NCBI GenBank assembly: GCA_049322915.1
Contig: JBMOPW010000014.1
Coordinates: 573,527-637,526, forward strand
DNA from: Candidatus Zhuqueibacterota bacterium
GTDB taxonomy: Bacteria > Zhuqueibacterota > Zhuqueibacteria > Thermofontimicrobiales > Thermofontimicrobiaceae
DNA length: 64,000 nt
Reading direction: 5' to 3'
Part shown: one piece after another, positions 1 to 64,000 of the stretch
Layout: each line of letters opens with the position of its first letter
How positions within the stretch are numbered: the first letter of the stretch is position 1
Position numbers and translations under genes: made by a program
Notes under the pieces: generated by a model
What the model saw: only the letters and a program-made list of their open reading frames with translations
What the model was told of the DNA's origin: nothing
Databases searched by the model: none

Positions 1-48
1 GTTTAAATTCCAGTCATCTGCTATAACTATATTCCACAGGAGAATATA

Positions 49-3000
49 ATGATTGAAATTGCCGGTTTTATAGGTAAAATATTATCTGAAAAGGCGCTCG
101 AAAAATTGTTGAACAACATTTTTAATGGCAACAAATCCGCGCTGCAAAAAGCGTATGAAAAGGCGTTTGAAAATACAGTTAATTATTACGAGTATAATTA
201 CCGCAACAAGTATGGTGCAAAGAATAACCGCTTTTTTAACTACCAGTCCGCGGAAGAAGAACTGATTAAACTCACCTTTGTCCGCCAAAATCCTGACCCG
301 GACATGCTGGCGCAGATTGAGTGGGAGCATGGTGTAACAACTCCCCCAAAAATTATTTTAGATTTTGTGAACTACCTGCGTTATCAGATGTCCCAATTCA
401 GGGAATGCGAGGACATTCTCGTGGAAAAGGATAAATATCAATCGTTGATGAATATTGATAAAAATACAGATGGAATTGCCCGAAATATTAAAGAGCTCAC
501 CAACCATTTTGTAAAAAAAGAACCCGAAGAAGATACCAGGCCGCTCCACTGGAAACACCTTTACAACGCCTTTAAAGACCGGAAGCTGCATGAAGTCTCC
601 ATAAAACATGTTGGCGGTGGTTTGTTGGGACCGGAAACCCTCCCGCTGGAAGATGTATTTTTTGTGCAGGATGCAGGTTTTCGATGGCTGGGAATTGGAA
701 TGAAATCTGCCAAAGTGCAGAAGAAAGAAAACAAAAACAGTGAACTGTTCGATGAGCTGACTGTTTGCGAAGGACATGTTTGGCGAGCGCTGCAGGAGCT
801 GCAAATAAATACAAGCCATATAAGAAAAATTATGGATGGAATCGATAAAGAAAAAATTTTAAAAATTGCCGCCGAGTTTGCAGTAAAATATAATAAACAT
901 TCAACGGTTTTCGGCAATCAGCATTTTCAGCAAATTGTTGATCAATTGGCCCAACGATTTGAGTTGACTTCTTCTCACATCATTGCCGCGTTGAGTCTTT
1001 ATTTTACAGAAACGATTAAACGCGAGCCAGTCCTTGATTTGCTGAAACCGCCCTGTTCCGCATTTGTTATCGGGGACGCCGGCGTGGGAAAAACAACGGT
1101 GATGCGAAGGCTGGCTCTGAATTTATTCCATCGACTGGAAAACGGCGAAGAAAATGTACCGCTGCCTTTATTTGTCAGGCTTGACAAGATCGAGGATTAT
1201 ATAAAAGAAAAACAGAGCATCCATCAAGGGAAAAAAGCGTTGCTGCAATATATCGCTGACCATTGGAAATCGCATGTCAGTCATGAATCCGACATTTCAG
1301 CGTCTGCCATTGAACAATGCGAATTACCCCTGCAAATAATGCTGGATGGGTTGGATGAAATCCCATCCGCCAATATCCGGGAAAAATTAATCCTCGTCAT
1401 TCGCGATCTTGTTCAGGGACAAACGTGCAATATTATTATCACCTCCAGGCCGACTGCCGTGGATACGGCGTTAATTAAAACTTCTGAATTAAATGAGATT
1501 CGCCTGCTGGAATTAACATCCAAACAAACAAATGAATTTGTGAACAAATTTTTTGAAATATACAATTGTCCGAAATCAGGCAAAGCCGACAGCGCCAAAT
1601 TCAAATCTGCGTTAGAGCTTTCCGACGCGGCCATGCTGTTTGCCGGCAATCCGCTTTACCTGACCGTGATGATTTTAATGCACAAGAAAAATGAGGTGCT
1701 GCCCAAAAAAAGGTTGGAACTGTATGCGGAATTTTACCAGATGTTGCTGTTGCAGCGTTCGACCGGGCAATTCAAAGGCAAACTGGCAGACAGGCCTGCG
1801 CTGCGCATTCAGGATGAAAAAATTATTCACTGGGGCGAGGCCGTTTATACGCCTCTGCTGCAATGGATCGCTTACCTCACCCACAGCAATGACGCAGACA
1901 GCGTTAGCATCGAGAAACAATATGTGATTGACGCGATTAAAAAGGAAGATTTGCAGCAGGAGTTAAAACTGATCAGCCTGGAAAATCTGGCAGAACGATT
2001 CATTAATTTTGCCGATGAAGAGCTGGGATTGCTGGTCTCGCGGGGACAGTTTTACGGATTCAGCCATCGGTCGCTGCAGGAATTTTTAGCGGCCATGCAT
2101 CTGGCTGATTATCAGAAAGAACCATCCATTGAACAGTTTTGGACGGACCAGGCGCTGAAAAAACCGGATCGCTGGATGGAAGTGGCCCGGCTGCTGTTCT
2201 GCAAAATTCTGGATAAAAAATTTTTCGCGACCTGGGTGCGGGATATAAACGATACAAAAGATCCCCGCGTGATCCGGTTAATTCAATCCATTATTTTCGA
2301 TCTGGAAGAGTTCTTTCCCGGGGGCGGCGGCATTCAGTCGCAGAAGGAAAGTGTGCAAAAAGCGCTTGTTTCCCGGCGGGATAAATCCCACGGCTCACCG
2401 GACATGTTCCTCGCCTGCTCCGATGCACTTGGTTCCATGGATGTTCCGCCAATTTCCATTGCCGATCCGCCTGTGGTAAAATTGGTGGCACGGGAGCCGT
2501 TCACCATGGGGATTAATTATTTCGATGATGATACGAAACCTGAATTTAAGGCAACTTTGTCACCCTATTACATGGGGCAATACCCGGTCACCAATAAGGA
2601 ATTTGCCGAATTTATCAACGATGGCGGGTACACCGAGGAAAAATATTGGCGCAGCAGTCATGAAATGTTTACTTTTGATGGAAAAAAAATTTTAGAGGAT
2701 TTAAAAAATAAAACTCCTGAGTATTGGGATGACGAACGATTTGGCAAAAAACGTCCCCTGGTCCCTGTCGTGGGCGTGAGCTGGTACGAGGCCATGGCGT
2801 ATTGTTTATGGTGGAATGAAAAATATGGCGCGGCATGGGCAGAAAGTCATGGTCGTAAAAAAATACTGGTGCGCCTGCCCACCGAAGCGGAATGGGAATT
2901 TGCTGCGCGTGGCTATTCAGGCAGAAAATATGCCTGGGGCGATGAAAATATTGAAACGGACAGGTGTAATTTTTCTTCCTCCAACTTAGACAGAACCTCG

Positions 3001-3300
3001 ACTGTCGGCAGCTATCCCCGGGGCAAAACGCCGGACGTCGATCTGTACGACTTGAGCGGCAATGTCTGGGAATGGTGCATCGATTGGTACAATGAGAAAT
3101 TTTATGCGGAGTGCAAAAGACAGGGTGTCGTGGAAAATCCTGTATGCGCCAGTAAAGGTTCGTACCGCGTGATGCGCGGCGGTAGCTGGGACTTCACTGC
3201 TGACTACTGCCGATCGGCGAATCGTAGCAGGGGCCGTCCTGGAAGGCGTAACAGCCTTGTTGGCTTCCGCCTGGTGTTCGTCCCGCAGTCAGTTGTGTAG
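49..3300 (+). CDS. NACHT NTPase + C-terminal FGE-sulfatase/SUMF1 (C-type lectin fold) protein; DGR target 1
   Basis: Walker A GDAGVGKTT, Walker B LDGLDE, IITSRP, GNPLYL, FSHRSLQEFLAA; C-terminal FGE motifs VTNKEF, RLPTEAEWEFAARG, DLSGNVWEW, RGGSW, GFRLV; RBS 'aggag' upstream. Confidence 0.92.
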   Translation: MIEIAGFIGKILSEKALEKLLNNIFNGNKSALQKAYEKAFENTVNYYEYNYRNKYGAKNNRFFNYQSAEEELIKLTFVRQNPDPDMLAQIEWEHGVTTPPKIILDFVNYLRYQMSQFRECEDILVEKDKYQSLMNIDKNTDGIARNIKELTNHFVKKEPEEDTRPLHWKHLYNAFKDRKLHEVSIKHVGGGLLGPETLPLEDVFFVQDAGFRWLGIGMKSAKVQKKENKNSELFDELTVCEGHVWRALQELQINTSHIRKIMDGIDKEKILKIAAEFAVKYNKHSTVFGNQHFQQIVDQLAQRFELTSSHIIAALSLYFTETIKREPVLDLLKPPCSAFVIGDAGVGKTTVMRRLALNLFHRLENGEENVPLPLFVRLDKIEDYIKEKQSIHQGKKALLQYIADHWKSHVSHESDISASAIEQCELPLQIMLDGLDEIPSANIREKLILVIRDLVQGQTCNIIITSRPTAVDTALIKTSELNEIRLLELTSKQTNEFVNKFFEIYNCPKSGKADSAKFKSALELSDAAMLFAGNPLYLTVMILMHKKNEVLPKKRLELYAEFYQMLLLQRSTGQFKGKLADRPALRIQDEKIIHWGEAVYTPLLQWIAYLTHSNDADSVSIEKQYVIDAIKKEDLQQELKLISLENLAERFINFADEELGLLVSRGQFYGFSHRSLQEFLAAMHLADYQKEPSIEQFWTDQALKKPDRWMEVARLLFCKILDKKFFATWVRDINDTKDPRVIRLIQSIIFDLEEFFPGGGGIQSQKESVQKALVSRRDKSHGSPDMFLACSDALGSMDVPPISIADPPVVKLVAREPFTMGINYFDDDTKPEFKATLSPYYMGQYPVTNKEFAEFINDGGYTEEKYWRSSHEMFTFDGKKILEDLKNKTPEYWDDERFGKKRPLVPVVGVSWYEAMAYCLWWNEKYGAAWAESHGRKKILVRLPTEAEWEFAARGYSGRKYAWGDENIETDRCNFSSSNLDRTSTVGSYPRGKTPDVDLYDLSGNVWEWCIDWYNEKFYAECKRQGVVENPVCASKGSYRVMRGGSWDFTADYCRSANRSRGRPGRRNSLVGFRLVFVPQSVV
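3157..3288 (+). repeat. DGR variable repeat VR1
   Basis: 132-nt ungapped match to TR 3601-3732 with 15 mismatches, all at TR adenines. Confidence 0.96.
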
Positions 3301-3401
3301 TTATTCAATTTTCCTGTGAGCAAAACGAGCTGTTTGAACGGAGTGAACGAGGCGGCGAGGGACGAGCCGCCGAGAGAGTGGAGTGAAAACAGCGAGTTGG
3401 G
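3289..3401 (+). promoter_or_regulatory. Post-VR1 IMH/hairpin target-recognition region
   Basis: Near-identical to 6019-6131 after VR2 and absent after the TR; stems gctgttt(3329-3335)/aaacagc(3387-3393) and ggcggc(3351-3356)/gccgcc(3366-3371). Confidence 0.75.
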
Positions 3402-3456
3402 GGGGATGTATAAAATTAGTGAAAATACATTATAAATAGGCTGATTAGATTGAAAC

Positions 3457-3543
3457 CTGTCATTGCGAGGAACGTTTTTTGTGACGAAGCAATCCCCTTG
3501 GGCACAGTAGATTGCTTCGACAAAAACCGTCTCGCAATGACAG
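3457..3543. repeat. Palindromic REP/MITE-like element
   Basis: Terminal IR ctgtcattgcgag/ctcgcaatgacag plus inner IR cgaagcaatc/gattgcttcg. Confidence 0.8.
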
Positions 3544-3600
3544 TATCCTAGAAAGATTTAGATGTACTATGCCAATATATTGAAATGGGCATCAATCGCA

Positions 3601-3732
3601 GGTTCGAACCGCGTGATGCGCGGCGGTAGCTGGAACAACACTGCTGACAACTGCCGATCAGCGAATCGTAACAGGAACAATCCTGAAAGGCGTAACAACA
3701 ATGTTGGCTTCCGCCTGGTGTTCGTCCCGCAG
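3601..3732 (+). ncRNA. DGR template repeat (TR)
   Basis: Intergenic AAC/AAT-rich copy of the two gene 3' ends (11 AAY triplets, 33 adenines); all differences to both VRs are at its adenines. Confidence 0.95.
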
Positions 3733-3860
3733 CTCACAGGAAAGTTGGATGACTACCTCTGAACAGATTGCTGTCCCACTCGCTGAAAGGCGATAAATAA
3801 CGAAACAGAATACACAGCGCTGGTAGGGCAAATGGATGTTTGTTTCGAAGGCGCTGTGTG
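3733..3860 (+). ncRNA. Structured 3' spacer of DGR RNA (putative)
   Basis: Directly follows TR; stem acacagcgc(3812-3820)/gcgctgtgt(3851-3859) and small hairpin tcgc-tgaaag-gcga. Confidence 0.55.
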
Positions 3861-3900
3861 TTTGATAATTGGATTGTTTTCAAGAGGAAAGGTTATACAA

Positions 3901-6030
3901 ATGGTTGAGATTTTTAAGCCCATTATTGATCTGTTAACAAACCCTTTATCTCATTTATTTAAAACTCTCGGATTCGGTGACAAGGCGGCAAATGCCTTTG
4001 CAGCGGTTTTGCTTGCATTAATTTTCTATCTTATCATTATCTTATTGAAAGATCAATTTCGAAGGTTTAAAAATAGGCGCAGCGCCAGAGATTTAAAACC
4101 CGAATTTGATTATAAGACAATTAAAGGCTTTCGTGAAATTTTTATTCCCTCAAGATATGATCGGATTTCTCCCAATAGGTATGATAATCCCCATGAGGCG
4201 CATAAGCATAGTGAACCCCGTAAGCTTATTCCATTTATGTTAAAAAAGTCATTTAACGAACGGGTTGAAAATGAAAAGTTTTATTTAATTCTTGGAGACT
4301 CCGGGATGGGGAAGACCGCATTTATGGTCAATTTGTATATAAAATTTCATTCAGTTTTCAGATTCAACCGGAATCATAAAATGAAATTATTTCGTTTCCA
4401 GCCGCCGGATATAGATGATCCCGAAGACGTAATTGAGAGAATAAAAAAGATAGATCGCGAGGAAGCAAAAAATACAATTTTATTATTAGATGGATTAGAC
4501 GAAGACCCTTATATTTTATCCAAAGATCCGAAAGTCACCGATGACGCTGCTTTTGAGAAGAGATTAAATAATATCGCCAGCAGCACTAAAAATTTTTGTG
4601 ATGTTGTTATCACCTGCCGTACACAATATTTTCCACAGGAAGAGTTGCAGGATTATGTCCTTAGTATTCGAAAACCTGATGGCGGATTTTTTAAATTAAA
4701 TAAATATTACTTGTTTCCCTTTTCTGATAAAGAAGTTAAAAAGTATTTAAGAAAAAAATATGGAGTGCTCAGATTTTGGAACCGGCCAAAAAAGAAAAAA
4801 GCGAAATTGTTAGTTGAGAATTCTCATAAATTAATGTCCAGACCGATGTTGCTCTCGTATCTGGATGATTTAGTTGTTGAGGAGGATGTTAAATATAGAA
4901 ATTGTTATCAAATTTATGAAACGCTGATTGAAAAGTGGATTGACCGGGAAAGTAAAAAATGTAAAAAACCAAATGAACAGGAGAAATTTAAAAAAAATTT
5001 AAGAAAGCTGGCGCACGAAACTGCGCTGGATATGTACGCGAAATGGCAATCCGAGGGTGTGTTGTTTCTTAAAAAAGAGGATACCGATAACCTGGCAAAT
5101 AAGTATAATATTGAATTAAAACCTGAAGAGGTTAAAGGCAAGTCCTTGCTCACCTGCGATCCGTTGCGAAACTGGAAATTCGCCCATAAATCCATTCTTG
5201 AATATTTTCTGGCAATAGAATGTTTTAATAAATTGGAGTTTGCAGTAAACTTCAATTTCACCGGTATGGACATGGTGAAACATTTTTATGAAGAGATGCA
5301 GCCCTTTATTAATGCAACCGATTTTGTCAAAGTGGAATTTGGTGTTTTTAAAATGGGTGATGAGTATGGCGATCTAGGCTCTAGTGAAAAACCGGTGCAT
5401 GATGTAAAAATTTCCGATTTTTATATGAGTAAAACTTTAGTGACGCAAAAATTCTAGAACGATATTATGGGAAGCAATCCATCACATTTTAAGAATGGAG
5501 GAGAATACCCGGTTGAACAAGTGAACTGGGATGATGTTCAGGAATTTATTGAAAAGTTACACCAAAAAACAGGCATGAAGTTTCGTTTGCCCACAGAGGC
5601 TGAATGGGAATATGCAGCCCGCGGCGGCCACAAAGCCCCGGTAAAAGATGGCGTGCATGTTGGGAAATTCAGGTATGCCGGCAGCGATAACCTGGATGAA
5701 GTGGGTTGGTATGAAGGAAATTCAGATAAAAAAACTCACCCGGTTGCCGGTAAAAAACCGAATGAACTGGGGCTGTACGACATGAGCGGCAATGTGTGGG
5801 AGTGGTGTCTGGACTGGTATGATGAAAAATATTATAAAGAATGTCAGAAACAGGGTGTTGTGGAAAATCCTGAGTGCACCAGGGAAGGTTCGTACCGCGT
5901 GATGCGCGGCGGTAGCTGGAACAACACTGCTGACTACTGCCGATCAGCGTATCGTCGCGGGGGCAATCCTGTTAGGCGTTTCGACTTTGTTGGCTTCCGC
6001 CTGGTGTTCGTCCCGCAGTCAGTTGTGTAG
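3901..6030 (+). pseudogene. Membrane-anchored NACHT + FGE-sulfatase protein, DGR target 2, interrupted by in-frame TAG at 5455-5457
   Basis: N-terminal TM helix, GDSGMGKT, LLDGLDE, VITCRT, FAHKSILEYFLA; ORFs 3832-5457 and 5467-6030 are in the same frame and separated only by one TAG (VTQKF*NDIMGSNPS); likely start ATG 3901 after 'agaggaaagg'. Confidence 0.85.
5887..6018 (+). repeat. DGR variable repeat VR2
   Basis: 132-nt ungapped match to TR with 15 mismatches, all at TR adenines. Confidence 0.96.
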
Positions 6031-6131
6031 TTATTCAATTTTCCTGTGAGCAAAACGAGCTGTTTGAACGGAGTGAACGAGGCGGCGAGGGACGAGCCGC
6101 TGAGAGAATGGAGAGAGAACAGCGAGTTGGG
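6019..6131 (+). promoter_or_regulatory. Post-VR2 IMH/hairpin target-recognition region
   Basis: Copy of 3289-3401 with few substitutions. Confidence 0.75.
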
Positions 6132-6203
6132 TTTGCGGCGTATTGATAGAATTAAATCTATTTTTGGTCTATGCACGTGCGCGTAATGTTAGTCGTTGAA
6201 ACG

Positions 6204-6857
6204 AGCCCCAACGGGGCGAGATACTTTAGCTCAGGGCAACGCCCTGAGTAGATGGTAATTAACACGAACAAATCACCACAACACCCATCAACAAACCGAG
6301 GGTGCCATCACCCAAACAGGAGAGAAAGGAGGAATGATGCCACAAAGCCTGTCCAAAGTATACATTCATTTAGTGTTCAGCACAAAAAATCAAAAAGAAA
6401 TTATCGATCCTGACATTGAAAAAGAGTTGTATCCCTACATGGCGGCGCTATTTCGTGAAAGCGATTCACCGGCGATTATTATAAATGGTGTATCGAATCA
6501 TGTGCATAATTTATTTTTACTCTCCCGGAAATTTGCAATCAGCCAGGTTGTTGAAAACGTAAAAAAGAAATCATCAAAATGGATAAAAACAAAGGGTGAG
6601 CGGTATAAATCATTCTATTGGCAAAACGGATACGGGACTTTTTCAATCAGTCGCACGCATGTTGATGTGGTGAAAAAATATATTTTAAACCAGAAATCGC
6701 ATCATGCACAGACCTCGTTTCAGGGCGAATACCGGAAACTCCTTAATAAATACAATATCGAATATGATGAGCGATATGTTTGGGATTAGGGCGTTTATTG
6801 AGTTCCGTGGTCATCAGGGCGTTGCCCCGGGTTGGGATAAGTCGCTCCGTTGGAGCT
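6204..6857 (+). mobile_element. IS200/RAYT element with inverted REP-like palindromic flanks
   Basis: 6204-6246 (agccccaacggggc...cagggcaacgccctg) is an imperfect inverted copy of 6815-6857 (cagggcgttgcccc...gctccgttggagct). Confidence 0.7.
6334..6789 (+). CDS. tnpA: IS200/IS605-family (RAYT-like) Y1 HUH transposase
   Basis: YIHLVFSTK, HUH motif NHVH, WQNGYGTFS, YILNQ, ends YVWD. Confidence 0.9.
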   Translation: MMPQSLSKVYIHLVFSTKNQKEIIDPDIEKELYPYMAALFRESDSPAIIINGVSNHVHNLFLLSRKFAISQVVENVKKKSSKWIKTKGERYKSFYWQNGYGTFSISRTHVDVVKKYILNQKSHHAQTSFQGEYRKLLNKYNIEYDERYVWD

Positions 6858-6967
6858 AAAATTCAGAAAATTCCACCGCAAGGTTTTTTCCCTGGTATCG
6901 TCAAAACAAGTAGTCGTTCTAATCATGAATTAATTCAGACCAACCACAGGAAATTTTTTTAACGTGC

Positions 6968-7612
6968 ATGGCAGATTTTTCGAATGTGACACATAGCGCA
7001 GAAATCCGGAGACAGAAACGTGATCGGGCGACTCCCATGGATGAGCTGGAACTGCTGGAAAAATTGAAATCCGGACAGGCGGATGCATTCAAATTTCTGG
7101 TGGATGCGTACCATGAAAAAGTATTGAATACCTGCTTTCGATTTCTGAATAATAAAGAGGACGCGGAGGATTTGGCCCAGGAAGTCTTTGTGACGGTGTA
7201 CCGGTCGGTCGGTGATTTTCGGGGGGAATCCAAAATTTCATCGTGGATTTATCGCATTGCCGTCACTCGTTCGCTGGACGCCTATCGCAGGAAAAACCGG
7301 AAAAAGCGTTTCGCGAAAATGCAGCGCCTGATTGGACTTAAGGAAAACGAAGATGCGCTGCAAATTCCCGATGCTCAGAATCCATCCGCTGAATTGGAGG
7401 ACAAAGAACGGGCGGCGATATTGCAGCGGGCGCTGAATGGGCTGCCGGAGAATCAGCGCGCGGTCATCACGTTGAACAAGTACGAGGGGTTCAGCCAAAA
7501 AGAAATTGCAGACATCATGGGGACATCTGTTTCGTCGGTCGAGTCGTTGATGCATCGTGGAAAGAAGAATTTGTTTAAACGGCTGTACGCGTACTATGAT
7601 AAAATTATTTAA
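6968..7612 (+). CDS. ECF RNA polymerase sigma-70 factor
   Basis: DAEDLAQEVF, SWIYRIA, LPENQRAVITL..EGFSQKEIADIMG; start may be ATG 7037. Confidence 0.92.
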   Translation: MADFSNVTHSAEIRRQKRDRATPMDELELLEKLKSGQADAFKFLVDAYHEKVLNTCFRFLNNKEDAEDLAQEVFVTVYRSVGDFRGESKISSWIYRIAVTRSLDAYRRKNRKKRFAKMQRLIGLKENEDALQIPDAQNPSAELEDKERAAILQRALNGLPENQRAVITLNKYEGFSQKEIADIMGTSVSSVESLMHRGKKNLFKRLYAYYDKII

Positions 7613-7619
7613 TGTACTT

Positions 7620-7785
7620 AGCCTGCATTATTCATAGTATTTTTAAAGGAGGCTGGCTAACCTGAATGGTGCTCTTTTTAGAATAAACGTATAAAAACTG
7701 AGTTTCAAAATAGCTTAGCCTTTAGCTAATTGAAAATCTAAATGTTGACTCAAATTCTGAGCAAGTTCATGAATAATTCAGGTTA
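7620..7785. mobile_element. 166-bp MITE copy 1
   Basis: 3 mismatches to 47203-47368; imperfect terminal IRs agcctgcattattcat / atgaataattcaggtt. Confidence 0.8.
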
Positions 7786-7993
7786 GACGCAACTCTGGAA
7801 AATTCGGACATCCTTCCTTGCTCCCCTTCAAAGGGGGGATGCGGTCAACTTTAGCTATTGGCTTTCATTGACAAGTAGCGATTGAACGTTGACAATTGAC
7901 TATTTCTTTTTTCCTTTCAATGGCGAATTGCAAAGGGAGAATTGTCAATTGTGAATGAGGAATTGATGTTACTATAATATTTTACTATTATTT

Positions 7994-8073
7994 ATATGAA
8001 TGACCAGTTAAAATTTTGGCGCCTATATCATTATTGGGCATTCGCGTAGTGGACGGTCGCGACTGTCCACTAC
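7994..8073 (+). repeat. 80-bp repeat ending in GTAG-type REP hairpin, copy 1
   Basis: Similar to 34669-34748; hairpin gtagtggac...gtccactac. Confidence 0.7.
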
Positions 8074-8165
8074 ATATACAAAAGTGGATCGAATTTATTG
8101 CACATGCTTTCAACTGGTCCTTCATATTATTCATATAACCACATCTTTTTCGAAGAGGGATAAAG

Positions 8166-8474
8166 ATGAACCGAAAACAAAAAATCGAACAGGAAATTGA
8201 AAAAACGCTCGGGCAATTTGAGCGGGCGGAACGGCTGCCGTCCAATCCTTATTTCCACACCCGGGTTCAGGCGCGACTCAATGAGACGCCGGAGCCGAGC
8301 GGGGTGTTAAAACCGATATTCCTCGCAGTCCTGCTCACGCTGAATATCCTGACGGCCGTTTACTTCATTGGCGGAGGAACCTCGCAGTCGACGGCCCGCA
8401 GCGATTTGCTGAGCGAATTTGCCCAGGAAATTGGTCTTGAAGAAAGCGAAACTGAATTCATCAATATTCAATAA
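8166..8474 (+). CDS. Putative single-TM anti-sigma-like protein
   Basis: NPYFHTRVQARL followed by TM helix; downstream of ECF sigma. Confidence 0.65.
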   Translation: MNRKQKIEQEIEKTLGQFERAERLPSNPYFHTRVQARLNETPEPSGVLKPIFLAVLLTLNILTAVYFIGGGTSQSTARSDLLSEFAQEIGLEESETEFINIQ

Positions 8475-8483
8475 GGTGCGACG

Positions 8484-9029
8484 ATGGATATTTTTACAAA
8501 AAACAGACTTACCATAATCACCATTATTTTGCTGGTCATTTTCAACCTGATTACGCTGGCCATTATTTGGAGTGAAAAAATTCGCCCATCGGGGAGACCA
8601 CTTGCGCAGCATCCGATTGAGCAGCGTATCAGGACAGTCATGTTCCTGAAAAATGAACTGGGGCTGAAGCCGGACCAGGTTCGGGAATATCGCACGCTTC
8701 GCTCGCAGTACCGGGAGCGGATGAGAACAAACAGCGAAGAGATCAGGATGTTAAAAAAGGAATTGCTCAACCAGTTATTTCAGGATAAAATAGACAGCCT
8801 GGAGGTGGAGCGAATCATCGGTCGCATTGGTGATAAGCAGGAGCATATCGAGCGACTCACATTGGGCCATTTCCATCAGTTGAAAAAATTATGCGGCAAT
8901 GACCAGCAGCAGAAGCTGCATCGACTGCTGGGTGAATTGTTTCGTCCGCCGGATCGTCCGCCTGAAATCGACGAGGACATGCCCCGGCCGCAACATCCCG
9001 ATGTTCGGCCCCCTCGGGAGGAATACTGA
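8484..9029 (+). CDS. Periplasmic heavy-metal sensor / Spy-CpxP-like protein
   Basis: N-terminal TM/signal, helical region ELGLKPDQ...QQQKL; typical ECF/anti-sigma context. Confidence 0.7.
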   Translation: MDIFTKNRLTIITIILLVIFNLITLAIIWSEKIRPSGRPLAQHPIEQRIRTVMFLKNELGLKPDQVREYRTLRSQYRERMRTNSEEIRMLKKELLNQLFQDKIDSLEVERIIGRIGDKQEHIERLTLGHFHQLKKLCGNDQQQKLHRLLGELFRPPDRPPEIDEDMPRPQHPDVRPPREEY

Positions 9030-9261
9030 CAGATAAATATAGAAATTTTTGGGCGAACGCCCTGACGATTTAGGATTAACTCTCCTCTCCGCCATACATG
9101 GCGGAGTTATTCATTAACTTTGACTGGCTCCGTTCTTTGGAACGGAGATTTTCATAATTCACCTGGAGTTATTAGGCTTTAGCCCGGATGATACATCAAT
9201 TTTTTTTGCTGGTCATTCCTATTATTAACAAATCACAGGAGTCATCGAATAAATTGGAGCA

Positions 9262-10125
9262 ATGTCCATGAAAAAACAAATGCTGATAGGTTGCATCCTC
9301 TGGGGGCTGTCCAGCCTGTTAGGATGTCGCGAAACTAAACTGGAGAACCAGTGGGTGGCGGAGGAAGTGATCGTTGATGGAAAAGACGATGAATGGAAAG
9401 GAGGCTCGCTCACGTACGCCGAAGCGATGAATTTGGCGCTGGGGACGGCGAACGATGCGCATCATCTGTACGTGATGTTTCGATTGAATGATCCCGATAT
9501 GGCGCGGAAAATACAGATGATGGGAGTGACGGTCTGGCTGGATGCGGAAGGAGGCAAGGAAAAAACGTACGGCATGGTCTACCGCGGCAGTGTCGAGATG
9601 CAGCGTGATCTGGCGCCAAAAGACCAGTTCGATGCCAGGGAAGAAAATGCCGGCACAGGAAGAAGGAGACCCATGATGGAGCGATTCGGCGCGGACTTGC
9701 CGGAGTTTGGAAAGATTCGCATGATTGAAAGAAGCGACAAAAGGGATTTGTCAGCCAATAACCCGGACGGCCCGGCCGCCGGATCCGCGTTGAGCAATGG
9801 ATATTATACATTCGAGTTTCGGCTGCCGCTTCCTGTCTCGGTGACAGGCGATGATAAAATGAATTTGTGCCTGGAATTGGGCGGAATGAGCAATGAAGAA
9901 AAGGCTAAAATGAGAGAAGCAATGCCTGGCGGCGGAAGAGAAGATGGGCCGCCGGAAGGTGGTCGACCCGGTGGCGGAATGGGCGGCCGGCCCGGCGGAA
10001 TGGACGGTGGTCAGGGAGGCATGCGAGGCGGCGGCCGACCCGGGGGCATGACGCAACCAGGCCAGGGACTGGAAAAACAGGAATTGTGGTTTGCGATTCA
10101 ACTCGCTGCTCAAAGTAAGGAGTAG
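9262..10125 (+). CDS. Hypothetical lipoprotein with Gly-rich low-complexity tail
   Basis: Lipobox LLGC; GGRPGG repeats. Confidence 0.75.
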   Translation: MSMKKQMLIGCILWGLSSLLGCRETKLENQWVAEEVIVDGKDDEWKGGSLTYAEAMNLALGTANDAHHLYVMFRLNDPDMARKIQMMGVTVWLDAEGGKEKTYGMVYRGSVEMQRDLAPKDQFDAREENAGTGRRRPMMERFGADLPEFGKIRMIERSDKRDLSANNPDGPAAGSALSNGYYTFEFRLPLPVSVTGDDKMNLCLELGGMSNEEKAKMREAMPGGGREDGPPEGGRPGGGMGGRPGGMDGGQGGMRGGGRPGGMTQPGQGLEKQELWFAIQLAAQSKE

Positions 10126-10366
10126 CATTTCGATGCGATCAATTTACTCTCCTGCGCGATTACACAGGGCTAATCCCTGCGGTGGAATGAATGGAGATTC
10201 GCGATGATGTCATTGAATTTGGCTGACAAAGGTTTTGTCGCGCATGGAATGGCTGTGCCGGAAGGCGAACATATACCGACAATAGAATAAATCACCTTCG
10301 AGAGAAAATAGCCGGGGAGAAAGGAAAGCCGGCAGGACAGGATTTTTCAGTTTTTAATTTCAGAAG

Positions 10367-10400
10367 AGCCCCTGAGGACGTGAGCGCCAAAGGGGCTTTT
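10367..10400. terminator. Putative intrinsic terminator between convergent genes
   Basis: agcccct...aggggct + tttt. Confidence 0.5.
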
Positions 10401-10411
10401 GTATTATTGAA

Positions 10412-12004
10412 TTACTGAGTCGCTTTCAATGACTCAAATTTTATAAAGCCTTCCGGATTTTGCGCCTTCCCGTCCTGCCTGATTTCGAAATGAAGATGCG
10501 GGCCGGTCGATTTTCCGGTTTTGCCGACGCGGCCGATCAACTCACCGGCTGCCACATGACGCCCCATGTCAACCAGCACTTCGTCCAGATGTGAATAAAA
10601 CGTTTCGAACCCATTTTCATGCTGAATGATGATGTATTTTCCGTTGCCACTGGCTTCGTTCTTGTCATCCGAAATGGCGCGAGTCACTGTGCCCGAGGCA
10701 GCGGCTGTGACTTCGGTACCGATTGGAGCCGCCACATCGACGCCATTGTGGAACGCTTCCTTTTTCGTGAACGGGTTGATCCATTTCCCATACGGAGCCG
10801 TGAGTTTGCCCACCTGTATTGGAAGGATGAAAGGCGGATTTTCTTTCTGGACAGGCGTAGCAGATTGTCCTGCCGCTATTGCGCCATCCGGGAGAATTTC
10901 AGGATTCTGTATGAACGCACCGGCCATAGGCAGCAGAAAAATCCCGACCAGAATAAATGTGCTGTATAAAAGTAACGATTGGTATTTTCCCATAAACGAG
11001 TCTCCTCTTAAATTGTTAATCCGGTAAACTAATTTTTTCCGTTGGCTGCCAAATCCCGGCAGCACCTTTATCTCTTCAGCGCTAAAAAGATTCAATTTTA
11101 AAATGGCCATAATCCCGTTGCCATAATGTGAGCGGGAAATTTTCTTCTTCGCCAGAACCCGGCTGTCGCAATCGCATTCGCGGGACAGGCTGATTTGGCT
11201 ATTGAGGAACCAGACCATTGGATTAAAAAAATAAGCGATTTGCAAAAGGCTGAACAGCCTCATCCACAAATTATCCCACCGCTGGATGTGAGCCATTTCG
11301 TGGGCGATAATTGGTTCGACTAAAAAATAATTCCGCGATTCAATGGCCTTTTTCGGGATGAAAATGACCGGGCTCCAAATGCCTGATGTAAAAGGCGACA
11401 AATAGTGTTCGGAACAAACCAGTTTGACTTTTCGCCGGATGCCGAAAAGGGTGCTCCATTTATCAACTAATTCTAAAATACCGGCGCTTCGAACCGGGAA
11501 CGACTGTCTCACAGTGGTTTGAAAACTCTGGAGTTTTCTGAGGTAGATGATCAGCAAAACCATAGCCCCGAAACACCAGGCCAGAAACAGGAGGGCTAAA
11601 AGCGCATTGTGTTTTGAAATCTCCAAAGAAGGGATTACAGTCGACGCATTCGAAGCAATGTCGCCTTCGTCTCTGTTACCATTCCACAAGTCGCCGGAAT
11701 AATCGATTCCCTGTTTATCGTCCTGTCCGAAAAAGTCGAACCAGTGAACCAGCCGCTCAAAAACCGGCATGTGGCCTAGCAAATTCCACGAGCTGAGCGG
11801 GTGCGACAGGTTCGGCGGCAGGATGAGGCGGATTAAAATTAAAAGCCACAATGCATATCGCCAGCGCGGTGATTGAATTTTGAAGATTTTAATCAGCATC
11901 CAGACTAGGAAAAAGACAATGCCGGCGTAAATCGAGTTTTGCCAGAAAAATGGAATGACCGCTTTCCCGGTTTGAATGAAGTGGTGTATAATTTCGATGA
12001 TCAT
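10412..12004 (-). CDS. BlaR1/MecR1-like M56 metallopeptidase fused to M23 peptidase
   Basis: M56 HEMAH..RWD and RECDCD; M23 HNGVD, YSHL, STGPHLHFEIR. Confidence 0.92.
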   Translation of the reverse strand: MIIEIIHHFIQTGKAVIPFFWQNSIYAGIVFFLVWMLIKIFKIQSPRWRYALWLLILIRLILPPNLSHPLSSWNLLGHMPVFERLVHWFDFFGQDDKQGIDYSGDLWNGNRDEGDIASNASTVIPSLEISKHNALLALLFLAWCFGAMVLLIIYLRKLQSFQTTVRQSFPVRSAGILELVDKWSTLFGIRRKVKLVCSEHYLSPFTSGIWSPVIFIPKKAIESRNYFLVEPIIAHEMAHIQRWDNLWMRLFSLLQIAYFFNPMVWFLNSQISLSRECDCDSRVLAKKKISRSHYGNGIMAILKLNLFSAEEIKVLPGFGSQRKKLVYRINNLRGDSFMGKYQSLLLYSTFILVGIFLLPMAGAFIQNPEILPDGAIAAGQSATPVQKENPPFILPIQVGKLTAPYGKWINPFTKKEAFHNGVDVAAPIGTEVTAAASGTVTRAISDDKNEASGNGKYIIIQHENGFETFYSHLDEVLVDMGRHVAAGELIGRVGKTGKSTGPHLHFEIRQDGKAQNPEGFIKFESLKATQ

Positions 12005-12396
12005 TTTTTTCCTTCGTCAGCGTTCTGCAAAACCAGGGCGTGCAACTCTTCGATTTCTTCGGGTGTAAGGGCTTTGCTTCTGGCAAACAGCGAAACGACC
12101 GAGCCGACGTCCATTTCCAGCACACGGTCGGCAAAAAACTGAACCATGCGCGCCAACCCTGCCGGACGGGAGATGAGCGGCGTGTATAAAAATACCCCAT
12201 GAAAATTCTCGCGGGCCAGAAGGTTCTTTGCGACCAATCGGTCCATCATTGTTTTTGTGGTGGTATAGGCCCAGTCGTAGGTAGCTGAGAGGTGTTGATG
12301 CACTTCACGGACACTGAGCCGTCCCGATTTCCAGAGCACGCGCAGAATATCGTATTCGGCGCGCGATAAATCGATCAGGGTGTTGGAGGATTCCAT
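12001..12396 (-). CDS. BlaI/MecI/CopY family repressor
   Basis: LSRAEYDILRVLW, WAYTTTKTMMDRL; overlaps M56 gene by 4 nt. Confidence 0.93.
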   Translation of the reverse strand: MESSNTLIDLSRAEYDILRVLWKSGRLSVREVHQHLSATYDWAYTTTKTMMDRLVAKNLLARENFHGVFLYTPLISRPAGLARMVQFFADRVLEMDVGSVVSLFARSKALTPEEIEELHALVLQNADEGKK

Positions 12397-12432
12397 GCGT
12401 TATTCCGTTATACTGTTAATGGATAATTGAAT

Positions 12433-12447
12433 TACTACAATGTAGTA
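12433..12447. promoter_or_regulatory. Putative BlaI-type operator palindrome
   Basis: TACTACA-a-TGTAGTA perfect inverted repeat between promoter and repressor start. Confidence 0.7.
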
Positions 12448-12456
12448 GTGCTGTGT

Positions 12457-12485
12457 AATATAAATAACGCTGTGGAAAAAGTCAA
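12457..12485 (-). promoter_or_regulatory. sigma70 promoter of repressor-M56 operon
   Basis: TTGACT-N17-TATATT on minus strand. Confidence 0.65.
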
Positions 12486-12750
12486 GAGGTTTTTTGAAAA
12501 AATGTTGTTGAAAAAAATGGGAAATGAGAAGGTACGGGATGCTATTTCAGTCCTGACGTTTTGAACGATTAAAGACCGCGCGCCAGCCTCCTCGTTCCAT
12601 TTGGTGCTATTGGAACGAGGAGAGGTTGAGAACGAGATGCAACCAAAGCTGTTCAGGCCCGGTGCGCACAACCCAGCGAAATTCACGTCGCCATGGAATC
12701 GATCGTGCGCGTGGGGTGAGGCTATCGCTGCGCGAGACTAACAATCTCCA

Positions 12751-14505
12751 TCATTGAATCCTGAAAGAGTAGGGCATCATGGGCCAGATGAATACGCGCT
12801 GTTTGTTCAAAAATGACTGCACTGCGCTGCCGAGGTTGCCCTGGTTCAGGCCGCTTTGAACCAGCCCAAACGGATCGGATAGCAGCCTATCGATGAGGCT
12901 TTTTTGCGTTTCATAAACGACGACTTTGATGCTCGCGCTGGTGTCGATCTGAGCCTTTTCCCGGGCGATTTCGATGGCCCTGTCCAATCCGCCAAGTTCA
13001 TCGATCAATCCGAATTGCTTCGCTTGAGTCCCCATCCACGAGCGGCCCTGGGTGTACGGCTCCAGTTCTTCATAGGCTTTGCCGCGGGACGCTGCCGCTT
13101 TGGAGACAAATTCATGATAGGTGCTTTGAATGTAGTCCCGATACAGTTCTTTTTCATGCGAGGACATTTTTTTGGTGAACAGCATCATGTCCGCATATTG
13201 CCCACGCTTGACATTCTCTTCGACGAGTCCCAGTTTATCGTACAATCCGCTCAGATCCGGGAAAATTCCCCAGATACCAATGGACCCGGTGAGCGTGGTC
13301 GGCTGGGCGACAATGGCAGTGGCGCCCATGGAAATCCAGTAACCACCGGAGGCGGCGTAATCGGACATGGAGACAATGACCGGTTTGATTTTTTTCGCCT
13401 CGAGAATTTCCCGCCAGACCAGGTCGCAGCCCAGGCCGCTGCCGCCGGGGGAGTCGACCCGGAAAATGATCGCTTTAACCGATTTGCTCTTTGCCGCGCG
13501 GCGAATGGCCTGAATGATGGGAGTAGTGCCGGCGGATTGTTCCATGGACAGCAGGCTAACCGTGTCATCTCCTTCCTGAACAATGCCCTGCGAATAGATT
13601 AAAGCGATGCGGTCTTTGCCCTTATTGAGCCCTAATGATTCCATGGTGATGTCGGAATAGGTCTCCGAGGTGATCTGGTTGAGTTGTCGATGAAGTCCTT
13701 CGTGATTCAGTTGTTTCAATCGCTCGAATAGCTGGTCTTCGTACAAAATGCCGGTAAGCCAACCCAGCTCTCTGAATTTCTCGGCGCGAATGTACCCTTT
13801 ATCGATCACTGCGGTGACTTCGGATGGGGAGATATTCCATCGCGTTGCAATGCCGTTCACCAGGGTGTTGTATTCCTGATCCAGAAGATCGTTCAACATC
13901 TCCAGCACCGGCTCGGTGTGTTTCTTGCGACCGTAGGTCTCCCCTGAATGGGACTTGTATTTCCCAAAAGCGAAATACTCCAGTGAAATGCCGAGTTTTT
14001 CAAACAGCCCCGGCAAATGTACTGTTTCAATCACCAGACCATTCATTTCCAAAAATCCGCCGGGCACAGCAAAGACGCTGTCTGCTGCCAGCGCGGTGTA
14101 ATACTCCTTTTCGGACACATACGAACCCAGATAGGCGATGACATATTTTCCCGAGGACTTGAAATCGATGAGCTTTTGTCGGATCTCTTCGACCTTGGCC
14201 CAACCCATGAGGTTAGCGTTGATTTTCAAAAGGATCCCTTTGATGCGGCGATCAGCTTTGGCTTTTTCGATGTTGTCCAGAATATCCTTCATGTTTGTAG
14301 CCTTGCTGATATGCAACGGAAAGTCCGATGCGGCAGTGTGCTCCGGAATGGCGCCGGCCAGCGTGATGACCAGAGTGGAATTACCTTCGACGACGGGTTC
14401 GGTATCAGATAGGCCGCGTACAATGAGAAACAGGCCCAAAAAAGATAGTATCGCCAGGACGAGCAGTGTCAGCAAGACATACAAAATGACGTGAATGGGT
14501 TTCAT
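12751..14505 (-). CDS. sppA: Signal peptide peptidase SppA (67K type)
   Basis: Two S49 domains; RVDSPGG, AASGGYW, TLTGSIG. Confidence 0.93.
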   Translation of the reverse strand: MKPIHVILYVLLTLLVLAILSFLGLFLIVRGLSDTEPVVEGNSTLVITLAGAIPEHTAASDFPLHISKATNMKDILDNIEKAKADRRIKGILLKINANLMGWAKVEEIRQKLIDFKSSGKYVIAYLGSYVSEKEYYTALAADSVFAVPGGFLEMNGLVIETVHLPGLFEKLGISLEYFAFGKYKSHSGETYGRKKHTEPVLEMLNDLLDQEYNTLVNGIATRWNISPSEVTAVIDKGYIRAEKFRELGWLTGILYEDQLFERLKQLNHEGLHRQLNQITSETYSDITMESLGLNKGKDRIALIYSQGIVQEGDDTVSLLSMEQSAGTTPIIQAIRRAAKSKSVKAIIFRVDSPGGSGLGCDLVWREILEAKKIKPVIVSMSDYAASGGYWISMGATAIVAQPTTLTGSIGIWGIFPDLSGLYDKLGLVEENVKRGQYADMMLFTKKMSSHEKELYRDYIQSTYHEFVSKAAASRGKAYEELEPYTQGRSWMGTQAKQFGLIDELGGLDRAIEIAREKAQIDTSASIKVVVYETQKSLIDRLLSDPFGLVQSGLNQGNLGSAVQSFLNKQRVFIWPMMPYSFRIQ

Positions 14506-14724
14506 TCGGTCCTCCGAATTTTGATCAACTTGAAAAGTGAAATTTCAATTTTCTTCGAAATGTATGGAGATGCAAGATTGTCGTTTGGTTCTACGGTTCG
14601 AAGTGCAATGAGTTCAGTTGAATTTAACGAACATGTTTATTCTTTTCTTTGTAACATGATGGCGCGAATGAGGCCGACGCGACTTTGAATCTACGTGAGC
14701 CATGGTAATGGCGCTTCATTCGAT

Positions 14725-15969
14725 TTATGGATAGATCAAATACTTTGAACGAATTGCATTGAATTCCTCAATCTGCCGCACCCAGTCCGCCATGATCTCT
14801 TCTGCCGATTTTCCTGCGGTTGCCATGGCCCGAACCTGGTTCGTTCCAAAAGCTTTATCGAACATGTCAATCCTGTTTTCTGTGAAGATGTTCATCTGGG
14901 GATGCAATTTTTGGATCGATGTCAGAATATGGATCTGGGCAATGGCCGGGTCGAATTTCTTTGCATCCATGATGTGAATCTGAACGCCCTGGCAGAGTTG
15001 GTCTTTATAGTGCAAATAGTATGGCTTGAAAAATGTCGGTCGAAAATAAACGCCAGGTAATTTTCGCGCATTCAATTCATGGGCCAGGGCGTCGGCGTTC
15101 ATCCACGGCGCGCCGATCAATTCGAATGGCGACGTGTAGCCCACACCGACAGAAAGGGTGTTCAATTCGCCGATGCACCCGGTGGCGACGACAAACTCGG
15201 CCGTCCCGGCATGGGGCACGTGCGGAGACGTGGGAATCCACACCAGCCCTGTCTCGTCGTATTTCATGGCGCGGCGCCAGCCTTCCATGGGGACAACTTC
15301 GAGATCGCAGTTGATTTTGAATTCTTCATTGAAGAGTTGAGCCAACTCGCCCACGGTCATGCCATAGACATAGGGAATGGGATACAGTCCGATGAATGAA
15401 CTGAATTCCGGATCGAGTACATTGCCGGCAACCCGATCGCCGCCCAAAGGATTTGGCCTGTCCAGAACGATGAATTTGATACCAAATTTTTTGGCTTCTT
15501 CCATGGCATAGGCCATGGTGTAAATGTACGTGTATGCGCGCGAGCCAATATCCTGAATATCATAGATTAACACCTCGATGTCACGGAGCATGTCCGGTGT
15601 GGGCCGGCGCGTTTTGCCGTACAGACTGAATACAGTAATCCCGGTCTTCGCGTCCGTATAGGTCGATACGGTTTTCCCGGCTTCGACATCACCGCGGACA
15701 CCGTGCTCAGGACCGAACAGGGCAATTAGCTCGACGCCAGGTAAATGACTCAGAACATCAACGGTGGACATAAGCTGACTGCTCACCCCGGTCGCGTTGG
15801 TGATGAGGCCAATCTTTTTTCCGGTCACCAGGTTCAGCTTTTTTTCAACCAGTACGTCAATGCCAGGTTTCACGATCGGCGTATTTTGCAACAATGGCGC
15901 CTGGCCCAGAAGTCCTGTCAGCGGAGCGAGGATAAGCCCCCAGAGAATAGTCCGTAATGTTTCTTTCAA
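14725..15969 (-). CDS. namZ: Exo-beta-N-acetylmuramidase NamZ (DUF1343)
   Basis: LFGPEHGVRG, YDIQDIGSRAYTY, VLDRPNPLGG, GMTVGELA. Confidence 0.88.
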   Translation of the reverse strand: MKETLRTILWGLILAPLTGLLGQAPLLQNTPIVKPGIDVLVEKKLNLVTGKKIGLITNATGVSSQLMSTVDVLSHLPGVELIALFGPEHGVRGDVEAGKTVSTYTDAKTGITVFSLYGKTRRPTPDMLRDIEVLIYDIQDIGSRAYTYIYTMAYAMEEAKKFGIKFIVLDRPNPLGGDRVAGNVLDPEFSSFIGLYPIPYVYGMTVGELAQLFNEEFKINCDLEVVPMEGWRRAMKYDETGLVWIPTSPHVPHAGTAEFVVATGCIGELNTLSVGVGYTSPFELIGAPWMNADALAHELNARKLPGVYFRPTFFKPYYLHYKDQLCQGVQIHIMDAKKFDPAIAQIHILTSIQKLHPQMNIFTENRIDMFDKAFGTNQVRAMATAGKSAEEIMADWVRQIEEFNAIRSKYLIYP

Positions 15970-16033
15970 TGTACACCTCTTTCGGCTGTTGTTTTGTGAT
16001 TCTGTACCTTCAGACAGCGCGGTTTAAAATACA

Positions 16034-16058
16034 AAAACACGGCCGGAGACCGTGTTTT
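16034..16058 (-). terminator. Terminator of atp operon
   Basis: aaaacacgg...ccgtgtttt hairpin with U-tract on minus strand. Confidence 0.6.
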
Positions 16059-16139
16059 AAATTTCGAAATACATTTTAGTTAACTGGAGCAACTCACAAC
16101 CGAAATCAGAATCAGCGTCAGAGATATAAGACGTGCACC

Positions 16140-16556
16140 TCATGATTGATGCACTTTCCGGGAAATTTTGAGACGGTTCTTGGCGCGGAACCATGCGTCT
16201 TTGGCTCGCTCCAGATCTGTTCCCGGCACGCGTTCGGCCAGGCGTCGCTCCGCGCGTTCTTTGGAAAAGATGGCGCGGGATTCATCAATCTCTGTGGCAG
16301 ATTCGGCGGTTTCCACCAACACGGTCGTTTTGTGGGGCAATACTTCCACTGTGCCACCGCTGGTCGCAAAGAACTTTCGCTCGTTGTCAATGTCAACTTC
16401 AATTTCACCAATCCTGAGAGTGGTGATGAACGGAGCGTGCCCGGCCTTGACGCCAAAATAGCCATCGATACCAGGCATGTGAGTGTGCGTCACTTTTTCA
16501 TGGTAGACGATTTTGAACGGCGTGATTATTTCAAAGTCAAAGTATTTATCTCTCAT
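16140..16556 (-). CDS. atpC: ATP synthase F1 epsilon
   Basis: EIITP, GYFGVKAGHAP; operon position. Confidence 0.95.
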   Translation of the reverse strand: MRDKYFDFEIITPFKIVYHEKVTHTHMPGIDGYFGVKAGHAPFITTLRIGEIEVDIDNERKFFATSGGTVEVLPHKTTVLVETAESATEIDESRAIFSKERAERRLAERVPGTDLERAKDAWFRAKNRLKISRKVHQS

Positions 16557-16565
16557 AGCGGGCTA

Positions 16566-17966
<1,401 letters not shown>

Positions 17967-17999
17967 TTAAACTAAAATTCCTGATTTCAATATGTTTAA

Positions 18000-18860
18000 T
18001 TAACCCTTCAACGCCTCGCTGCCGCTCACAATTTCCAGAATTTCTGTCGTGATGCTTTCCTGGCGAATTCGGTTGTATTGCATCGTCAATTCATTGATGA
18101 GCTTTTCGGCGTTCTCTGTGGCATACTCCATCGCTGTCATCCGTGCGCCCATTTCAGCGGCGTACGATTCCAGCAGCACGCGCCAGATTTGAACATTCAA
18201 ATTTTTGGGACAGAGGTCGTTCAAAATGGTGACGGCGTCCGGTTCGAAGATATAATCCGCCAAATACTTCTTGTCTTCCGGTAAAATGGGAACAATGGGC
18301 AGCACCTGCTCCACAATCACCTGCTGCTGCGCTGCGGATTTGAATTCATTATAAACAAGAAAGATGCGATCCAGCTTTTGCTGGATGTACAGGTTTTGCA
18401 GCAGGGCGGAAATATCCACAGCCTCGGAAAAATCCAGATGCTTGAAGAATGCCACGTACTCTCCGATGACCGAATAGCTTCTTTTTACGAAGTAATCGCG
18501 GCCTTTTCTGCCGATGAGAACCAACTCGATCGCTGCATCACCTTGTTGAACCATTTCCCGTTCCGCACGCCGGATGATGTTTTGATTAAAGGACCCGCAT
18601 AACCCCTGATCGCCGGTGACGACGACAAAACAGATCCGTTTCGGTTCGCGCACTGCCAGGAGCGGATGCAGGTCATGATCGATTTTGCTGGCGATGTGCC
18701 CCATAATTTCTTTCAAATGCTGGGCATAGGGGCGAGCCTGCAAAATATTCTGCTGAGCGCGCCTCAATTTTACAGCAGAAACCATTTTCAGTGCACGGGT
18801 TATCTGCTGCGTCTTTTTCACGCCGGTGATGCGATTTTTTATATCTCGGAGTGTGGCCAT
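18000..18860 (-). CDS. atpG: ATP synthase F1 gamma
   Basis: QITRALKMVS, GLCGSFN, RQESITTEILEIVSG. Confidence 0.97.
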   Translation of the reverse strand: MATLRDIKNRITGVKKTQQITRALKMVSAVKLRRAQQNILQARPYAQHLKEIMGHIASKIDHDLHPLLAVREPKRICFVVVTGDQGLCGSFNQNIIRRAEREMVQQGDAAIELVLIGRKGRDYFVKRSYSVIGEYVAFFKHLDFSEAVDISALLQNLYIQQKLDRIFLVYNEFKSAAQQQVIVEQVLPIVPILPEDKKYLADYIFEPDAVTILNDLCPKNLNVQIWRVLLESYAAEMGARMTAMEYATENAEKLINELTMQYNRIRQESITTEILEIVSGSEALKG

Positions 18861-19103
18861 AGAGATTAATTTTTATTGTAAACTGATTTCAACGTGATTA
18901 ATGAACCAACCCGTCTTTCTATTCGAAAAGAGGATTGGGCAAAACGCCTGATAGCCGTTCTGTGACATGGGAATACAGTCAAATTGTAAATGGAGTATTT
19001 GTAATCCTCAGACTGCTGTGCTATACTCGCCATGGAGCGGATTACCGACATTGATTCTCCGCAGACAGATCGGATGGAATAGCGTTCATCATCAAATTAC
19101 ATG

Positions 19104-20612
19104 TTAAACCGTAATTCCGCTCATGAAATCCTGACAGGCCGATGCCAATGCCGATTGCACTTTTTCATCCAGCTTCTTCTGGCTGGCGATATCGCTGAGG
19201 ATGCTGGCGTATTTGCTGTCCATAAACTGGTAGAATTCCTGCTCGATGCGTTGTATTTGACCGACAGGGACTGCATCCAGAAAGCCCTGGGTTCCCAGGA
19301 AAATGACAGCAATCTGTTTTTCAACGGGCAGCGTCTGGTTCTGACCTTGCTTCAGAATCTCGACCATTTTCTGACCGCGAATCAGTTGCGTCTGGGTTGT
19401 TTTGTCCAGTTCAGAACTGAATTTAGCGAAGCTTTCCAGTTCGCGGTATTGAGCCAGATCAAGCCGCAATTTTCCTGCGACCTGCTTCATGGCTTTGATC
19501 TGGGCATTGCCGCCAACGCGGGATACGGACAGACCGACATTCACTGCCGGGCGAATACCGCCGTAAAACAGATCCGGTTCCAGATAAATCTGACCGTCTG
19601 TAATCGAAATGACATTGGTCGGAATATAGGCTGAAAAGTCGCCAGCCTGGGTTTCAACGATGGGCAGCGCGGTGAGTGACCCGCCGCCGAGGCTGTCGCT
19701 GAGTTTTGCAGCCCGCTCCAGCAGGCGTGAATGGAGATAGAAAATATCGCCGGGATAGGCTTCTCGTCCCGGTGGCCGGCGCAGCAGCAAGGATACCTGA
19801 CGATAGGCCCAGGCATGTTTGGACAGGTCGTCGTAGACAACCAGACTGTGCATGCTGTTATCGCGGAAGTATTCGCCCATGGCCGCGCCGCTGTATGGCG
19901 CAATGTACAGCATGGGAGCCGGATCATTGGCTGAGGACATGACGACCGTGGTGTATTCCATGGCGCCATGTTCCTCGAATGTCCTCACGACTTTGGCAAT
20001 CGTCGATCCTTTTTGGCCAATGGCCACGTAGATACAAAACACTCCCTGACCCTTCTGATTCAGGATGGTATCGATGGCGATGGTGCTCTTCCCAATCTGG
20101 CGGTCGCCAATGATGAGTTCTCGTTGACCGCGGCCGATGGGGATCATGGAATCGATCGCCTTCAATCCTGTCTGAAGCGGCTCTTTCACCGGCTGGCGAT
20201 AGACAACGCCCAGCGCTTTTCGTTCGATGGGCAGAAAGTAGTTCGTATTGATGGGGCCTTTCCCGTCCAGTGGCTGACCCAGTGGATTGACAACGCGTCC
20301 CACCAGAGCTTCCCCGACCGGCACCTGCATCACCTTGCCGGTGCGCTTGACGCGATCTCCTTCTTTGAGATATTTCTCACTGCCGAACAGGATGCAGCCG
20401 ACATTGTCCTCTTCCAGGTTGAGCGCCATTCCGAAGACGTTGTGGGGAAATTCCACCAATTCGTTGGCCATGACATTTTCAAGCCCGTAGACGCGGGCAA
20501 TACCATCGCCAACCTGAATGATTTCGCCCACTTCTTCGAAATCGGTTGTCAATTCGTATTGTTCAATCTGCCGTTTTAAAATTGTTGATATTTCGTTCGC
20601 CTTGACTTCCAT
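19104..20612 (-). CDS. atpA: ATP synthase F1 alpha
   Basis: [33 protein letters not shown]. Confidence 0.98.
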
Positions 20613-20618
20613 AGTTTT

Positions 20619-21152
20619 CTAATTTTTGGTGATGTATAGTTTCAATTTTTTAAAATGCTCGGCAAGACTTGCATTGTATTCTTGCCCATCCATTTCAATG
20701 ATAATACCACCGATAATTGATTTGTCCACGGTGTTTTCGATGACAACATTCGCCGCCTTGTAGCTCGAAATCGTCTGCATCAATTCGCGCAGCGCTTCGT
20801 CTGTCAACGGCAGCGCGGTGATGACATTCGCCCGAACCCGGTTTTGCGCCCGGTCGTTCAGTTCGCGATAGGCCAGAAAAATCTGCTGCAGCATATCGGC
20901 GCGTTTGTTTTTCAATACGACCAATAGAAAATTGAAGAACAAAGGAGAATACTGATCCCGGAAAAGCTCCGAAATCAATTTTTCCCGATGCAAATCATTG
21001 GGATATTTCAGCAGGGAATGAAGCTCGCTGCTACTCTCGATTTGCTTCAGGAACGATTCGAATTCACCCAGGATTGAATCCACGAGGCGATTTTCCTGCG
21101 ACAATTCGAACAGCGCTTTGGCATAGCGTTTTGCTGTTGACGTGATTATCAT
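20619..21152 (-). CDS. atpH: ATP synthase delta
   Basis: AKRYAKALF, VDKSIIGG. Confidence 0.95.
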   Translation of the reverse strand: MIITSTAKRYAKALFELSQENRLVDSILGEFESFLKQIESSSELHSLLKYPNDLHREKLISELFRDQYSPLFFNFLLVVLKNKRADMLQQIFLAYRELNDRAQNRVRANVITALPLTDEALRELMQTISSYKAANVVIENTVDKSIIGGIIIEMDGQEYNASLAEHFKKLKLYITKN

Positions 21153-21643
21153 CGTGCTTGACTTAATTCGTTCACGGATTTCTCAATTAATCGAAGATGG
21201 TTTTTGTCTGTCAGGGTCTCACGGAGAACCTTTTCTGCAGCGGCCAATGAGATTTCCACTGCATATTTTTTTACATCGTTGATAGCGGCATCTTTGCTGA
21301 GATCGATCTCTTGCTTCGCCCGTTCTAACATTTTCTCCGCTTCAACTCGGGCTTTCTCAACGATTTCCTTGCGGACCTTTTCAGCATTTTTCTTGCTTTC
21401 ATTGAGCATCTGAATGGATTCCCTGCGCACTTTATCCAGCAAAACTTTCTGCTCATCAAGATATTTTTGAGCTTCTTGTTGATCCTGCTCTGCCTGAGAT
21501 AATGCGGCCTTGATTTTATTCTCACGATCTTCCAGCGTCTTGAGAATCGGTTTCCATGCATATTTTTTCAACACCAATAAAAGCAAAATGAATGTGACAA
21601 CCGTCCAGAAGATTGACCCGGTATTTGGTTCTAATAAACCCAT
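21149..21643 (-). CDS. atpF: ATP synthase Fo b
   Basis: TM helix then WKPILKTLEDRE coiled coil. Confidence 0.95.
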   Translation of the reverse strand: MGLLEPNTGSIFWTVVTFILLLLVLKKYAWKPILKTLEDRENKIKAALSQAEQDQQEAQKYLDEQKVLLDKVRRESIQMLNESKKNAEKVRKEIVEKARVEAEKMLERAKQEIDLSKDAAINDVKKYAVEISLAAAEKVLRETLTDKNHLRLIEKSVNELSQAR

Positions 21644-21724
21644 GAATAGATTTCCTGATTAATGATGTCTGATTACACCAGGAGTTGAGACGCACGTTGT
21701 ATTCGTCTCAAATCTCAGTATCGT

Positions 21725-21952
21725 TTATTTGAAGCTGAGCAAAAAGCAAATGACCAATGCCAGCAGGGCCACGCCTTCGATCATGGCGGCGGTGATAATC
21801 ATAACGCCACGGATGTCTTCTGTCGCTTCCGGCTGTCTGGCAATACTTTCCACCGATGCCTTTGCAATCTGGCTAATTCCGAATGCGCCGCTGAACGCAG
21901 CTCCTACAGCACCAATACCTGCGGCTAAAAATGCCCATGCAGTCTCTGTCAT
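21725..21952 (-). CDS. atpE: ATP synthase Fo c
   Basis: ARQPEA loop, AMIEG. Confidence 0.96.
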   Translation of the reverse strand: MTETAWAFLAAGIGAVGAAFSGAFGISQIAKASVESIARQPEATEDIRGVMIITAAMIEGVALLALVICFLLSFK

Positions 21953-21995
21953 AAATCCTCCTTAAAAGTTAAAATTAGCTATTGAAGTAATTTTC

Positions 21996-22826
21996 TTAAT
22001 GATGCGGGTTCACCGCCAAGCCGATGAACACCGCAGAAAGAATTGTAAAAATATATGCCTGAATTAAAGCGATTAAAATTTCAAGTAGACTTACAAATAA
22101 AATTCCCAGTACCGGCAGGGGTGAGATCAGGAAATTCTTGAACATGAAGATCAGGCCCATGATGGTGAATATGACCAGGTGGCCGGCAACCATATTGGCA
22201 AAAAGTCGAATGGCCAGCGCGAAATGCTTCGTCAGCATGCCCAGGATTTCAACGACGAAAATAAGCGGAACGACAGCTTTGGGCAGGCCGGACGGGATGA
22301 AACTTTTTACATACCCCTTCAATCCATTTTTTCGGATGCTGGAAAATTGCACCAAAAACAGCGTGATGAGCGCCAGACCGGCTGTGATGGAAATGTTGCC
22401 GGTGGCCGTTGCTCCCATTGGCACCAGACCTAATAAATTGCAGGTGATGATGAAGAAGAAAGCGGTCAGCAAATAGGGAGCAAATTTATAAGCGTCTGCG
22501 CCGAGATTTGGCTGAATGACGGTGTCCTTCAGGAAGACGACAATCCATTCGATGAAGTTCACCGGCCCTTTGGGCGCCAGGGCGCGACTTCGGATGATTG
22601 CCGGCAACAGCGTCATCAAAATCGCCGCGGCAATCCAGATCATGATAATGTGTTTGGTGATGGAAAGGTCGAAATTGAAAAGATGGATGGGAATCACAAC
22701 GTGGTCCTGAACGTGGTGCATAATGAATTCTTTGATTTCATCGCTTCCCTGCTCAGCGTGTTCGCCATGCTCTTGTACCAATCTGACTAAAAAACCTGCA
22801 AAATTCCCATGAACAAAACCGATCAT
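21996..22826 (-). CDS. atpB: ATP synthase Fo a
   Basis: LAIRLFANMVAGH, IQAYIF. Confidence 0.96.
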   Translation of the reverse strand: MIGFVHGNFAGFLVRLVQEHGEHAEQGSDEIKEFIMHHVQDHVVIPIHLFNFDLSITKHIIMIWIAAAILMTLLPAIIRSRALAPKGPVNFIEWIVVFLKDTVIQPNLGADAYKFAPYLLTAFFFIITCNLLGLVPMGATATGNISITAGLALITLFLVQFSSIRKNGLKGYVKSFIPSGLPKAVVPLIFVVEILGMLTKHFALAIRLFANMVAGHLVIFTIMGLIFMFKNFLISPLPVLGILFVSLLEILIALIQAYIFTILSAVFIGLAVNPHH

Positions 22827-23212
22827 TTTTTCCCTTTTGAGATGGTGGCACTGATAAATCGTATTTCGAAAAATTGATAAACAAGATAAAACACAAAAAA
22901 GAAAACGATAAAAATAAGGATGTCAATTTCAGTGAATTTAAGAATGACAAATATCGCTGCGCCGATGAGCGCGAAGCGGAGGATCATTCCTCCGAGGACG
23001 ATCCCCATTAACGTTTTCAACGGCTTTTTGAACGCCCAGTGGATGGAGAGAAATCCGAACAGGAATAAAAATAAACTGAAGCCATAGCCGGCAGCGACCC
23101 CGGAAAATAACGCCCGGTTATCCGTCAAGTACAACGCAAGAATTGCGCCAGCCGCCAGCACCAGACTGACGCCAGATAATTTGAGTATAATTTTTCCGGG
23201 TGTGTTCGCCAT
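22823..23212 (-). CDS. ATP synthase subunit I-like membrane protein
   Basis: 4 TM helices, first gene of atp operon, overlaps atpB. Confidence 0.7.
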   Translation of the reverse strand: MANTPGKIILKLSGVSLVLAAGAILALYLTDNRALFSGVAAGYGFSLFLFLFGFLSIHWAFKKPLKTLMGIVLGGMILRFALIGAAIFVILKFTEIDILIFIVFFFVFYLVYQFFEIRFISATISKGKK

Positions 23213-23361
23213 GAGTCATTGTTTTATTCGATTTCGGACCTGGATTGCCACGTGACAGAATCTCGGTTGGACTCTGCGTTGACGAACCAACGTCGTTCCT
23301 GCTCGTTGCGCAACCTCAACATCGTTAAAACAGCCTGTTTCATTCGTTTCAAATTTTCGAT

Positions 23362-23390
23362 ATTTTACGAAATTATCAGGTGAATGTCAA
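23362..23390 (-). promoter_or_regulatory. sigma70 promoter of atp operon
   Basis: TTGACA-N17-TAAAAT on minus strand. Confidence 0.65.
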
Positions 23391-23461
23391 GCGAATATTT
23401 TGTCAATAAAACCAATTTCCAGGTTTGGAGATTGCCCTCCTATCCTCGTTCTGCATTTATA

Positions 23462-24955
23462 TTAAAAAAATATGATGGTCACAAGGATGAAAATGGGTAT
23501 TAAAATAAGAAAAGAATAAGCCATGTAACCAAAGAATCCCGGCATTTTAATTCCGCCTTCTTCAGCAATCGATTTGACCATAAAATTGGGAGCGTTGCCA
23601 ATATAGGTGTTTGCTCCCATGAACACAGCGCCGCAGGAGATGGCCATGAGGTAAACTGCCTTATTGGCGATTAACTCGCGAATGGCTTCTCGTTCCGGCA
23701 TGCCAGGGTAAAAATTACCCAGCTCTGTATTTAAAAATGTCAGATAGGTGGGGGCATTATCCAGAAAACTGGAGAGTATGCCGCTCCCCCAGAAATAGTG
23801 CGCCGGCTCTTTCACCGATTTGATGATGAATCCAAGATTCCCGGCGATACCGGCTTTCAACATCAGCAGCGCGGGAATGATGGTCATGAAAATTCCGGCG
23901 AACAGGATCGCAACCTCTTTGATGGGGAACCAGGTGAATCCGTTTCCATCGCGAATATTTTTCGGGGTGAAATAAATCGATAACGCGCCCATCAACAGCA
24001 GCAGCAGGTCACGCAGAAGATTTTGCAGATCTAATTGAATGCCGAGAACAGGAAACGAACCCGGGTGCAGGAGTCCACTCATCAGCACAGCGCCCACGAC
24101 GCCGACCAAAAACAGGGCGTTGTAGAGACCTCTGATTTTGAGTGTGGGTGACGAAGTATCTCCTGCAGTTAGATCGCGCGTTACTACCTCGATCGTCGCT
24201 TTCATGCGGGCCGCATATTCCTGACGATAGAGGCGCATATCGAAAATGTAGAACAGTGCCAGCAGGATGCCAGAAACAAAAAGCATCGGCCAGATCAGGT
24301 TCAGAGTCCAGAAAAACGGGACGCCATGAAGGAATCCCAGGAATAACGGTGGATCACCGAGCGGAGTCAACGAACCCCCGATATTGCTCACCAGGAAAAT
24401 GAAGAACACAATGATGTGCACTTTATTTTTTCTATCTTCGTTAGCGCGAAGCACCGGGCGAATGAGAAGCATGGAGGCCCCGGTGGTTCCGATCCAGGAG
24501 GCGATGACGGTTCCGATGAAAAGGAAAAGCACGTTGAGCGACGGCGTCCCTTTGAACTTACCCTCGATTAGAATGCCGCCGGATATAGTGAACAGAGACC
24601 AGAGAAGGATGATAAACGGAATATAGTCCAGCAAATAGATATGAAGAATTTCATGGAACGCGTCATGGCCGTAACCGGCGACAAACGGTATGGCTAAGAT
24701 CAGCGACCAGAATGCCGATACTTTTCCAAAATGATGATGCCAGAATTTTGGGGCAAAAATTGGAAACAAGGCAATGGACAAGAGAATCCCCACAAACGGC
24801 AGCGCGCTCCACAGCGGCAATGTTTCCCCTAACGTTGAGGTATGTGGCGCGCTATGGTCGCCTTCAGGCAGTGCATGATTCTGATTGTGGAAAACGAACG
24901 CATAGACTGCAAGTATGAGAATAATCACGACAAGAGAGATGATTATTTTTTTCAT
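23462..24955 (-). CDS. Sodium:proton antiporter (IT superfamily)
   Basis: SNIGGSLTPLGDPPLFLG, SSFLDNAPTY, TYIGNAPNFMV; multi-TM. Confidence 0.85.
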   Translation of the reverse strand: MKKIIISLVVIILILAVYAFVFHNQNHALPEGDHSAPHTSTLGETLPLWSALPFVGILLSIALFPIFAPKFWHHHFGKVSAFWSLILAIPFVAGYGHDAFHEILHIYLLDYIPFIILLWSLFTISGGILIEGKFKGTPSLNVLFLFIGTVIASWIGTTGASMLLIRPVLRANEDRKNKVHIIVFFIFLVSNIGGSLTPLGDPPLFLGFLHGVPFFWTLNLIWPMLFVSGILLALFYIFDMRLYRQEYAARMKATIEVVTRDLTAGDTSSPTLKIRGLYNALFLVGVVGAVLMSGLLHPGSFPVLGIQLDLQNLLRDLLLLLMGALSIYFTPKNIRDGNGFTWFPIKEVAILFAGIFMTIIPALLMLKAGIAGNLGFIIKSVKEPAHYFWGSGILSSFLDNAPTYLTFLNTELGNFYPGMPEREAIRELIANKAVYLMAISCGAVFMGANTYIGNAPNFMVKSIAEEGGIKMPGFFGYMAYSFLILIPIFILVTIIFF

Positions 24956-25483
24956 ACGGATGATATGCTCCCGTGAATGTTGTTACAGCTATGGTTGTCA
25001 TTCAATGTATTATCAGTGGACAATCTTTAATGGGTCGATCGAAAGCCTATTGAACGACTCAGTCAATGTATGGTTCCGGATCGAATTGGTATAAACAGGA
25101 TGCTTTGCTTTTCGCTGTTCGCGATGAAAGGATTAATATAACATGTTAATAATAAAAGTCAAGAAATAAATGCGCCAGCATGATTTTATTAAACTATTTT
25201 CATTTTGGATTACATGATCGCGCTGGATATTTATCCAGTGAGGGGAATGGATTGGAACGCAAATTCCCTGATAGCCGCACCGTTCGGGGTGAATAGTCCG
25301 AATGATCGGTTGGCAAACTTTGCATATTATAAAGGACTGAACAGTAACTGGATTGAATAAAAAACCTGCCCGGGCCGTTCATTCCAAAGAATGAAATATT
25401 GTGCCGGAGCAGGTTTTGTCCGAATTGATGATGAAAGAAATCGCCCGGCCGGGTGGGAGTGGCCGCGTCGATACCGTGATCCA

Positions 25484-26077
25484 TTAATGAATTCGGAAAT
25501 CCTTGCCTTCGACGTAATCTTCGACCAAATACCAGAAGTCCTCGATGTCCAGGGTCATGACGATGAGATCGCGTCGCCGATTTCGGATATCCGTGACTTG
25601 TTTCCGAAATGTAGCCTCTTTGCGAAAGCCCAGTTTTTCAAAAGCAGCAATGGCCGATTCCTGAGTCTCCATCATTTCAGCTTGAATTTTATAAATTTTT
25701 ACTTTGAGGGCATGGAAGAAAATCTCACGAACGAAGATGGTCGCCAGCCCTTTGCGCTGAAAATCAGGAGAGATGACCACCCGAATTTCTCCCAGGTTCC
25801 GCTTCCACCCGAACTCGGCCCGATCCAGGGTTGCAATACCGACAATTGTATTGTCGTTCACAGCAATGATCGGGTAGGTATGATTGTAATCCAGGTTGCT
25901 GAAGCGGCGTTGAACATTCCGCTCATCCGTGATATCGAACCGAAGGAACAGCCGGTCGGATTCCGGTATTGATTTATAAAATTGAGCCAACCGGCTAACA
26001 TCATCTCTCACAAGCAACTGCAACTGCACCGATTTCTTGTCTTTTAGCTTCACAGTTTTTGGATATTCTGCCATCAC
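25484..26077 (-). CDS. GNAT family N-acetyltransferase
   Basis: FQRKGLAT motif A, FEKLGF. Confidence 0.85.
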   Translation of the reverse strand: MMAEYPKTVKLKDKKSVQLQLLVRDDVSRLAQFYKSIPESDRLFLRFDITDERNVQRRFSNLDYNHTYPIIAVNDNTIVGIATLDRAEFGWKRNLGEIRVVISPDFQRKGLATIFVREIFFHALKVKIYKIQAEMMETQESAIAAFEKLGFRKEATFRKQVTDIRNRRRDLIVMTLDIEDFWYLVEDYVEGKDFRIH

Positions 26078-26680
26078 GTACCTCCTTATTAGTATGTGCG
26101 TAACGTTAGAAATTAACCATGTCTGAAATTCAATGAATTAAATCAGATGCGTAGAATGATTTCCATGGGAGGTCAACACAATCCATTCAGTGATCAATGT
26201 AGCGACGACTTCTGCGCCATGCAAAAAGGCGCCCGGCACTGAACCTTATTATAAATGCAAAATCAATGACTGTTATCGCGAGGGTGCTATTCAGAAAAGA
26301 ATTAAATAATCTTATTGCACCCAATTGACATGAGCATGATTCGTTGAATAGGATGAGTCGTATGGTAGAAAAACGCAAGCAGCGCAGATATTCGGTTCTG
26401 AAAGCGACAGCAGGAAACAATCTGCAGGAAGGGATTCGTCGGAAAGAGCGTTGTAATTTTCGCCACAGCTACCAATGAAAGATACTGGTTACATAATAAG
26501 AAAAAAACCGAAAAAGTCAAGAGGTTTTTCTGAACGAGCGAGACGATTCTTTTCACAGGTGGCTTGATGCGATCGCACAGCCGTCCGGGGGAGTAGAGAT
26601 GTAACAATGGATGGCGGCGATGCGCTCAGTGTGAGATACCGGCAGGGTAAGTGATTTTTTCAGTGATGTAAGCCGTTGGA

Positions 26681-27487
26681 TTAAAATACAAAAATGGCCG
26701 TGACCATCAGACCGTCGGATCCGGCGGGTTCAATTTTCACAGCGGAGACACCGGGCAGATCCCTTGGGTCGGATTTTGCAATGAGCGCGTCGAAAAAGGA
26801 GTAGAGCCAAATGCCGGCGGTGCACAGGGCAAGGCCGTTTCTCCATTTGTACAGAGCATTATAACGATCATATCGCGATTCAATATCACTTGGATCAGTG
26901 GCCTCGAGATACGCGTCGTGGGCGTTATTCTGGAGTATGTGAAGCATGCCGGTTCCGAAAATTGACAGGCCCGCAGCGCCAGCCAGACTGTAACCTTTGC
27001 GTTTTTCCTTCTTGTACAACTGCCCCCAGCCAGGCAGCGCCAATGACCGCAATGCTGCTGCCGGACGGGGATCGCGAATCAAAATATACCGCGGCGGCTG
27101 TGCTGTATTTGATGCATTTTCAGGAGTGGATTGAATATAGCGCAGCTTTTGCTCGTTAAAAAATTGGATGATCTTGGGCGAAACATACACGGAATCTAAC
27201 TGGGCATTGTCATCGATGGACAGGGCCGATTCGAATTGATTTTTCGCCACGTCCATATCGCCCTCTGAATATGCAATGACGCCAAGGATTTTATGCGTCT
27301 CGGCCAATTGATACAGGCTATGCGAGGCGTAATCCGAAGTGATTTTCTGTCCCAACGCCTTGGCTGTTTGATAATCTAACTGTTGGTACGCTCTGAGCAG
27401 TTGGTCATACGGTGACTGCCGGGACTGAGAAAGCCCAATGCTGGCGATCGAGAAAAGGAAAAGCGCTAATAACTTGCAACGGGTCAT
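26681..27487 (-). CDS. TPR + DUF5683-like membrane protein
   Basis: Signal peptide, TPR-like helices, RSLALPGWGQLY. Confidence 0.7.
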   Translation of the reverse strand: MTRCKLLALFLFSIASIGLSQSRQSPYDQLLRAYQQLDYQTAKALGQKITSDYASHSLYQLAETHKILGVIAYSEGDMDVAKNQFESALSIDDNAQLDSVYVSPKIIQFFNEQKLRYIQSTPENASNTAQPPRYILIRDPRPAAALRSLALPGWGQLYKKEKRKGYSLAGAAGLSIFGTGMLHILQNNAHDAYLEATDPSDIESRYDRYNALYKWRNGLALCTAGIWLYSFFDALIAKSDPRDLPGVSAVKIEPAGSDGLMVTAIFVF

Positions 27488-27766
27488 CTGGTTATTTCTT
27501 GAAATGTTGTCTGATAGGATGAATGGAAATATGTAATTTCACGAACCCGGCTATCCGTCCCTGTATGAACGTTAGCGGCAGGCTCTGCAAAATAGGCATT
27601 GCCTTTCGCCAACGGATGCAACTCACTGACCTCATATAATAAGTCATCGCTGCCGGTTTCAGCAGGGAGCTGTTGATGCGGGCGATGTAAGCATTGCATG
27701 GCGATGAATTGGACGGATGCACCTTCCGGGATGCGGTCTATTAAACTCGCCGGGGGTATTAATGGT

Positions 27767-29041
27767 TCACTTGATCAGACTCATTCTCAACACATCGGGC
27801 CTGGAATGCGCTGAAGTGAGCCGTGCGAAATAAATCCCTGACTCCAATGTGCGGCCGAATGCATCGCAGCCATCCCAGAAAATCTGATGCCGGCCGGGTT
27901 GCACGAAGTCCAGGTCAAATGCTCGGAGAGCAGCGCCGAGTATGTTGAAAATTTCAAGCCGAATTTCCTTCTGGCCAGAAACGATTTCGAATTCAATGAC
28001 AGTGCCGGCGTTGAACGGATTGGGGTAATTTCCCAACAGGCCGAAATGATCCGGGAGACCGGGCAAATCGGTTGCTGCCGCAACAGAGGACGAATTGTAG
28101 GTCATACACTGAGCCGTGCTGAGCACGCCGCTTGTTTCATTCAGACCGCCGAAAATATAAATATTACCATCGTATTCCACGGCGCTCAATCCGGCCCGGG
28201 GAGAAGTCAGCGTTACAGCCAGCGTGGCCCAAGTATCGGATTCGACATTATAAAAATCGATGGAATCCAGTGTACCGGTGATTCCGTAGCCGCCCAGGCA
28301 GAAGATAGAATCCCGGACAGCGACGCCGGCGAAGTAAAATCGCTCGCGGGGCAGAGGACTGAGCCACAACGAACCGTGGCCGCTCTGGTACATCTCCAAT
28401 TGATTCAACGGCGCGACAGAGACTCCGCCAAAGGTGAAGACCATATTGTGAATGACCAGTGACTGCATGGCGACGCGGGGCGTTCGCAAACGCCAGTGAT
28501 TGGAAACCTTCCACGACGATGATTGTTCGTGCCAGAATTCGACGACATCCAATGGCTGAGTTATCCAGCCATTGCCGCTTGTGCCGCCCAAAACAAATAG
28601 CGTATCGTTTAACACAACCGAGGTCAATCCCTCCCGCTCATAATTCATCGCTTCGAAGTCATGCCATGAATTTGTTTGAGGGTCATAATATTCAACGCTG
28701 TTCAGTTTGTTCGTCAAAAAACCGCTGCCGCCAAAGACAAAAATTTTGCCCTGATGGACCAATGCCGATGCATTGAATCGGGGCGTTTTCATTTCAGGCA
28801 CATCGTCCAGCCATTGGCCGCTGCTTAAATCGAAGCAGTCCACTTCGCTCATTGTCATGTTCAGCCGACTTTTTCCACCGATAATCCATATCTTCCCCTG
28901 AAAGACGACTGAACAATGGCCGTAGCGGGCCGTCGGCATGTCGGGCAGGTTCGTCCATTCCCATGTCTGCGAAAAGCCGGGAAGGGTCATTGCCAACATC
29001 CAGAGGCTCAGTATAAAGGCGTATCTTCTCATATCATTCAC
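27767..29041 (-). CDS. Kelch-repeat secreted protein with FlgD/T9SS-like C-terminal domain
   Basis: Six Kelch GG motifs (IWIIGG, IFVFGG...), NYPNPFN...WDG...SGIY. Confidence 0.88.
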   Translation of the reverse strand: MNDMRRYAFILSLWMLAMTLPGFSQTWEWTNLPDMPTARYGHCSVVFQGKIWIIGGKSRLNMTMSEVDCFDLSSGQWLDDVPEMKTPRFNASALVHQGKIFVFGGSGFLTNKLNSVEYYDPQTNSWHDFEAMNYEREGLTSVVLNDTLFVLGGTSGNGWITQPLDVVEFWHEQSSSWKVSNHWRLRTPRVAMQSLVIHNMVFTFGGVSVAPLNQLEMYQSGHGSLWLSPLPRERFYFAGVAVRDSIFCLGGYGITGTLDSIDFYNVESDTWATLAVTLTSPRAGLSAVEYDGNIYIFGGLNETSGVLSTAQCMTYNSSSVAAATDLPGLPDHFGLLGNYPNPFNAGTVIEFEIVSGQKEIRLEIFNILGAALRAFDLDFVQPGRHQIFWDGCDAFGRTLESGIYFARLTSAHSRPDVLRMSLIK

Positions 29042-29102
29042 AACTCAATTCTATAGTGTCATGAGGCTCAAAAAATATTCTGATATTTTTCAATAAAGTA
29101 AT

Positions 29103-29118
29103 TTCAAAAAATATGCCA
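29103..29118 (-). promoter_or_regulatory. Putative sigma54 (-24/-12) promoter of Kelch gene
   Basis: TGGCAT-ATTTT-TTGAA (GG-N10-GA variant) next to a sigma54 activator gene. Confidence 0.45.
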
Positions 29119-29120
29119 GA

Positions 29121-30767
29121 TTAGCGTCGTGGCTGAAGGTAGATATTTTTCCGAAGCGTCTCACCGACCGCAACGAATACCTGTTCGCGCGCCACGTCCA
29201 ACTGGGGATGGCGAACCATGAGCTCGTGCAGGCCAGGCGTCAGTTTGACGGGACGGTTGTTCGGAATAGGGCTGATGTCGACCGAGTCCCCATCGATCCA
29301 GATTTCACCCCAGGGCACGACAGAAATTTGAAGATAACCCACCTCGCGCCATAAGTCGATGTGAATTATTTGCACAGACTGCGCATAATTTGATAGATGT
29401 TTACGGATGACCGGGAATACCGGATTCCGAAATTCCAGGTGGCGCGACGTGTCCTTCGGCGCCATGCGTATTTTCACCGGCGTGATGCCCAGTGAATCTT
29501 CTCCCCAGAAGACAAACGCCCGGGGATCGCTGGTAATGACCATCTCCTGCGTTTTCATTGCGGACGGGAGGTCGGTTCGCGAAGGGATGGAATTATCATG
29601 AATCGTCTCACCCCCGGACGCAGCGTCGGAACGATCTGCCGGAGTTGTTCGATCGAATCGCTGCAATGAATCCTCAGCCGCGCCTGCGTGCAGCGAGTCC
29701 AATCCTTCGGTTTCGGATCCCGCGGCATTATCCTGATGCATCGAATCCGCTGCATTGAAAATAAATTGTCGCCGAAGGCCGGGCACGCTGACGAGAGTCA
29801 CGATCAACGCCAGGATGAGACCGGCAACCAGCAGCGCCGTTGCTCTCCGCTTTTTCCTGCCCACCGGTTGAACCGGGATTTCGGCCGCAACAGGCATCAG
29901 GGTTGATGGTTGATGCTGATCCGGGTTGGCAACATAGTTCCCTAAAATTTGCTTGCCTACCGGTCGTGCTAATTGCGAGGATAGCTGATCCAACCGGGAG
30001 TTCAATTCCCTGGCGCTCTCCACGCGATCCGCCGGATTCTTGCTGATGAGCATTTCGATGAGCGCGGAAAACGGGCCTGGCAAATCACGGTTGACTGCGC
30101 CCGGGGGCATGGGTTTCAAATTGACAATCCGATTCAGGACGGTGTGCATGGTTTCTGCGGCGAAGGGGTTTTCGCCTGTGAGCATTTCATAGCCCACAAT
30201 GCCCAGCGAATAGAGGTCGCTGCGAAAATCCACAGCGGATCCGAGTACGAGTTCCGGGGGCAGATACGCCGGCGTTCCCTGAATTTCGGTTCCCGTGTTT
30301 TTGAGCGAGGTCGAAAAGCCCAGGTCGCCGAGCTTCACATCGCCCTGACTGGAGATGAAAATGTTCTCCGGTTTGATGTCCTGATGGATTATCTGATGAT
30401 CGTGAATGGCGGCCAGCGCTTCGGACAATTGGCGCAGAATGAAAAGCGCGACATCCCAGGGAATGGTTGCATTGCGGCCGATAATTTCAGCCAGTGTGTC
30501 GCCTTCGATGAACTCGGTCACCAGAAAGGGGATGCCATCCTCTTCGCCGAAATCAAAGATGGTGATCACATTCGGCGATTTCATTTTGGCCAGGACAAGG
30601 CCTTCCTGTTTGAATCGGCCAAGCAATTCCGCATCCCCGACGATTTCAGGGTTCAGTTGTTTGAGCAACACCACGCGCTGCAATTCGGTCTGAACCGCCT
30701 TGTACACGTGGGTGATTGGCCCGCGCTGGATCTCTGAGAAAATCTGGTACTTACCGATCTTCTTCAT
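29121..30767 (-). CDS. Membrane Ser/Thr protein kinase with PEGA-like C-terminus
   Basis: HQDIKPENI, KLGDLG, GTPAYLPPE, SDLYSLG, TM helix. Confidence 0.9.
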   Translation of the reverse strand: MKKIGKYQIFSEIQRGPITHVYKAVQTELQRVVLLKQLNPEIVGDAELLGRFKQEGLVLAKMKSPNVITIFDFGEEDGIPFLVTEFIEGDTLAEIIGRNATIPWDVALFILRQLSEALAAIHDHQIIHQDIKPENIFISSQGDVKLGDLGFSTSLKNTGTEIQGTPAYLPPELVLGSAVDFRSDLYSLGIVGYEMLTGENPFAAETMHTVLNRIVNLKPMPPGAVNRDLPGPFSALIEMLISKNPADRVESARELNSRLDQLSSQLARPVGKQILGNYVANPDQHQPSTLMPVAAEIPVQPVGRKKRRATALLVAGLILALIVTLVSVPGLRRQFIFNAADSMHQDNAAGSETEGLDSLHAGAAEDSLQRFDRTTPADRSDAASGGETIHDNSIPSRTDLPSAMKTQEMVITSDPRAFVFWGEDSLGITPVKIRMAPKDTSRHLEFRNPVFPVIRKHLSNYAQSVQIIHIDLWREVGYLQISVVPWGEIWIDGDSVDISPIPNNRPVKLTPGLHELMVRHPQLDVAREQVFVAVGETLRKNIYLQPRR

Positions 30768-32235
30768 CCTTCCACTCCTTCAATCGATAATGGAGCCAGC
30801 GCCGGGAGACGCCCAACTGGTCGGCTGTCCGGGAGATATTATCGTCGTTTTCATCCAGTGTTTTCTGCACGATATATTTTTCAAAATCCTTCAACGACAT
30901 GTGTTCGGGCAATTGGATTTCTGCCTGGGGCAGATGCAATTGCTCCGGCTGAATGAGCGCGTCCTTGGTCAAAATGACCGCGCGTTCGATGGTGTTTTCC
31001 AACTCCCGAATATTGCCGGGCCAGGCATACTGATTCAGACGCTTCAGCGCCTCCGGGCTGAATCCTCTGATCGATTTGCCGGATTTGGCAGTGAATTTAT
31101 CCAGAAAGAAATTGGCCAGTAGTGGGATATCCTCTTTTCGCTCGCGAAGCGTCGGCAGGTGAATGACGATGACATTGAGCCGATAGTACAAATCCTCGCG
31201 GAACTGCCCGGCTTTCACCAGCCCGGCCAGGTCTTTATTGGTCGCGGCAATGATTCGTACATTCACATGGCGCACCTGAATTTCGCCGATGCGCTTCACT
31301 TCACCTTCCTGAACCACGCGCAATAGCTCGGTCTGAATTTTGTGGGACAGATCGCCGATTTCGTCCAGGAAAAACGAGCCGCCATCGGCCGCTTCGAACA
31401 GGCCTTTTTTATCGGCAGTGGCGCCGGTGAAGGCGCCTTTTTTATGGCCGAACAGCTCGCTCTCCAGCAGGTTTTCAGAGAGCGCGCCGCAAAACAACGC
31501 CATGAACGGCTTGTTCTTCCGAACGCTGTTGTAATGCAATGCCCGGGCGACCAGTTCCTTGCCTGTCCCGCTTTCGCCCAGTATCAGCACTGTGCTGTCC
31601 GAGTCGAGCACGCTGGTCATGATGTCGAAAACTTTTTTCATCGCCTGACTGCGCCCGATAATGCCCTCGAATCCATGCGCCTGCTGCACTTCTTTTCTCA
31701 AATGGCGATTCTCTTCGCGCATGCTTTCGTACAGTTCGGCATTTTCAATGGCGATCGCCGCCTGATGGGAAAACGCATTGAGGAACGGGATGACTTCCGC
31801 GGTGAAACCCTGGCGCGAGTTCTGGCTGTCCAGATAGATAGCGCCGATGGGACGGGATTTCATTGTCAGCGGCACCGCCGCGATCGACTGAATCCGTTGA
31901 ATGCGGATGCTCTCAGCGCCTTTGAATCGTTCATCCGCCAGCGCGTCGTAGCTGAGTACCGGCTCGCCGGTTTTCATCACCTGCTCCAGCACGCTGTTGG
32001 AAATCTGGCTCAAATCGAGGACCTGCTGTTCGGAGAGATTCTCTGCCACGCGCACATCGAATTTATGCGAATCATTCAGCATCAGAATAAATCCGCGTTC
32101 GGCGCCGATGACCTCCATGACTCGGCTCAGGATTTTCTTCAGCAGAGGATTGATTTCCTGGAGCGTATTTATTTCCTGGCTGATTTGCGACAATGCATCT
32201 AAGGGATTTTTCAATTTCTCGGTGAACCTTTCCAT
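30751..32235 (-). CDS. GAF + sigma54-interacting AAA+ Fis-type activator
   Basis: [31 protein letters not shown]. Confidence 0.95.
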
Positions 32236-32238
32236 AGC

Positions 32239-33234
32239 TTACGCTCCCACGTCGAAGGTCGCCGGCTTGGACCGATTCCAGTTGCCATATTCGTCGACGA
32301 TAGCAATGGTCCAATAATAGGAACCATTGGAGAGCGGTGATTGAATTGTATAGTGGTCGTTGCCTGAAGGAATATCACCAATCGTCATGACTTTGGTGTC
32401 ATACCCCTGGTCGATGATTCGGAAAATTTCAATGGTGAACGCGAACGGGTAGGGCAGAGAGACGGAGCTCCATGTGAATGTCGGCAGCGAGCCTAATACC
32501 ACTTTCCCCTGCGGCGCAACAATGAGAGGCTCTGTATCCACCACGCGGACGAGCTGGTGCGGCCCGAATTGCTGCTTTTGTCCGACGTTATCCTGCGCGA
32601 GGATATGTATAGGCTTACCGATCAATTCGTGAATTGATTTGATGAGCAGGTCGGGGCAATAAAATTTGTTCTGGAACAGGCCCACGGTGGCAGTGATTTC
32701 CAGCGTATCGGCAAAGGAAATATCCGGGATGAGAATTTGCACGGACTGGATATCCGCGTATCCATCCGGGTCGCTCATTGCAACCTGGCAATCGACAAGC
32801 TGCGACGGTTCCGTAGGCCACCAGAGATTGATGACCCCGGTCGTCAGTTGAATGCTCTGAAGTTCCGGCAGCCCGTCCAGGTTGAATTGCACCTGTTCTG
32901 TCTCGCCGGATTGAATGGCGACGTGGACTGTGTCGCTGCTGTAGCCCTCCAGCGCAGCGATCAGGCTGTAATCACCCGGGGAGACGCCGGGGAACAGGAA
33001 CGATCCGGATTGATCAGTCGCCGTTGTGTAAGCGCCGGGACCAAGGGTTAAATTGACGCTGGCGAGCGGTTTGTACGGCGCATAATAAGAATACACCGCG
33101 CCCCGGACATGTCCGAGATTTTGATATTGGCCGGATTGAGGATCCAGAGGATTGTCACGTTCCGCATTGCCAAAACATGAAAAAAATAGTAAGATGGGCA
33201 ATAACCCAACCGCACTTCGCTTCCAGCGTTTCAT
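32239..33234 (-). CDS. Lipoprotein with carboxypeptidase-regulatory-like domain
   Basis: Lipobox FFSC, ERDNPLDP, TDQSGSFLFPGVSPGDY. Confidence 0.75.
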   Translation of the reverse strand: MKRWKRSAVGLLPILLFFSCFGNAERDNPLDPQSGQYQNLGHVRGAVYSYYAPYKPLASVNLTLGPGAYTTATDQSGSFLFPGVSPGDYSLIAALEGYSSDTVHVAIQSGETEQVQFNLDGLPELQSIQLTTGVINLWWPTEPSQLVDCQVAMSDPDGYADIQSVQILIPDISFADTLEITATVGLFQNKFYCPDLLIKSIHELIGKPIHILAQDNVGQKQQFGPHQLVRVVDTEPLIVAPQGKVVLGSLPTFTWSSVSLPYPFAFTIEIFRIIDQGYDTKVMTIGDIPSGNDHYTIQSPLSNGSYYWTIAIVDEYGNWNRSKPATFDVGA

Positions 33235-33359
33235 GGAAAAATCTGACCCTCTTTATTTATCATACCTTTTTAAAATTTCGCGACCTCACACGTATATACC
33301 CGCAGCCGCACCCAATAGCGAAATAGTAAATCCGGTTTCTCAGTCGCCGGGCAGTTCTG

Positions 33360-33929
33360 TCAGTAGAAAAGCCGAGGATTTTTAATCCGCTTTTTATCAT
33401 TGAATTCGTTTCCCTCGAACGACAGCAGCGAGCGCTTCATCACCTCGCCGCCCTGAAAACCGCCGACTGAGAAATCCGAGCGAACTGCCCGATGGCAGGG
33501 AATGATGATCGGAAAGGGATTGTTCGACAACGCATTGCCCACAGCCCGGGACGCATTCGGATGGCCTAAATGGATGGCCAGGCGCTTGTAATGGGTCACA
33601 TACCCGTACGGGATTTGAAACTCGGCGCGGAGTACCCGCTGCTGAAATTCCGGACATAAATCCAATCGCACTGAATCCAGGCTGAATTGCTGGCGTTCAC
33701 CTTCCAGAACCGAGGTGATCTGTGCGGCCATGCGATCGATTTCGGAACAGGATTTCTCGATCTCGCGGGAAAGCAATGTCCGATATATTTTTTCACTGAT
33801 TCGTACCGGGTTCGGCAGAATCACTTGCATAATTTTTGGCTCATGCTGCGCCACTGACCAGAGCAAAATGAACGTGCCAAATGGCGACTTGCCGATGTGA
33901 TATAACTTTTCGTCCTGTGTCTGCTTCAT
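33360..33929 (-). CDS. ogt: Methylated-DNA--protein-cysteine methyltransferase
   Basis: RAVGNAL..NP, IPCHR. Confidence 0.9.
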   Translation of the reverse strand: MKQTQDEKLYHIGKSPFGTFILLWSVAQHEPKIMQVILPNPVRISEKIYRTLLSREIEKSCSEIDRMAAQITSVLEGERQQFSLDSVRLDLCPEFQQRVLRAEFQIPYGYVTHYKRLAIHLGHPNASRAVGNALSNNPFPIIIPCHRAVRSDFSVGGFQGGEVMKRSLLSFEGNEFNDKKRIKNPRLFY

Positions 33930-34204
33930 GTCTCTGATTCACACCTGTTTCGAAATGGGAGATGGGGAGTAATTTCCTTTTGTTCTGTTCGCTTGCTCGC
34001 GTATAAATTGTCGCCATGATTCCGCTGGTTGACCGGCGCATTGCGGGGCTCCATCCGCGTTGAACAGGCTGGCCGGCATGTCGTCGCGCGATAATTGCCT
34101 CGATCATTTTCACCGCTGACCCTGCGAGGAAATGAAACGGCTGCCTGGATTCAGTCGAACGAATCGTTTGATTCATTCGGCCTCGCAAGTGATGCGCCTC
34201 AGTT

Positions 34205-34462
34205 TTATTCGCCCGAAAAGACAATGAGCCGCGCTTCGACGCCCTGAAGGAGATTTAATTTTCGAGCCATTTCTTCGTGATCCTTGCTATTGCCGACAAG
34301 TTCCAGGAAAATCAGGCCGGATTCGGTGCAATTTTCCAGGGTTCCTTCATGGAGACCCAACCGAGTTTTGATATTGCAGCCCCATGCCGTTAAAATTTGC
34401 TGCACTTTCGAGGCGGATTCCTTCCGCGCGTTGACGTTGATCAATATGACATTCTTCACCAT
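34205..34462 (-). CDS. Small ACT-like protein (TM1266-related)
   Basis: VQQILTAWGCNIKTRLGLHE; start re-set to ATG 34462. Confidence 0.65.
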   Translation of the reverse strand: MVKNVILINVNARKESASKVQQILTAWGCNIKTRLGLHEGTLENCTESGLIFLELVGNSKDHEEMARKLNLLQGVEARLIVFSGE

Positions 34463-34668
34463 AAAGAGGCCCTTTCGTTTTTGATCCGAATAACTATCGC
34501 TCACTGCCCCCGAGATTGCTCGCCCGTTCAAGTTTCCCTGAACACTTATTTTGATTTCATTGCTGAATCATGCGACGCTCTGAAAGCGTTGCTACATGTG
34601 ATGGATTCTCTCTCCCTCAAAACCGTGAATTTTGTTCACGATTTTATTGAGGCGAAATGATTAAAAGA

Positions 34669-34748
34669 ATATGAATGACCCGTTAATAGATTGGCGCCTA
34701 TATTATTATTGGGCGTACGCGTAGTGGGCGGTCGCGACCGTCCACTAC
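34669..34748 (+). repeat. 80-bp repeat ending in GTAG-type REP hairpin, copy 2
   Basis: Similar to 7994-8073. Confidence 0.7.
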
Positions 34749-34882
34749 TTTTAAATTTGAAAGAAGCCCCAATCCGTTTACATCCATCGAAGGATGCATC
34801 TTCGACATAATCCGTGCGGAACGTCCGCCATCTTTTTGGCGGATTATCAGTGTCATCCGCGTTCTATGACATGCCTGGAAAT

Positions 34883-35632
34883 TTATTTCGCTAGTTTTTC
34901 CTGCCAGAATTTCACCCATTCGGCATCGGCTCTCTCTAATCGGTTTTTTTTTAAATTTTCCCTCATCACCCGGAGGATGTCCGGGTTGTCTGACCGGAAC
35001 CAGCGCTCCATTCGCTTTTTGCCTTCCGAAGGCAGCGCCGCGACAGCGACGCTCCAGCAATAGCCCATCCCCTTGCGCAGTGCCTGGAATTCCGGGCTTT
35101 TTCTATCGGCATTGGAATGGAGAAACGATTCGGTGATCCGGTCCAGAATATCGAGGACGCGGACTGTGGAGGAGGCATCTTTCAGAAAGCGCGGCTCGCA
35201 AACAGCGGCAGCAGCAGCCCGCTGCTCCAACAGATTGCCGGCGCACCATCGCTCCATTTCATCAATCAGGTCGGACAGGTGAACATCGCCGAAGCGCTGC
35301 AACGCCATGGCCACACCTTCGCGAGTTCGCCAGCGGGGATCCGATGCCGCCAAACGCAACCGGGGTAGAACATCGAGCCGACCGTTGGCAAGCAATTTCC
35401 CCAGGCCCAGTACACCGCAGAATGCCAAAAACTCCTCCGGCGAATTGATCGGCGCCTTATCCACAGTGTAAGTCAGATATCGCAGGAAGAGCGCTTCATC
35501 GCCCAAGTCCGCGACAGCCTGGCCCAGTTCAATATTGCCTCGCGGCCCGGGCAGGCCGGATTCCCGGAGCAAGAACTCGTCCCAGTGTTGCAGTGTGGCT
35601 AATTTCTCCCTGTACATGTCAATTTTATTCAT
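34883..35632 (-). CDS. HEAT-repeat-like hypothetical protein
   Basis: SGLPGPRGN, ASDPRWRTREGVAMALQ. Confidence 0.75.
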   Translation of the reverse strand: MNKIDMYREKLATLQHWDEFLLRESGLPGPRGNIELGQAVADLGDEALFLRYLTYTVDKAPINSPEEFLAFCGVLGLGKLLANGRLDVLPRLRLAASDPRWRTREGVAMALQRFGDVHLSDLIDEMERWCAGNLLEQRAAAAAVCEPRFLKDASSTVRVLDILDRITESFLHSNADRKSPEFQALRKGMGYCWSVAVAALPSEGKKRMERWFRSDNPDILRVMRENLKKNRLERADAEWVKFWQEKLAK

Positions 35633-36522
35633 AGCTTCTCAGATGAAAATTTATAACTGAATCCAATATGCGCAGCAATGTAACTCCTGACGGCATTGAA
35701 TGCCGGCTCCCAATCATTCTCCGTGACCGCGGAGGTCAGGAAATAATCCGTGGTGCTGTTAATTGTAAAAAAGGAAGTGATGGGAAATTCAAGCCCAATC
35801 AGCAGGGACAGGCCAAAGCGCTGGCCATCATCCACTTTTGCGTACGATTTCAGGCCAATGTCAAAGGTGCGTTTCACCATCCCCAGCTTCACGCCCCCGT
35901 AGGGAGTCATTATGTGCCTCCCCGGCTGAGCCTGAGGTTTATAATACACTGCAAACGCATAAAACTGGCCACTCACTTCAGGAATGAATCGGGTTGAAAA
36001 ATTGTTCTCTGACTCTTCAGTCCTGATCTGGTCAGGTTCGCGAAATCTGGTGTAGTCGATGCTGAGACCGGCATAAATTTTCCGACCGAACACGATCTCA
36101 AATCCCAGGGAATGGGCTGAATGAAAATTATCCGCCGTTTCAATGGGAAAATAATACGGATAACCTGCCCGAGCATTCACCTGTATTTTGAGCTTCATCG
36201 CCGGAGTGCTTTTATCCGAAGGCGCTCTCTCGCCGGCAGCGATCGCTGGGACTAGACCGAATCTGGTCTGAGAAATTCCTCGTCCCAACACCCTGTCGGC
36301 GAACGGAGCATGCAACGTAACGAATTTCGCCCCGATTGTTTTCTGCTCCGATAACTCGACGTGCCCGGTCATGAATGGGTCGCGGTGCACGCTGTCCGTT
36401 GCAGACCCATTTTGAGTTTCCAGTCCGGCAACCGCCAGCCTGGCGTTAGTTTGTGCGTCCAAAAAGGCGGCAGTATTGAACATGACGAATAGGGTGAACG
36501 CGGCAAGCCTGGTCATCCCCAT
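35629..36522 (-). CDS. Secreted/outer-membrane beta-barrel-like protein
   Basis: Signal peptide, amphipathic strands, terminal GFSYKF. Confidence 0.6.
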   Translation of the reverse strand: MGMTRLAAFTLFVMFNTAAFLDAQTNARLAVAGLETQNGSATDSVHRDPFMTGHVELSEQKTIGAKFVTLHAPFADRVLGRGISQTRFGLVPAIAAGERAPSDKSTPAMKLKIQVNARAGYPYYFPIETADNFHSAHSLGFEIVFGRKIYAGLSIDYTRFREPDQIRTEESENNFSTRFIPEVSGQFYAFAVYYKPQAQPGRHIMTPYGGVKLGMVKRTFDIGLKSYAKVDDGQRFGLSLLIGLEFPITSFFTINSTTDYFLTSAVTENDWEPAFNAVRSYIAAHIGFSYKFSSEKL

Positions 36523-36779
36523 GTCCTCCAGCCCATGAGACCTCCGTACGGTAACTTCGATTGAAAATCACCTGACGAGCGGGTTCTGTCCGGTGAATTC
36601 GCGAACAAACTATCATAATCTACACTATTTCCATTAAAAGTCAACAAGAAAATTGGTGTCGCCAGGTTCGTTTTTTGAGAATAAAAAGCCACCCCGGGAT
36701 AATCCTGAGGTGGCTGAACCAATTATATGAAGCAAAATCAATTCGGGTCAGACCTGGAATTGATTGCGTATCCTGAGTC

Positions 36780-38558
36780 CTATTTCACAAGGGACATAGT
36801 TCGGGTGTAGATGTGCTCACCGGAATTCATGCGGTACAGGTAGACGCCGCTGGACACGTGTCGGCCGGAATTATCAGTACCGTCCCATTCGACCTGATAT
36901 TCACCCTGGGTCACAGTTCGCGAAACCAGCGATTTCACTTCTTCACCCAACATGTTGTACACGTTGATGGTGATGAAGCTTTCTTTGGGGACAGCATACT
37001 TAATGATAGTCGTTGGGTTGAACGGATTGGGGTAGTTGTTGTACAAACGATACGTCTGGACCGTGGTTTCTGTGATTTCATTTTCAACGCCGGTGCCTTC
37101 ACCCTCTTCAAAAATATAAAACCAGGGATCGTCCGTAACGATGGTTCGGTCCACGCCATAGTTAAGCACCACCATCTCTTTGTGGCCGTCGCCATCCAGT
37201 TCGCCCAAATCGCCGTCCCAGAACCGGGGCGACATCTGATTGATGATGTCGGTCGAAAGATAGGTCGCCCAGTGGTTCCAAACGTCGAACGCAACGGTGA
37301 ACGTCCAGCTATTGGAATCGAGGGGATCGCCGCTGCCTTTGTATTCGATATCATAGACCTGGCCGTTGCCGGAACCGCAGATCATAATGTCCATTTTTCC
37401 ATCCTGATCCATGTCAGTTAAAATCCCGGTTCGCGCTGCCCTGCCTGTGGTGTTCATCGGATGGGTTGGATAGACAATCAGATCCACGAACGAAGCTGAA
37501 TCGACCTGGCTGACATCGGTGATGTTGCTGACGGCAAATACATGGCCCATGGCGTTGTCGTCTTTGTCGGTGGCGACGAAATACATTTCTTTGACGCCAT
37601 CGTTATTCACATCGCCGACCTGAATACCGCGCACTGTGCCGTAATCGGTATCTGCGCTCACGTGGCGAATGTACGCTTCACGGGTGAATGTTCCCGGAGC
37701 CTGGCATTCGTAGATATTGAGGGTCAATCGATCCCAGGGCGGAACGAACAATTCCAGCTTGCCGTCAGAATCCAGATCACCGGTGGCAACGCAGTACAAA
37801 CCACCGCCGTCGAAATGGTTCACGTAATTGGGATCATTGGTATCGTTGGTGATGTACCATTCGATATTCCAGTTTGGAAAATCCCAGGAATCGGTCTGGG
37901 AAATGACGTAGACAGCTTTTGGCTCGCGCATCTGGGCGATTAATTCCATGGTTCCGTCTTTGTCAATATCAATAACTTCAAATGCGAACGGAACAATGCT
38001 GTAATCATCCGCCACGTTGAAGTTCCACACAGCGCTTGGATTTACGCCGTTATCAAAGCCATACACATTCTGGCCATTGACTCCATTCCACTCGAAAACC
38101 GCGACTCGCGGGGGATTGTGGTCGACGACGTTGCCCGTCATATCCACCGGCAAGCCAACGATGATCTCCACCAGCCCATTGCCGTTCAAATCGCCAACGG
38201 TGACTGCAGACCAGTCGCGATATAGGCCATTGGGCACGGGAATGATGGGATACAGATAGACGATTTCGTAGGTGTTGTCTCCAGTCGCCTCATAGACAAC
38301 AAAATGGCAGGAGTCGCCATTTGTCGTGAGGAAAGCAAATTCGCCCTTCCCATCCTGATCAGTGTCGCCCACATATTTGACATTGGTCATTTGGCCATTG
38401 CCGCCTTCGGGCAGATCAGAAAAGCTGGCGACAAAATGGAATTTGTTATCGCCCGGGTCCTGAGCAGTCGCCATGACGGACAGCAGCAATACGATCGCAC
38501 ATGCGCTGAGCATGGTAGCAAATCTTTTCATGTGTAACTCCTTTTTGTTGAATGACAA
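36780..38558 (-). CDS. FG-GAP/VCBS repeat protein with FlgD/T9SS-like C-terminal domain
   Basis: Repeated GDxxxDG motifs; NYPNPFNP...WDG...SGVY. Confidence 0.88.
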   Translation of the reverse strand: MSFNKKELHMKRFATMLSACAIVLLLSVMATAQDPGDNKFHFVASFSDLPEGGNGQMTNVKYVGDTDQDGKGEFAFLTTNGDSCHFVVYEATGDNTYEIVYLYPIIPVPNGLYRDWSAVTVGDLNGNGLVEIIVGLPVDMTGNVVDHNPPRVAVFEWNGVNGQNVYGFDNGVNPSAVWNFNVADDYSIVPFAFEVIDIDKDGTMELIAQMREPKAVYVISQTDSWDFPNWNIEWYITNDTNDPNYVNHFDGGGLYCVATGDLDSDGKLELFVPPWDRLTLNIYECQAPGTFTREAYIRHVSADTDYGTVRGIQVGDVNNDGVKEMYFVATDKDDNAMGHVFAVSNITDVSQVDSASFVDLIVYPTHPMNTTGRAARTGILTDMDQDGKMDIMICGSGNGQVYDIEYKGSGDPLDSNSWTFTVAFDVWNHWATYLSTDIINQMSPRFWDGDLGELDGDGHKEMVVLNYGVDRTIVTDDPWFYIFEEGEGTGVENEITETTVQTYRLYNNYPNPFNPTTIIKYAVPKESFITINVYNMLGEEVKSLVSRTVTQGEYQVEWDGTDNSGRHVSSGVYLYRMNSGEHIYTRTMSLVK

Positions 38559-38585
38559 ATAATAAGTGATTTAAAAAGCGAATTT

Positions 38586-38614
38586 AATATATAAAAATAT
38601 TATTCACTTGTCAA
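38586..38614 (-). promoter_or_regulatory. sigma70 promoter of FG-GAP gene
   Basis: TTGACA-N17-TATATT. Confidence 0.6.
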
Positions 38615-38625
38615 TATAAATTATG

Positions 38626-38745
38626 GATTGTTCAAGGAAGATGACTTTTCATTCTGTATGCGTTAACCATAATCGCCGATGCCCTAATTTTATTACAACA
38701 AGCGATTCGCCTCGCAGGCAACAAACGCGGGACTCTGTGCTGCTG
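38626..38745 (+). repeat. 120-bp direct repeat, left boundary of AT-rich island
   Basis: Close copy of 46663-46782. Confidence 0.85.
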
Positions 38746-38749
38746 CAGC

Positions 38750-39347
38750 GAAAGCCCTGATTGTGCAGTTCTACGGTGATGCGGGAACTGCCATCCCGCC
38801 CTTTTTAGCTGGCGTAAATGATTTTTATCGCTATGAGCAATCGTTCGTTTTCCTGTGCCCAGTTCCCAGGTGCTGTGTTCAACCACTGGTAGTAGCCATT
38901 GTGGCGCACATTTATGGCATGACATAATTTTGATAACTGAAATGCATGCCGCTGCTCATAAATAAATTGGTACTTAAAAGCAGTTGTTTCGAGAAAAAGA
39001 GCCAAGGCTTTTTTTTAAATATCCCGTTCTTCTTCAGCATCGCGCAGTCGTTTCTCGATCTGCCGCATACGCTCATCAGGTGGTTTCAGATAACCATTAC
39101 GCGGAAACGAGTGTTCGGGATCATCCTGAAATTCTTTCATCCACCGATGAAGAATATTCGGATGGATGCCAAGATTGCTTGCTACTTTCGCAATCTGATT
39201 GTCTTGTTTCAGTGCAATCTGCACAGCTTCGTGTTTGAATTCTTTGGTATAGTGTCGTCGTGTTTGTTTTTCTGACATCAGGGACACTCCTGGTTATTAT
39301 TTTTTATATATGCTCTAACTTATCTTCGTGTCCATTATAATATAGCA
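38750..39347 (-). mobile_element. IS3-family remnant (orfA, frameshift site, degraded orfB start)
   Basis: RRHYTKEFKHEAV...EEERDI, A-run slippery site, left end TG...AATGGACAC at 39347; orfB disrupted. Confidence 0.85.
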
Positions 39348-39559
39348 ATTCCGTGGATTATTGTATTGGAGGCCGGGGTTATGGATTTGAACCCTCCAGC
39401 AGTAGTACAAATTGTCGGGTAGAAAATGATATATTTAGAAAATTGCGCCATGCGTTTATTGCTGCTGCTGGTTCTAATTGCAATGTTTGGACATTCAATT
39501 ATTCTAGAAAACAACATTCTACAACACATGGGTGGACGGATTGCGTTAGCTTTTCTCAT

Positions 39560-40243
39560 CGCTGCAATAAAGCATTGAAAGCGGATAATCAAAATACTAT
39601 TCTGCTGAATGATGTTGCTGTCAAATATGCTAATCAGGAAATCGACGTCGTCGCTAAAAATCTGCTGGTGGGCGACCTCATCGATCAGGGTGATTATCCA
39701 GGAGCCATCGAGCAGTGCCTGGCAGTAACAAAGTCATTTTCTGAAACAGAATACAATAAATACTCCCTGTACGACCTGGGTAATATTTATTGGTATTATT
39801 TAAACGATCCCAAAACCGGGGCAACGTATTACCGCCAACTCATTGCTCAATATCCTGACGATCATCTGGCAATTTCAGCGTTAGCCACTCTGGGCCAATG
39901 GGTTTCGGAAAAAAATATTAAACCCAATCCGGATCAAACCACTCCAACAGCCGAGGCGAGTCCGACCAAATTTGCTTTACTGTAAAATTATCCCAATCCC
40001 TTTAATCCCGAAACTATCATCCGCTTCGAGCTTCCAGAAGCAGCCCAATTAACCATTAAAGTGTACAACATTCTCGGCGCAGAGATCGCCACGCTGGTGA
40101 ACGAACATCTGGAAGGTGGCGCTCATGCCATTTACTGAAATGGTCAGGACAAATTTGGTAACTCAGTCGCCAACGGCGTTTAATGGGTATGAATGCGCAC
40201 GGGCGAGTTTATAGCGCAGCAGCAGGTGGTTTTGGTGCGGTAA
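39560..40243 (+). pseudogene. Truncated TPR + CTD paralog of 43894-46338
   Basis: GDYPGAIEQCL...ALATLG shared; stop before NYPNPFNP and several stops in CTD; 5' boundary approximate. Confidence 0.8.
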
Positions 40244-40635
40244 AAAAATTTTTAACATGTGATAATCATCACCTGACATTACTCTTTTTTTTTATTACAT
40301 TTACCATGACTTCAAATTGAAATCTCATCCTATGCCGTGTCAGAAGCGACACCTTTCTTAATCCTCCGCTCGTTCAACAACTACGGATGTAACCAAAAAC
40401 AGGGATGTTTGTTCAATGATAAAAAATTTTCTCAGCGCAGCGAAGCTACGATTAATAATTTTCATCGATAAATTTTCACCTTTGACTTTTTTCGCATCGA
40501 TGTTCCGCCTTCTTTTTGGTGGAAAAGTGTGGTATCCAGCTTCATTTATTGAAATATCGCGATGAAAAAAGACTGGACAAAAGTTGCTGGGTGATAACAT
40601 AACTTTCAAAAGTATTATAATGTAAGGAAAATAAT

Positions 40636-41871
40636 ATGTCGGCTCGAAAACTTCAATATGCGATGTTGTTTATACTGACGTCGATATTCGTTTCTTGTGA
40701 GGGAATTTTTAATAACGATGATTCCAAACTTACCGCCAATGCTGGTCCGGATCAGACAACTATTGTTGGCAGTTATGTAATATTGGATGCCAGCAAAAGT
40801 AACGGTAGCATTGAATGGTATGAATGGGAACAGGATGAAAAGAATCCGCAAAAAGTAAAAATTTTTTCCGGGTATGATTATTCTCGGCAACAAATCGGAT
40901 TTGTTGAAAAGGGTAGTTATAAGTTTAGATTAATTGTAAAAAGTGGAACCAAAGTCAGCGCGGCGGATGAAGCACTGGTTACAGTGAATCCCAATCCACA
41001 GAGTTTATTTGAAGATCCCAATCTGGAGATCGCAGTTCGATTTATGTTAAAATTGCCAACTGAAATCTTAACTGACGATATTCTCCTTACTTTAGATTCA
41101 TTGCGATATTTTGATATCGTAGCCGACATTTCATCGCTACAAGGCTTACAACGATGTAAAAATCTTACCTGTCTCCAAATGGATCACCAAAGCATATCGG
41201 ATATTTCTCCTGTCGCTACTTTAGCAAAACTTAGAGTATTAGATTTTGCAGAAAATCAAAAAATTAGTGATATTACACCGCTTACTAATCTAATACAATT
41301 GGAATGGATAAATCTTTCTGATAATTTAATAACTGATATATCTCCATTGGCTAATATGATAAGGTTAAAATATTTAAATTTAAGATATAATGGAAGTATA
41401 AATGATATTTCCTCTTTAAGCAATATGGTTCAATTAGAGGAATTAAAAATGGCCAATGCACTATTAACTAATCTATCCCCATTGCAAAAATTATCAAACT
41501 TAAGAACACTTTGGTTCACTAGTTGTAATATATCAGATATTTCTTATTTAAAAAATCTAAATAACCTGATAAATTTAAAAATAACTTTTGGTAATATAAA
41601 TAATTTAATGCCATTATCCAATCTAACAAAATTAGAATGGTTAGCATTAGAAAAAAATAATACTTCAGATATTTCAGCACTAAAAAATTTGCCTAATTTG
41701 GAATATGTGCGGTTGTGGGATAATCAAGTAACAAACATTAAACCATTGGTTGATAACGCCGGCGTTGGCAAGGGAGATATTGTTGCATTGAATAATAATC
41801 CTTTAGATGAAATATCAGTCAATGAGTATATCCCGGCATTACAAGCGCGTGGTGTTGCAGTTACTTGGTAA
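40636..41871 (+). CDS. Lipoprotein with PKD-like domain and internalin-type leucine-rich repeats
   Basis: Lipobox FVSC, ANAGPDQ, 22-aa LRRs (ISDISPLxNLxxLxxLxL). Confidence 0.88.
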   Translation: MSARKLQYAMLFILTSIFVSCEGIFNNDDSKLTANAGPDQTTIVGSYVILDASKSNGSIEWYEWEQDEKNPQKVKIFSGYDYSRQQIGFVEKGSYKFRLIVKSGTKVSAADEALVTVNPNPQSLFEDPNLEIAVRFMLKLPTEILTDDILLTLDSLRYFDIVADISSLQGLQRCKNLTCLQMDHQSISDISPVATLAKLRVLDFAENQKISDITPLTNLIQLEWINLSDNLITDISPLANMIRLKYLNLRYNGSINDISSLSNMVQLEELKMANALLTNLSPLQKLSNLRTLWFTSCNISDISYLKNLNNLINLKITFGNINNLMPLSNLTKLEWLALEKNNTSDISALKNLPNLEYVRLWDNQVTNIKPLVDNAGVGKGDIVALNNNPLDEISVNEYIPALQARGVAVTW

Positions 41872-42007
41872 TAGATAAAAGGGGTAGTTATTATGTTACG
41901 ATACTGGTTTTCTTACCAAACTATTTGGAGGTGTTTGAAATTTATATCTCTTGCCCCATCTTTCCAATGAATGAATTGGATGGATGGGGCAGATAAATAT
42001 AATTCTA

Positions 42008-42968
42008 ACTAAACTTTCTCAAAAACAGTTTGAAAATAACAGATTAACATGCTATATTTCAGTTAGTTAATTGGTTGAATAATTAAAAGAGCTAACTGAT
42101 ATGCTAAAAATAACTCACTTGCCGCAAATTGTGCAAAAGCACGCACGGAATTTTAAAGGAATATTTTCAAATAAAGCCCAATATCAACATTTCAAACAGT
42201 ATCTCACTGGGATCATGATTGTTGCAGATAAGACCTGTTCTGGCATTCAATCGACCTTCATTGAGCAAAAGTCTGTCAATAGTCTTGACCATTTTCTGAT
42301 TCATACGAAATGGTCTGAAGTGGAAATGAATCGAAAGCGCATCAAAGATTTACAAAATCGTCCGGAAACCACATCGCGACGTGATGGCATTGTTGCGATT
42401 GATGACACGCTATCCCATCCCGAAACTTCGGGACGGGTAAGCATATCGACGATGCGGAGTATCATTTCGATCATTCAACCGGGAAAATGGTATTAGGCCA
42501 TAATCTGGTTACTGCCCAATACAATGATTCTCATGTGAATTATCCGCTGGATTATCGTCTGTATCATCGCCAACCCGATAAAAAATTTATTACCGCCGCC
42601 TACAAAAAATTGGAGCATCGATGCGTTTTATCGAGATGCAAAACAACATTTAGGATTAGAAGCCTATCAGTTGAGAAACGCCACAGGTATCAAACGACAT
42701 TGGTACTTTGTTTTCTTAGCGTATTCGTTTTTAATGTTGAATGTGCGTCGAAGCAAATTGAACAAACGCTTAAACGCCAAATTAGCGACCATTGGCGAAT
42801 CGAGTCGTGCTCTGGCTGATGAAGTAACGATGTCCCTTATTCTATGGATTTATAAAAATTTTCAAAAAAACAAACAAGCAGATGAGGTAATTAAATGTCT
42901 GCTCGCTTAGTCCTAAATTTTATTTAAGCTTAGAAAACCTTTTATTTAAATTTTTGTGAAAGTTTAGT
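42008..42968 (+). mobile_element. Internally deleted IS701-family element
   Basis: Fragments with YLTG, VAIDDT, LGLEAY; 18-bp terminal IRs actaaactttctcaaaaa / tttttgtgaaagtttagt (17/18). Confidence 0.8.
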
Positions 42969-43042
42969 ATACTTTTTATTTTCAAGATGTAGCATTAAGA
43001 AATTAACTAACAGAAGTTTTAAATTAAACCAAAGGAGAGCTT

Positions 43043-43768
43043 ATGAAGCGAAGAAACAGTTATCTTTATTTCTGGGCATTCTTTTTAGTAATTATTTCTT
43101 ACTCTTCATCATTAACTGCTCAAAATTCATTTCATTTTGATGCTCAGGTTGGTGTAAATTTAAGCCATCCTATTGCTTCTTCAATAAATGATACAGAAAA
43201 AGGACAAACCTACTCAGTGCATTATATTCCCGGGTATAATTGGGCGGGAGTATTTAGCTTTAAAAGAAACAGACTTGCTGTTGGTATAGGATTATGCCAT
43301 AAAGCCATAAATTTTAATCATGTAAGAAATTTTGTTCTACCTGAATTTCCTATTAGTGCTTCTTCAGTAAAATCCGAGACAATTGCAAGATTGAATTATT
43401 TATGCCTGCCTATTTATTCTTCATTCATGTTAAATCCTGCAAAAGGGCTTTACATGAGTATTAATGCAGAATTCTGTAGGCTTGCTAATGATGTATATTA
43501 TGAAATACTAACATTGGTGAGTGGGGAACATAAAAAAATATGTTACGAGCTTCATGATTTTTTTGATCCAAATTCGATATTCCTAAACCTGGGAGTCGGC
43601 ATGCAAATTAGGGCCAACACAAAATTAGCATTTGAGATAGGTATTACTCCAGAATCTAATTACAGAAACAGGAGAGGAACAGGATCTACCAGTTATTTCA
43701 ATTTTTCGAAAAGAATTATGACATGCCGTATTACATTATTGTATGAATTATTTCGTTTCAACATCTGA
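43043..43768 (+). CDS. Outer-membrane beta-barrel (PorT-like) protein
   Basis: Signal peptide, GVNLS, LNYLCLP. Confidence 0.65.
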   Translation: MKRRNSYLYFWAFFLVIISYSSSLTAQNSFHFDAQVGVNLSHPIASSINDTEKGQTYSVHYIPGYNWAGVFSFKRNRLAVGIGLCHKAINFNHVRNFVLPEFPISASSVKSETIARLNYLCLPIYSSFMLNPAKGLYMSINAEFCRLANDVYYEILTLVSGEHKKICYELHDFFDPNSIFLNLGVGMQIRANTKLAFEIGITPESNYRNRRGTGSTSYFNFSKRIMTCRITLLYELFRFNI

Positions 43769-43893
43769 TAAACGATAGTTACTGATAATTTAAATTAAAA
43801 GATTTTTAAAATTGACTAATAACAAATTACTATTGTTACAAGAATAAGCTACAAGTCACTGAATTTTAATCTGGGATTAATAAAAACAATGGA

Positions 43894-46338
43894 GTGAAAA
43901 TGAAGAAACTATCAATACAAAGTTACTGTATTTCAATTGCAACAATCTTGGTATTCGTTATTTCTGGTTTTGCTCATGATAAAACAACACCACGGGGATC
44001 TTCAGTATCGCATAGTCACCCTGCTGATTCAGCATATTGGGATGATGAGCCACCACCTGGGTATTACGATTACGATTCAAATAATGCGATGGATTATAAT
44101 GTATCAAAAGGTAGTTGGACTGTTTGGGCCTTAGATCAATGGGAGATTGCTCATAATTTAACGTTAATTTCACCATCAAATACAGCTTTCAATTGTCATG
44201 CTTATGCTTGGCTTGATGCACGTGAGAATGATTCTGGAACTTGGTGTTGGATGTCATATAGCCAAGCTTCAATATTTTGGAATGATGGGAGCTATTCAGA
44301 AGTTTGCAGTAGTTATGCAACACATGTTGTGCAGGGGGACCATTCAATGGTAATTATAAATGGTGACATTGTGAGATCAAAATGGTATAAGCTCCCTGTA
44401 TTTCAACACAGCTATAATTCACATTATTATGATTCGTCAAGCAAAGTTTTTTTACGAAAAAATCCTGAGGTGCCTTCAGATTTCACATCTATTCCACAAG
44501 GCTTAAATGATGCTAAGTCTGGCCAAATAGTACACGTCGATGCAGGTTCCGATGCTCTAACTGCAAACATAACTGTTCAAGATAATAAATTACTCCAAAT
44601 ACACAATAATGTTAGTCTTGGAAGTTATTATATTACTACTAGCGGGACAGGTCAGATAGAAGTTGATTCAGGTGTTGAATATATTCGTATTATTAGAGAT
44701 TCAGAGATAAAATATCTTTGTGGGACATTAACAAATGCTTGCAATAATGCATCATCAGGAGATCGTATTGAGATTCATGGTACGCATAGCATTAGCGATA
44801 ATGCAACAGTGTCCAGCGGAGTAACTCTCTATATTTGTTCTGGGGCTATTTTAAATTTTTCATCAGGGAAAAAACTAACCATCAATGGAACTCTTACCGC
44901 AAATGGGGTCACATTTCAGGGCAGCAGCTGGTTAGGTTTGGAATTTTCTAATGCCTCGTCGTCCAGTCAGGTTATTAATTGCACGATTACCGATGCTTCT
45001 GTTGGCATTAACATGTATAATAGTGATGTTCAGGTTTCGGGGAACACTATCGAAGACAATACTACTGGAATTCTGTTTAATAACGGCTCGGACGGATCGG
45101 GTATTGTTAATGGCAATGTTGTCCAAAATAATTCGTGCTACGGGATCAGGTGTTTATCAAATTCTGATCCGTTAATATTTTCCAGCAATGTGATAACCTC
45201 TAATGGCGATTATGGCGGGATTTATGGTGGTGTTTGTGGGGATGGTTCATCTATTTTTGATCTTGGCCGTTATTCAGACCAGGGACATAACAGTATCTAC
45301 TGGAATGCTGTGTACGAGGTAGCTACCGGTTACTCGGGGACGATCTATGCCCGCTATAACTGGTGGGGTGATTCAGATCCATCTCCGTTTTTTTATGAAC
45401 CAAATGGTGATGTAGACTGGGATTATTACTTAGCCTACGACCCCAATTATATGTTAAATAAAAGTATGGCAAGGAATTCAACGTCATCGCCTGCTGTAGT
45501 CAATGTCAATGTGTCGGACGATACCGTTGGCGTAAAAGAGTTAGATGAAGCAATCTTCTATTACCAAAATGGCAAATACGATGCCGCAGCCATGCAGTTT
45601 GAAACTATCATGAACAAATACCCGGATCATTTTTCGGGCAGACGTGCCATGGTGTTTATTTACAAATGCAACAAAAAAATGAAAACTGAGGAACAAAATA
45701 TCACACTGTTAAATAACGTATCCACCAAATACTCCAATGAAGAGATTGCTGCCGTGGCCAAAAATCTCCGAACCAGCGATCTCATCAAACAAGGTGATTA
45801 TCCAGGAGCCATCGAGCAGTGCCTGGCAGTAACAAAGTCATTTTCTGAAACAGAATACAATAAATACTCCCTGTACGACCTGGGCAATATTTATTGGTAT
45901 TATTTAAACGATCCCAAAACCGGGGAAACGTATTACCGCCAGCTCATTGCTCAATATCCTGACGATCATCTGGCAATTTCAGCGTTAGCCACTCTGGGCG
46001 AATGGCAGCCTGAGGAGCCAAAGCCAGAACAACAACCCCTGACTGACCATACTGAACATGCAACATTTTCATTGGAACAAAACTATCCCAATCCCTTCAA
46101 TCCCGAGACCACCATTCGCTATCATTTAGCTGAAGCAGCCCACGTGACCATTAAAATTTATAATTTGTTAGGAGCAGAAGTGATCACCCTGATCGAGCAA
46201 TCGCAGCCTCAGGGGAATCATGCGATTCAGTGGCATGGCCGGGATCGGTTTGGTAATACAGTGGCGAATGGCGTGTATTGGCTCCGGCTGCAGGCAGGGA
46301 ACTTTGTCGGTGAGCGGAAGCTGGTGGTAGTGCGATAG
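43894..46338 (+). CDS. Secreted protein: parallel beta-helix + TPR + FlgD/T9SS-like CTD
   Basis: Signal peptide, FNCHAYAW, GNTIEDNTTGI repeats, YNWWG, TPRs, QNYPNPFNP; start probably ATG 3 to 6 nt downstream. Confidence 0.85.
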   Translation: MKMKKLSIQSYCISIATILVFVISGFAHDKTTPRGSSVSHSHPADSAYWDDEPPPGYYDYDSNNAMDYNVSKGSWTVWALDQWEIAHNLTLISPSNTAFNCHAYAWLDARENDSGTWCWMSYSQASIFWNDGSYSEVCSSYATHVVQGDHSMVIINGDIVRSKWYKLPVFQHSYNSHYYDSSSKVFLRKNPEVPSDFTSIPQGLNDAKSGQIVHVDAGSDALTANITVQDNKLLQIHNNVSLGSYYITTSGTGQIEVDSGVEYIRIIRDSEIKYLCGTLTNACNNASSGDRIEIHGTHSISDNATVSSGVTLYICSGAILNFSSGKKLTINGTLTANGVTFQGSSWLGLEFSNASSSSQVINCTITDASVGINMYNSDVQVSGNTIEDNTTGILFNNGSDGSGIVNGNVVQNNSCYGIRCLSNSDPLIFSSNVITSNGDYGGIYGGVCGDGSSIFDLGRYSDQGHNSIYWNAVYEVATGYSGTIYARYNWWGDSDPSPFFYEPNGDVDWDYYLAYDPNYMLNKSMARNSTSSPAVVNVNVSDDTVGVKELDEAIFYYQNGKYDAAAMQFETIMNKYPDHFSGRRAMVFIYKCNKKMKTEEQNITLLNNVSTKYSNEEIAAVAKNLRTSDLIKQGDYPGAIEQCLAVTKSFSETEYNKYSLYDLGNIYWYYLNDPKTGETYYRQLIAQYPDDHLAISALATLGEWQPEEPKPEQQPLTDHTEHATFSLEQNYPNPFNPETTIRYHLAEAAHVTIKIYNLLGAEVITLIEQSQPQGNHAIQWHGRDRFGNTVANGVYWLRLQAGNFVGERKLVVVR

Positions 46339-46379
46339 TGGAGTGTCGTTTGTTGTCTTTTGTCCGGCGTAGCATAATA

Positions 46380-46489
46380 ATTAACCCTACTACGTCATTT
46401 AGCAAGTTCTGCACAATATATTGTATGTTATGTTGTCAGAAAATACGATATATTGTGCTAATAATTCTAAGTGACGTTGTAGGGTTAAT
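46380..46489. mobile_element. 110-bp palindromic MITE-like element
   Basis: 23-bp terminal IRs attaaccctactacgtcatttag / ctaagtgacgttgtagggttaat (21/23) plus inner IR. Confidence 0.65.
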
Positions 46490-46662
46490 AGTGAATTGCT
46501 GACAATATTTTATTGGTCTCATAAGATTCACATGTTAATAGGCCAATTAACGATTGAAATATCAAATTGCGAAATACCTCACTTACGGGTGGGAAAATAG
46601 AATTATATACCAGGTTTCTCGAAGAGGCCAGGTATATTTTCCATCCTTAACTGAGGTTAGAC

Positions 46663-46782
46663 GATTGTTCAAGGAAGATGACTTTTTATTCTGTATGTGC
46701 GATACATAATCGCCGATGCCCTAATTTTATTACAACAAGCGATTCACCTCGCAGGCGACAAACGCGGGACTCTGTGCTGCTG
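46663..46782 (+). repeat. 120-bp direct repeat, right boundary of AT-rich island
   Basis: Close copy of 38626-38745. Confidence 0.85.
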
Positions 46783-47202
46783 TGTTCGGCCATGAAATAC
46801 GTGTCGGTCGCCTTTTCGGGATCGGCGCGAATTGGTTTGAACTGCAAGAAAGATAGCGTGATAGCCTGTTGATATTTCAACCGGAGAAATAGCTGTAGTG
46901 ATAATAAACTAAAGCTAAATTGGTTTTCGGTTTTCACCAGTAAGTCCTCTTCTTTCCAGGAGAGGGTATTGGTGAGTTTTAAAATAAGAATCCGAAAATC
47001 ATTTTTTTGTATCTACTCAGGTTTCAGGTTTCAAGGTTCCCGGTTCCGGGTTAAAAAGAATTTTTGTCGCTATTCAGGCAGGTAGTCTTGCCACGAAGTC
47101 ACCAAGCCACAAAGCTACACGAAGATGTCATATTTTTCATTCATAATTTTGTGAGATTGAATTTTGTTTAAACCAAGTTCAGCATTTCTGAATCGATAAT
47201 TC

Positions 47203-47368
47203 AGCCTGCATTATTCATCGTATTTTTAAAGGAGGCTGGCTAACCTGAATGGTGCTCTTTTTAGAGTAAACGTATAAAAACTGAGTTTCAAAATAGCTTA
47301 GCCTTTAGCTAATTGAAAATCTGAATGTTGACTCAAATTCTGAGCAAGTTCATGAATAATTCAGGTTA
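47203..47368. mobile_element. 166-bp MITE copy 2
   Basis: 3 mismatches to 7620-7785. Confidence 0.8.
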
Positions 47369-47556
47369 GATGTATTTTTTTCTTCGTGCCTTTGAGACTT
47401 TGTGGCTGAGCAGTTACGTTTTTTTTAAGTATACAAAAAACCTGTATTGTTCGTCGGCAATCCAGGTTTTCGAATATTGAATGACTTTGATTTTATGCCG
47501 CTCGCAACAGAGAGAGGGCGCCATGATTCAGAAATAGGCGCGAGTTGAATCTGACA

Positions 47557-49746
47557 TCAGGTATCGATGATCATGGTCAGCGAAATACGTCCTGTCTCCG
47601 GCTTCACGGACAGGACTTTCACCTTCACGTTCTGGCCGACATTGACGACGTCGATGGGGTTTTTGACGAAGCGTTTTGCCAGTTGGCTTTTATGGACCAG
47701 CCCATCGTTTTTCACGCCGATGTCCACAAACGCGCCAAAGTCCACCACGTTGCGCACAGTCCCTTCGAGGATCATGCCTTCGGTGAGGTCTTCAATTTTC
47801 AGCACATCGCGCCGGAAAATAGGCTTGGGCAATTCTTCACGCGGGTCAAGATTAGGTTTAGCGAGGCTGACGATGATGTCCTCCATGGTCGGCAGACCGG
47901 TGCCGCACTTTTCGGCTAATTTCTGCACCGTCAGCTTTTTGGAGCGAATCCGCTGCTCCAACAGCTCGCCATGTCCCTGAATCGCCGCGCTGTCTAGTTC
48001 CAGTTCAGACAGTAATTTTTCAGCGACGCCATAGGACTCCGGGTGAACCGCGGTGAAGTCGAAGAAGTTCTCCGCGCCGGGGATTCTCAAAAAACCGGCG
48101 CACTGGGTGAAGGCCATTTCGCCCATGCCCTTCACATCTTTCAACTGCGTGCGATTGTCAAATTTGCCTCGGGTATCCCTCACATCCACGATATTTTCAG
48201 CGACGCGGCTGTTGATGCCTGCCACGTATTGCAACAGGGCTTTGGAAGCGGTATTCAAATTTACGCCCACGTAATTGACGCACGATTCGACAACCTGGTC
48301 CAGCATTCTGCTCAATTTCGCCTGGTTCACATCGTGCTGATACAGGCCTACGCCGATGGACTTGGGATCGATTTTCACCAATTCGGACAGCGGGTCTAAC
48401 AAGCGCCGGGCGATGGAAATTGCGCCGCGCATGGAGACATCCAGTTCAGGGAATTCTTCCTTGGCCAGCGGCGAGGCGGAGTACACCGACGCGCCCGCTT
48501 CATTGACGATGAGGTATGAAAGATCGCTTTCATAGGCTTCGATCACTTCAATGGCCAGGCTTTCGGTTTCGCGGGAAGCTGTGCCATTGCCAATGGAAAT
48601 GATCTGCACGTTGAACGTGGCGCACAGATCCAGCAGCGTTTCTTTGGCGTCGGCCCACATATTTTGCGGGGCATGCGGGTAGATGGTCACGCCTTTCAGA
48701 AATTTCCCGGTCGGATCGATGACAGCGACTTTGGAGCCGGTTCTGAAACCGGGATCGACGCCCATGATTGTCGCGCCGTGCACCGGCGGCGACAGCAATA
48801 AATTCCGCAAATTCTTGGCAAAGATTTCGATGGCGTGCTCGTCGGCTTTTTCAGTGAGCTGGCTTCGGATTTCCCGCTCAATGGACGGCGAAATGAGCCG
48901 ATGAAAGGAATCGGCAATGGCCATTTTCAACTCAGGATGAAAGAGCGATGCGTTGTTGGTTAGATACGTCCGTTCAATCTCAGCGATGCACTGATCTTCC
49001 GGCACTTCAACATTCACTTTGAGAAATCCCTCCTTTTCCCCGCGATTGATAGCCAGCGTCTGATAGGGCTGAAATTTCGATACTGGCTGGTCGAACTCCG
49101 CATACACCTGGTAATTGCCGAGGTCCTCTGTTTTTGCTTCAGAATGAAGGATGCCATGGGTTTGAAAAATCTCCCGGATGACCTTTCGCATCTCCGCATC
49201 ATCGGAGACGTTCTCCGCGCAGATATCCCTCGCTCCGGCGAGCGCTTCATCGGCGCTGGCCACGCCCTTTTCTTCATCGACAAACGAAGCGATGAACGCC
49301 TGGTAATCTTCAATGTCCGTGACCAGTTTCATCATGGCTTCGGCCAGGGGCTCCAGTCCCTTTTCTTTGGCGATGGTGGCGCGGGTGCGTTTTTTCGGTT
49401 TGTACGGCAGATACAGGTCTTCCACCTCCTGCAGCTTGCTGGCGTCTTCAATTTTTTTTCTCAGTTCAGGCGTGAGCTTGCCCTGCTTTTCAATGGAATT
49501 GAGCACTGTATCCTTCCGGGCGTCAAGCACGCGCAGGGTGCGAATGCGGTCTTCCACGGCGCGTATCTGCTCTTCATCGAGATTGCCGGTCGCCTCTTTC
49601 CTGTACCGCGCGATGAATGGCACGGTATTTTCAGTATCCAGTAATTCGATGGTCCGTTCCACCTGGGTCGCGCGCAACCCCAGTTCTTCCGCGATTGTCT
49701 TGATATGTTTATTTTCAGCCATATGAATGTACCTGTCTTTGCTCAA
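47557..49746 (-). CDS. tex: Tex family RNA-binding transcriptional accessory protein
   Basis: TVPFIARYRKEATG, DPGFRTG, EAGASVYSAS, C-terminal S1. Confidence 0.96.
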   Translation of the reverse strand: MSKDRYIHMAENKHIKTIAEELGLRATQVERTIELLDTENTVPFIARYRKEATGNLDEEQIRAVEDRIRTLRVLDARKDTVLNSIEKQGKLTPELRKKIEDASKLQEVEDLYLPYKPKKRTRATIAKEKGLEPLAEAMMKLVTDIEDYQAFIASFVDEEKGVASADEALAGARDICAENVSDDAEMRKVIREIFQTHGILHSEAKTEDLGNYQVYAEFDQPVSKFQPYQTLAINRGEKEGFLKVNVEVPEDQCIAEIERTYLTNNASLFHPELKMAIADSFHRLISPSIEREIRSQLTEKADEHAIEIFAKNLRNLLLSPPVHGATIMGVDPGFRTGSKVAVIDPTGKFLKGVTIYPHAPQNMWADAKETLLDLCATFNVQIISIGNGTASRETESLAIEVIEAYESDLSYLIVNEAGASVYSASPLAKEEFPELDVSMRGAISIARRLLDPLSELVKIDPKSIGVGLYQHDVNQAKLSRMLDQVVESCVNYVGVNLNTASKALLQYVAGINSRVAENIVDVRDTRGKFDNRTQLKDVKGMGEMAFTQCAGFLRIPGAENFFDFTAVHPESYGVAEKLLSELELDSAAIQGHGELLEQRIRSKKLTVQKLAEKCGTGLPTMEDIIVSLAKPNLDPREELPKPIFRRDVLKIEDLTEGMILEGTVRNVVDFGAFVDIGVKNDGLVHKSQLAKRFVKNPIDVVNVGQNVKVKVLSVKPETGRISLTMIIDT

Positions 49747-50323
49747 TCAATTCGATTTCTCGGTTGAACCTAAAGTGAGTGATCAGCGAACAGCATTCAG
49801 CTATCAGCTCTCTCAAAAACAATAAATAGAAACAGTTGCAAGGTTTCATTCATTTGGTGATAGGATAATTCCATCTGACCATACTGTTTTTTTGTCGCTG
49901 AACGCTAAAAGCTATTCACTTCTTTTAGGTTGAAATTAATATCGCCCAAATTTAAGACTTTTTTTTAAAGTTGCAAGAAGTTTATTTTGAAATTTATCCT
50001 GGAAAATAGGACGGCTTCATGCCGGGAGTGAATGAGGATAATTGTTTGCTGTTTAACCACATGATCGCGCCGGATATTCATTCATCGCGGGCAATGGCAG
50101 GTACAGAGGCGCGGGAGGCTTTGTCTGAATTTTCAACGCCGGCTATTTGCTCCACGGAGGAATCACATGCGTTTAAAAATAGCGTGTCAGTCTCGATCCG
50201 TTTCGATGGAGATAGGCTTACCCTGAGCCAACAAAGAATGTCGCTGTGTCGCTCAATCAAATTGGGCTTCATCAATCTCCGCTCGTCTTCTATGAGCGGA
50301 GATCGATGCGCGTGTTACAGAAG

Positions 50324-51571
50324 TCATTCTTTCCCGGCCCATATCTGGCATAAATTCACGATCACATCCACAGCCTTTTGCATATCCTGAACTGAAACCC
50401 ATTCCAGTTTTGAATGGAAGTTATGGCCGCCGGTGAAAATATTCGGCGTGAGTAGTCCCTGGAAGGAGAGCCGCGAACCATCGGTTCCGCCGCGGATGAT
50501 ATTTTTCACCGGATCGATGCCGCTTCGGCGGATGGCCTCAAGGGCGTATTCCGTGACCTTTGGCGCTTCGTCCAATTTGAATTTCATATTGCGGTAGGAT
50601 TCCTGCACTTCAAATTCCAGAGTCGCCCTGGGATAGTCTGCGACTATCTTTTCAGCCATTTTTTTCAAGAAGTCCTCGTGCCGTTTCAAACCTTCCACCG
50701 TGAAATCGCGGATGAGAAATTTGATGGTTGTGGCTTCGACATTTCCGGACATACTATTGGGATGAACATAGCCCTGGCGTTTTTCTGTCGTCTCCGGTGA
50801 GAGGCTATCCGCGGGAAGCTGATCCAGCAATCGACCGGCGATTTTCAGCGAATTCACCATTTTGCCTTTGGCATAGCCAGGATGCACATTGACTCCTCTG
50901 ATGGTGACGTTGACTGAGTCCGCGCAGAAGGTTTCATCCTCCACCTCGCCCAGCGTCTCTCCGTCGATGGTGTAGGCATAGTCAGCGCCAAATTTTTTGA
51001 TGTCGAAAAATTTTGTCCCTTCGCCGACTTCCTCGTCCGGGGTAACAGCCACGCGGATTTTACCATGTTTCAATTCCGGGTGCTGCACGAGAATGTGGAG
51101 CGCATCAAAAATCTCGGCAATGCCGGCCTTGTTGTCCGCGCCGAGCAAGGTGGTCCCGTCCGAGGTGATGATGTCATTGCCGATCTGCTGGGACAGGGCA
51201 GGATTGTCATGGCTGTGAATAATCTGGGACGTGTCGCCGGTGAGAATGATGTCGCCGCCCTGATAATTCCCATGAATCGCCGGCTTGACATCTTTTCCTG
51301 AGACGTCCGGGGATGTATCCATGTGGGCGATAAGCCCGATGACCGGGACCGGCTTTTGGACATTGGATTCCAGCGTGGCCATCACATAGCCGTGTTCGTC
51401 CATGTGGGCGTCGGCCAGGCCAATTTGCTTCAACTCGTTCACCAATACGGCGCCCAGTACTTTCTGCTTTTCTGTGCTGGGGAAGGTTGTTGCGCCTTCT
51501 GCGGATTGCGTATCATAGGTGACGTAGTGGAGAAACCGTTCTGTCACGGTGTAATTCGTTTCTTTGCTCAT
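50324..51571 (-). CDS. pepT: Peptidase T
   Basis: AHMDTSPD, LGADNKAG, TPDEE, IRGGTDG, GHNFH. Confidence 0.95.
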   Translation of the reverse strand: MSKETNYTVTERFLHYVTYDTQSAEGATTFPSTEKQKVLGAVLVNELKQIGLADAHMDEHGYVMATLESNVQKPVPVIGLIAHMDTSPDVSGKDVKPAIHGNYQGGDIILTGDTSQIIHSHDNPALSQQIGNDIITSDGTTLLGADNKAGIAEIFDALHILVQHPELKHGKIRVAVTPDEEVGEGTKFFDIKKFGADYAYTIDGETLGEVEDETFCADSVNVTIRGVNVHPGYAKGKMVNSLKIAGRLLDQLPADSLSPETTEKRQGYVHPNSMSGNVEATTIKFLIRDFTVEGLKRHEDFLKKMAEKIVADYPRATLEFEVQESYRNMKFKLDEAPKVTEYALEAIRRSGIDPVKNIIRGGTDGSRLSFQGLLTPNIFTGGHNFHSKLEWVSVQDMQKAVDVIVNLCQIWAGKE

Positions 51572-51636
51572 GAGAATAACTCCTTTTCATTATTCAGTGG
51601 GTTAAATTCGACTTCAATGCAGCGGTCGGCGGATAT

Positions 51637-52551
51637 TCATTCCGGAGGGAGCGTTGTCCCGCTCTGCATTTTTTCGGCAAACTCCTCGGCCTCGCGACGG
51701 GACAGGCCGGCGGTCAGGGCGGATGCCAGCCAGTTGGGCGACGCCGGCAGCGTGGCCAGCACTTTTTGCACAACCTGCCGTTCGAGCCGCGACAGATACA
51801 CCGAGTCTAACATATAATCTTCAAACGCTTCCCAGGTAATGGGCAGCGCGATTTTGACGATCGCAGCGATGGCTTCGGCATAGACGCGGATTTCGTGCTG
51901 GGCCGTGGGATGGAGTCGGAGTTGCAAAAAATGCAACAGATTGTGCAGATTGATTTTCCAGTACCATTCGGTATACAGAGAGACCGGCAGATGAATTCGG
52001 GCAAGCTCCCGCGCAATTTCGGCCTGCTCCATCTCTTCGTAAAGCGCAAACGACTCCTGCGCCTGGCGGGTTAAAATATCCAGCACGCGCGCCTGGAGCT
52101 CTGAGGGAACCGTCTCAGCCGATCCGCCCTGTCGATTGGTTTTGGATTGAAAACGAATCGCTTCCGGCGTTGGGGTGTAAAATTGATTGATCGCTTCGGA
52201 GTAGCGCAGCGAATATTCATTCACGCTGGCGGTGCGGTGCCGAATCCATTGCCGCGCCACGAAAATAGGCAGCTTGCAATGAAATTTGAATTCGACCATT
52301 TCGAACGGCGTGGTGTGCTGATGCCGCATCAGATAGCGGATCAGGCTCCGATCCTGTTGCACTTGTTTTGTCCCTTTGCCATAGGACACGCGCGCCGCCT
52401 GGACAATGGATTCGTCCGTGCCCATGTAATCGATGAGCCGGATAAAACCGTGATCCAGGCAGGGATATTCCTGACCCAGGATGGCATTGAGCCGCGGATT
52501 TTCTTTTCGTTCCATCATTTGATTGGCGCTCCCTGTTTGTTTTTGGAGCAT
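51637..52551 (-). CDS. thyX: FAD-dependent thymidylate synthase
   Basis: RQWIRHRTASVNEYSLRY signature. Confidence 0.95.
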   Translation of the reverse strand: MLQKQTGSANQMMERKENPRLNAILGQEYPCLDHGFIRLIDYMGTDESIVQAARVSYGKGTKQVQQDRSLIRYLMRHQHTTPFEMVEFKFHCKLPIFVARQWIRHRTASVNEYSLRYSEAINQFYTPTPEAIRFQSKTNRQGGSAETVPSELQARVLDILTRQAQESFALYEEMEQAEIARELARIHLPVSLYTEWYWKINLHNLLHFLQLRLHPTAQHEIRVYAEAIAAIVKIALPITWEAFEDYMLDSVYLSRLERQVVQKVLATLPASPNWLASALTAGLSRREAEEFAEKMQSGTTLPPE

Positions 52552-52577
52552 TAATATAGAAAAAACTCAGGTAAGAG

Positions 52578-54221
52578 TCAATTTATTTTATAGAAAAACG
52601 TATCTTCGTTGTTGATGTAATTATCGAAAATGCGATAGGATCGAATCAGCCGAACATTGCTCAGATAGTCAGGCATTTTCTTGCGCAGCCGGTCCAGTTC
52701 ATTTTTATCCTGCAAAATGAGGAAGCGGGGCTTCTGCTGCAAGAAGCGGTGCCGTTCAGTTTCCTCCCTGAAACGGATGTTGACGGCTTTGATGCTCAGT
52801 TCTGTGGCAACGAGCGGGGCAATATCCCCGGCAATCACGCGATCCTGTTTCGGCGCGAGCATGATGGTTTGCTCAATGTCCTTCATCGCCGAGTGATACG
52901 AATATCGGATGCCGGCGTGATAATGCCCAATCTGAAAAATATTCAGACCGAGCATGAGTCCCAATAGACCAAAGGCGATTCGGCCCGGTCGTTGAATTTT
53001 CGGGAGGAAACTGAGCAGCAGGATGGCTGCCAGCGAAACCAGCGGCAGAAAGCAACTCAGGTAATAATGGCCGTCGCGCATCAGTCGGAATATACCGAAA
53101 CCGATTTGCAGACCGGCGACCAGGGCGGTGACGAGCAATAGCAACTGGTGTTGCCGGCGTTGCAGTAAATACTCCCCTCGAATCAGCCTGGCTAAAAAGA
53201 GGCTGGCGAGACCGAAAATGACAGGCGTCAGAATCAGCGAAAAACGCGGCGGGGAATAGGCGAAGAAACCTAAAAACAGGAATGCGCACAACGCCCAGCC
53301 GGCGAAGAATTGTTCTGCAAAAGTGATCGGCTTGTTCCTGACCCGGTTGAGCAGAATGAGTCCGGCGTGGAAAAGAGCCAACGTGTAGGTCACTGGCATG
53401 AACTGAAATAGCTTTAAATTAACGAGATAACGGCCGTAGTTCTCTAAAATCCGGGCAGGAGAAAAACTGAACTTCGCCGCGACATTCAATTGGGTGAAGT
53501 AGCGCCAATCGGCCTGGTGCGGAAGCACCCAGACAAGAAAGCTGATTACGGCCAACAGCGCCACGGCGACCAATAGCAGAAGCAGGTGCTTTATTTTCGA
53601 GCGCCGGGGTTGGGTCGTTGAAAAAATAGCGAGCAAAAAGAGCGGACTGAAAAAGAGGATGGTCGGCTTCACAAAAAAGCCGGCGACAAAGAACAGGGCA
53701 GACACAAGAAGCCAGACGAGTCTGGTTTTTCTTTGGTAGAGAAAAAGGAAAAGCGTGATCGCCATTAAAAACAAAACCAGTAGATTTTCAATCAGCGCCA
53801 GGCGATTGTAGATGATGAAAAAGTAATTGCTGGCGCCAAGCGCGAGCGCCATCCACGCGGCCTGCCGATTCGCCGGGCGGAGCAGAATCCAAAGCAGGAG
53901 CAGGGAGCACAGCCCGTAAGCAATGCCTCCGAGGCGAAGGGCGGTGAGGCTCTTTCCGAACATTTTCAAAATCACATATTGAAAAACGGAGAAGATCGGG
54001 ACATTGGAGATAGGATTGTAATCGTCGGGTAGAAACCATTGGCCGAATAGCGCCTTGTTCACGGCGTTGTGGGCGTATGTCCCTTCATCCACATAAAAAA
54101 CGCCGGAGCGGGAAATATCCCCGGCCGGGGCGTCGCCGGCGAGATGCGGGTAGCGAAACAAAAATGCAGCCAGGAGAATGAGCAGCAGCGGGATGAGGCT
54201 ATTTTTTACATGGATGGTCAT
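52578..54221 (-). CDS. GT-C (ArnT/PMT-like) membrane glycosyltransferase
   Basis: DEGTY after first TM, many TM helices, adjacent GT2. Confidence 0.8.
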   Translation of the reverse strand: MTIHVKNSLIPLLLILLAAFLFRYPHLAGDAPAGDISRSGVFYVDEGTYAHNAVNKALFGQWFLPDDYNPISNVPIFSVFQYVILKMFGKSLTALRLGGIAYGLCSLLLLWILLRPANRQAAWMALALGASNYFFIIYNRLALIENLLVLFLMAITLFLFLYQRKTRLVWLLVSALFFVAGFFVKPTILFFSPLFLLAIFSTTQPRRSKIKHLLLLLVAVALLAVISFLVWVLPHQADWRYFTQLNVAAKFSFSPARILENYGRYLVNLKLFQFMPVTYTLALFHAGLILLNRVRNKPITFAEQFFAGWALCAFLFLGFFAYSPPRFSLILTPVIFGLASLFLARLIRGEYLLQRRQHQLLLLVTALVAGLQIGFGIFRLMRDGHYYLSCFLPLVSLAAILLLSFLPKIQRPGRIAFGLLGLMLGLNIFQIGHYHAGIRYSYHSAMKDIEQTIMLAPKQDRVIAGDIAPLVATELSIKAVNIRFREETERHRFLQQKPRFLILQDKNELDRLRKKMPDYLSNVRLIRSYRIFDNYINNEDTFFYKIN

Positions 54222-54253
54222 GGTTTTTTCAATGTCTCCGCCGGAACGAAATT

Positions 54254-54967
54254 TTAATCGACAAAGCGGTACTTTATCAGCGTCCAGACAGCCGGGAAGA
54301 AATCCTTCCAGGAAATTTTCTTGCCCTCTTCGTAGCTGCGGCCATAATAGGTGATGGGCACTTCCACCACCCGCAGCTTTGATTTGAAAACTTTGGCGGT
54401 CAATTCCGGCTCCAGATCAAAATGGTTCGAGCGAATGGTCATACTTTTGAAGAACTCGCTGCGAAAGAGTTTGTAGCCGCATTCCATGTCGGTCAGAATT
54501 GTGTTGTACAGAAGATTCGAGATGATGTTCAATATTTTATTGGCGACCAGATTCCAAAAGTAGAACGCGCGGTGCGCCCCGGTGAACCGGGAGCCATACA
54601 CGACATCGGCCTGGTCCGAGAGAAGCGGCGCCAACAGATTGGGGTATTCTTCCGGCTGATACTCCAGGTCCGCGTCCTGAATGATGACATAATCGCCGGA
54701 AACGTGAGGCTGCGCCGTTCGGACGGCCGCGCCCTTGCCCAGGGTGCGGTCGTGATAAAATGTCAGAATGTTTGGTCGATTGAGTTCATGCAGAAATTGC
54801 TGGGTGCCATCGGTGGAAAAATCGTCCACGATGATGATTTCGGTGTGATAGGGCAGAGCCAGAATTCGATCCACGATGCGAGGAAGCGTTTCCCGTTCAT
54901 TGAGTACCGGAATGATGACAGAAATTTTGAAGGCCGGCGAATGTGAACGTGGTTTCGAAGGGTTCAT
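54254..54967 (-). CDS. GT2 glycosyltransferase (polyprenol-P sugar synthase-like)
   Basis: IIVDDFSTDGT, GKGAAVR, IQDADLEY. Confidence 0.92.
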   Translation of the reverse strand: MNPSKPRSHSPAFKISVIIPVLNERETLPRIVDRILALPYHTEIIIVDDFSTDGTQQFLHELNRPNILTFYHDRTLGKGAAVRTAQPHVSGDYVIIQDADLEYQPEEYPNLLAPLLSDQADVVYGSRFTGAHRAFYFWNLVANKILNIISNLLYNTILTDMECGYKLFRSEFFKSMTIRSNHFDLEPELTAKVFKSKLRVVEVPITYYGRSYEEGKKISWKDFFPAVWTLIKYRFVD

Positions 54968-55011
54968 CAGGTCTGTGCGTGACTAATTTTTAATTCAATG
55001 GAATTTAGTGT

Positions 55012-55668
55012 CTACAGATGAAAGGCAGCTCCGGTGAAAATGTAACTGAAAAATTTGACGAATGGATTTAGAATAAGTTGAATCACCGGTATCCGGGTGA
55101 CAAAACCGAATACGATGAGGACGATTAAAATTGTTGGGCCGTAATGCAGATATGGACTCAGTTTCAATTCATATTTCTGAGGAAAAAGGCCCATGATGAT
55201 TTTCGATCCGTCCAGCGGCGGAATGGGCAGAAAATTGAACACAGCCAGTACAATGTTGATCACCAGGCCATAGGCTAACATATATTTCACCAGCCCGGCC
55301 GCGTCGAGGTCATAGTAATAGAGGCCGTCAACGCCGGCGATGCGGCAGGCGATTCCGAAGAGCAGGGCGAGGCTGAGATTCATCATTGGCCCGGCCAGTG
55401 AAATCCACAGCATGTCGCGATGGGGATTCTTCAATAACGCAGGATTGACCGGCACTGGTTTCGCCCAGCCAATCTGGACGATGAAAAGCATGGCCGTCCC
55501 TAAAATATCCAGGTGCGCCAGAGGATTCAGCGTCAATCGTCCCATACTTTTGGCGGTGGAGTCGCCCAATCGGTTCGCGACAAACGCATGGGCATATTCA
55601 TGAAGCGTCAACGCCAGCAAAATAGGAATGGCGCTGATGAGATAGAATTTCACAATATTGGGATCCAC
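55012..55668 (-). CDS. Site-2 protease (M50)
   Basis: HEYAH, NFLPIPPLDG. Confidence 0.92.
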   Translation of the reverse strand: MDPNIVKFYLISAIPILLALTLHEYAHAFVANRLGDSTAKSMGRLTLNPLAHLDILGTAMLFIVQIGWAKPVPVNPALLKNPHRDMLWISLAGPMMNLSLALLFGIACRIAGVDGLYYYDLDAAGLVKYMLAYGLVINIVLAVFNFLPIPPLDGSKIIMGLFPQKYELKLSPYLHYGPTILIVLIVFGFVTRIPVIQLILNPFVKFFSYIFTGAAFHL

Positions 55669-55693
55669 AGGTTGCTCCTGGATTACTGATAGG

Positions 55694-57490
55694 TTACTCT
55701 TTTACAATGGCAAATTTTTTCATATCGATGGTATCGCCCACACGCAGCAGAGCGAGATACACGCCGCTGCTGACAGGGTCGCCGTTCTGATTCCGGCCAT
55801 CCCATTCAAAGATGCGGTAATTGTAGCTTGGCGGATCAAACTCGGTTTGGGTCATAAGTCGTCCGTCCGAAGAGAAGATGGCGATTTGCCCGGCCTTTTC
55901 CTCGGTCACAACATAAGTGATAGTCAGCGAGCGATTTTCATTCAATAAAAAAGGACTGGGATAAATGTTCTCGATAAAATTTTTATTCTGATCTCCATCG
56001 ATAACGTAGGGCGGGTAAAACTGGATGATTTCGTGATTGTTATCGGCATCGGTGACGACCGCCCGGGCGAACCAATTCTCCTGATCCTCGACGTTCAGCC
56101 GGATGCCAATGTGATTGTTCAATTTGACGAGGTTATTATCAATGAAAAAATTGGGATCATCGAGATGGTCCTCCGAAAGCGCCACGATGTTAATGGCAAA
56201 TGAGGCGAAATCTGTCTTGAGATAGTTCGCGTCCGGAATTTCAAAATTCGTGATGATCAAGCCAATCGCATGTTTGGAAAAAGGGTCATCCAGCGAGTAA
56301 TGAATCGACGAGAGCTTTCGCATCTGCTCATCGAGATTTATATTCTGATTCTGGAACAGTAGGTCTTTTTCACAGTTGACTTCCGGGTAGGTATTCCCCT
56401 CGGCATAGTAGTGGAGCGTGTCTGCCCGGCTACCGGTGAGATAATTCCACAAACCGTACTCCTTCAACTCCGTTTGAAAATTAGTCTCTCTGTAAAGCAG
56501 CGCCTGCTGGATGGATGTGAACGCGGTCTGTTCGGGAATAGATTCCCAGACATTCCGGATGAAATCAGTATTATATTTTTTGACAATCATGTGCAGCCAG
56601 ATGGAATTGGCGTATTCATAATTGTTATTGGTGAAGTAAAACGGGTAGTTGATATCTTTGAAAAAACTGTCCAGATAATAAAGGTAATCATTGACGTTGT
56701 CGTAGGCATAATCTTCCATCCAGGTCGAGCACATTTCCATAAAAAAAGCATCATTGTCACGATACCGATAACCGACCTGCACGACGTGGAAATATTCGTG
56801 CGCTGCGGTCACGGCCAGCGCCTGCATAGGGGCGGTCGGAACATGGCGGTAATCATTGTCGATTTCAATGTAGCACGAATAGGCGCCCGGTTTTCCAGGG
56901 ACGGATTGCTCCAGCCAGGTGATTCCGTAATCCGACATGTTGATGATGTAAACATCGAATTGGTTGCCGGTGCCGCCGGAGTCGGCCGGGGGCGAATTGA
57001 AGCCCAACTGATTCACAATGAGGTCGTGAGCGTAATCGAAATAGCCAGCGGCGCTGTCCACAAAATCCGGGACGCCATTTTTATTGGCGTCGGCCGGATC
57101 GACGGCGCCATAGGCCAGTGGTTCGGTTGTGTAGTGGATGCAAAATTGACCGCCGGGGCTGATGTAGCTTTTCGGCAGGACCGGCCGCGACATATACCCG
57201 GACAATGTGGTTTGCGCGGTTATACTCAGTTTGTCCCAATTGGCTTTGATCTCCTGAATCAATCGCGTGCCGCCGCGATAGGGCATTGCGGCTGGTTCAG
57301 CCTGGAATGTCTGTGGCAGCCGCGATGGATCGAACAGGCTGAGGGCGCTGTAGACAAGGTAATTTTCGTGTGTCAATTCGCCGCGCGCGTAGGCCGAGCT
57401 GATGGTCGACTGCATATCCTGACTGTGGGCTGAATGGATGAACAGAAATAATATGATCCAACTGCTGCTGAATTTGAAAATGCGTTTCAA
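55694..57490 (-). CDS. Secreted metalloprotease (MXAN_6640-like) with FlgD-like CTD
   Basis: AAHEYFH, WMED, WDGRNQNG..VSSGVY. Confidence 0.8.
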   Translation of the reverse strand: MKRIFKFSSSWIILFLFIHSAHSQDMQSTISSAYARGELTHENYLVYSALSLFDPSRLPQTFQAEPAAMPYRGGTRLIQEIKANWDKLSITAQTTLSGYMSRPVLPKSYISPGGQFCIHYTTEPLAYGAVDPADANKNGVPDFVDSAAGYFDYAHDLIVNQLGFNSPPADSGGTGNQFDVYIINMSDYGITWLEQSVPGKPGAYSCYIEIDNDYRHVPTAPMQALAVTAAHEYFHVVQVGYRYRDNDAFFMEMCSTWMEDYAYDNVNDYLYYLDSFFKDINYPFYFTNNNYEYANSIWLHMIVKKYNTDFIRNVWESIPEQTAFTSIQQALLYRETNFQTELKEYGLWNYLTGSRADTLHYYAEGNTYPEVNCEKDLLFQNQNINLDEQMRKLSSIHYSLDDPFSKHAIGLIITNFEIPDANYLKTDFASFAINIVALSEDHLDDPNFFIDNNLVKLNNHIGIRLNVEDQENWFARAVVTDADNNHEIIQFYPPYVIDGDQNKNFIENIYPSPFLLNENRSLTITYVVTEEKAGQIAIFSSDGRLMTQTEFDPPSYNYRIFEWDGRNQNGDPVSSGVYLALLRVGDTIDMKKFAIVKE

Positions 57491-57493
57491 CGT

Positions 57494-58807
57494 CTATTTT
57501 CTCCTGAAAACGAGGGTCAAAGGAATTCCGAAAAATCCGAATTGCTCTCTGAGTTTATTCTCCAGAAAGGCGCGATAGTTGGCTTTAATGAGCTCCGGCC
57601 GACTGCAGAAAAATGCGAAGACCGGCGGTTTGGTTTTGATTTGCGTGCAATATTTGATTTTAATTTCCTTGCCTGAAACAGAGGCCGGCGGCGTTTTCGC
57701 GATGATCGGTTCAAAATACTCATTGAGTTCGCTGGTGGCAATTTTCCTGGATCGCTCTTCGTGAATCGATATGGCGATTTCTATCACTCTGAAAATGCGC
57801 TGCCGGGTCATGGCGGAAATGAAGATGATTGGCAAATAGCTGATATAGGGCAATTCACTCTTTATGTTCCGCTCATATTCCATGGCAGTGCGCGTGTCCT
57901 TTTCAATCAGATCCCATTTATTTATAGCAAGTAAAATCGCTTTTTTGAACCGAACCGCCTCTTCGATGACTTTCTTATCCTGATCGGTCACGCCTTCTAT
58001 GGCGTCGATGATCACCACAGCCACATCGCAGCGCTGAATCGAAGAAATGCTGCGCACCGTGCTGAAATACTCCACCGCTTCCTTCACCTTGGATCGCCTC
58101 CGCAACCCGGCGGTATCGATGAGCAGTAACTTCCTGCCGTAATAGAAAAATTCGGTGTCGATGGAGTCGCGCGTCGTGCCCGGAATATCCGTCACAATCA
58201 GTTTCTCCTCGCCCAAAATGGCGTTCACAAAAGAGGACTTGCCGACATTGGGTTTGCCTACCACAGCGATTTTGATTTCCGCGGCGGTCGGCTCCTCTTT
58301 GTCCACGGTCTTGGGGAAAAATTGGATGACATGGTCGAGAAAATCGCCGATGTTCCTGCCGCCGATGGCAGAGATGGGAATCGGGGTTCCCAATCCCAAT
58401 TGGTAAAACTCGCCCAGATCCAGTTCGCGGAATTCATTGTCCACCTTGTTCACGCCCAGCACAATGGGCTTTTCAGCACGGATCAAAATTCTCGCAATCT
58501 CCGCGTCCAGGGCTGTGACGCCGACTGTCACATCCGCGACCATGACAATGACATGGGCCTCGGCGATGGCCTGGTGCACCTGACTCAACACGGCCTGCTG
58601 AATGAGATTTTCGGTCTCCGGCAGATAGCCGCCTGTGTCAATCAGGTTGAAACTGACATTGTTCCATTCAGCGTCGGCATATTTTCGGTCGCGTGTGACG
58701 CCCGGCTGATCGTCCACAATGGCTTCCCGTTTTCGAATGATGCGATTGAACAGAGTGGACTTCCCGACATTGGGGCGTCCGATAATTGCGAGGATTGGTT
58801 TTTTCAT
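57494..58807 (-). CDS. der: Ribosome biogenesis GTPase Der
   Basis: Two G domains GRPNVGKS and GKPNVGKS. Confidence 0.97.
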   Translation of the reverse strand: MKKPILAIIGRPNVGKSTLFNRIIRKREAIVDDQPGVTRDRKYADAEWNNVSFNLIDTGGYLPETENLIQQAVLSQVHQAIAEAHVIVMVADVTVGVTALDAEIARILIRAEKPIVLGVNKVDNEFRELDLGEFYQLGLGTPIPISAIGGRNIGDFLDHVIQFFPKTVDKEEPTAAEIKIAVVGKPNVGKSSFVNAILGEEKLIVTDIPGTTRDSIDTEFFYYGRKLLLIDTAGLRRRSKVKEAVEYFSTVRSISSIQRCDVAVVIIDAIEGVTDQDKKVIEEAVRFKKAILLAINKWDLIEKDTRTAMEYERNIKSELPYISYLPIIFISAMTRQRIFRVIEIAISIHEERSRKIATSELNEYFEPIIAKTPPASVSGKEIKIKYCTQIKTKPPVFAFFCSRPELIKANYRAFLENKLREQFGFFGIPLTLVFRRK

Positions 58808-58964
58808 GACACTCTCAGTTCTGTTCCGGCTATATTGTTTTCGTCGAATGACAAAACTGTCCTTTAAGTAGAAATCGAGTATGGACTGCGTCTAAGGCAG
58901 TCCCGAACATTTACAACTAAAGTATCAATTTGAATCTGGTTGAACTCAGTACCGGCGCATGGCG

Positions 58965-60245
58965 TCAGCCGATCTTTTCCAGCAATTCGAGGAAATCATC
59001 CGCGACGATCTCCACTTTCGAGTTCAATTTATGCTCCAAATCGGAGACGGTCCAGTCGTCCAGAAAAAGCCCATCGAAATTCAAACAATTGGCCGGCAGC
59101 ACGATGATGTCCCGGGGCGGGACCAGGCTGAGTTGCTTGAAAATATCCTGCCCGCTGAGCAGGCCGGTGACGGTGACGCTGGGTCCGTAAAATTCATTCG
59201 TGATCGTTGCCACTGAAATCGATAGGCCCCCGATTCGGGCCAAAGCCGGTTCGACCCATTGCTTTATCACCGGTGTCGCCGATAGGGCGCTGACCAGCAC
59301 CATCGACAGGGGGCGTGTTATTCTATGCGGGAATAGCGGTATTTGTTCCTTCACCCGATCAATGAACGCGCGGGTCATTCCCACTCCGTTTTCTATTTGC
59401 GCAAAATCTTCGTAGCGTTCAGCCCCCGGCAATTCGATATTGGCTTTGAGATAGAATTCGTCAGCGAGATAAACAATATAATCATCGCATTTCGTTTTGA
59501 ACGAATTGGCGATAGGCTCGATGGCATGAATCAGCGCAGCAGAGTAGCTTTCAGTCACCGGCCGCAACGGATAGAGTCCATCCCGATGTCGGGTGAGACC
59601 CAGCGGGACGATAGCGATCGTGCGCAGATTCGGGTGAAACGCGGCCAGATCATGAATCGTTTTCGTCAGAAGATCGCCGTCATTAATGCCGGGGCAGAGC
59701 ACAATTTGTGCGTGAATTTCGATATGGTTCTCAACGAGGAACTGAATCTTGTCCAAAAGCCGATCGTCGTTTTTCAGCCCCAGCATGAGCTTCCGTGTGG
59801 CCAGATCGGTGCTGTGAACGGAGATGTACAGCGGCGACAACCTTTGCCCGACGATGCGAGCCAGATCTTTTTTGCTGACATTGGTCATCGTGACGTAATT
59901 GCCATACAGGAACGAGAGTCGGAAATCTTCATCCTTGAAGTAGAGCGCCGGGCGCAGATCGGGCGGATTCTGATCCACAAAACAAAAGATGCAGGAATTG
60001 CCGCAACTGCGATACCTGGTCTCTTCAAAAATTATTCCCAGCGGGTCGTCGAAGTCCTTTTCAATCTCGAAAATCCATGGCTCGCCCTGTCGCACGATTT
60101 CGATCTCCAGTTCTTCTTCAGCGCTGTGAAACTGATAATCGATGATATCCCGGCAGGGGAATCCGTTGATTTTAAGCACGTCGTCGTCGATGAGCAGACC
60201 GGCGTCTTCGGCCAGACTATCTATTTCAAAATCAATTATTTTCAT
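58965..60245 (-). CDS. PDZ + radical-SAM-like DUF512 protein
   Basis: CGNSCIFCFVDQ, KDEDFRLSFLYGNY, QIENGVGM. Confidence 0.88.
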   Translation of the reverse strand: MKIIDFEIDSLAEDAGLLIDDDVLKINGFPCRDIIDYQFHSAEEELEIEIVRQGEPWIFEIEKDFDDPLGIIFEETRYRSCGNSCIFCFVDQNPPDLRPALYFKDEDFRLSFLYGNYVTMTNVSKKDLARIVGQRLSPLYISVHSTDLATRKLMLGLKNDDRLLDKIQFLVENHIEIHAQIVLCPGINDGDLLTKTIHDLAAFHPNLRTIAIVPLGLTRHRDGLYPLRPVTESYSAALIHAIEPIANSFKTKCDDYIVYLADEFYLKANIELPGAERYEDFAQIENGVGMTRAFIDRVKEQIPLFPHRITRPLSMVLVSALSATPVIKQWVEPALARIGGLSISVATITNEFYGPSVTVTGLLSGQDIFKQLSLVPPRDIIVLPANCLNFDGLFLDDWTVSDLEHKLNSKVEIVADDFLELLEKIG

Positions 60246-60313
60246 GAAAATTCCGCAGCAGAAAAATAGGTTCGATCAGCAAGGAAACGGATGATGTCAT
60301 CCGTCGGATCAAT

Positions 60314-60346
60314 AAACAAAAATCCCGGCGGACAATTGCCGGGATT
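60314..60346 (-). terminator. Intrinsic terminator
   Basis: aatcccggc/gccgggatt stem with U-tract on minus strand. Confidence 0.6.
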
Positions 60347-60498
60347 AAAGCCAACTCAGTAACGCCAGGCATGTTCACCAGCACCGCTGGAACTTGCGCA
60401 GGGCGCTGGAAATCCTGTTCTCGCTCATTATGTTGCTTTGAAATCCTGAGTCATAGTCTGTTCTAACCGCGGGTCAAAGACGCGCAACTTCAACCCGG

Positions 60499-61239
60499 TT
60501 ACTTGTTTGCATCTCGCTCTAAATTCCATTTGACCCAATCGTCCTGGGTGTCTATGGCCGAGTTAATTTTGGATTGGTAATACTTCCCATCCTGCCGCAC
60601 TTCAATCTGATAGCCAGCCACAATCCGCACCCATTGATCCAGGGATACCTGGAACGGTCCGGGAACCTGAGTCGGACCCGGCACTTCGTGTGGCGGCTGA
60701 TAGATTTTTTGCTCCTTTGGCGCTGCTGAATCTTTGTGGGCTGAGGTCAATGGCCCGACATCGACGGCGCCCTCGTAAACCAGGACTTTCGTGCTGGAGT
60801 CCGCATCGACCCGGTAAATAGTACCGCGGATGGAGCAGACTGCGGTCGGAGTTCGCATTTCGAACGAGCTCTTCTTTTTGAGCGTCTTGATATTCGCCCA
60901 GACCCGGCCGGTTGTCACTTCAGAATTGAGGTTGGTCAAATTGGTTTTGCTCAGGATGATCGATGAATTTTCCCCAATACGGATCAGACTTTTATCATTC
61001 AGTTTAATTTCGCAGCGGGATTCAGCTCGAGTCATGATCTGGTCGCCATTAAAGACCGGTTGATAAAGCTTTGCATTGACCCATTCTTGCTGGTCGGCGT
61101 GGAGGATGGTGACATCGCCTTCATCGCCCAGAATGAAAGTTATTTTTCCCAATGAATCCTGTTGAGATGCGACATTTCCTGTGATGAGCAGGGTCAGTAG
61201 CAGCAGACTTACGGCTTTGAAAATAGGTGTGGTTTTCAT
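60499..61239 (-). CDS. FecR-domain secreted protein
   Basis: GDQIMT, IRIGENS, TPTAVCSIRGT. Confidence 0.82.
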   Translation of the reverse strand: MKTTPIFKAVSLLLLTLLITGNVASQQDSLGKITFILGDEGDVTILHADQQEWVNAKLYQPVFNGDQIMTRAESRCEIKLNDKSLIRIGENSSIILSKTNLTNLNSEVTTGRVWANIKTLKKKSSFEMRTPTAVCSIRGTIYRVDADSSTKVLVYEGAVDVGPLTSAHKDSAAPKEQKIYQPPHEVPGPTQVPGPFQVSLDQWVRIVAGYQIEVRQDGKYYQSKINSAIDTQDDWVKWNLERDANK

Positions 61240-61273
61240 AGTTCACTCCCCACGTTTGGCAGATCACTGTTAA

Positions 61274-62329
61274 TTATTTCGACAACGTGTCGGTTGAATT
61301 GCTGAAGAATTTGACAATATCGCCTCTCTCGATTCGCTTCCCCAAAAGAACTTTTGCGCGGGATACTTTATCACCGATGAAACCGGTGACCCTGATCCTG
61401 GCTTTCACCTTCGCTATATTCAGCGCGGCATCTGTGGCAATGTCAACAGAATCCGTCTGTGAAACTATCGGTTCATACACATCGAATAATTGTCCGGCCT
61501 GCACACCAGCGCCGATTCCAGGTGTGAAATAGACCAGTGTATCGGCCAGGGCTTGCACGACCTTTCCGTTCCAATCAATTTTCCCCACATGTGCGACGAT
61601 GCCAATGGAGATTTCATTCACTGCTTTTCGGATCGCTGTCCCTAAAATCGTCTGGTCAAATTCAAACATATTTGTAAAGTCGATCTCTTTTGTCTCGAAT
61701 CCGAAACCTGGCTTTATCTCCGTCGTGGTCACGTCATCGGCCTGCAGAATTTCCCCGCTGGATGAATTGATCAGTTTGTAATGGATACGCGTGTTGGCAA
61801 TGGTTGCCTTCAGCGCCAGTCCCCATTTGTTTTTTTCATTATCAAATTTGTGCGCGCCGGTCTCCTGGTTGGCTTCAAGAATTTTTCCAATGATCAGTGT
61901 TTCCGCGCCCAGCAGCTTTCCAATGGCCGGCGCTGTGGTCTCGGTGATTACGCCGGATTGGCCGATCGCTTGCTCCTGAAGTATCTGCTCCAATCGGGAT
62001 CGCTCCACCACGATGAATCGATCCGAGCGTACCAATTGTGTGACCAGCATGTCGGCGACAGCGCTGCCGATTTTTTCACTGCCATGTTCGGAGACATTTT
62101 CAAAGTCGAACACAGCGATTGTTTTTTTCAGTCCGGAATACGGGCTGAATTCCGGCCCCCGGACTATGGTATCAGTTCGAAACCGCGTGAGTTCCGGGAT
62201 GCCGGCGCAGCCAAAATTCAGTAATGCCGCAAAAAAAAAGAATGAAAGAACGAAGCGAGCTTTTCCCCAGGTGAGCGCTGAGAAACGCTTGGGTGCCATT
62301 TTTTCCCTCCGAATGGAACACACGAACAA
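61274..62329 (-). CDS. CsgG/HfaB-family lipoprotein
   Basis: IAVFDF, FIVVERSRLEQILQEQ, IGKLLGA; lipobox FGC. Confidence 0.8.
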   Translation of the reverse strand: MFVCSIRREKMAPKRFSALTWGKARFVLSFFFFAALLNFGCAGIPELTRFRTDTIVRGPEFSPYSGLKKTIAVFDFENVSEHGSEKIGSAVADMLVTQLVRSDRFIVVERSRLEQILQEQAIGQSGVITETTAPAIGKLLGAETLIIGKILEANQETGAHKFDNEKNKWGLALKATIANTRIHYKLINSSSGEILQADDVTTTEIKPGFGFETKEIDFTNMFEFDQTILGTAIRKAVNEISIGIVAHVGKIDWNGKVVQALADTLVYFTPGIGAGVQAGQLFDVYEPIVSQTDSVDIATDAALNIAKVKARIRVTGFIGDKVSRAKVLLGKRIERGDIVKFFSNSTDTLSK

Positions 62330-62428
62330 TGACTTTTTTCAAGCAGGTGCGAATAAACAGCAGAGGAACCCGTATCGCGCGACGGATTCCTCATGCGTTA
62401 TTCCTGGAACATACCTGTGTACCAATGA

Positions 62429-63403
62429 CTACTTCAGTCGAACCATATTGCCGGCTTCAAAGCCGCTGCCGCTACGAACGACGCAACGGGACGCTTTGCC
62501 GTTTCCAACATTATTGTCCGTCACGCCAATTTCACCGATCTTCGTGTCCTCAGATCCCAGGGAAAGCCCTGTATCCGGATCGATGAGTTCTTCGCCCTTC
62601 GAATATATGGCGAAGACATCGCCGACATGGACGCCGGCTTCAGCGCCGGAATTGATGATGACGGTCGTCCCTGTGACTTTGATGATTTTTGCCTGCCAGG
62701 GCATGGATTTCATCTGAGAGTCAATTTTGTCCATGATTTCTTCGACTGCTTTTCGGGTCGCTTTTCCGACAACAGATTCATCGAATTCATTCTGATTTTT
62801 GAAGCCCAATTTATTGGTGTCAATTTTGAGTCCGCGCTTGGTCTCTTCCTTGCGCACATTTTCCGCGGCAATGATTTCGCCGGTCGTTGTATTGGTGAAT
62901 CGAACGTCGATCCCAACCGATGCGGTCGATGATTCCACGCCAAAGCCCAGACCTTTCTGCTTGAGATTGATGCCGGTGTCGCCCTTCTTGTAGCCAAATT
63001 CAGTGACAGCGCCGATGATGGCCAATTCGACGCCCAGCAGCTTGCCAACTTCAGCGGCAGTCTGGGGTGTGACGGCGCCGGTTTGACCCAGATTTTGTTC
63101 CTTCATAATCTGTTCCAGCGCGGTTCGCTCCATCACCCGATATTTGCCGGATTTCACCAGTTCGGTGGTCAGCATGTCAGCCATGCCCTGGCCAACCGGC
63201 TGGCCGGTCCACCAGCGATAATGGTGGTCAGTTTTATCTTCAAATTCGAACACAGCCACTCGTTTCTTCAGACGCTGCATCTGGTCGGCGTCCTGCGAAA
63301 AAACATCGGACTGGATCAACAAGCCGACGCCTATAATCACAACTAATAGCATCATTATTTTTCGAAACATGGGTACACCTCCAACTTGATAACGGATCGT
63401 CAC
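62429..63403 (-). CDS. CsgG/HfaB-family protein with FlgT-like C-terminus
   Basis: VAVFEF, VMERTALEQIMKEQ, GKLLG, EELIDPDTGLSLG. Confidence 0.82.
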   Translation of the reverse strand: MTIRYQVGGVPMFRKIMMLLVVIIGVGLLIQSDVFSQDADQMQRLKKRVAVFEFEDKTDHHYRWWTGQPVGQGMADMLTTELVKSGKYRVMERTALEQIMKEQNLGQTGAVTPQTAAEVGKLLGVELAIIGAVTEFGYKKGDTGINLKQKGLGFGVESSTASVGIDVRFTNTTTGEIIAAENVRKEETKRGLKIDTNKLGFKNQNEFDESVVGKATRKAVEEIMDKIDSQMKSMPWQAKIIKVTGTTVIINSGAEAGVHVGDVFAIYSKGEELIDPDTGLSLGSEDTKIGEIGVTDNNVGNGKASRCVVRSGSGFEAGNMVRLK

Positions 63404-63409
63404 GGTTGA

Positions 63410-64000
63410 CTATTCAATTTTATTGGATAATTGTAAGGTTATTTTATTCATGGACAGACCTAAAATTTTGACACTGTATTTTTCCAGATCTTTCTTTTCC
63501 AGTTCGCGGGCCAACTGATTGGCATTCCCGGTAATTTTAATATCCAGTTCAGCCAGATCGCCGGCAACCTTTCGGCTGTAAATGTCTTTCACGCCACGAA
63601 CCATGTATTTGATGGTATTTTTGAATTCATCCAGTTGCGAAAATGATTGAACTCCCTGGACAACAACTTTGACGGTAGTTGCCTGATAAAACTCATCGCG
63701 CCATTTTTTCGTGATTTTATTGATGAGCTCCGTGGCCATTTTGTCCGTCGCTTTTTTAATGGCTTCGGTACCGCCGGTAATCTCGTCAATGTGCGGATAG
63801 GCGGCGTGCTGGCTGCCGGTAGCGATCACCGTGGCTACATCGGCCTTAATCACGCGCGCGGTGACATTTGCCTGACACGATTTCATCCCGCCGAGGTTCA
63901 CCCCGGTCGCGACTTTGGCAATGGCCTTTCCGGTGACAATCACTTCTGCGCCCAGCGTTTTTGCAATGGCAGCAGCCATCTGATTGTTCCCCTGCAAAAT
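63410..64000 (-). CDS. Hypothetical (FlgT-like) protein, 5'-truncated by window edge
   Basis: ORF open to window end, co-oriented with CsgG-like genes. Confidence 0.6.
   Translation of the reverse strand: MLQGNNQMAAAIAKTLGAEVIVTGKAIAKVATGVNLGGMKSCQANVTARVIKADVATVIATGSQHAAYPHIDEITGGTEAIKKATDKMATELINKITKKWRDEFYQATTVKVVVQGVQSFSQLDEFKNTIKYMVRGVKDIYSRKVAGDLAELDIKITGNANQLARELEKKDLEKYSVKILGLSMNKITLQLSNKIE

What the first reader, a model, noticed from the sequence alone, without database searches (positions are those of the whole stretch)
49..6131. Diversity-generating retroelement hypermutating two NACHT-FGE (NLR-like) genes
Seen: the TR at 3601-3732 aligns without gaps to the 3' ends of two genes (3157-3288 and 5887-6018). 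Each VR has 15 mismatches, and all 30 fall on TR adenines, mostly in AAC/AAT triplets (e.g. TR NRNRNNPERRNNNV, VR1 NRSRGRPGRRNSLV, VR2 YRRGGNPVRRFDFV). Established: adenine-specific TR-to-VR mutagenesis in a C-type-lectin/FGE fold is the DGR hallmark, and NACHT is the STAND NTPase of NLR-type immune receptors. Inference: one TR diversifies the ligand-binding sensors of two different bacterial NLR-like receptors, one soluble and one with an N-terminal TM helix. This would be a hypervariable pattern-recognition system.
Basis: partly seen in the sequence, partly recalled or inferred. Interest (0 to 1): 0.9.

Follow-up and report, generated by a model that had tools for sequence, protein, structure and literature searches.

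The report
Orphaned retroelement cassette with NLR-like targets
This is a genuine diversity-generating retroelement template with two immune-receptor-like target genes, but this genome has lost the reverse transcriptase that drives it and one target is broken, so it is probably a recently silenced copy of a kind of system already described.

Summary
TR 3601-3732 aligns without gaps to VR1 3157-3288 and VR2 5887-6018. There are 15 + 15 mismatches, and all 30 lie at TR adenines.

- Target 1 (49-3300) is an intact NACHT-FGE protein.
- Target 2 (3832-6030) is a TM-STAND-FGE gene cut by an in-frame TAG at 5455-5457, where orthologues have Trp.
- No reverse transcriptase or accessory gene accompanies the cassette.

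In 5 of 10 related genomes, an HRDC accessory gene and a cognate RT sit next to the same TR. In this window those positions hold a MITE-like hairpin and an IS200 element. The whole assembly has only one DGR-type RT. It belongs to a separate Avd-type DGR on another contig, is 38% identical to the cognate RTs, and has an unrelated spacer.

The cis elements are intact, so the RT loss is recent or the RT is supplied from elsewhere.

DGR diversification of NACHT-lectin sensors, incomplete loci and trans action are already in print (Doré 2024).

A side result may be new. In this RT clade, the first ~30 nt after the TR are the reverse complement of the first ~32 nt after each VR, and the two covary (61 of 74 pairs).

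The parts
49..3300 (+). Target gene 1, 1083 aa. It has an N-terminal helical region of unknown family (1-330), a NACHT NTPase (339-503) and an FGE/C-type-lectin-fold domain (817-1076). The frame is intact.
   Evidence: ORF. Pfam: NACHT 54.9 bits, FGE-sulfatase 172.4 bits. No Pfam hit for residues 1-334. No TM segment.
3157..3288 (+). VR1, the variable repeat at the 3' end of gene 1.
   Evidence: 15 of 15 mismatches to the TR lie at TR adenines.
3289..3400 (+). Conserved 3' flank of VR1. The first 32 nt (3289-3320) are the reverse complement of the TR spacer 3733-3762. A hairpin at 3351-3371 has the conserved loop GAGGGACGA.
   Evidence: Duplex -40.8 kcal/mol against -16.1 +/- 3.7 for shuffles. 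82-83% identity to VR flanks in relatives. Fold.
3398..3580 (.). A 183-nt stretch that stands where relatives carry the HRDC accessory gene and the RT (about 1.7 kb). It contains a MITE-like hairpin at 3457-3545.
   Evidence: BLAST boundaries against L016. Gene order in L016, L017 and L054. Hairpin -30.9 kcal/mol, with copies on 6 contigs of the genome and in relatives.
3587..3597 (+). 5' half of a long-range duplex that brackets the TR in the RNA. It pairs with 3766-3777.
   Evidence: 11 pairs, 92.6% of cells paired across 11 loci, 3 pairs changed on both sides.
3601..3732 (+). TR, the template repeat. It has 33 adenines and 11 AAY codons in the frame of the VRs. ORF 3562-3762 is the TR read as protein, not a gene.
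   Evidence: It is the only copy in the assembly.
3733..3777 (+). Spacer RNA elements. A fold-back hairpin at 3733-3762 pairs UCA 3734-3736 with UGA 3760-3762. The next 10 bases (consensus TGAACAGATTG from 3760) are invariant at 9 positions. The 3' half of the TR-bracketing duplex is at 3766-3777. A3762 is the inferred priming nucleotide.
   Evidence: Alignment of 11 loci. RNAalifold. Pair counts. The priming site is an inference by analogy with BPP-1 Sp A56.
3832..6030 (+). Target gene 2. It has an N-terminal TM helix (residues 54-72), a STAND NTPase (nSTAND3/NACHT-like) and an FGE domain. An in-frame TAG at 5455-5457 interrupts it, so it is a pseudogene or a split gene.
   Evidence: The three aligned proteins have W or Y at the TAG position: W in L017 and L019, Y in L016 target B. 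No CUA tRNA. The TAG is also present in a contig of run X1.
5887..6018 (+). VR2, the variable repeat at the 3' end of gene 2.
   Evidence: 15 of 15 mismatches to the TR lie at TR adenines.
6019..6131 (+). Conserved 3' flank of VR2. It is identical to the VR1 flank for 82 nt. Its first 32 nt are complementary to the TR spacer.
6132..6967 (+). IS200-family element (Y1 transposase 6334-6789) placed directly after the VR2 flank. This is the other position at which relatives carry HRDC + RT.
   Evidence: Pfam Y1_Tnp 85.7 bits. Single copy in the genome, with subterminal hairpins. In L018 and L052 the HRDC + RT follow the VR flank. In L052 an IS200-like transposase lies between the HRDC and RT remnants.

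Best explanation
The region is a cassette of a diversity-generating retroelement of the HRDC-accessory type. It holds one template repeat with its spacer RNA elements and two target genes whose C-terminal lectin-fold codons were overwritten by adenine-mutagenised cDNA copied from that template. The targets are STAND/NACHT NTPases with an FGE-fold sensor, that is, NLR-like proteins: one cytosolic and one membrane-anchored.

In this genome the cassette is orphaned. The HRDC gene and the cognate reverse transcriptase flank the TR in relatives but are missing here. A MITE-like hairpin and an IS200 element occupy their two usual positions. Target 2 has also acquired a nonsense codon. The cassette therefore most likely no longer diversifies.

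The loss is recent. The VRs carry no non-adenine differences from the TR, and every cis element is intact: the TR-bracketing duplex, the spacer hairpin and the VR flanks.

Shown: the A-only TR/VR relation, the domain content, the TAG, the absence of a cognate RT and HRDC from the assembly, and synteny with RT-bearing relatives.

Inferred: past retrohoming into both VRs, present inactivity, and a sensor role for the targets.

Inferred mechanism for the clade: the spacer hairpin primes cDNA synthesis at the TR's 3' end and stays attached to the cDNA. Being complementary to the sense strand just downstream of each VR, it guides the RNA-cDNA molecule to its target.
For: TR/VR relation. 30 of 30 mismatches lie at TR adenines and the repeats are in frame. 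The two genes are otherwise diverged, at about 40-60% nt identity over most of the FGE domain. They match the TR perfectly at all 99 non-A positions, so both were rewritten after they diverged.

Domains..

No RT or accessory gene.
- PF00078 finds only C16:9990-10634 and C34:430973-431578 in the 6.25-Mb, 96.3%-complete assembly.
- The C34 protein is a TOTE RT-TPR-primase.
- A profile of 5 cognate RTs scores 218 bits on C16 and 97 bits on C34. It scores 654-663 bits on the cognate RTs of G010, G015 and G030.
- tblastn with 3 cognate RTs and 3 HRDC proteins finds no orthologue.
- HRDC domains occur only inside 718-aa and 313-aa frames on C4.

The C16 RT belongs to another element. That locus is a complete Avd-TR-RT DGR with its own FGE target. 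Its TR flanks are unrelated, and its spacer and VR flank are not complementary.

Synteny. 10 related genomes with the same TR spacer were examined. 5 have HRDC + RT beside it (L016, L017, L018, L053, L054) and 1 has remnants split by an IS200-like gene (L052).

Nonsense codon..

Intact cis elements..

Reads. In run X1 each VR is a single contig at a depth like its flanks (68.6 and 93 against 60-78). No alternative letters are listed inside either VR. These are contigs, which drop rare variants.
Against: - Zero non-adenine differences in 2 x 99 positions, together with intact spacer elements, is what an active element would also show.
- The RT-less relatives L051, L052 and L055 have already gathered non-A mismatches: 11/14, 14/18, 18/34, 16/18 and 19/29 at A. 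The window has none.
- A DGR RT and Avd exist on C16 and might act in trans. Doré 2024 reports trans action between loci.
- The assembly is a 45-contig genome estimated 96% complete. An RT on a missing piece, or in a structural variant within the population, cannot be excluded. X1 contigs give no cover for 3344-3454.
- L050 (G108) shows 21 of 21 A-only mismatches with no RT found in that genome. A-only purity therefore does not date the loss.
Confidence: 0.65

Rival explanations
1. The cassette is active and is served in trans by the Avd-type DGR on contig C16. That RT and Avd would reverse-transcribe the C14 TR RNA, and the cDNA would home to VR1 and VR2.
For: C16 encodes an intact RT (357 aa), an Avd (NF033474, 108.6 bits) and its own TR/VR pair with 15 of 16 mismatches at A. 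The window's VRs are free of non-A changes and its cis elements are intact. Trans action between DGR loci has been proposed in Thiohalocapsa (PMC10907252).
Against: The C16 RT is only 38% identical to the cognate RTs. Its accessory protein is Avd, not HRDC. Its spacer shares no similarity with the window's spacer, and the only TR similarity (73%) is within the FGE-coding core. In BPP-1 the RT-Avd complex depends on specific spacer structure (passages). In the published trans cases the remote VRs match the TR of the RT-bearing locus. Here the TR itself is foreign to the RT.
Confidence: 0.12
2. The cognate HRDC + RT still exists in the organism or its population but is not in this assembly. It could lie on an unassembled contig or in a structural variant of this locus, as reported for two Thiohalocapsa DGR loci.
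For: The assembly is estimated 96.3% complete in 45 contigs. Repeats of this kind break assemblies: many relatives' TRs lie at contig ends. X1 holds 0.91 of the sampled words, and its contigs give no depth over 3344-3454, next to the presumed deletion. Doré 2024 found intact-RT variants by long reads.
Against: The cassette lies inside a 1.09-Mb contig. Both positions used by relatives are filled with other sequence. No fragment of a cognate RT or HRDC gene is on any of the 45 contigs. In every RT-bearing relative examined, the RT lies no more than about 650 nt from the TR or the VR flank.
Confidence: 0.12
3. One reading: a complete, working DGR that currently hypermutates two intact NLR-like receptors.
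For: The TR/VR pattern and the domain content are as described.
Against: There is no RT or accessory gene in the locus or a cognate one in the genome. Target 2 is interrupted by TAG. No alternative VR sequences appear in X1 contigs, which is weak evidence.
Confidence: 0.08
4. It is not a retroelement product. The three repeats would be paralogous gene ends kept alike by gene conversion, and the adenine pattern would be chance.
For: VR1 and VR2 share 82 identical nt beyond the TR homology, so some conversion or duplication between the two gene ends is likely.
Against: The hypergeometric chance is 4.8e-11 per VR. The same A-only pattern recurs in relatives that carry the RT: 18/18, 18/18, 20/20, 14/14 and 25/26.
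Confidence: 0.01

Closest known systems
DGRs of multicellular bacteria that diversify NACHT/STAND-CLec 'antigen sensor' candidates (Thiohalocapsa PB-PSB1, e.g. locus DGR 3; Doré et al. 2024, PMC10907252; passages read)
   Same: The targets have a central NACHT NTPase fused to a DGR-diversified C-terminal lectin-fold domain, in duplicated pairs. Some targets carry TM segments. Loci are incomplete or RT-less. Transposons and MITE-like repeats reshape the loci. Trans action has been discussed.
   Different: Here no TR-matched RT exists anywhere in the assembly. One target is nonsense-mutated. The accessory gene of the clade is HRDC; the word HRDC does not occur in that paper. Population-level diversification was shown there and could not be tested here.
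Bordetella phage BPP-1 DGR (prototype; Guo 2011 PMC3240598, Naorem 2017 PMC5703328, Handa bioRxiv 10.1101/2023.10.23.563531; passages read)
   Same: Adenine-specific TR-to-VR transfer into a lectin-fold C-terminus. Spacer RNA after the TR with a fold-back that can place an adenosine beside the TR's 3' end. A duplex between sequences upstream and downstream of the TR. An element downstream of the VR is needed for targeting.
   Different: The accessory protein is Avd, not HRDC. In BPP-1, VR and TR differ in IMH/IMH* and the VR is followed by a GC-rich hairpin whose structure matters but not its stem sequence. Here the TR and VR ends are identical, and the VR flank is the reverse complement of the spacer hairpin, with covariation. 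The BPP-1 target is a phage tail fibre, not a STAND NTPase.
HRDC-containing DGRs ('architecture C', e.g. Treponema denticola; Wu et al. 2018, PMC5758913; passages read)
   Same: Relatives of the window's cassette carry a 153-157-aa HRDC protein just upstream of the RT (Pfam HRDC 52.7 and 50.7 bits). Gene orders vary and there are several targets.
   Different: Wu et al. counted HRDC in 14 of 372 DGRs, and about half of those also had avd. The relatives examined here have HRDC without avd in the locus. The window itself has neither.
Bacterial antiviral STAND/NACHT proteins (Avs, bNACHT; named from memory and from the discussion in PMC10907252)
   Same: Tripartite layout of N-terminal region, STAND NTPase and variable C-terminal sensor. 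Walker A and B motifs are visible in both proteins.
   Different: No PADLOC model matches either target. NCBIfam gives only a weak partial match to EruA (29.8 bits against a cut-off of 1000). No N-terminal effector domain could be recognised. The sensor is an FGE/lectin fold, not TPR-like repeats.

Membership tests
Diversity-generating retroelement (DGR) | Template/variable repeat pair whose differences fall at template adenines | tested here: met
   15 of 15 and 15 of 15 mismatches at TR adenines; 4.8e-11 per VR.
Diversity-generating retroelement (DGR) | DGR-clade reverse transcriptase in the cassette | tested here: not met
   There is none in the window. The genome has one DGR-type RT, on C16, inside another complete DGR. 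It is 38% identical to the cognate RTs of relatives.
Diversity-generating retroelement (DGR) | Accessory gene (Avd, HRDC or other) beside the TR/RT | tested here: not met
   No ORF of 60 aa or more lies between 3300 and 3562. No HRDC accessory orthologue is in the genome. Avd is found only on C16.
Diversity-generating retroelement (DGR) | VR at the C-terminal end of a C-type-lectin/FGE-fold (or Ig) target | tested here: met
   FGE-sulfatase 172.4 bits (gene 1) and 136.3 bits (gene 2, C-terminal part). Each VR ends 12 nt before the stop codon.
Diversity-generating retroelement (DGR) | Cis elements for cDNA synthesis and targeting (spacer RNA structure; a VR-specific 3' element) | tested here: met
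   The spacer is conserved at 74-88% in other genomes of the class. Hairpin and TR-bracketing duplex: 95% of cells paired. The VR flank is conserved and complementary to the spacer.
Diversity-generating retroelement (DGR) | Ongoing diversification of the VR in a population | tested here: inconclusive
   Only Logan contigs were available. In X1 there is one VR sequence each, at flank-like depth. Contigs drop rare variants.
NLR-like / bacterial NACHT (STAND) immune receptor | Central STAND NTPase of the NACHT type | tested here: met
   Gene 1: NACHT 54.9 bits (cut-off 26.7). Gene 2: nSTAND3 29.4 bits (cut-off 27.2), NACHT 24.7 bits, below its cut-off.
NLR-like / bacterial NACHT (STAND) immune receptor | C-terminal sensor domain | tested here: met
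   The FGE/lectin-fold domain carries the VR. Its sensor role is inferred, not tested.
NLR-like / bacterial NACHT (STAND) immune receptor | N-terminal effector or adaptor domain | tested here: inconclusive
   Gene 1 residues 1-330 have no Pfam family and only 26 representatives among 1.84 billion proteins. The AF2 model is all-helical at pLDDT 65.8, with no Foldseek match at E <= 0.001. The Atlas gives a lead to NACHT N-terminal helical domains at 0.89, below its own reliability mark.
NLR-like / bacterial NACHT (STAND) immune receptor | Protection against phage or another invader | not testable with these tools
   There is no PADLOC match. A bench assay is needed.

The most novel reading that the evidence does not exclude
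In the RT clade to which this cassette belongs, the target site appears to be specified by base pairing with the primer RNA and not by an IMH/IMH* difference.

The ~30-nt spacer hairpin that follows the TR is the reverse complement of the ~32 nt that follow every VR, and the two covary from genome to genome. The bottom strand of the VR locus is therefore collinear, to the nucleotide, with a 'spacer RNA - cDNA' chimera primed at the adenosine at window 3762.

This would mean one of two things. Either the RNA handle left on the cDNA guides retrohoming by pairing with the sense strand downstream of the VR, or the handle is itself copied into the target at each round.

Naorem et al. 2017 proposed primer-IMH pairing for BPP-1 from one element. 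This would be the first comparative (covariation) support for it, in a distant HRDC-type clade. It would make the unsolved homing step directly testable by compensatory mutation.

I found no statement of this relation in four literature searches or in the passages read from seven papers. It may nevertheless be in print.
Probability: 0.4. Interest if true: 0.75.

Novelty: new member of a known kind. Interest (0 to 1): 0.5.

Why it matters
As a DGR acting on NLR-like sensors, this adds one more, degraded, example to a class already described.

Its value lies in two things.

1. Persistence without the enzyme. TR/VR cassettes of this clade often outlive their reverse transcriptase. Among 10 related genomes, 4 lack a cognate RT and 1 has it disrupted, besides this genome. 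A-only repeat patterns alone therefore should not be scored as active DGRs in surveys.

2. The homing step. The family gives a clear, sequence-level handle on how the cDNA finds its target, which the 2024-2026 literature still calls poorly understood. The spacer and the VR flank are mutually complementary and covary. Compensatory mutagenesis in a reconstituted system can test this.

Tried and rejected
- Window scan. No RT or Avd ORF lies between or near the repeats.
- C34 RT. It is a TOTE-system RT-TPR-primase fusion, not a DGR RT.
- Avd fragment. A 34-aa Avd-like tblastn hit on C18 (E 1.3e-4) was not followed. No RT is on that contig.
- Cyanobacterial origin. I guessed this from the MITE-like hairpin. 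It is rejected because no PsaA/PsaB was found, while the control hit Synechococcus.
- N-terminal domain of gene 1. Pfam gave nothing. The Atlas gave a lead only. The AF2 model had pLDDT 65.8 and pTM 0.37. The best Foldseek PDB E-value was 0.42, all spurious helical matches. No conclusion.
- PADLOC. No model matches either target.
- Read-level test of VR variation. Only Logan contigs were on offer for 4 runs. X2-X4 hold only conserved FGE pieces and MITE copies from other organisms. X1 shows one sequence per VR. This cannot show absence of rare variants. The hole at 3344-3454 proves nothing.
- RNAalifold on the spacer alone gave little covariation (4 of 31 pairs). The hand-drawn long-range duplex fared better, but it was derived from the same sequences.
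- Promoter scan of 3250-3900: 0 sigma-70-like sites. This is uninformative for this organism.
- The search of earlier findings returned nothing.
- No complex prediction was run.


Full report
OBSERVATION

TR 3601-3732, VR1 3157-3288 and VR2 5887-6018 align over 132 columns without gaps. Each VR differs from the TR at 15 positions, and all 30 have A in the TR. The TR has 33 A in 132 nt, so the hypergeometric chance is 4.8e-11 per VR.

The TR is in frame with both genes. It has 8 AAC and 3 AAT codons, and 30 of its 33 adenines sit at codon positions 1 or 2. No stop codon can arise from the AAY codons. Identity between TR and VRs ends abruptly on both sides.

The two genes are otherwise well diverged, at about 40-60% nucleotide identity over most of the FGE domain. 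Both nevertheless equal the TR at all 99 non-A positions. Both VRs were therefore overwritten from this TR after the genes diverged.

THE GENES

Gene 1 (49-3300, 1083 aa) has a NACHT domain (residues 339-503, 54.9 bits) and an FGE-sulfatase domain (817-1076, 172.4 bits).

Its first 330 residues match no Pfam family. They have only 26 representatives among 1.84 billion proteins, and the long ones reach about 1000-1100 aa, like gene 1. The five relatives found all carry precomputed NACHT and FGE domains. AlphaFold with a 21-row alignment gave an all-helical model at pLDDT 65.8. Foldseek found no match at E <= 0.001. An Atlas lead to 'NACHT N-terminal helical' clusters scored 0.89, below the tool's own mark of reliability.

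The second target is not one open frame. Frames 3832-5457 and 5467-6030 are in the same phase and are separated by TAG at 5455-5457. At that position the orthologues in L017 and L019 have Trp, and L016 target B has Tyr.

The genome has 47 tRNAs. None has a CUA anticodon. TAG ends 206 of 1089 long frames counted on the first 20 contigs. A contig of run X1 covers 3703-5914 with no differences. It may come from the same data as the assembly, so this is not independent support.

Read through, the protein has a strong N-terminal TM helix (residues 54-72, mean hydropathy 2.79) followed by a run of basic residues. Then come a STAND NTPase (nSTAND3 29.4 bits, above its cut-off; NACHT 24.7 bits, below) and the FGE domain. 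Gene 1 has no such hydrophobic segment. No PADLOC model matches either protein.

WHAT IS MISSING

No RT or accessory gene lies in the interval or anywhere in the window. The window is C14:573527-637526 of a 6.25-Mb assembly of 45 contigs, estimated 96.3% complete.

- PF00078 finds two places in the assembly.
- The one on C34 is a 982-aa RT-TPR-primase of a TOTE conflict system.
- The one on C16 is part of a complete, canonical DGR. It has an FGE target with a VR, an Avd (NF033474, 108.6 bits), a TR with 15 of 16 mismatches at A, and an RT.
- That element's TR resembles the window's TR only in the FGE-coding core (73% over 92 nt). Its flanks are unrelated.

RELATIVES SHOW WHAT STOOD HERE

The TR and its 3' spacer are conserved at 74-88% in other genomes of the same class. 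The tally of 17 of 125 genomes includes two unpublished genomes, G116 and G120, which I did not use.

I examined the 10 published genomes that have a full-length spacer match.

- Five carry a 152-157-aa HRDC protein (Pfam HRDC 52.7 and 50.7 bits for the two scanned) and an RT of about 330 aa right beside the TR. The order is either target(VR)-HRDC-RT-TR-target(VR) (L016, L017, L054; L053 is partial) or TR-target(VR)-HRDC-RT (L018).
- In L052 an IS200-like transposase lies between an HRDC remnant (residues 1-82) and an RT remnant (residues 243-324).
- Four have no RT in the locus (L019, L050, L051, L055). Whole-genome searches find no RT at all in G108 and G076. They find only RTs of about 40% identity in G075 and G035.

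In the window, homology to L016 runs through the VR1 flank to about 3397 and resumes at about 3580. The 183 nt between replace about 1.7 kb of HRDC + RT and contain a MITE-like hairpin (3457-3545) that has copies on six contigs. The other usual position, directly after the VR2 flank, holds a single-copy IS200 element.

Three cognate RTs, three HRDC proteins and a profile of five RTs find nothing cognate in the assembly. The profile gives 218 bits on C16, against 654-663 bits on true cognates.

IS IT STILL ACTIVE?

Evidence for recent or continuing activity:
- There are no non-A mismatches.
- Every cis element is intact.

Evidence against:
- There is no cognate enzyme.
- One target is broken.

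RT-bearing relatives show pure patterns: 18/18, 18/18, 20/20, 14/14 and 25/26 at A. Three RT-less or RT-disrupted ones show decay: 11/14, 14/18, 18/34, 16/18 and 19/29. G108, however, has 21/21 with no RT found. Purity therefore does not prove activity.

Only Logan contigs were available for reads. In X1 each VR is one contig (3160-3286 at depth 68.6; 5905-6016 at depth 93), beside flanks at depth 60-78. No alternative letters are listed in the VRs. This is a weak hint of clonality, no more.

I put the odds at about 65% on an orphaned, presently silent cassette. Trans action by C16 and an unassembled or variant RT get about 12% each.

HOW THE FAMILY WORKS: CIS ELEMENTS

Across 11 loci the TR is bracketed by a long-range duplex, window 3587-3597 with 3766-3777. 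It has 11 pairs, 92.6% of cells are paired, and 3 pairs changed on both sides. This resembles the upstream/downstream duplex described for BPP-1 and other DGRs in the Handa preprint. I drew this structure from the same sequences that I counted it on, which flatters it.

Directly after the TR comes a hairpin (3733-3762). Its closing pairs UCA/UGA are invariant. The next 10 bases (consensus TGAACAGATTG from 3760) are invariant at 9 positions.

The most striking feature is the relation between spacer and VR flank. These ~30 nt are the reverse complement of the first ~32 nt after each VR.

- In the window the duplex is -40.8 kcal/mol, against -16.1 +/- 3.7 for shuffles.
- In seven genomes the aligned cells are 239 Watson-Crick, 41 G-U and 38 mismatched. 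Nine columns show two or more different Watson-Crick pairs.
- Of 80 loci found with the RT profile in public genomes, 75 are 2.5 kb or longer and 55 hold a TR/VR pair. 61 of 74 pairs (44 of 55 loci) have z <= -4.
- The median is -40.1 kcal/mol. The same-orientation control gives -15.05 and non-cognate pairs give -20.5. There are 40 distinct spacer sequences.
- The loci carry record titles such as Saprospiraceae, Chlorobiaceae, Paludibacter, Cytophagia, KSB1, Caldithrix and Verrucomicrobia.
- L050 and L052 keep only about 11 nt of complementarity. The C16 Avd-type DGR has none.

The geometry is exact. The bottom strand of the VR locus reads 5'-[spacer-like 30 nt ending CTGA]-[complement of the VR]-3'. 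This is collinear with a molecule made of spacer RNA up to A3762 joined to cDNA that starts opposite the last TR base. If the hairpin pairing is taken literally, the fit is off by one nucleotide.

For BPP-1, Naorem et al. 2017 showed a covalent RNA-cDNA molecule primed at spacer A56. They proposed that the RNA primer pairs with the VR's IMH and so sets direction. Guo et al. 2011 found that the stem sequence of BPP-1's VR hairpin does not matter. Wu et al. 2018 noted that where IMH equals IMH*, recognition must extend downstream.

I infer that in this clade the spacer handle on the cDNA recognises the VR flank by pairing, or is itself co-copied into it at each round of homing. This is inference from covariation only. 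I did not find it stated in four searches or in the passages I read. It may still be in print.

COMPARISON WITH WHAT IS KNOWN

For all papers I read passages by term search only. For Vallota-Eastman 2020 I saw only the search listing.

- Doré et al. 2024 describe a DGR lineage in multicellular bacteria whose targets include duplicated NACHT-CLec proteins. They describe incomplete loci, likely trans action, and remodelling by transposons and MITEs. They propose the targets as antigen sensors.
- Kaur et al. 2020 link DGR-diversified FGS domains to NTPase conflict systems.

The membership tests give a split result. For DGR, the repeat pattern, the target fold and the cis elements are met, while the RT and the accessory gene are not met in this genome. 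For NLR-like receptors, the NTPase and the sensor are met, the effector is unresolved, and function cannot be tested with these tools.

VERDICT

- Observation: confirmed.
- Interpretation: partly supported.
- Novelty: a new member of a known kind.
- Interest: moderate. It is raised by the recurrent persistence of RT-less cassettes and by the spacer/VR-flank covariation, which bears on the unsolved homing step.

Noticed in passing
L004 (G000:C16) 7981-10856: A second, complete DGR of the Avd type: an FGE-only target (321 aa, VR 8800-8936), Avd 9124-9477, TR 9482-9618 and RT 9783-10856. 15 of 16 mismatches lie at TR adenines. A Ser/Thr kinase and a HEAT-repeat protein lie upstream, and a GrpE-like protein and an Hsp70 lie downstream.
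   Followed up: partly
L005 (G000:C34) 3838-6786, minus strand: A 982-aa protein that joins an RT (RVT_1), TPR repeats, a TOTE-type archaeo-eukaryotic primase domain and a Mu Gam-like domain. It is a TOTE conflict-system gene, unrelated to the DGR.
   Followed up: partly
window 3733-3762 with 3289-3320 and 6019-6050; loci L068-L147: The spacer start after the TR is the reverse complement of the VR 3' flank, with covariation across the whole RT clade (61 of 74 pairs at z <= -4). I did not find this in the literature searched.
   Followed up: yes
window 3457-3545: A 90-nt near-perfect hairpin (-30.9 kcal/mol as DNA). Copies at 74-91% identity lie on six contigs of the genome and in many genomes of the class. 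It is probably a MITE and sits where HRDC + RT would be.
   Followed up: partly
L052 (G109:C357) 12416-13674: An IS200-like transposase, 53% identical to the window's, lies between the remnants of the HRDC gene and the RT of a related cassette. This would be a second, independent loss of the enzyme linked to this IS family.
   Followed up: partly
window 3320-3400 and 6050-6131: The VR flanks continue as a conserved purine-rich stretch with repeated ACGAG-like motifs. A small hairpin (3351-3371) has an invariant loop, GAGGGACGA, and its stem differs among relatives. Function unknown.
   Followed up: no
window 3022-3370 against 5752-6100: Identity between the two target genes rises from about 40-60% to 73-90% some 135 nt upstream of the VR, and to 100% for 82 nt downstream. 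This suggests conversion or co-transfer beyond the TR-homologous part.
   Followed up: partly
L050 (G108:C2) 9804-12306: A related cassette with 21 of 21 A-only mismatches, in a genome where no RT of any kind was found with the RT profile (91% complete, 8 contigs).
   Followed up: partly
L004 1-553 and 7744-8097: Seventeen tandem copies of a 21-nt unit lie at the contig start. A perfect 127-nt direct repeat (7744-7870 and 7971-8097) lies at the junction of the HEAT-repeat gene and the C16 DGR target.
   Followed up: no
window 3344-3454: This stretch has no cover in the contigs of run X1, which otherwise holds 0.91 of the sampled words. It lies next to the presumed deletion of HRDC + RT. It may be a filtering artefact or a real difference in the population.
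   Followed up: no

Follow-up and report, generated by a model that had tools for sequence, protein, structure and literature searches.

Directly after the template repeat (TR) of the diversity-generating retroelement (DGR) cassette studied here lies a segment, X, that is complementary over about 30 nucleotides to a segment, rcX, found directly after each of the two variable repeats (VRs). In related DGRs of uncultured bacteria from several phyla the two arms covary, accept wobble differences and none of the A:C type, and match their own partner better than those of other loci. As read from the sequence, this pattern points to X and rcX being a selected, locus-specific base-pairing pair. We infer that X could act as a guide or tether in retrohoming. 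The cassette belongs to a Candidatus Zhuqueibacterota genome, and coordinates below are those of the window, that is, the whole stretch of 64,000 nucleotides that was analysed.

Organization of the cassette

Two target genes lie on the plus strand. The first (49 to 3300, 1083 aa) encodes a NACHT/STAND NTPase with a C-terminal FGE-sulfatase (C-type-lectin-fold) domain carrying VR1; its Pfam matches are NACHT (1.3e-14) and FGE-sulfatase (1.8e-50, residues 817 to 1076). The second (3832 to 6030), a STAND NTPase with an FGE-sulfatase domain, has an in-frame TAG at 5455 to 5457 and is read as two ORFs, 3832 to 5457 and 5467 to 6030, over which its Pfam FGE-sulfatase match is divided. VR1 (3156 to 3288), the TR (3600 to 3732) and VR2 (5886 to 6018) are members, all on the plus strand, of a single direct-repeat family (D2). 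Within 3600 to 3732 the TR differs from each VR at 15 positions, and in both cases all 15 are TR adenines. The confinement of TR/VR differences to TR adenines is that of a DGR, as is the placement of the variable region at the C-terminus of FGE-sulfatase/C-type-lectin-fold targets. From 3702 through its last base, 3732, the TR is identical to the VRs, so that IMH equals IMH* here; the difference between IMH and IMH* that marks a BPP-1-type target site is not found.

The similarity between the two target sites continues past the repeats: the approximately 90 nt after VR1 and after VR2 are 93 to 100% identical, and the coding sequences just upstream of the VRs are 70 to 83% identical. Beyond rcX, this region holds a conserved module. 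After VR1 (3322 to 3400, plus strand) it consists of an outer stem, read directly from the sequence (3329-3335 with 3387-3393), and of a GC hairpin (3351-3356 with 3366-3371, loop GAGGGACGA), and it keeps 93 to 100% identity with its VR2 counterpart up to about 3379. The module after VR2 (6052 to 6130, plus strand) has its GC hairpin at 6081-6086 with 6096-6101. The GC-rich inverted repeat GGCGGC/GCCGCC is thus present at 3351-3371 and, as a copy, at 6081-6101. A motif-anchored script recovered a GC hairpin of this type in 14 of 29 distinct related post-VR flanks, among which the loop sequence (A/G)AGGGACG is conserved. This hairpin is likely the counterpart of the hairpin/cruciform of BPP-1. 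RNAalifold returned no consensus fold for 13 post-VR regions, which aligned poorly.

Between VR1 and the TR lies a REP/MITE-like palindrome (3447 to 3545), which is outside the DGR proper and has many matches, on both strands, in this genome and in sister genomes. An IS200-like gene is present at 6334 to 6789. In a consensus scan of 3250 to 3900, promoter-like sites were absent and terminator-like sites numbered two, both on the minus strand, which is within chance. Sequencing contigs from two DNA sets, in which rare variants are dropped, break at the three repeats and contain no VR variants.

Complementarity between the TR flank and the VR flanks

An earlier note on this DNA had reported that 3732-3756 is the reverse complement of 3297-3321 and of 6027-6051, with 22 Watson-Crick pairs and three G:T, and we recovered the same arms. 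Each of the three non-Watson-Crick positions, read directly, is a G in the TR flank facing a T in the VR flank, and the arm does start at the end of the repeats, G3732 being the last base common to the TR and both VRs. When the 25-mer of 3297-3321 was used as a query, it matched 3297-3321 and 6027-6051 on the plus strand with 0 mismatches and 3732-3756 on the minus strand with 3 mismatches; the mean number of matches over 100 dinucleotide-preserving shuffles was 0.00. A repeat search gave the same X/rcX arms, as inverted repeats I2 and I3.

The note had also proposed a scan of the genome for remote targets. Over the 6,251,638 bases of the assembly (45 contigs, 6.25 Mb, 96% complete), the 25-mer has three copies at up to three mismatches, two forward and one reverse, all at this locus, and the backwards control has 0; no remote target was found in this genome. 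Being unique to these three sites, the 25-mer is not a dispersed repeat.

The complementarity is somewhat longer than the 25-mer. ViennaRNA duplexfold joins 3732-3762 to 3289-3321 by 27 Watson-Crick and 3 G:T pairs, 30 in all, interrupted by two small bulges and taking in CTGA at 3759-3762 with TCAG at 3289-3292. The energy of this duplex is -45.5 kcal/mol, compared with -14.0 (sd 3.0) for 500 shuffled VR flanks, and it spans from the last base common to TR and VR to a conserved TGAGC. X is therefore taken here as 3732 to 3762. Its putative docking segments are rcX1 (3289 to 3321), which includes the stop codon TAG at 3298-3300, and rcX2 (6019 to 6051), identical to rcX1; all three are on the plus strand. 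The two halves of X differ in character: locus specificity resides in the 5' half (3732 to about 3747), the one that matches rcX perfectly, and the 3' half (GGATGACTACC) is conserved and has a predicted alternative pairing with the 3' end of the TR. Since X itself, in place of rcX, stands behind the TR, a pairing of about 30 base pairs with X is offered after a VR only, and would separate VR from TR despite the identical repeats.

Covariation among related DGRs

Three collections of related loci were assembled. The first, made from genome contigs with the shared TR/VR end as search pattern, contains 38 loci. The second, made from metagenome contigs with a TR-flank motif as pattern, contains 120 loci, 12 of them with a VR-like repeat; most of the remaining ones are, by eye, chance matches of the degenerate pattern, and 40 that were too short were left out. 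Both patterns are free of the complementarity itself. Together these two collections yield 24 distinct flank pairs and 15 TRs, 12 from the main clade and 3 of a Chlorobi type. The third collection relied on RT homology: 26 of 167 phylum genomes had a match at E <= 1e-40, among which five close homologues and three TR-VR pairs were obtained. These add three main-clade pairs and bring the main clade to 15 TRs, from several phyla. Loci L039, L040 and L041 (genomes G012, G004 and G005), with one repeat copy each, were left out. Purpose-written scripts were used for the trans-pairing statistics.

The covariation predicted in the earlier note for homologous loci is observed: the 15 main-clade TR flanks pair with their own VR flanks, with divergent inner sequence. 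At the locus of the sister genus (G003), for instance, the arms differ from those of the window at about 10 of 25 positions (counted by eye) and pairing is kept, with 25 Watson-Crick pairs, 2 G:T and one G:A over 28 nt. Throughout the main clade, 15 to 16 of the 16 positions of the ungapped arm beside the TR are paired, with the exception of JBLIRO (11 of 16 in the ungapped count, owing to a 1-nt indel). Over 11 TRs, 9 of the 16 arm columns contain at least two types of Watson-Crick pair.

The pairing is also specific to the locus. Cognate duplexes have a mean energy of -48.8 kcal/mol and non-cognate ones of -32.4 kcal/mol; 11 of the 12 main-clade TRs have their cognate VR as top-ranking partner, and all 12 VRs their cognate TR. 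None of 20,000 permutations reached the observed cognate mean, although shared ancestry of the loci means that the binomial and permutation figures overstate independence; the direction is uniform throughout.

Which strands pair can be read from the kind of difference that is accepted. Pairing of sense with sense is stabler than antisense with antisense in 27 of 27 listed pairs, and in three of three pairs obtained by RT homology. Among 14 distinct main-clade TR flanks, comparison of X with the reverse complement of the VR flank gives 34 transition differences of the wobble type (23 G:T and 11 T:G), 0 of the A:C or C:A type, and 9 transversions. Such tolerance of G:T alone indicates that the pairing strands are the sense TR flank, as RNA, and the sense strand after the VR; a wobble would be harmless only if X is RNA, so that X probably acts as RNA. 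The suggestion that selection operates on pairing between TR-flank RNA and the sense strand after the VR is thus strengthened, both by these counts and by the covariation.

A cDNA copy of X pairing with the bottom strand was considered as well. It would tolerate A:C and not G:T, the reverse of the 34 to 0 observed, and was rejected.

The same counts bear on the possibility that X and rcX never pair, and are merely DNA-level inverted repeats, duplicates of a single site for protein binding or recombination (cassette terminal repeats or an invertase site, for instance). In canonical loci X and rcX do flank HRDC-RT-TR as inverted repeats, and the region is prone to mobile elements (the REP-like insert at 3447-3545, the IS200-like gene at 6334-6789). 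However, sequence identity alone predicts G-to-A and A-to-G differences in equal numbers, and not 34 of the wobble type against 0 of the A:C type. Moreover, in no locus is an arm separated from the TR or VR end, and VRs located downstream of the TR bear the same arm in the same orientation, which cassette terminal repeats do not account for. We regard this explanation as hardly credible, and retain base pairing between X and rcX.

Position and number of the arms

Arms adjoin the TR and VR ends in every locus examined. For 11 of the 12 main-clade TRs of the first set (JBLIRO, with its indel, being left out of this count), pairing begins with the last base common to TR and VR, and in those 11 the VR arm ends with TGAGC or a wobble variant of it. 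So precise a start might evoke target-primed reverse transcription, in which the sense strand would be nicked after TGAGC (3321|3322) and its 3' end, paired to X, would prime the RT at the last TR base: here C3321 pairs with G3732, precisely that last common base, and the constancy of the start and of the TGAGC end in 11 of 12 first-set TRs agrees with such a nick. Such priming, however, would leave antisense-TR DNA attached to the sense strand as an inverted fold-back, from which VR replacement is not easily reached, and in BPP-1 cDNA synthesis is target-independent and primed by the spacer RNA (Naorem 2017 PMC5703328; Handa 2018 PMC6182149). Target priming is in our opinion very improbable.

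The number and placement of the arms are informative in another respect. Multi-target loci have an rcX after every VR, as with the three VRs of JAJFLO246 and the two of JBLIRO27, and paralogous copies differ in ways that wobble pairing allows. All VRs examined are co-oriented with their TR. The order of the parts may vary, and pairing is kept both in G151, where TR-X is upstream of the target, and in G131, where the VR is downstream of the TR.

A second way to use the complementarity is between RNAs only. X would pair with rcX in the target mRNA, or inside one polycistronic transcript (target-VR-rcX-HRDC-RT-TR-X), and form a stalk of about 30 bp, either a substrate for processing (by RNase III, say) or a regulator of the TR RNA or of the target mRNA, without any direct role in finding a DNA target. 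Tolerance of wobbles fits RNA-RNA as well as RNA-DNA pairing, and the co-orientation of all examined VRs and TRs is as expected. Both arms could be on one transcript, since rcX precedes HRDC-RT-TR-X in the canonical arrangement, and the simple consensus scan gave no plus-strand terminator-like site between VR1 and the TR. On the other hand, a stalk needs a single rcX, whereas every VR has one, be it upstream, downstream, or a second or third copy, and the paralogous copies differ in wobble-compatible ways. In addition, rcX begins exactly where TR/VR homology stops, which ties it to the repeat boundary and not to transcript ends, and the pairing persists in G151 and G131, with their altered order. 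We hold an RNA-only role to be unlikely, while giving it appreciable weight. Since every VR keeps rcX and a single stalk needs one partner, each target appears to need its own tag, in keeping with docking of X beside the VR.

Distribution of the complementarity

Outside the main clade the feature fades. The three Chlorobi-type TRs have short conserved pairing only (9 to 13 bp, plus bulges and short side helices), and no locus specificity was found for them (cognate ranks 7, 2 and 5). On the Chlorobiales contig CAIUQW375, the rcX-like flank also occurs after VR-like ends on two contigs of the same MAG, CAIUQW172 and CAIUQW201, these copies being VR-like ends and not confirmed VRs of the CAIUQW375 TR. 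Two out-groups, BPP-1 (z -1.5) and the Avd-type DGR that this genome carries on contig C16 (z -0.6), gave no significant flank complementarity; the 9-nt exact complement present in BPP-1 was reached by 24 of 1000 shuffles. The feature is thus specific to the clade.

One VR-like repeat, at 9390 in JAFGKD64, is without rcX. Its differences fall outside TR adenines in 21 of 40 cases, compared with 9 of 24 and 8 of 20 in its two rcX-bearing neighbours; being a single case, counted over a 140-nt span that overruns the repeat, it was given no weight.

Fold of the TR RNA

A second duplex encloses both the TR and X. On 16 TRs with their flanks, RNAalifold pairs a leader strand (GGGCATCAATC, 3587 to 3597) with a spacer strand (GATTGCTGTCCC, 3766 to 3777), both on the plus strand; 8 of the 10 pairs are changed on both sides, 95.5% of the cells are paired, and 0 of 500 shuffles are as good. 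This corresponds to the upstream/downstream duplex of the BPP-1-like DGR RNA fold (Handa et al. preprint). Between X and the strand that pairs with the leader lies a near-invariant motif, CTGAACAG (3759 to 3766, plus strand), a candidate priming region. Further on, a small hairpin (TCGC/GCGA) followed by an A-rich run was read from sequence and alignment at 3780 to 3799 on the plus strand, its stem sequence varying among loci. The single-sequence fold of 3560-3835 is no better than that of shuffles (z -1.15).

X itself may adopt other folds. Its 3' half has 12 candidate pairs with the 3' end of the TR (93.8% paired, both-sided changes 0), where the BPP-1-like fold has a template:primer duplex between TR end and spacer, and a local hairpin of X with 10 pairs, 3 of them with double changes, is predicted. 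Such folds, local or with the TR end, would compete with docking. In the TR flanks of some other DGRs, found in the metagenome scan, a perfect local 10-bp hairpin occupies the position of X, suggesting an origin of X from the stem-loop present behind the TR in other DGRs.

An RT-less cassette

A scan of 12 ORFs between 49 and 15969 gave no RT, so that the adjacent RT of a DGR is lacking, and the window has no HRDC gene, the hallmark of HRDC-type DGRs. At the scale of the genome, RVT_1 matches are limited to contigs C34 and C16, and tblastn with the RT of G003 leads to the same two contigs only; neither search gave a cognate RT in this genome. Contig C16 holds a canonical bAvd-TR-RT DGR with a different TR. 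The best HRDC match by tblastn (61 aa, E 4e-7) is on C4, the RT matches being on other contigs.

Related loci are more complete. The sister-genus genome G003 has the same cassette, with VR1, TR and VR2 on one strand, and in G003 and five other loci an HRDC protein of 163 to 179 aa and an RT of 335 to 361 aa are encoded between VR1 and the TR; in one related locus the RT is a 459 aa open frame. The HRDC gene is present in all 6 related loci scanned, and the canonical order in the relatives is target-VR-HRDC-RT-TR-(target-VR). In place of HRDC and RT the window has 312 nt, including the palindromic element at 3447-3545. Two KSB1-labelled contigs show a comparably short VR-TR spacing. As RT and HRDC genes are absent here and present between VR1 and the TR in relatives, the window contains, by its gene content, an HRDC-type DGR cassette minus its HRDC and RT genes, an RT-less remnant or orphan. 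With neither cognate RT nor HRDC, and with a stop codon in target 2, the cassette may be a relic or inactive. What this genome has is an RT-less, probably decaying copy in which all the RNA and target-site elements are kept.

Proposed mechanism

In BPP-1, the spacer RNA serves as primer of the cDNA and stays covalently attached to it (Naorem 2017 PMC5703328; Handa 2018 PMC6182149). A 2026 study (PMC12875486) argues for annealing of the cDNA to the sense strand at the fork, while this strand is single-stranded, and still calls the integration step, how the cDNA finds and replaces the VR, unknown.

Our reading of the arms fits this frame. The TR transcript would fold through its leader and spacer, and cDNA synthesis would be primed from the spacer itself, so that X would become covalently joined at the 5' side of the mutagenised cDNA. 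The model places the RNA-cDNA junction a short way past the 3' end of X, close to CUGAACAG, and the cDNA would keep X. X could then anneal to rcX on the exposed sense strand just past the VR, and this annealing would dock the cDNA in register on the VR, much as RNA primers do for Okazaki fragments; the replacement may then be completed by the host's RNase H, polymerase and ligase. The variable 5' half of X would serve as the address by which a DGR recognises the targets that belong to it.

Three of these steps, that the partner is DNA, that X is kept on the cDNA and that pairing drives homing, we infer by joining the comparative data to what is reported for BPP-1. That X borne by the cDNA docks beside the VR, and so distinguishes VR from TR, has in our estimation about an even chance of being right. 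We are slightly more reserved about its generalization, a possibility that we put a little short of even, according to which HRDC-type DGRs use a programmable RNA address: a variable guide of about 16 nt placed directly after the TR would travel with the RNA-cDNA hybrid and pair with a corresponding tag behind every VR, setting both direction and orthogonality.

Significance

A covarying complementarity of about 30 nt, with wobbles as the only tolerated transitions, in uncultured bacteria of several phyla constitutes independent comparative evidence for RNA-guided docking. If true, this docking would supply the long-missing account of how the cDNA finds and enters the VR, and explain why the template stays unchanged in DGRs with identical IMH and IMH*. 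Any gene could become a target by the addition of a tag, and DGRs whose repeat ends are nearly identical could be orthogonal to one another. This suggests that DGR mutagenesis tools might be retargeted, or run in parallel, by swapping a short tag. The question of DGR homing also becomes tractable, by mutation of one arm followed by a compensating change in the other.

The earlier note knew of no description of such a guide. Part of the idea was in print: in the untested proposal of Naorem et al. 2017 (PMC5703328), the spacer RNA still attached to the cDNA forms base pairs with the IMH of the VR, gives the process its direction and is later cleared away as the primer of an Okazaki fragment is. 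It is the only prior printed idea that we found, and concerns a short RNA-IMH pairing in one phage. The complementarity itself stands as undescribed in the literature searched: we found no description of TR-flank/post-VR complementarity in full-text literature, and subscription journals or supplements could still hold one.

Comparison with known systems

Mobile group II introns select their DNA target by pairing between exon- and intron-binding sites, which is in principle reprogrammable; their RNA reverse-splices into DNA and their RT is target-primed. The likeness to the present case is the choice of a target by base pairing of a retroelement RNA, and neither reverse splicing nor target priming is indicated here.

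Among DGRs, the closest relatives are those of HRDC type (architecture C of Wu et al. 2018, PMC5758913), as the relatives of our cassette carry HRDC and RT between VR and TR. The passages of that survey which we covered report IMH, IMH* and GC inverted repeats, and no complementarity between TR flank and VR flank. The same authors noted that, where the repeats show no difference right up to their ends, recognition must reach downstream; the X:rcX duplex, lying downstream of identical TR/VR ends, fits this requirement. Doré et al. 2024 (PMC10907252) described DGR loci in which the RT is replaced by MITE-like repeats, with STAND/NACHT-type targets. The targets, and the presence of a repeat at the place of the RT, are points of likeness with the window; the organism and the RT clade are different, and flank complementarity is not mentioned in the passages found.

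The RNA elements resemble those of the BPP-1 DGR RNP (Handa et al., 10.1101/2023.10.23.563531) in three respects: the position of a stem-loop directly after the TR, a duplex between upstream and downstream parts, and a hairpin followed by adenosines. There, the elements belong to Avd-type DGRs and concern cDNA synthesis, not target finding; here, the accessory protein of the relatives is HRDC, and the segment after the TR is complementary to the target flank.

The target site also has its counterpart in BPP-1, where the IMH and a GC-rich hairpin/cruciform downstream of the VR mark the target, with cis elements within about 35 to 90 bp past the VR (Guo et al. 2011, PMC3240598). A GC-rich hairpin follows the VR in both cases (3351-3371 here). 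The differences are that IMH equals IMH* here, that rcX is inserted between VR and hairpin, and that the hairpin loop is conserved in sequence, whereas in BPP-1 the stem structure alone is reported to matter (PMC3240598).

The strongest likeness is to the BPP-1 model of Naorem 2017 (PMC5703328), in which RNA joined to the cDNA and derived from just after the TR forms base pairs, at the 3' border of the VR, with the sense strand. The pairing proposed there is short (primer strand up to spacer A56), lies inside the IMH, and relies on few IMH/IMH* differences (PMC5703328). The pairing described here is about 30 nt long, wholly past the TR/VR homology, formed by an inverted copy of the TR flank, covarying and locus-specific. 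The X:rcX pair thus fits the BPP-1 framework, to which it would add length, specificity for the VR and the support of covariation.

RNA and target-site elements of the cassette

The leader upstream of the template repeat (TR; leader 3587-3597) can pair with the spacer that lies downstream of X, the TR 3' flank (spacer 3766-3777). This pairing covaries strongly across 16 loci, with double changes in 8 of 10 pairs, and it is still intact in the window despite the loss of the RT gene. On the target side, a GC hairpin with a conserved (A/G)AGGGACG loop is found at 3351-3371 and again at 6081-6101; among distinct related flanks, 14 of 29 carry it, about 52-85 nt past the variable repeat (VR). The conservation of the loop suggests that it is a candidate site of protein contact.

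Variant arrangements at other loci

The pairing of X with rcX, the complementary segment that follows the VR, is retained in a locus of different gene order (L232 in genome G151, 3819-8500): TR and X lie upstream of the target, and VR, rcX, HRDC and RT come after it. Within the locus sequence searched, no TR was found downstream of the RT. Another form of the TR flank is seen in three metagenomic loci belonging to other DGRs (L128, L182 and L183), which are known from their TR flanks, on short contigs that do not include their VRs. These flanks start with the same GCTCAA and finish with CTGAC, and the sequence in between forms a perfect local hairpin of 10 bp, with a GGAG or GGAC loop. Such a local hairpin may represent the ancestral form of X. 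The sole VR-like repeat that lacks rcX is on contig JAFGKD64 (loci L078/L077), where it ends at contig position 9390. It differs from the TR at positions other than TR adenines more than its neighbours do, and may be a retired target.

Repeats, transposase and interrupted target gene

In the window, the position that HRDC and RT occupy in relatives is taken by a palindromic element of about 100 nt (3447-3545). Copies of it are present at many sites, on both strands, in the genome under study (G000) and in at least eight sister genomes, and it resembles a REP/MITE-type repeat. Inverted repeats of 44 nt that are 75% complementary (6204-6247 and 6814-6857) flank a gene for an IS200-like Y1 transposase (6334-6789; Pfam Y1_Tnp, 3.4e-24), which may be the enzyme responsible for moving the palindromic repeats.

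Target gene 2 contains an in-frame TAG at 5455-5457, past which its FGE-sulfatase match continues. Relatives presumably have a tryptophan at this site (TGG to TAG); either the gene is broken, or the stop codon is a sequencing or strain variant.

Comparison with other DGRs

G000 itself encodes a complete Avd-type DGR on another contig (C16, locus L006, 8800-10856), which consists of a VR (8800-8936) in an FGE-sulfatase target, bAvd (9124-9477), a TR (9482-9618) and an RT (9783-10856). TR/VR-flank complementarity is absent from its flanks (z -0.6). A second RVT_1 match of G000 lies within an open frame of 988 aa on contig C34 (430973-431578).

In phage BPP-1, a 9-nt segment of the post-TR spacer is an exact complement of sequence at the post-VR hairpin, drawn from its 3' arm and the adjoining bases. 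This complementarity is weak, since an equally good match arises in 24 of 1000 shuffles.
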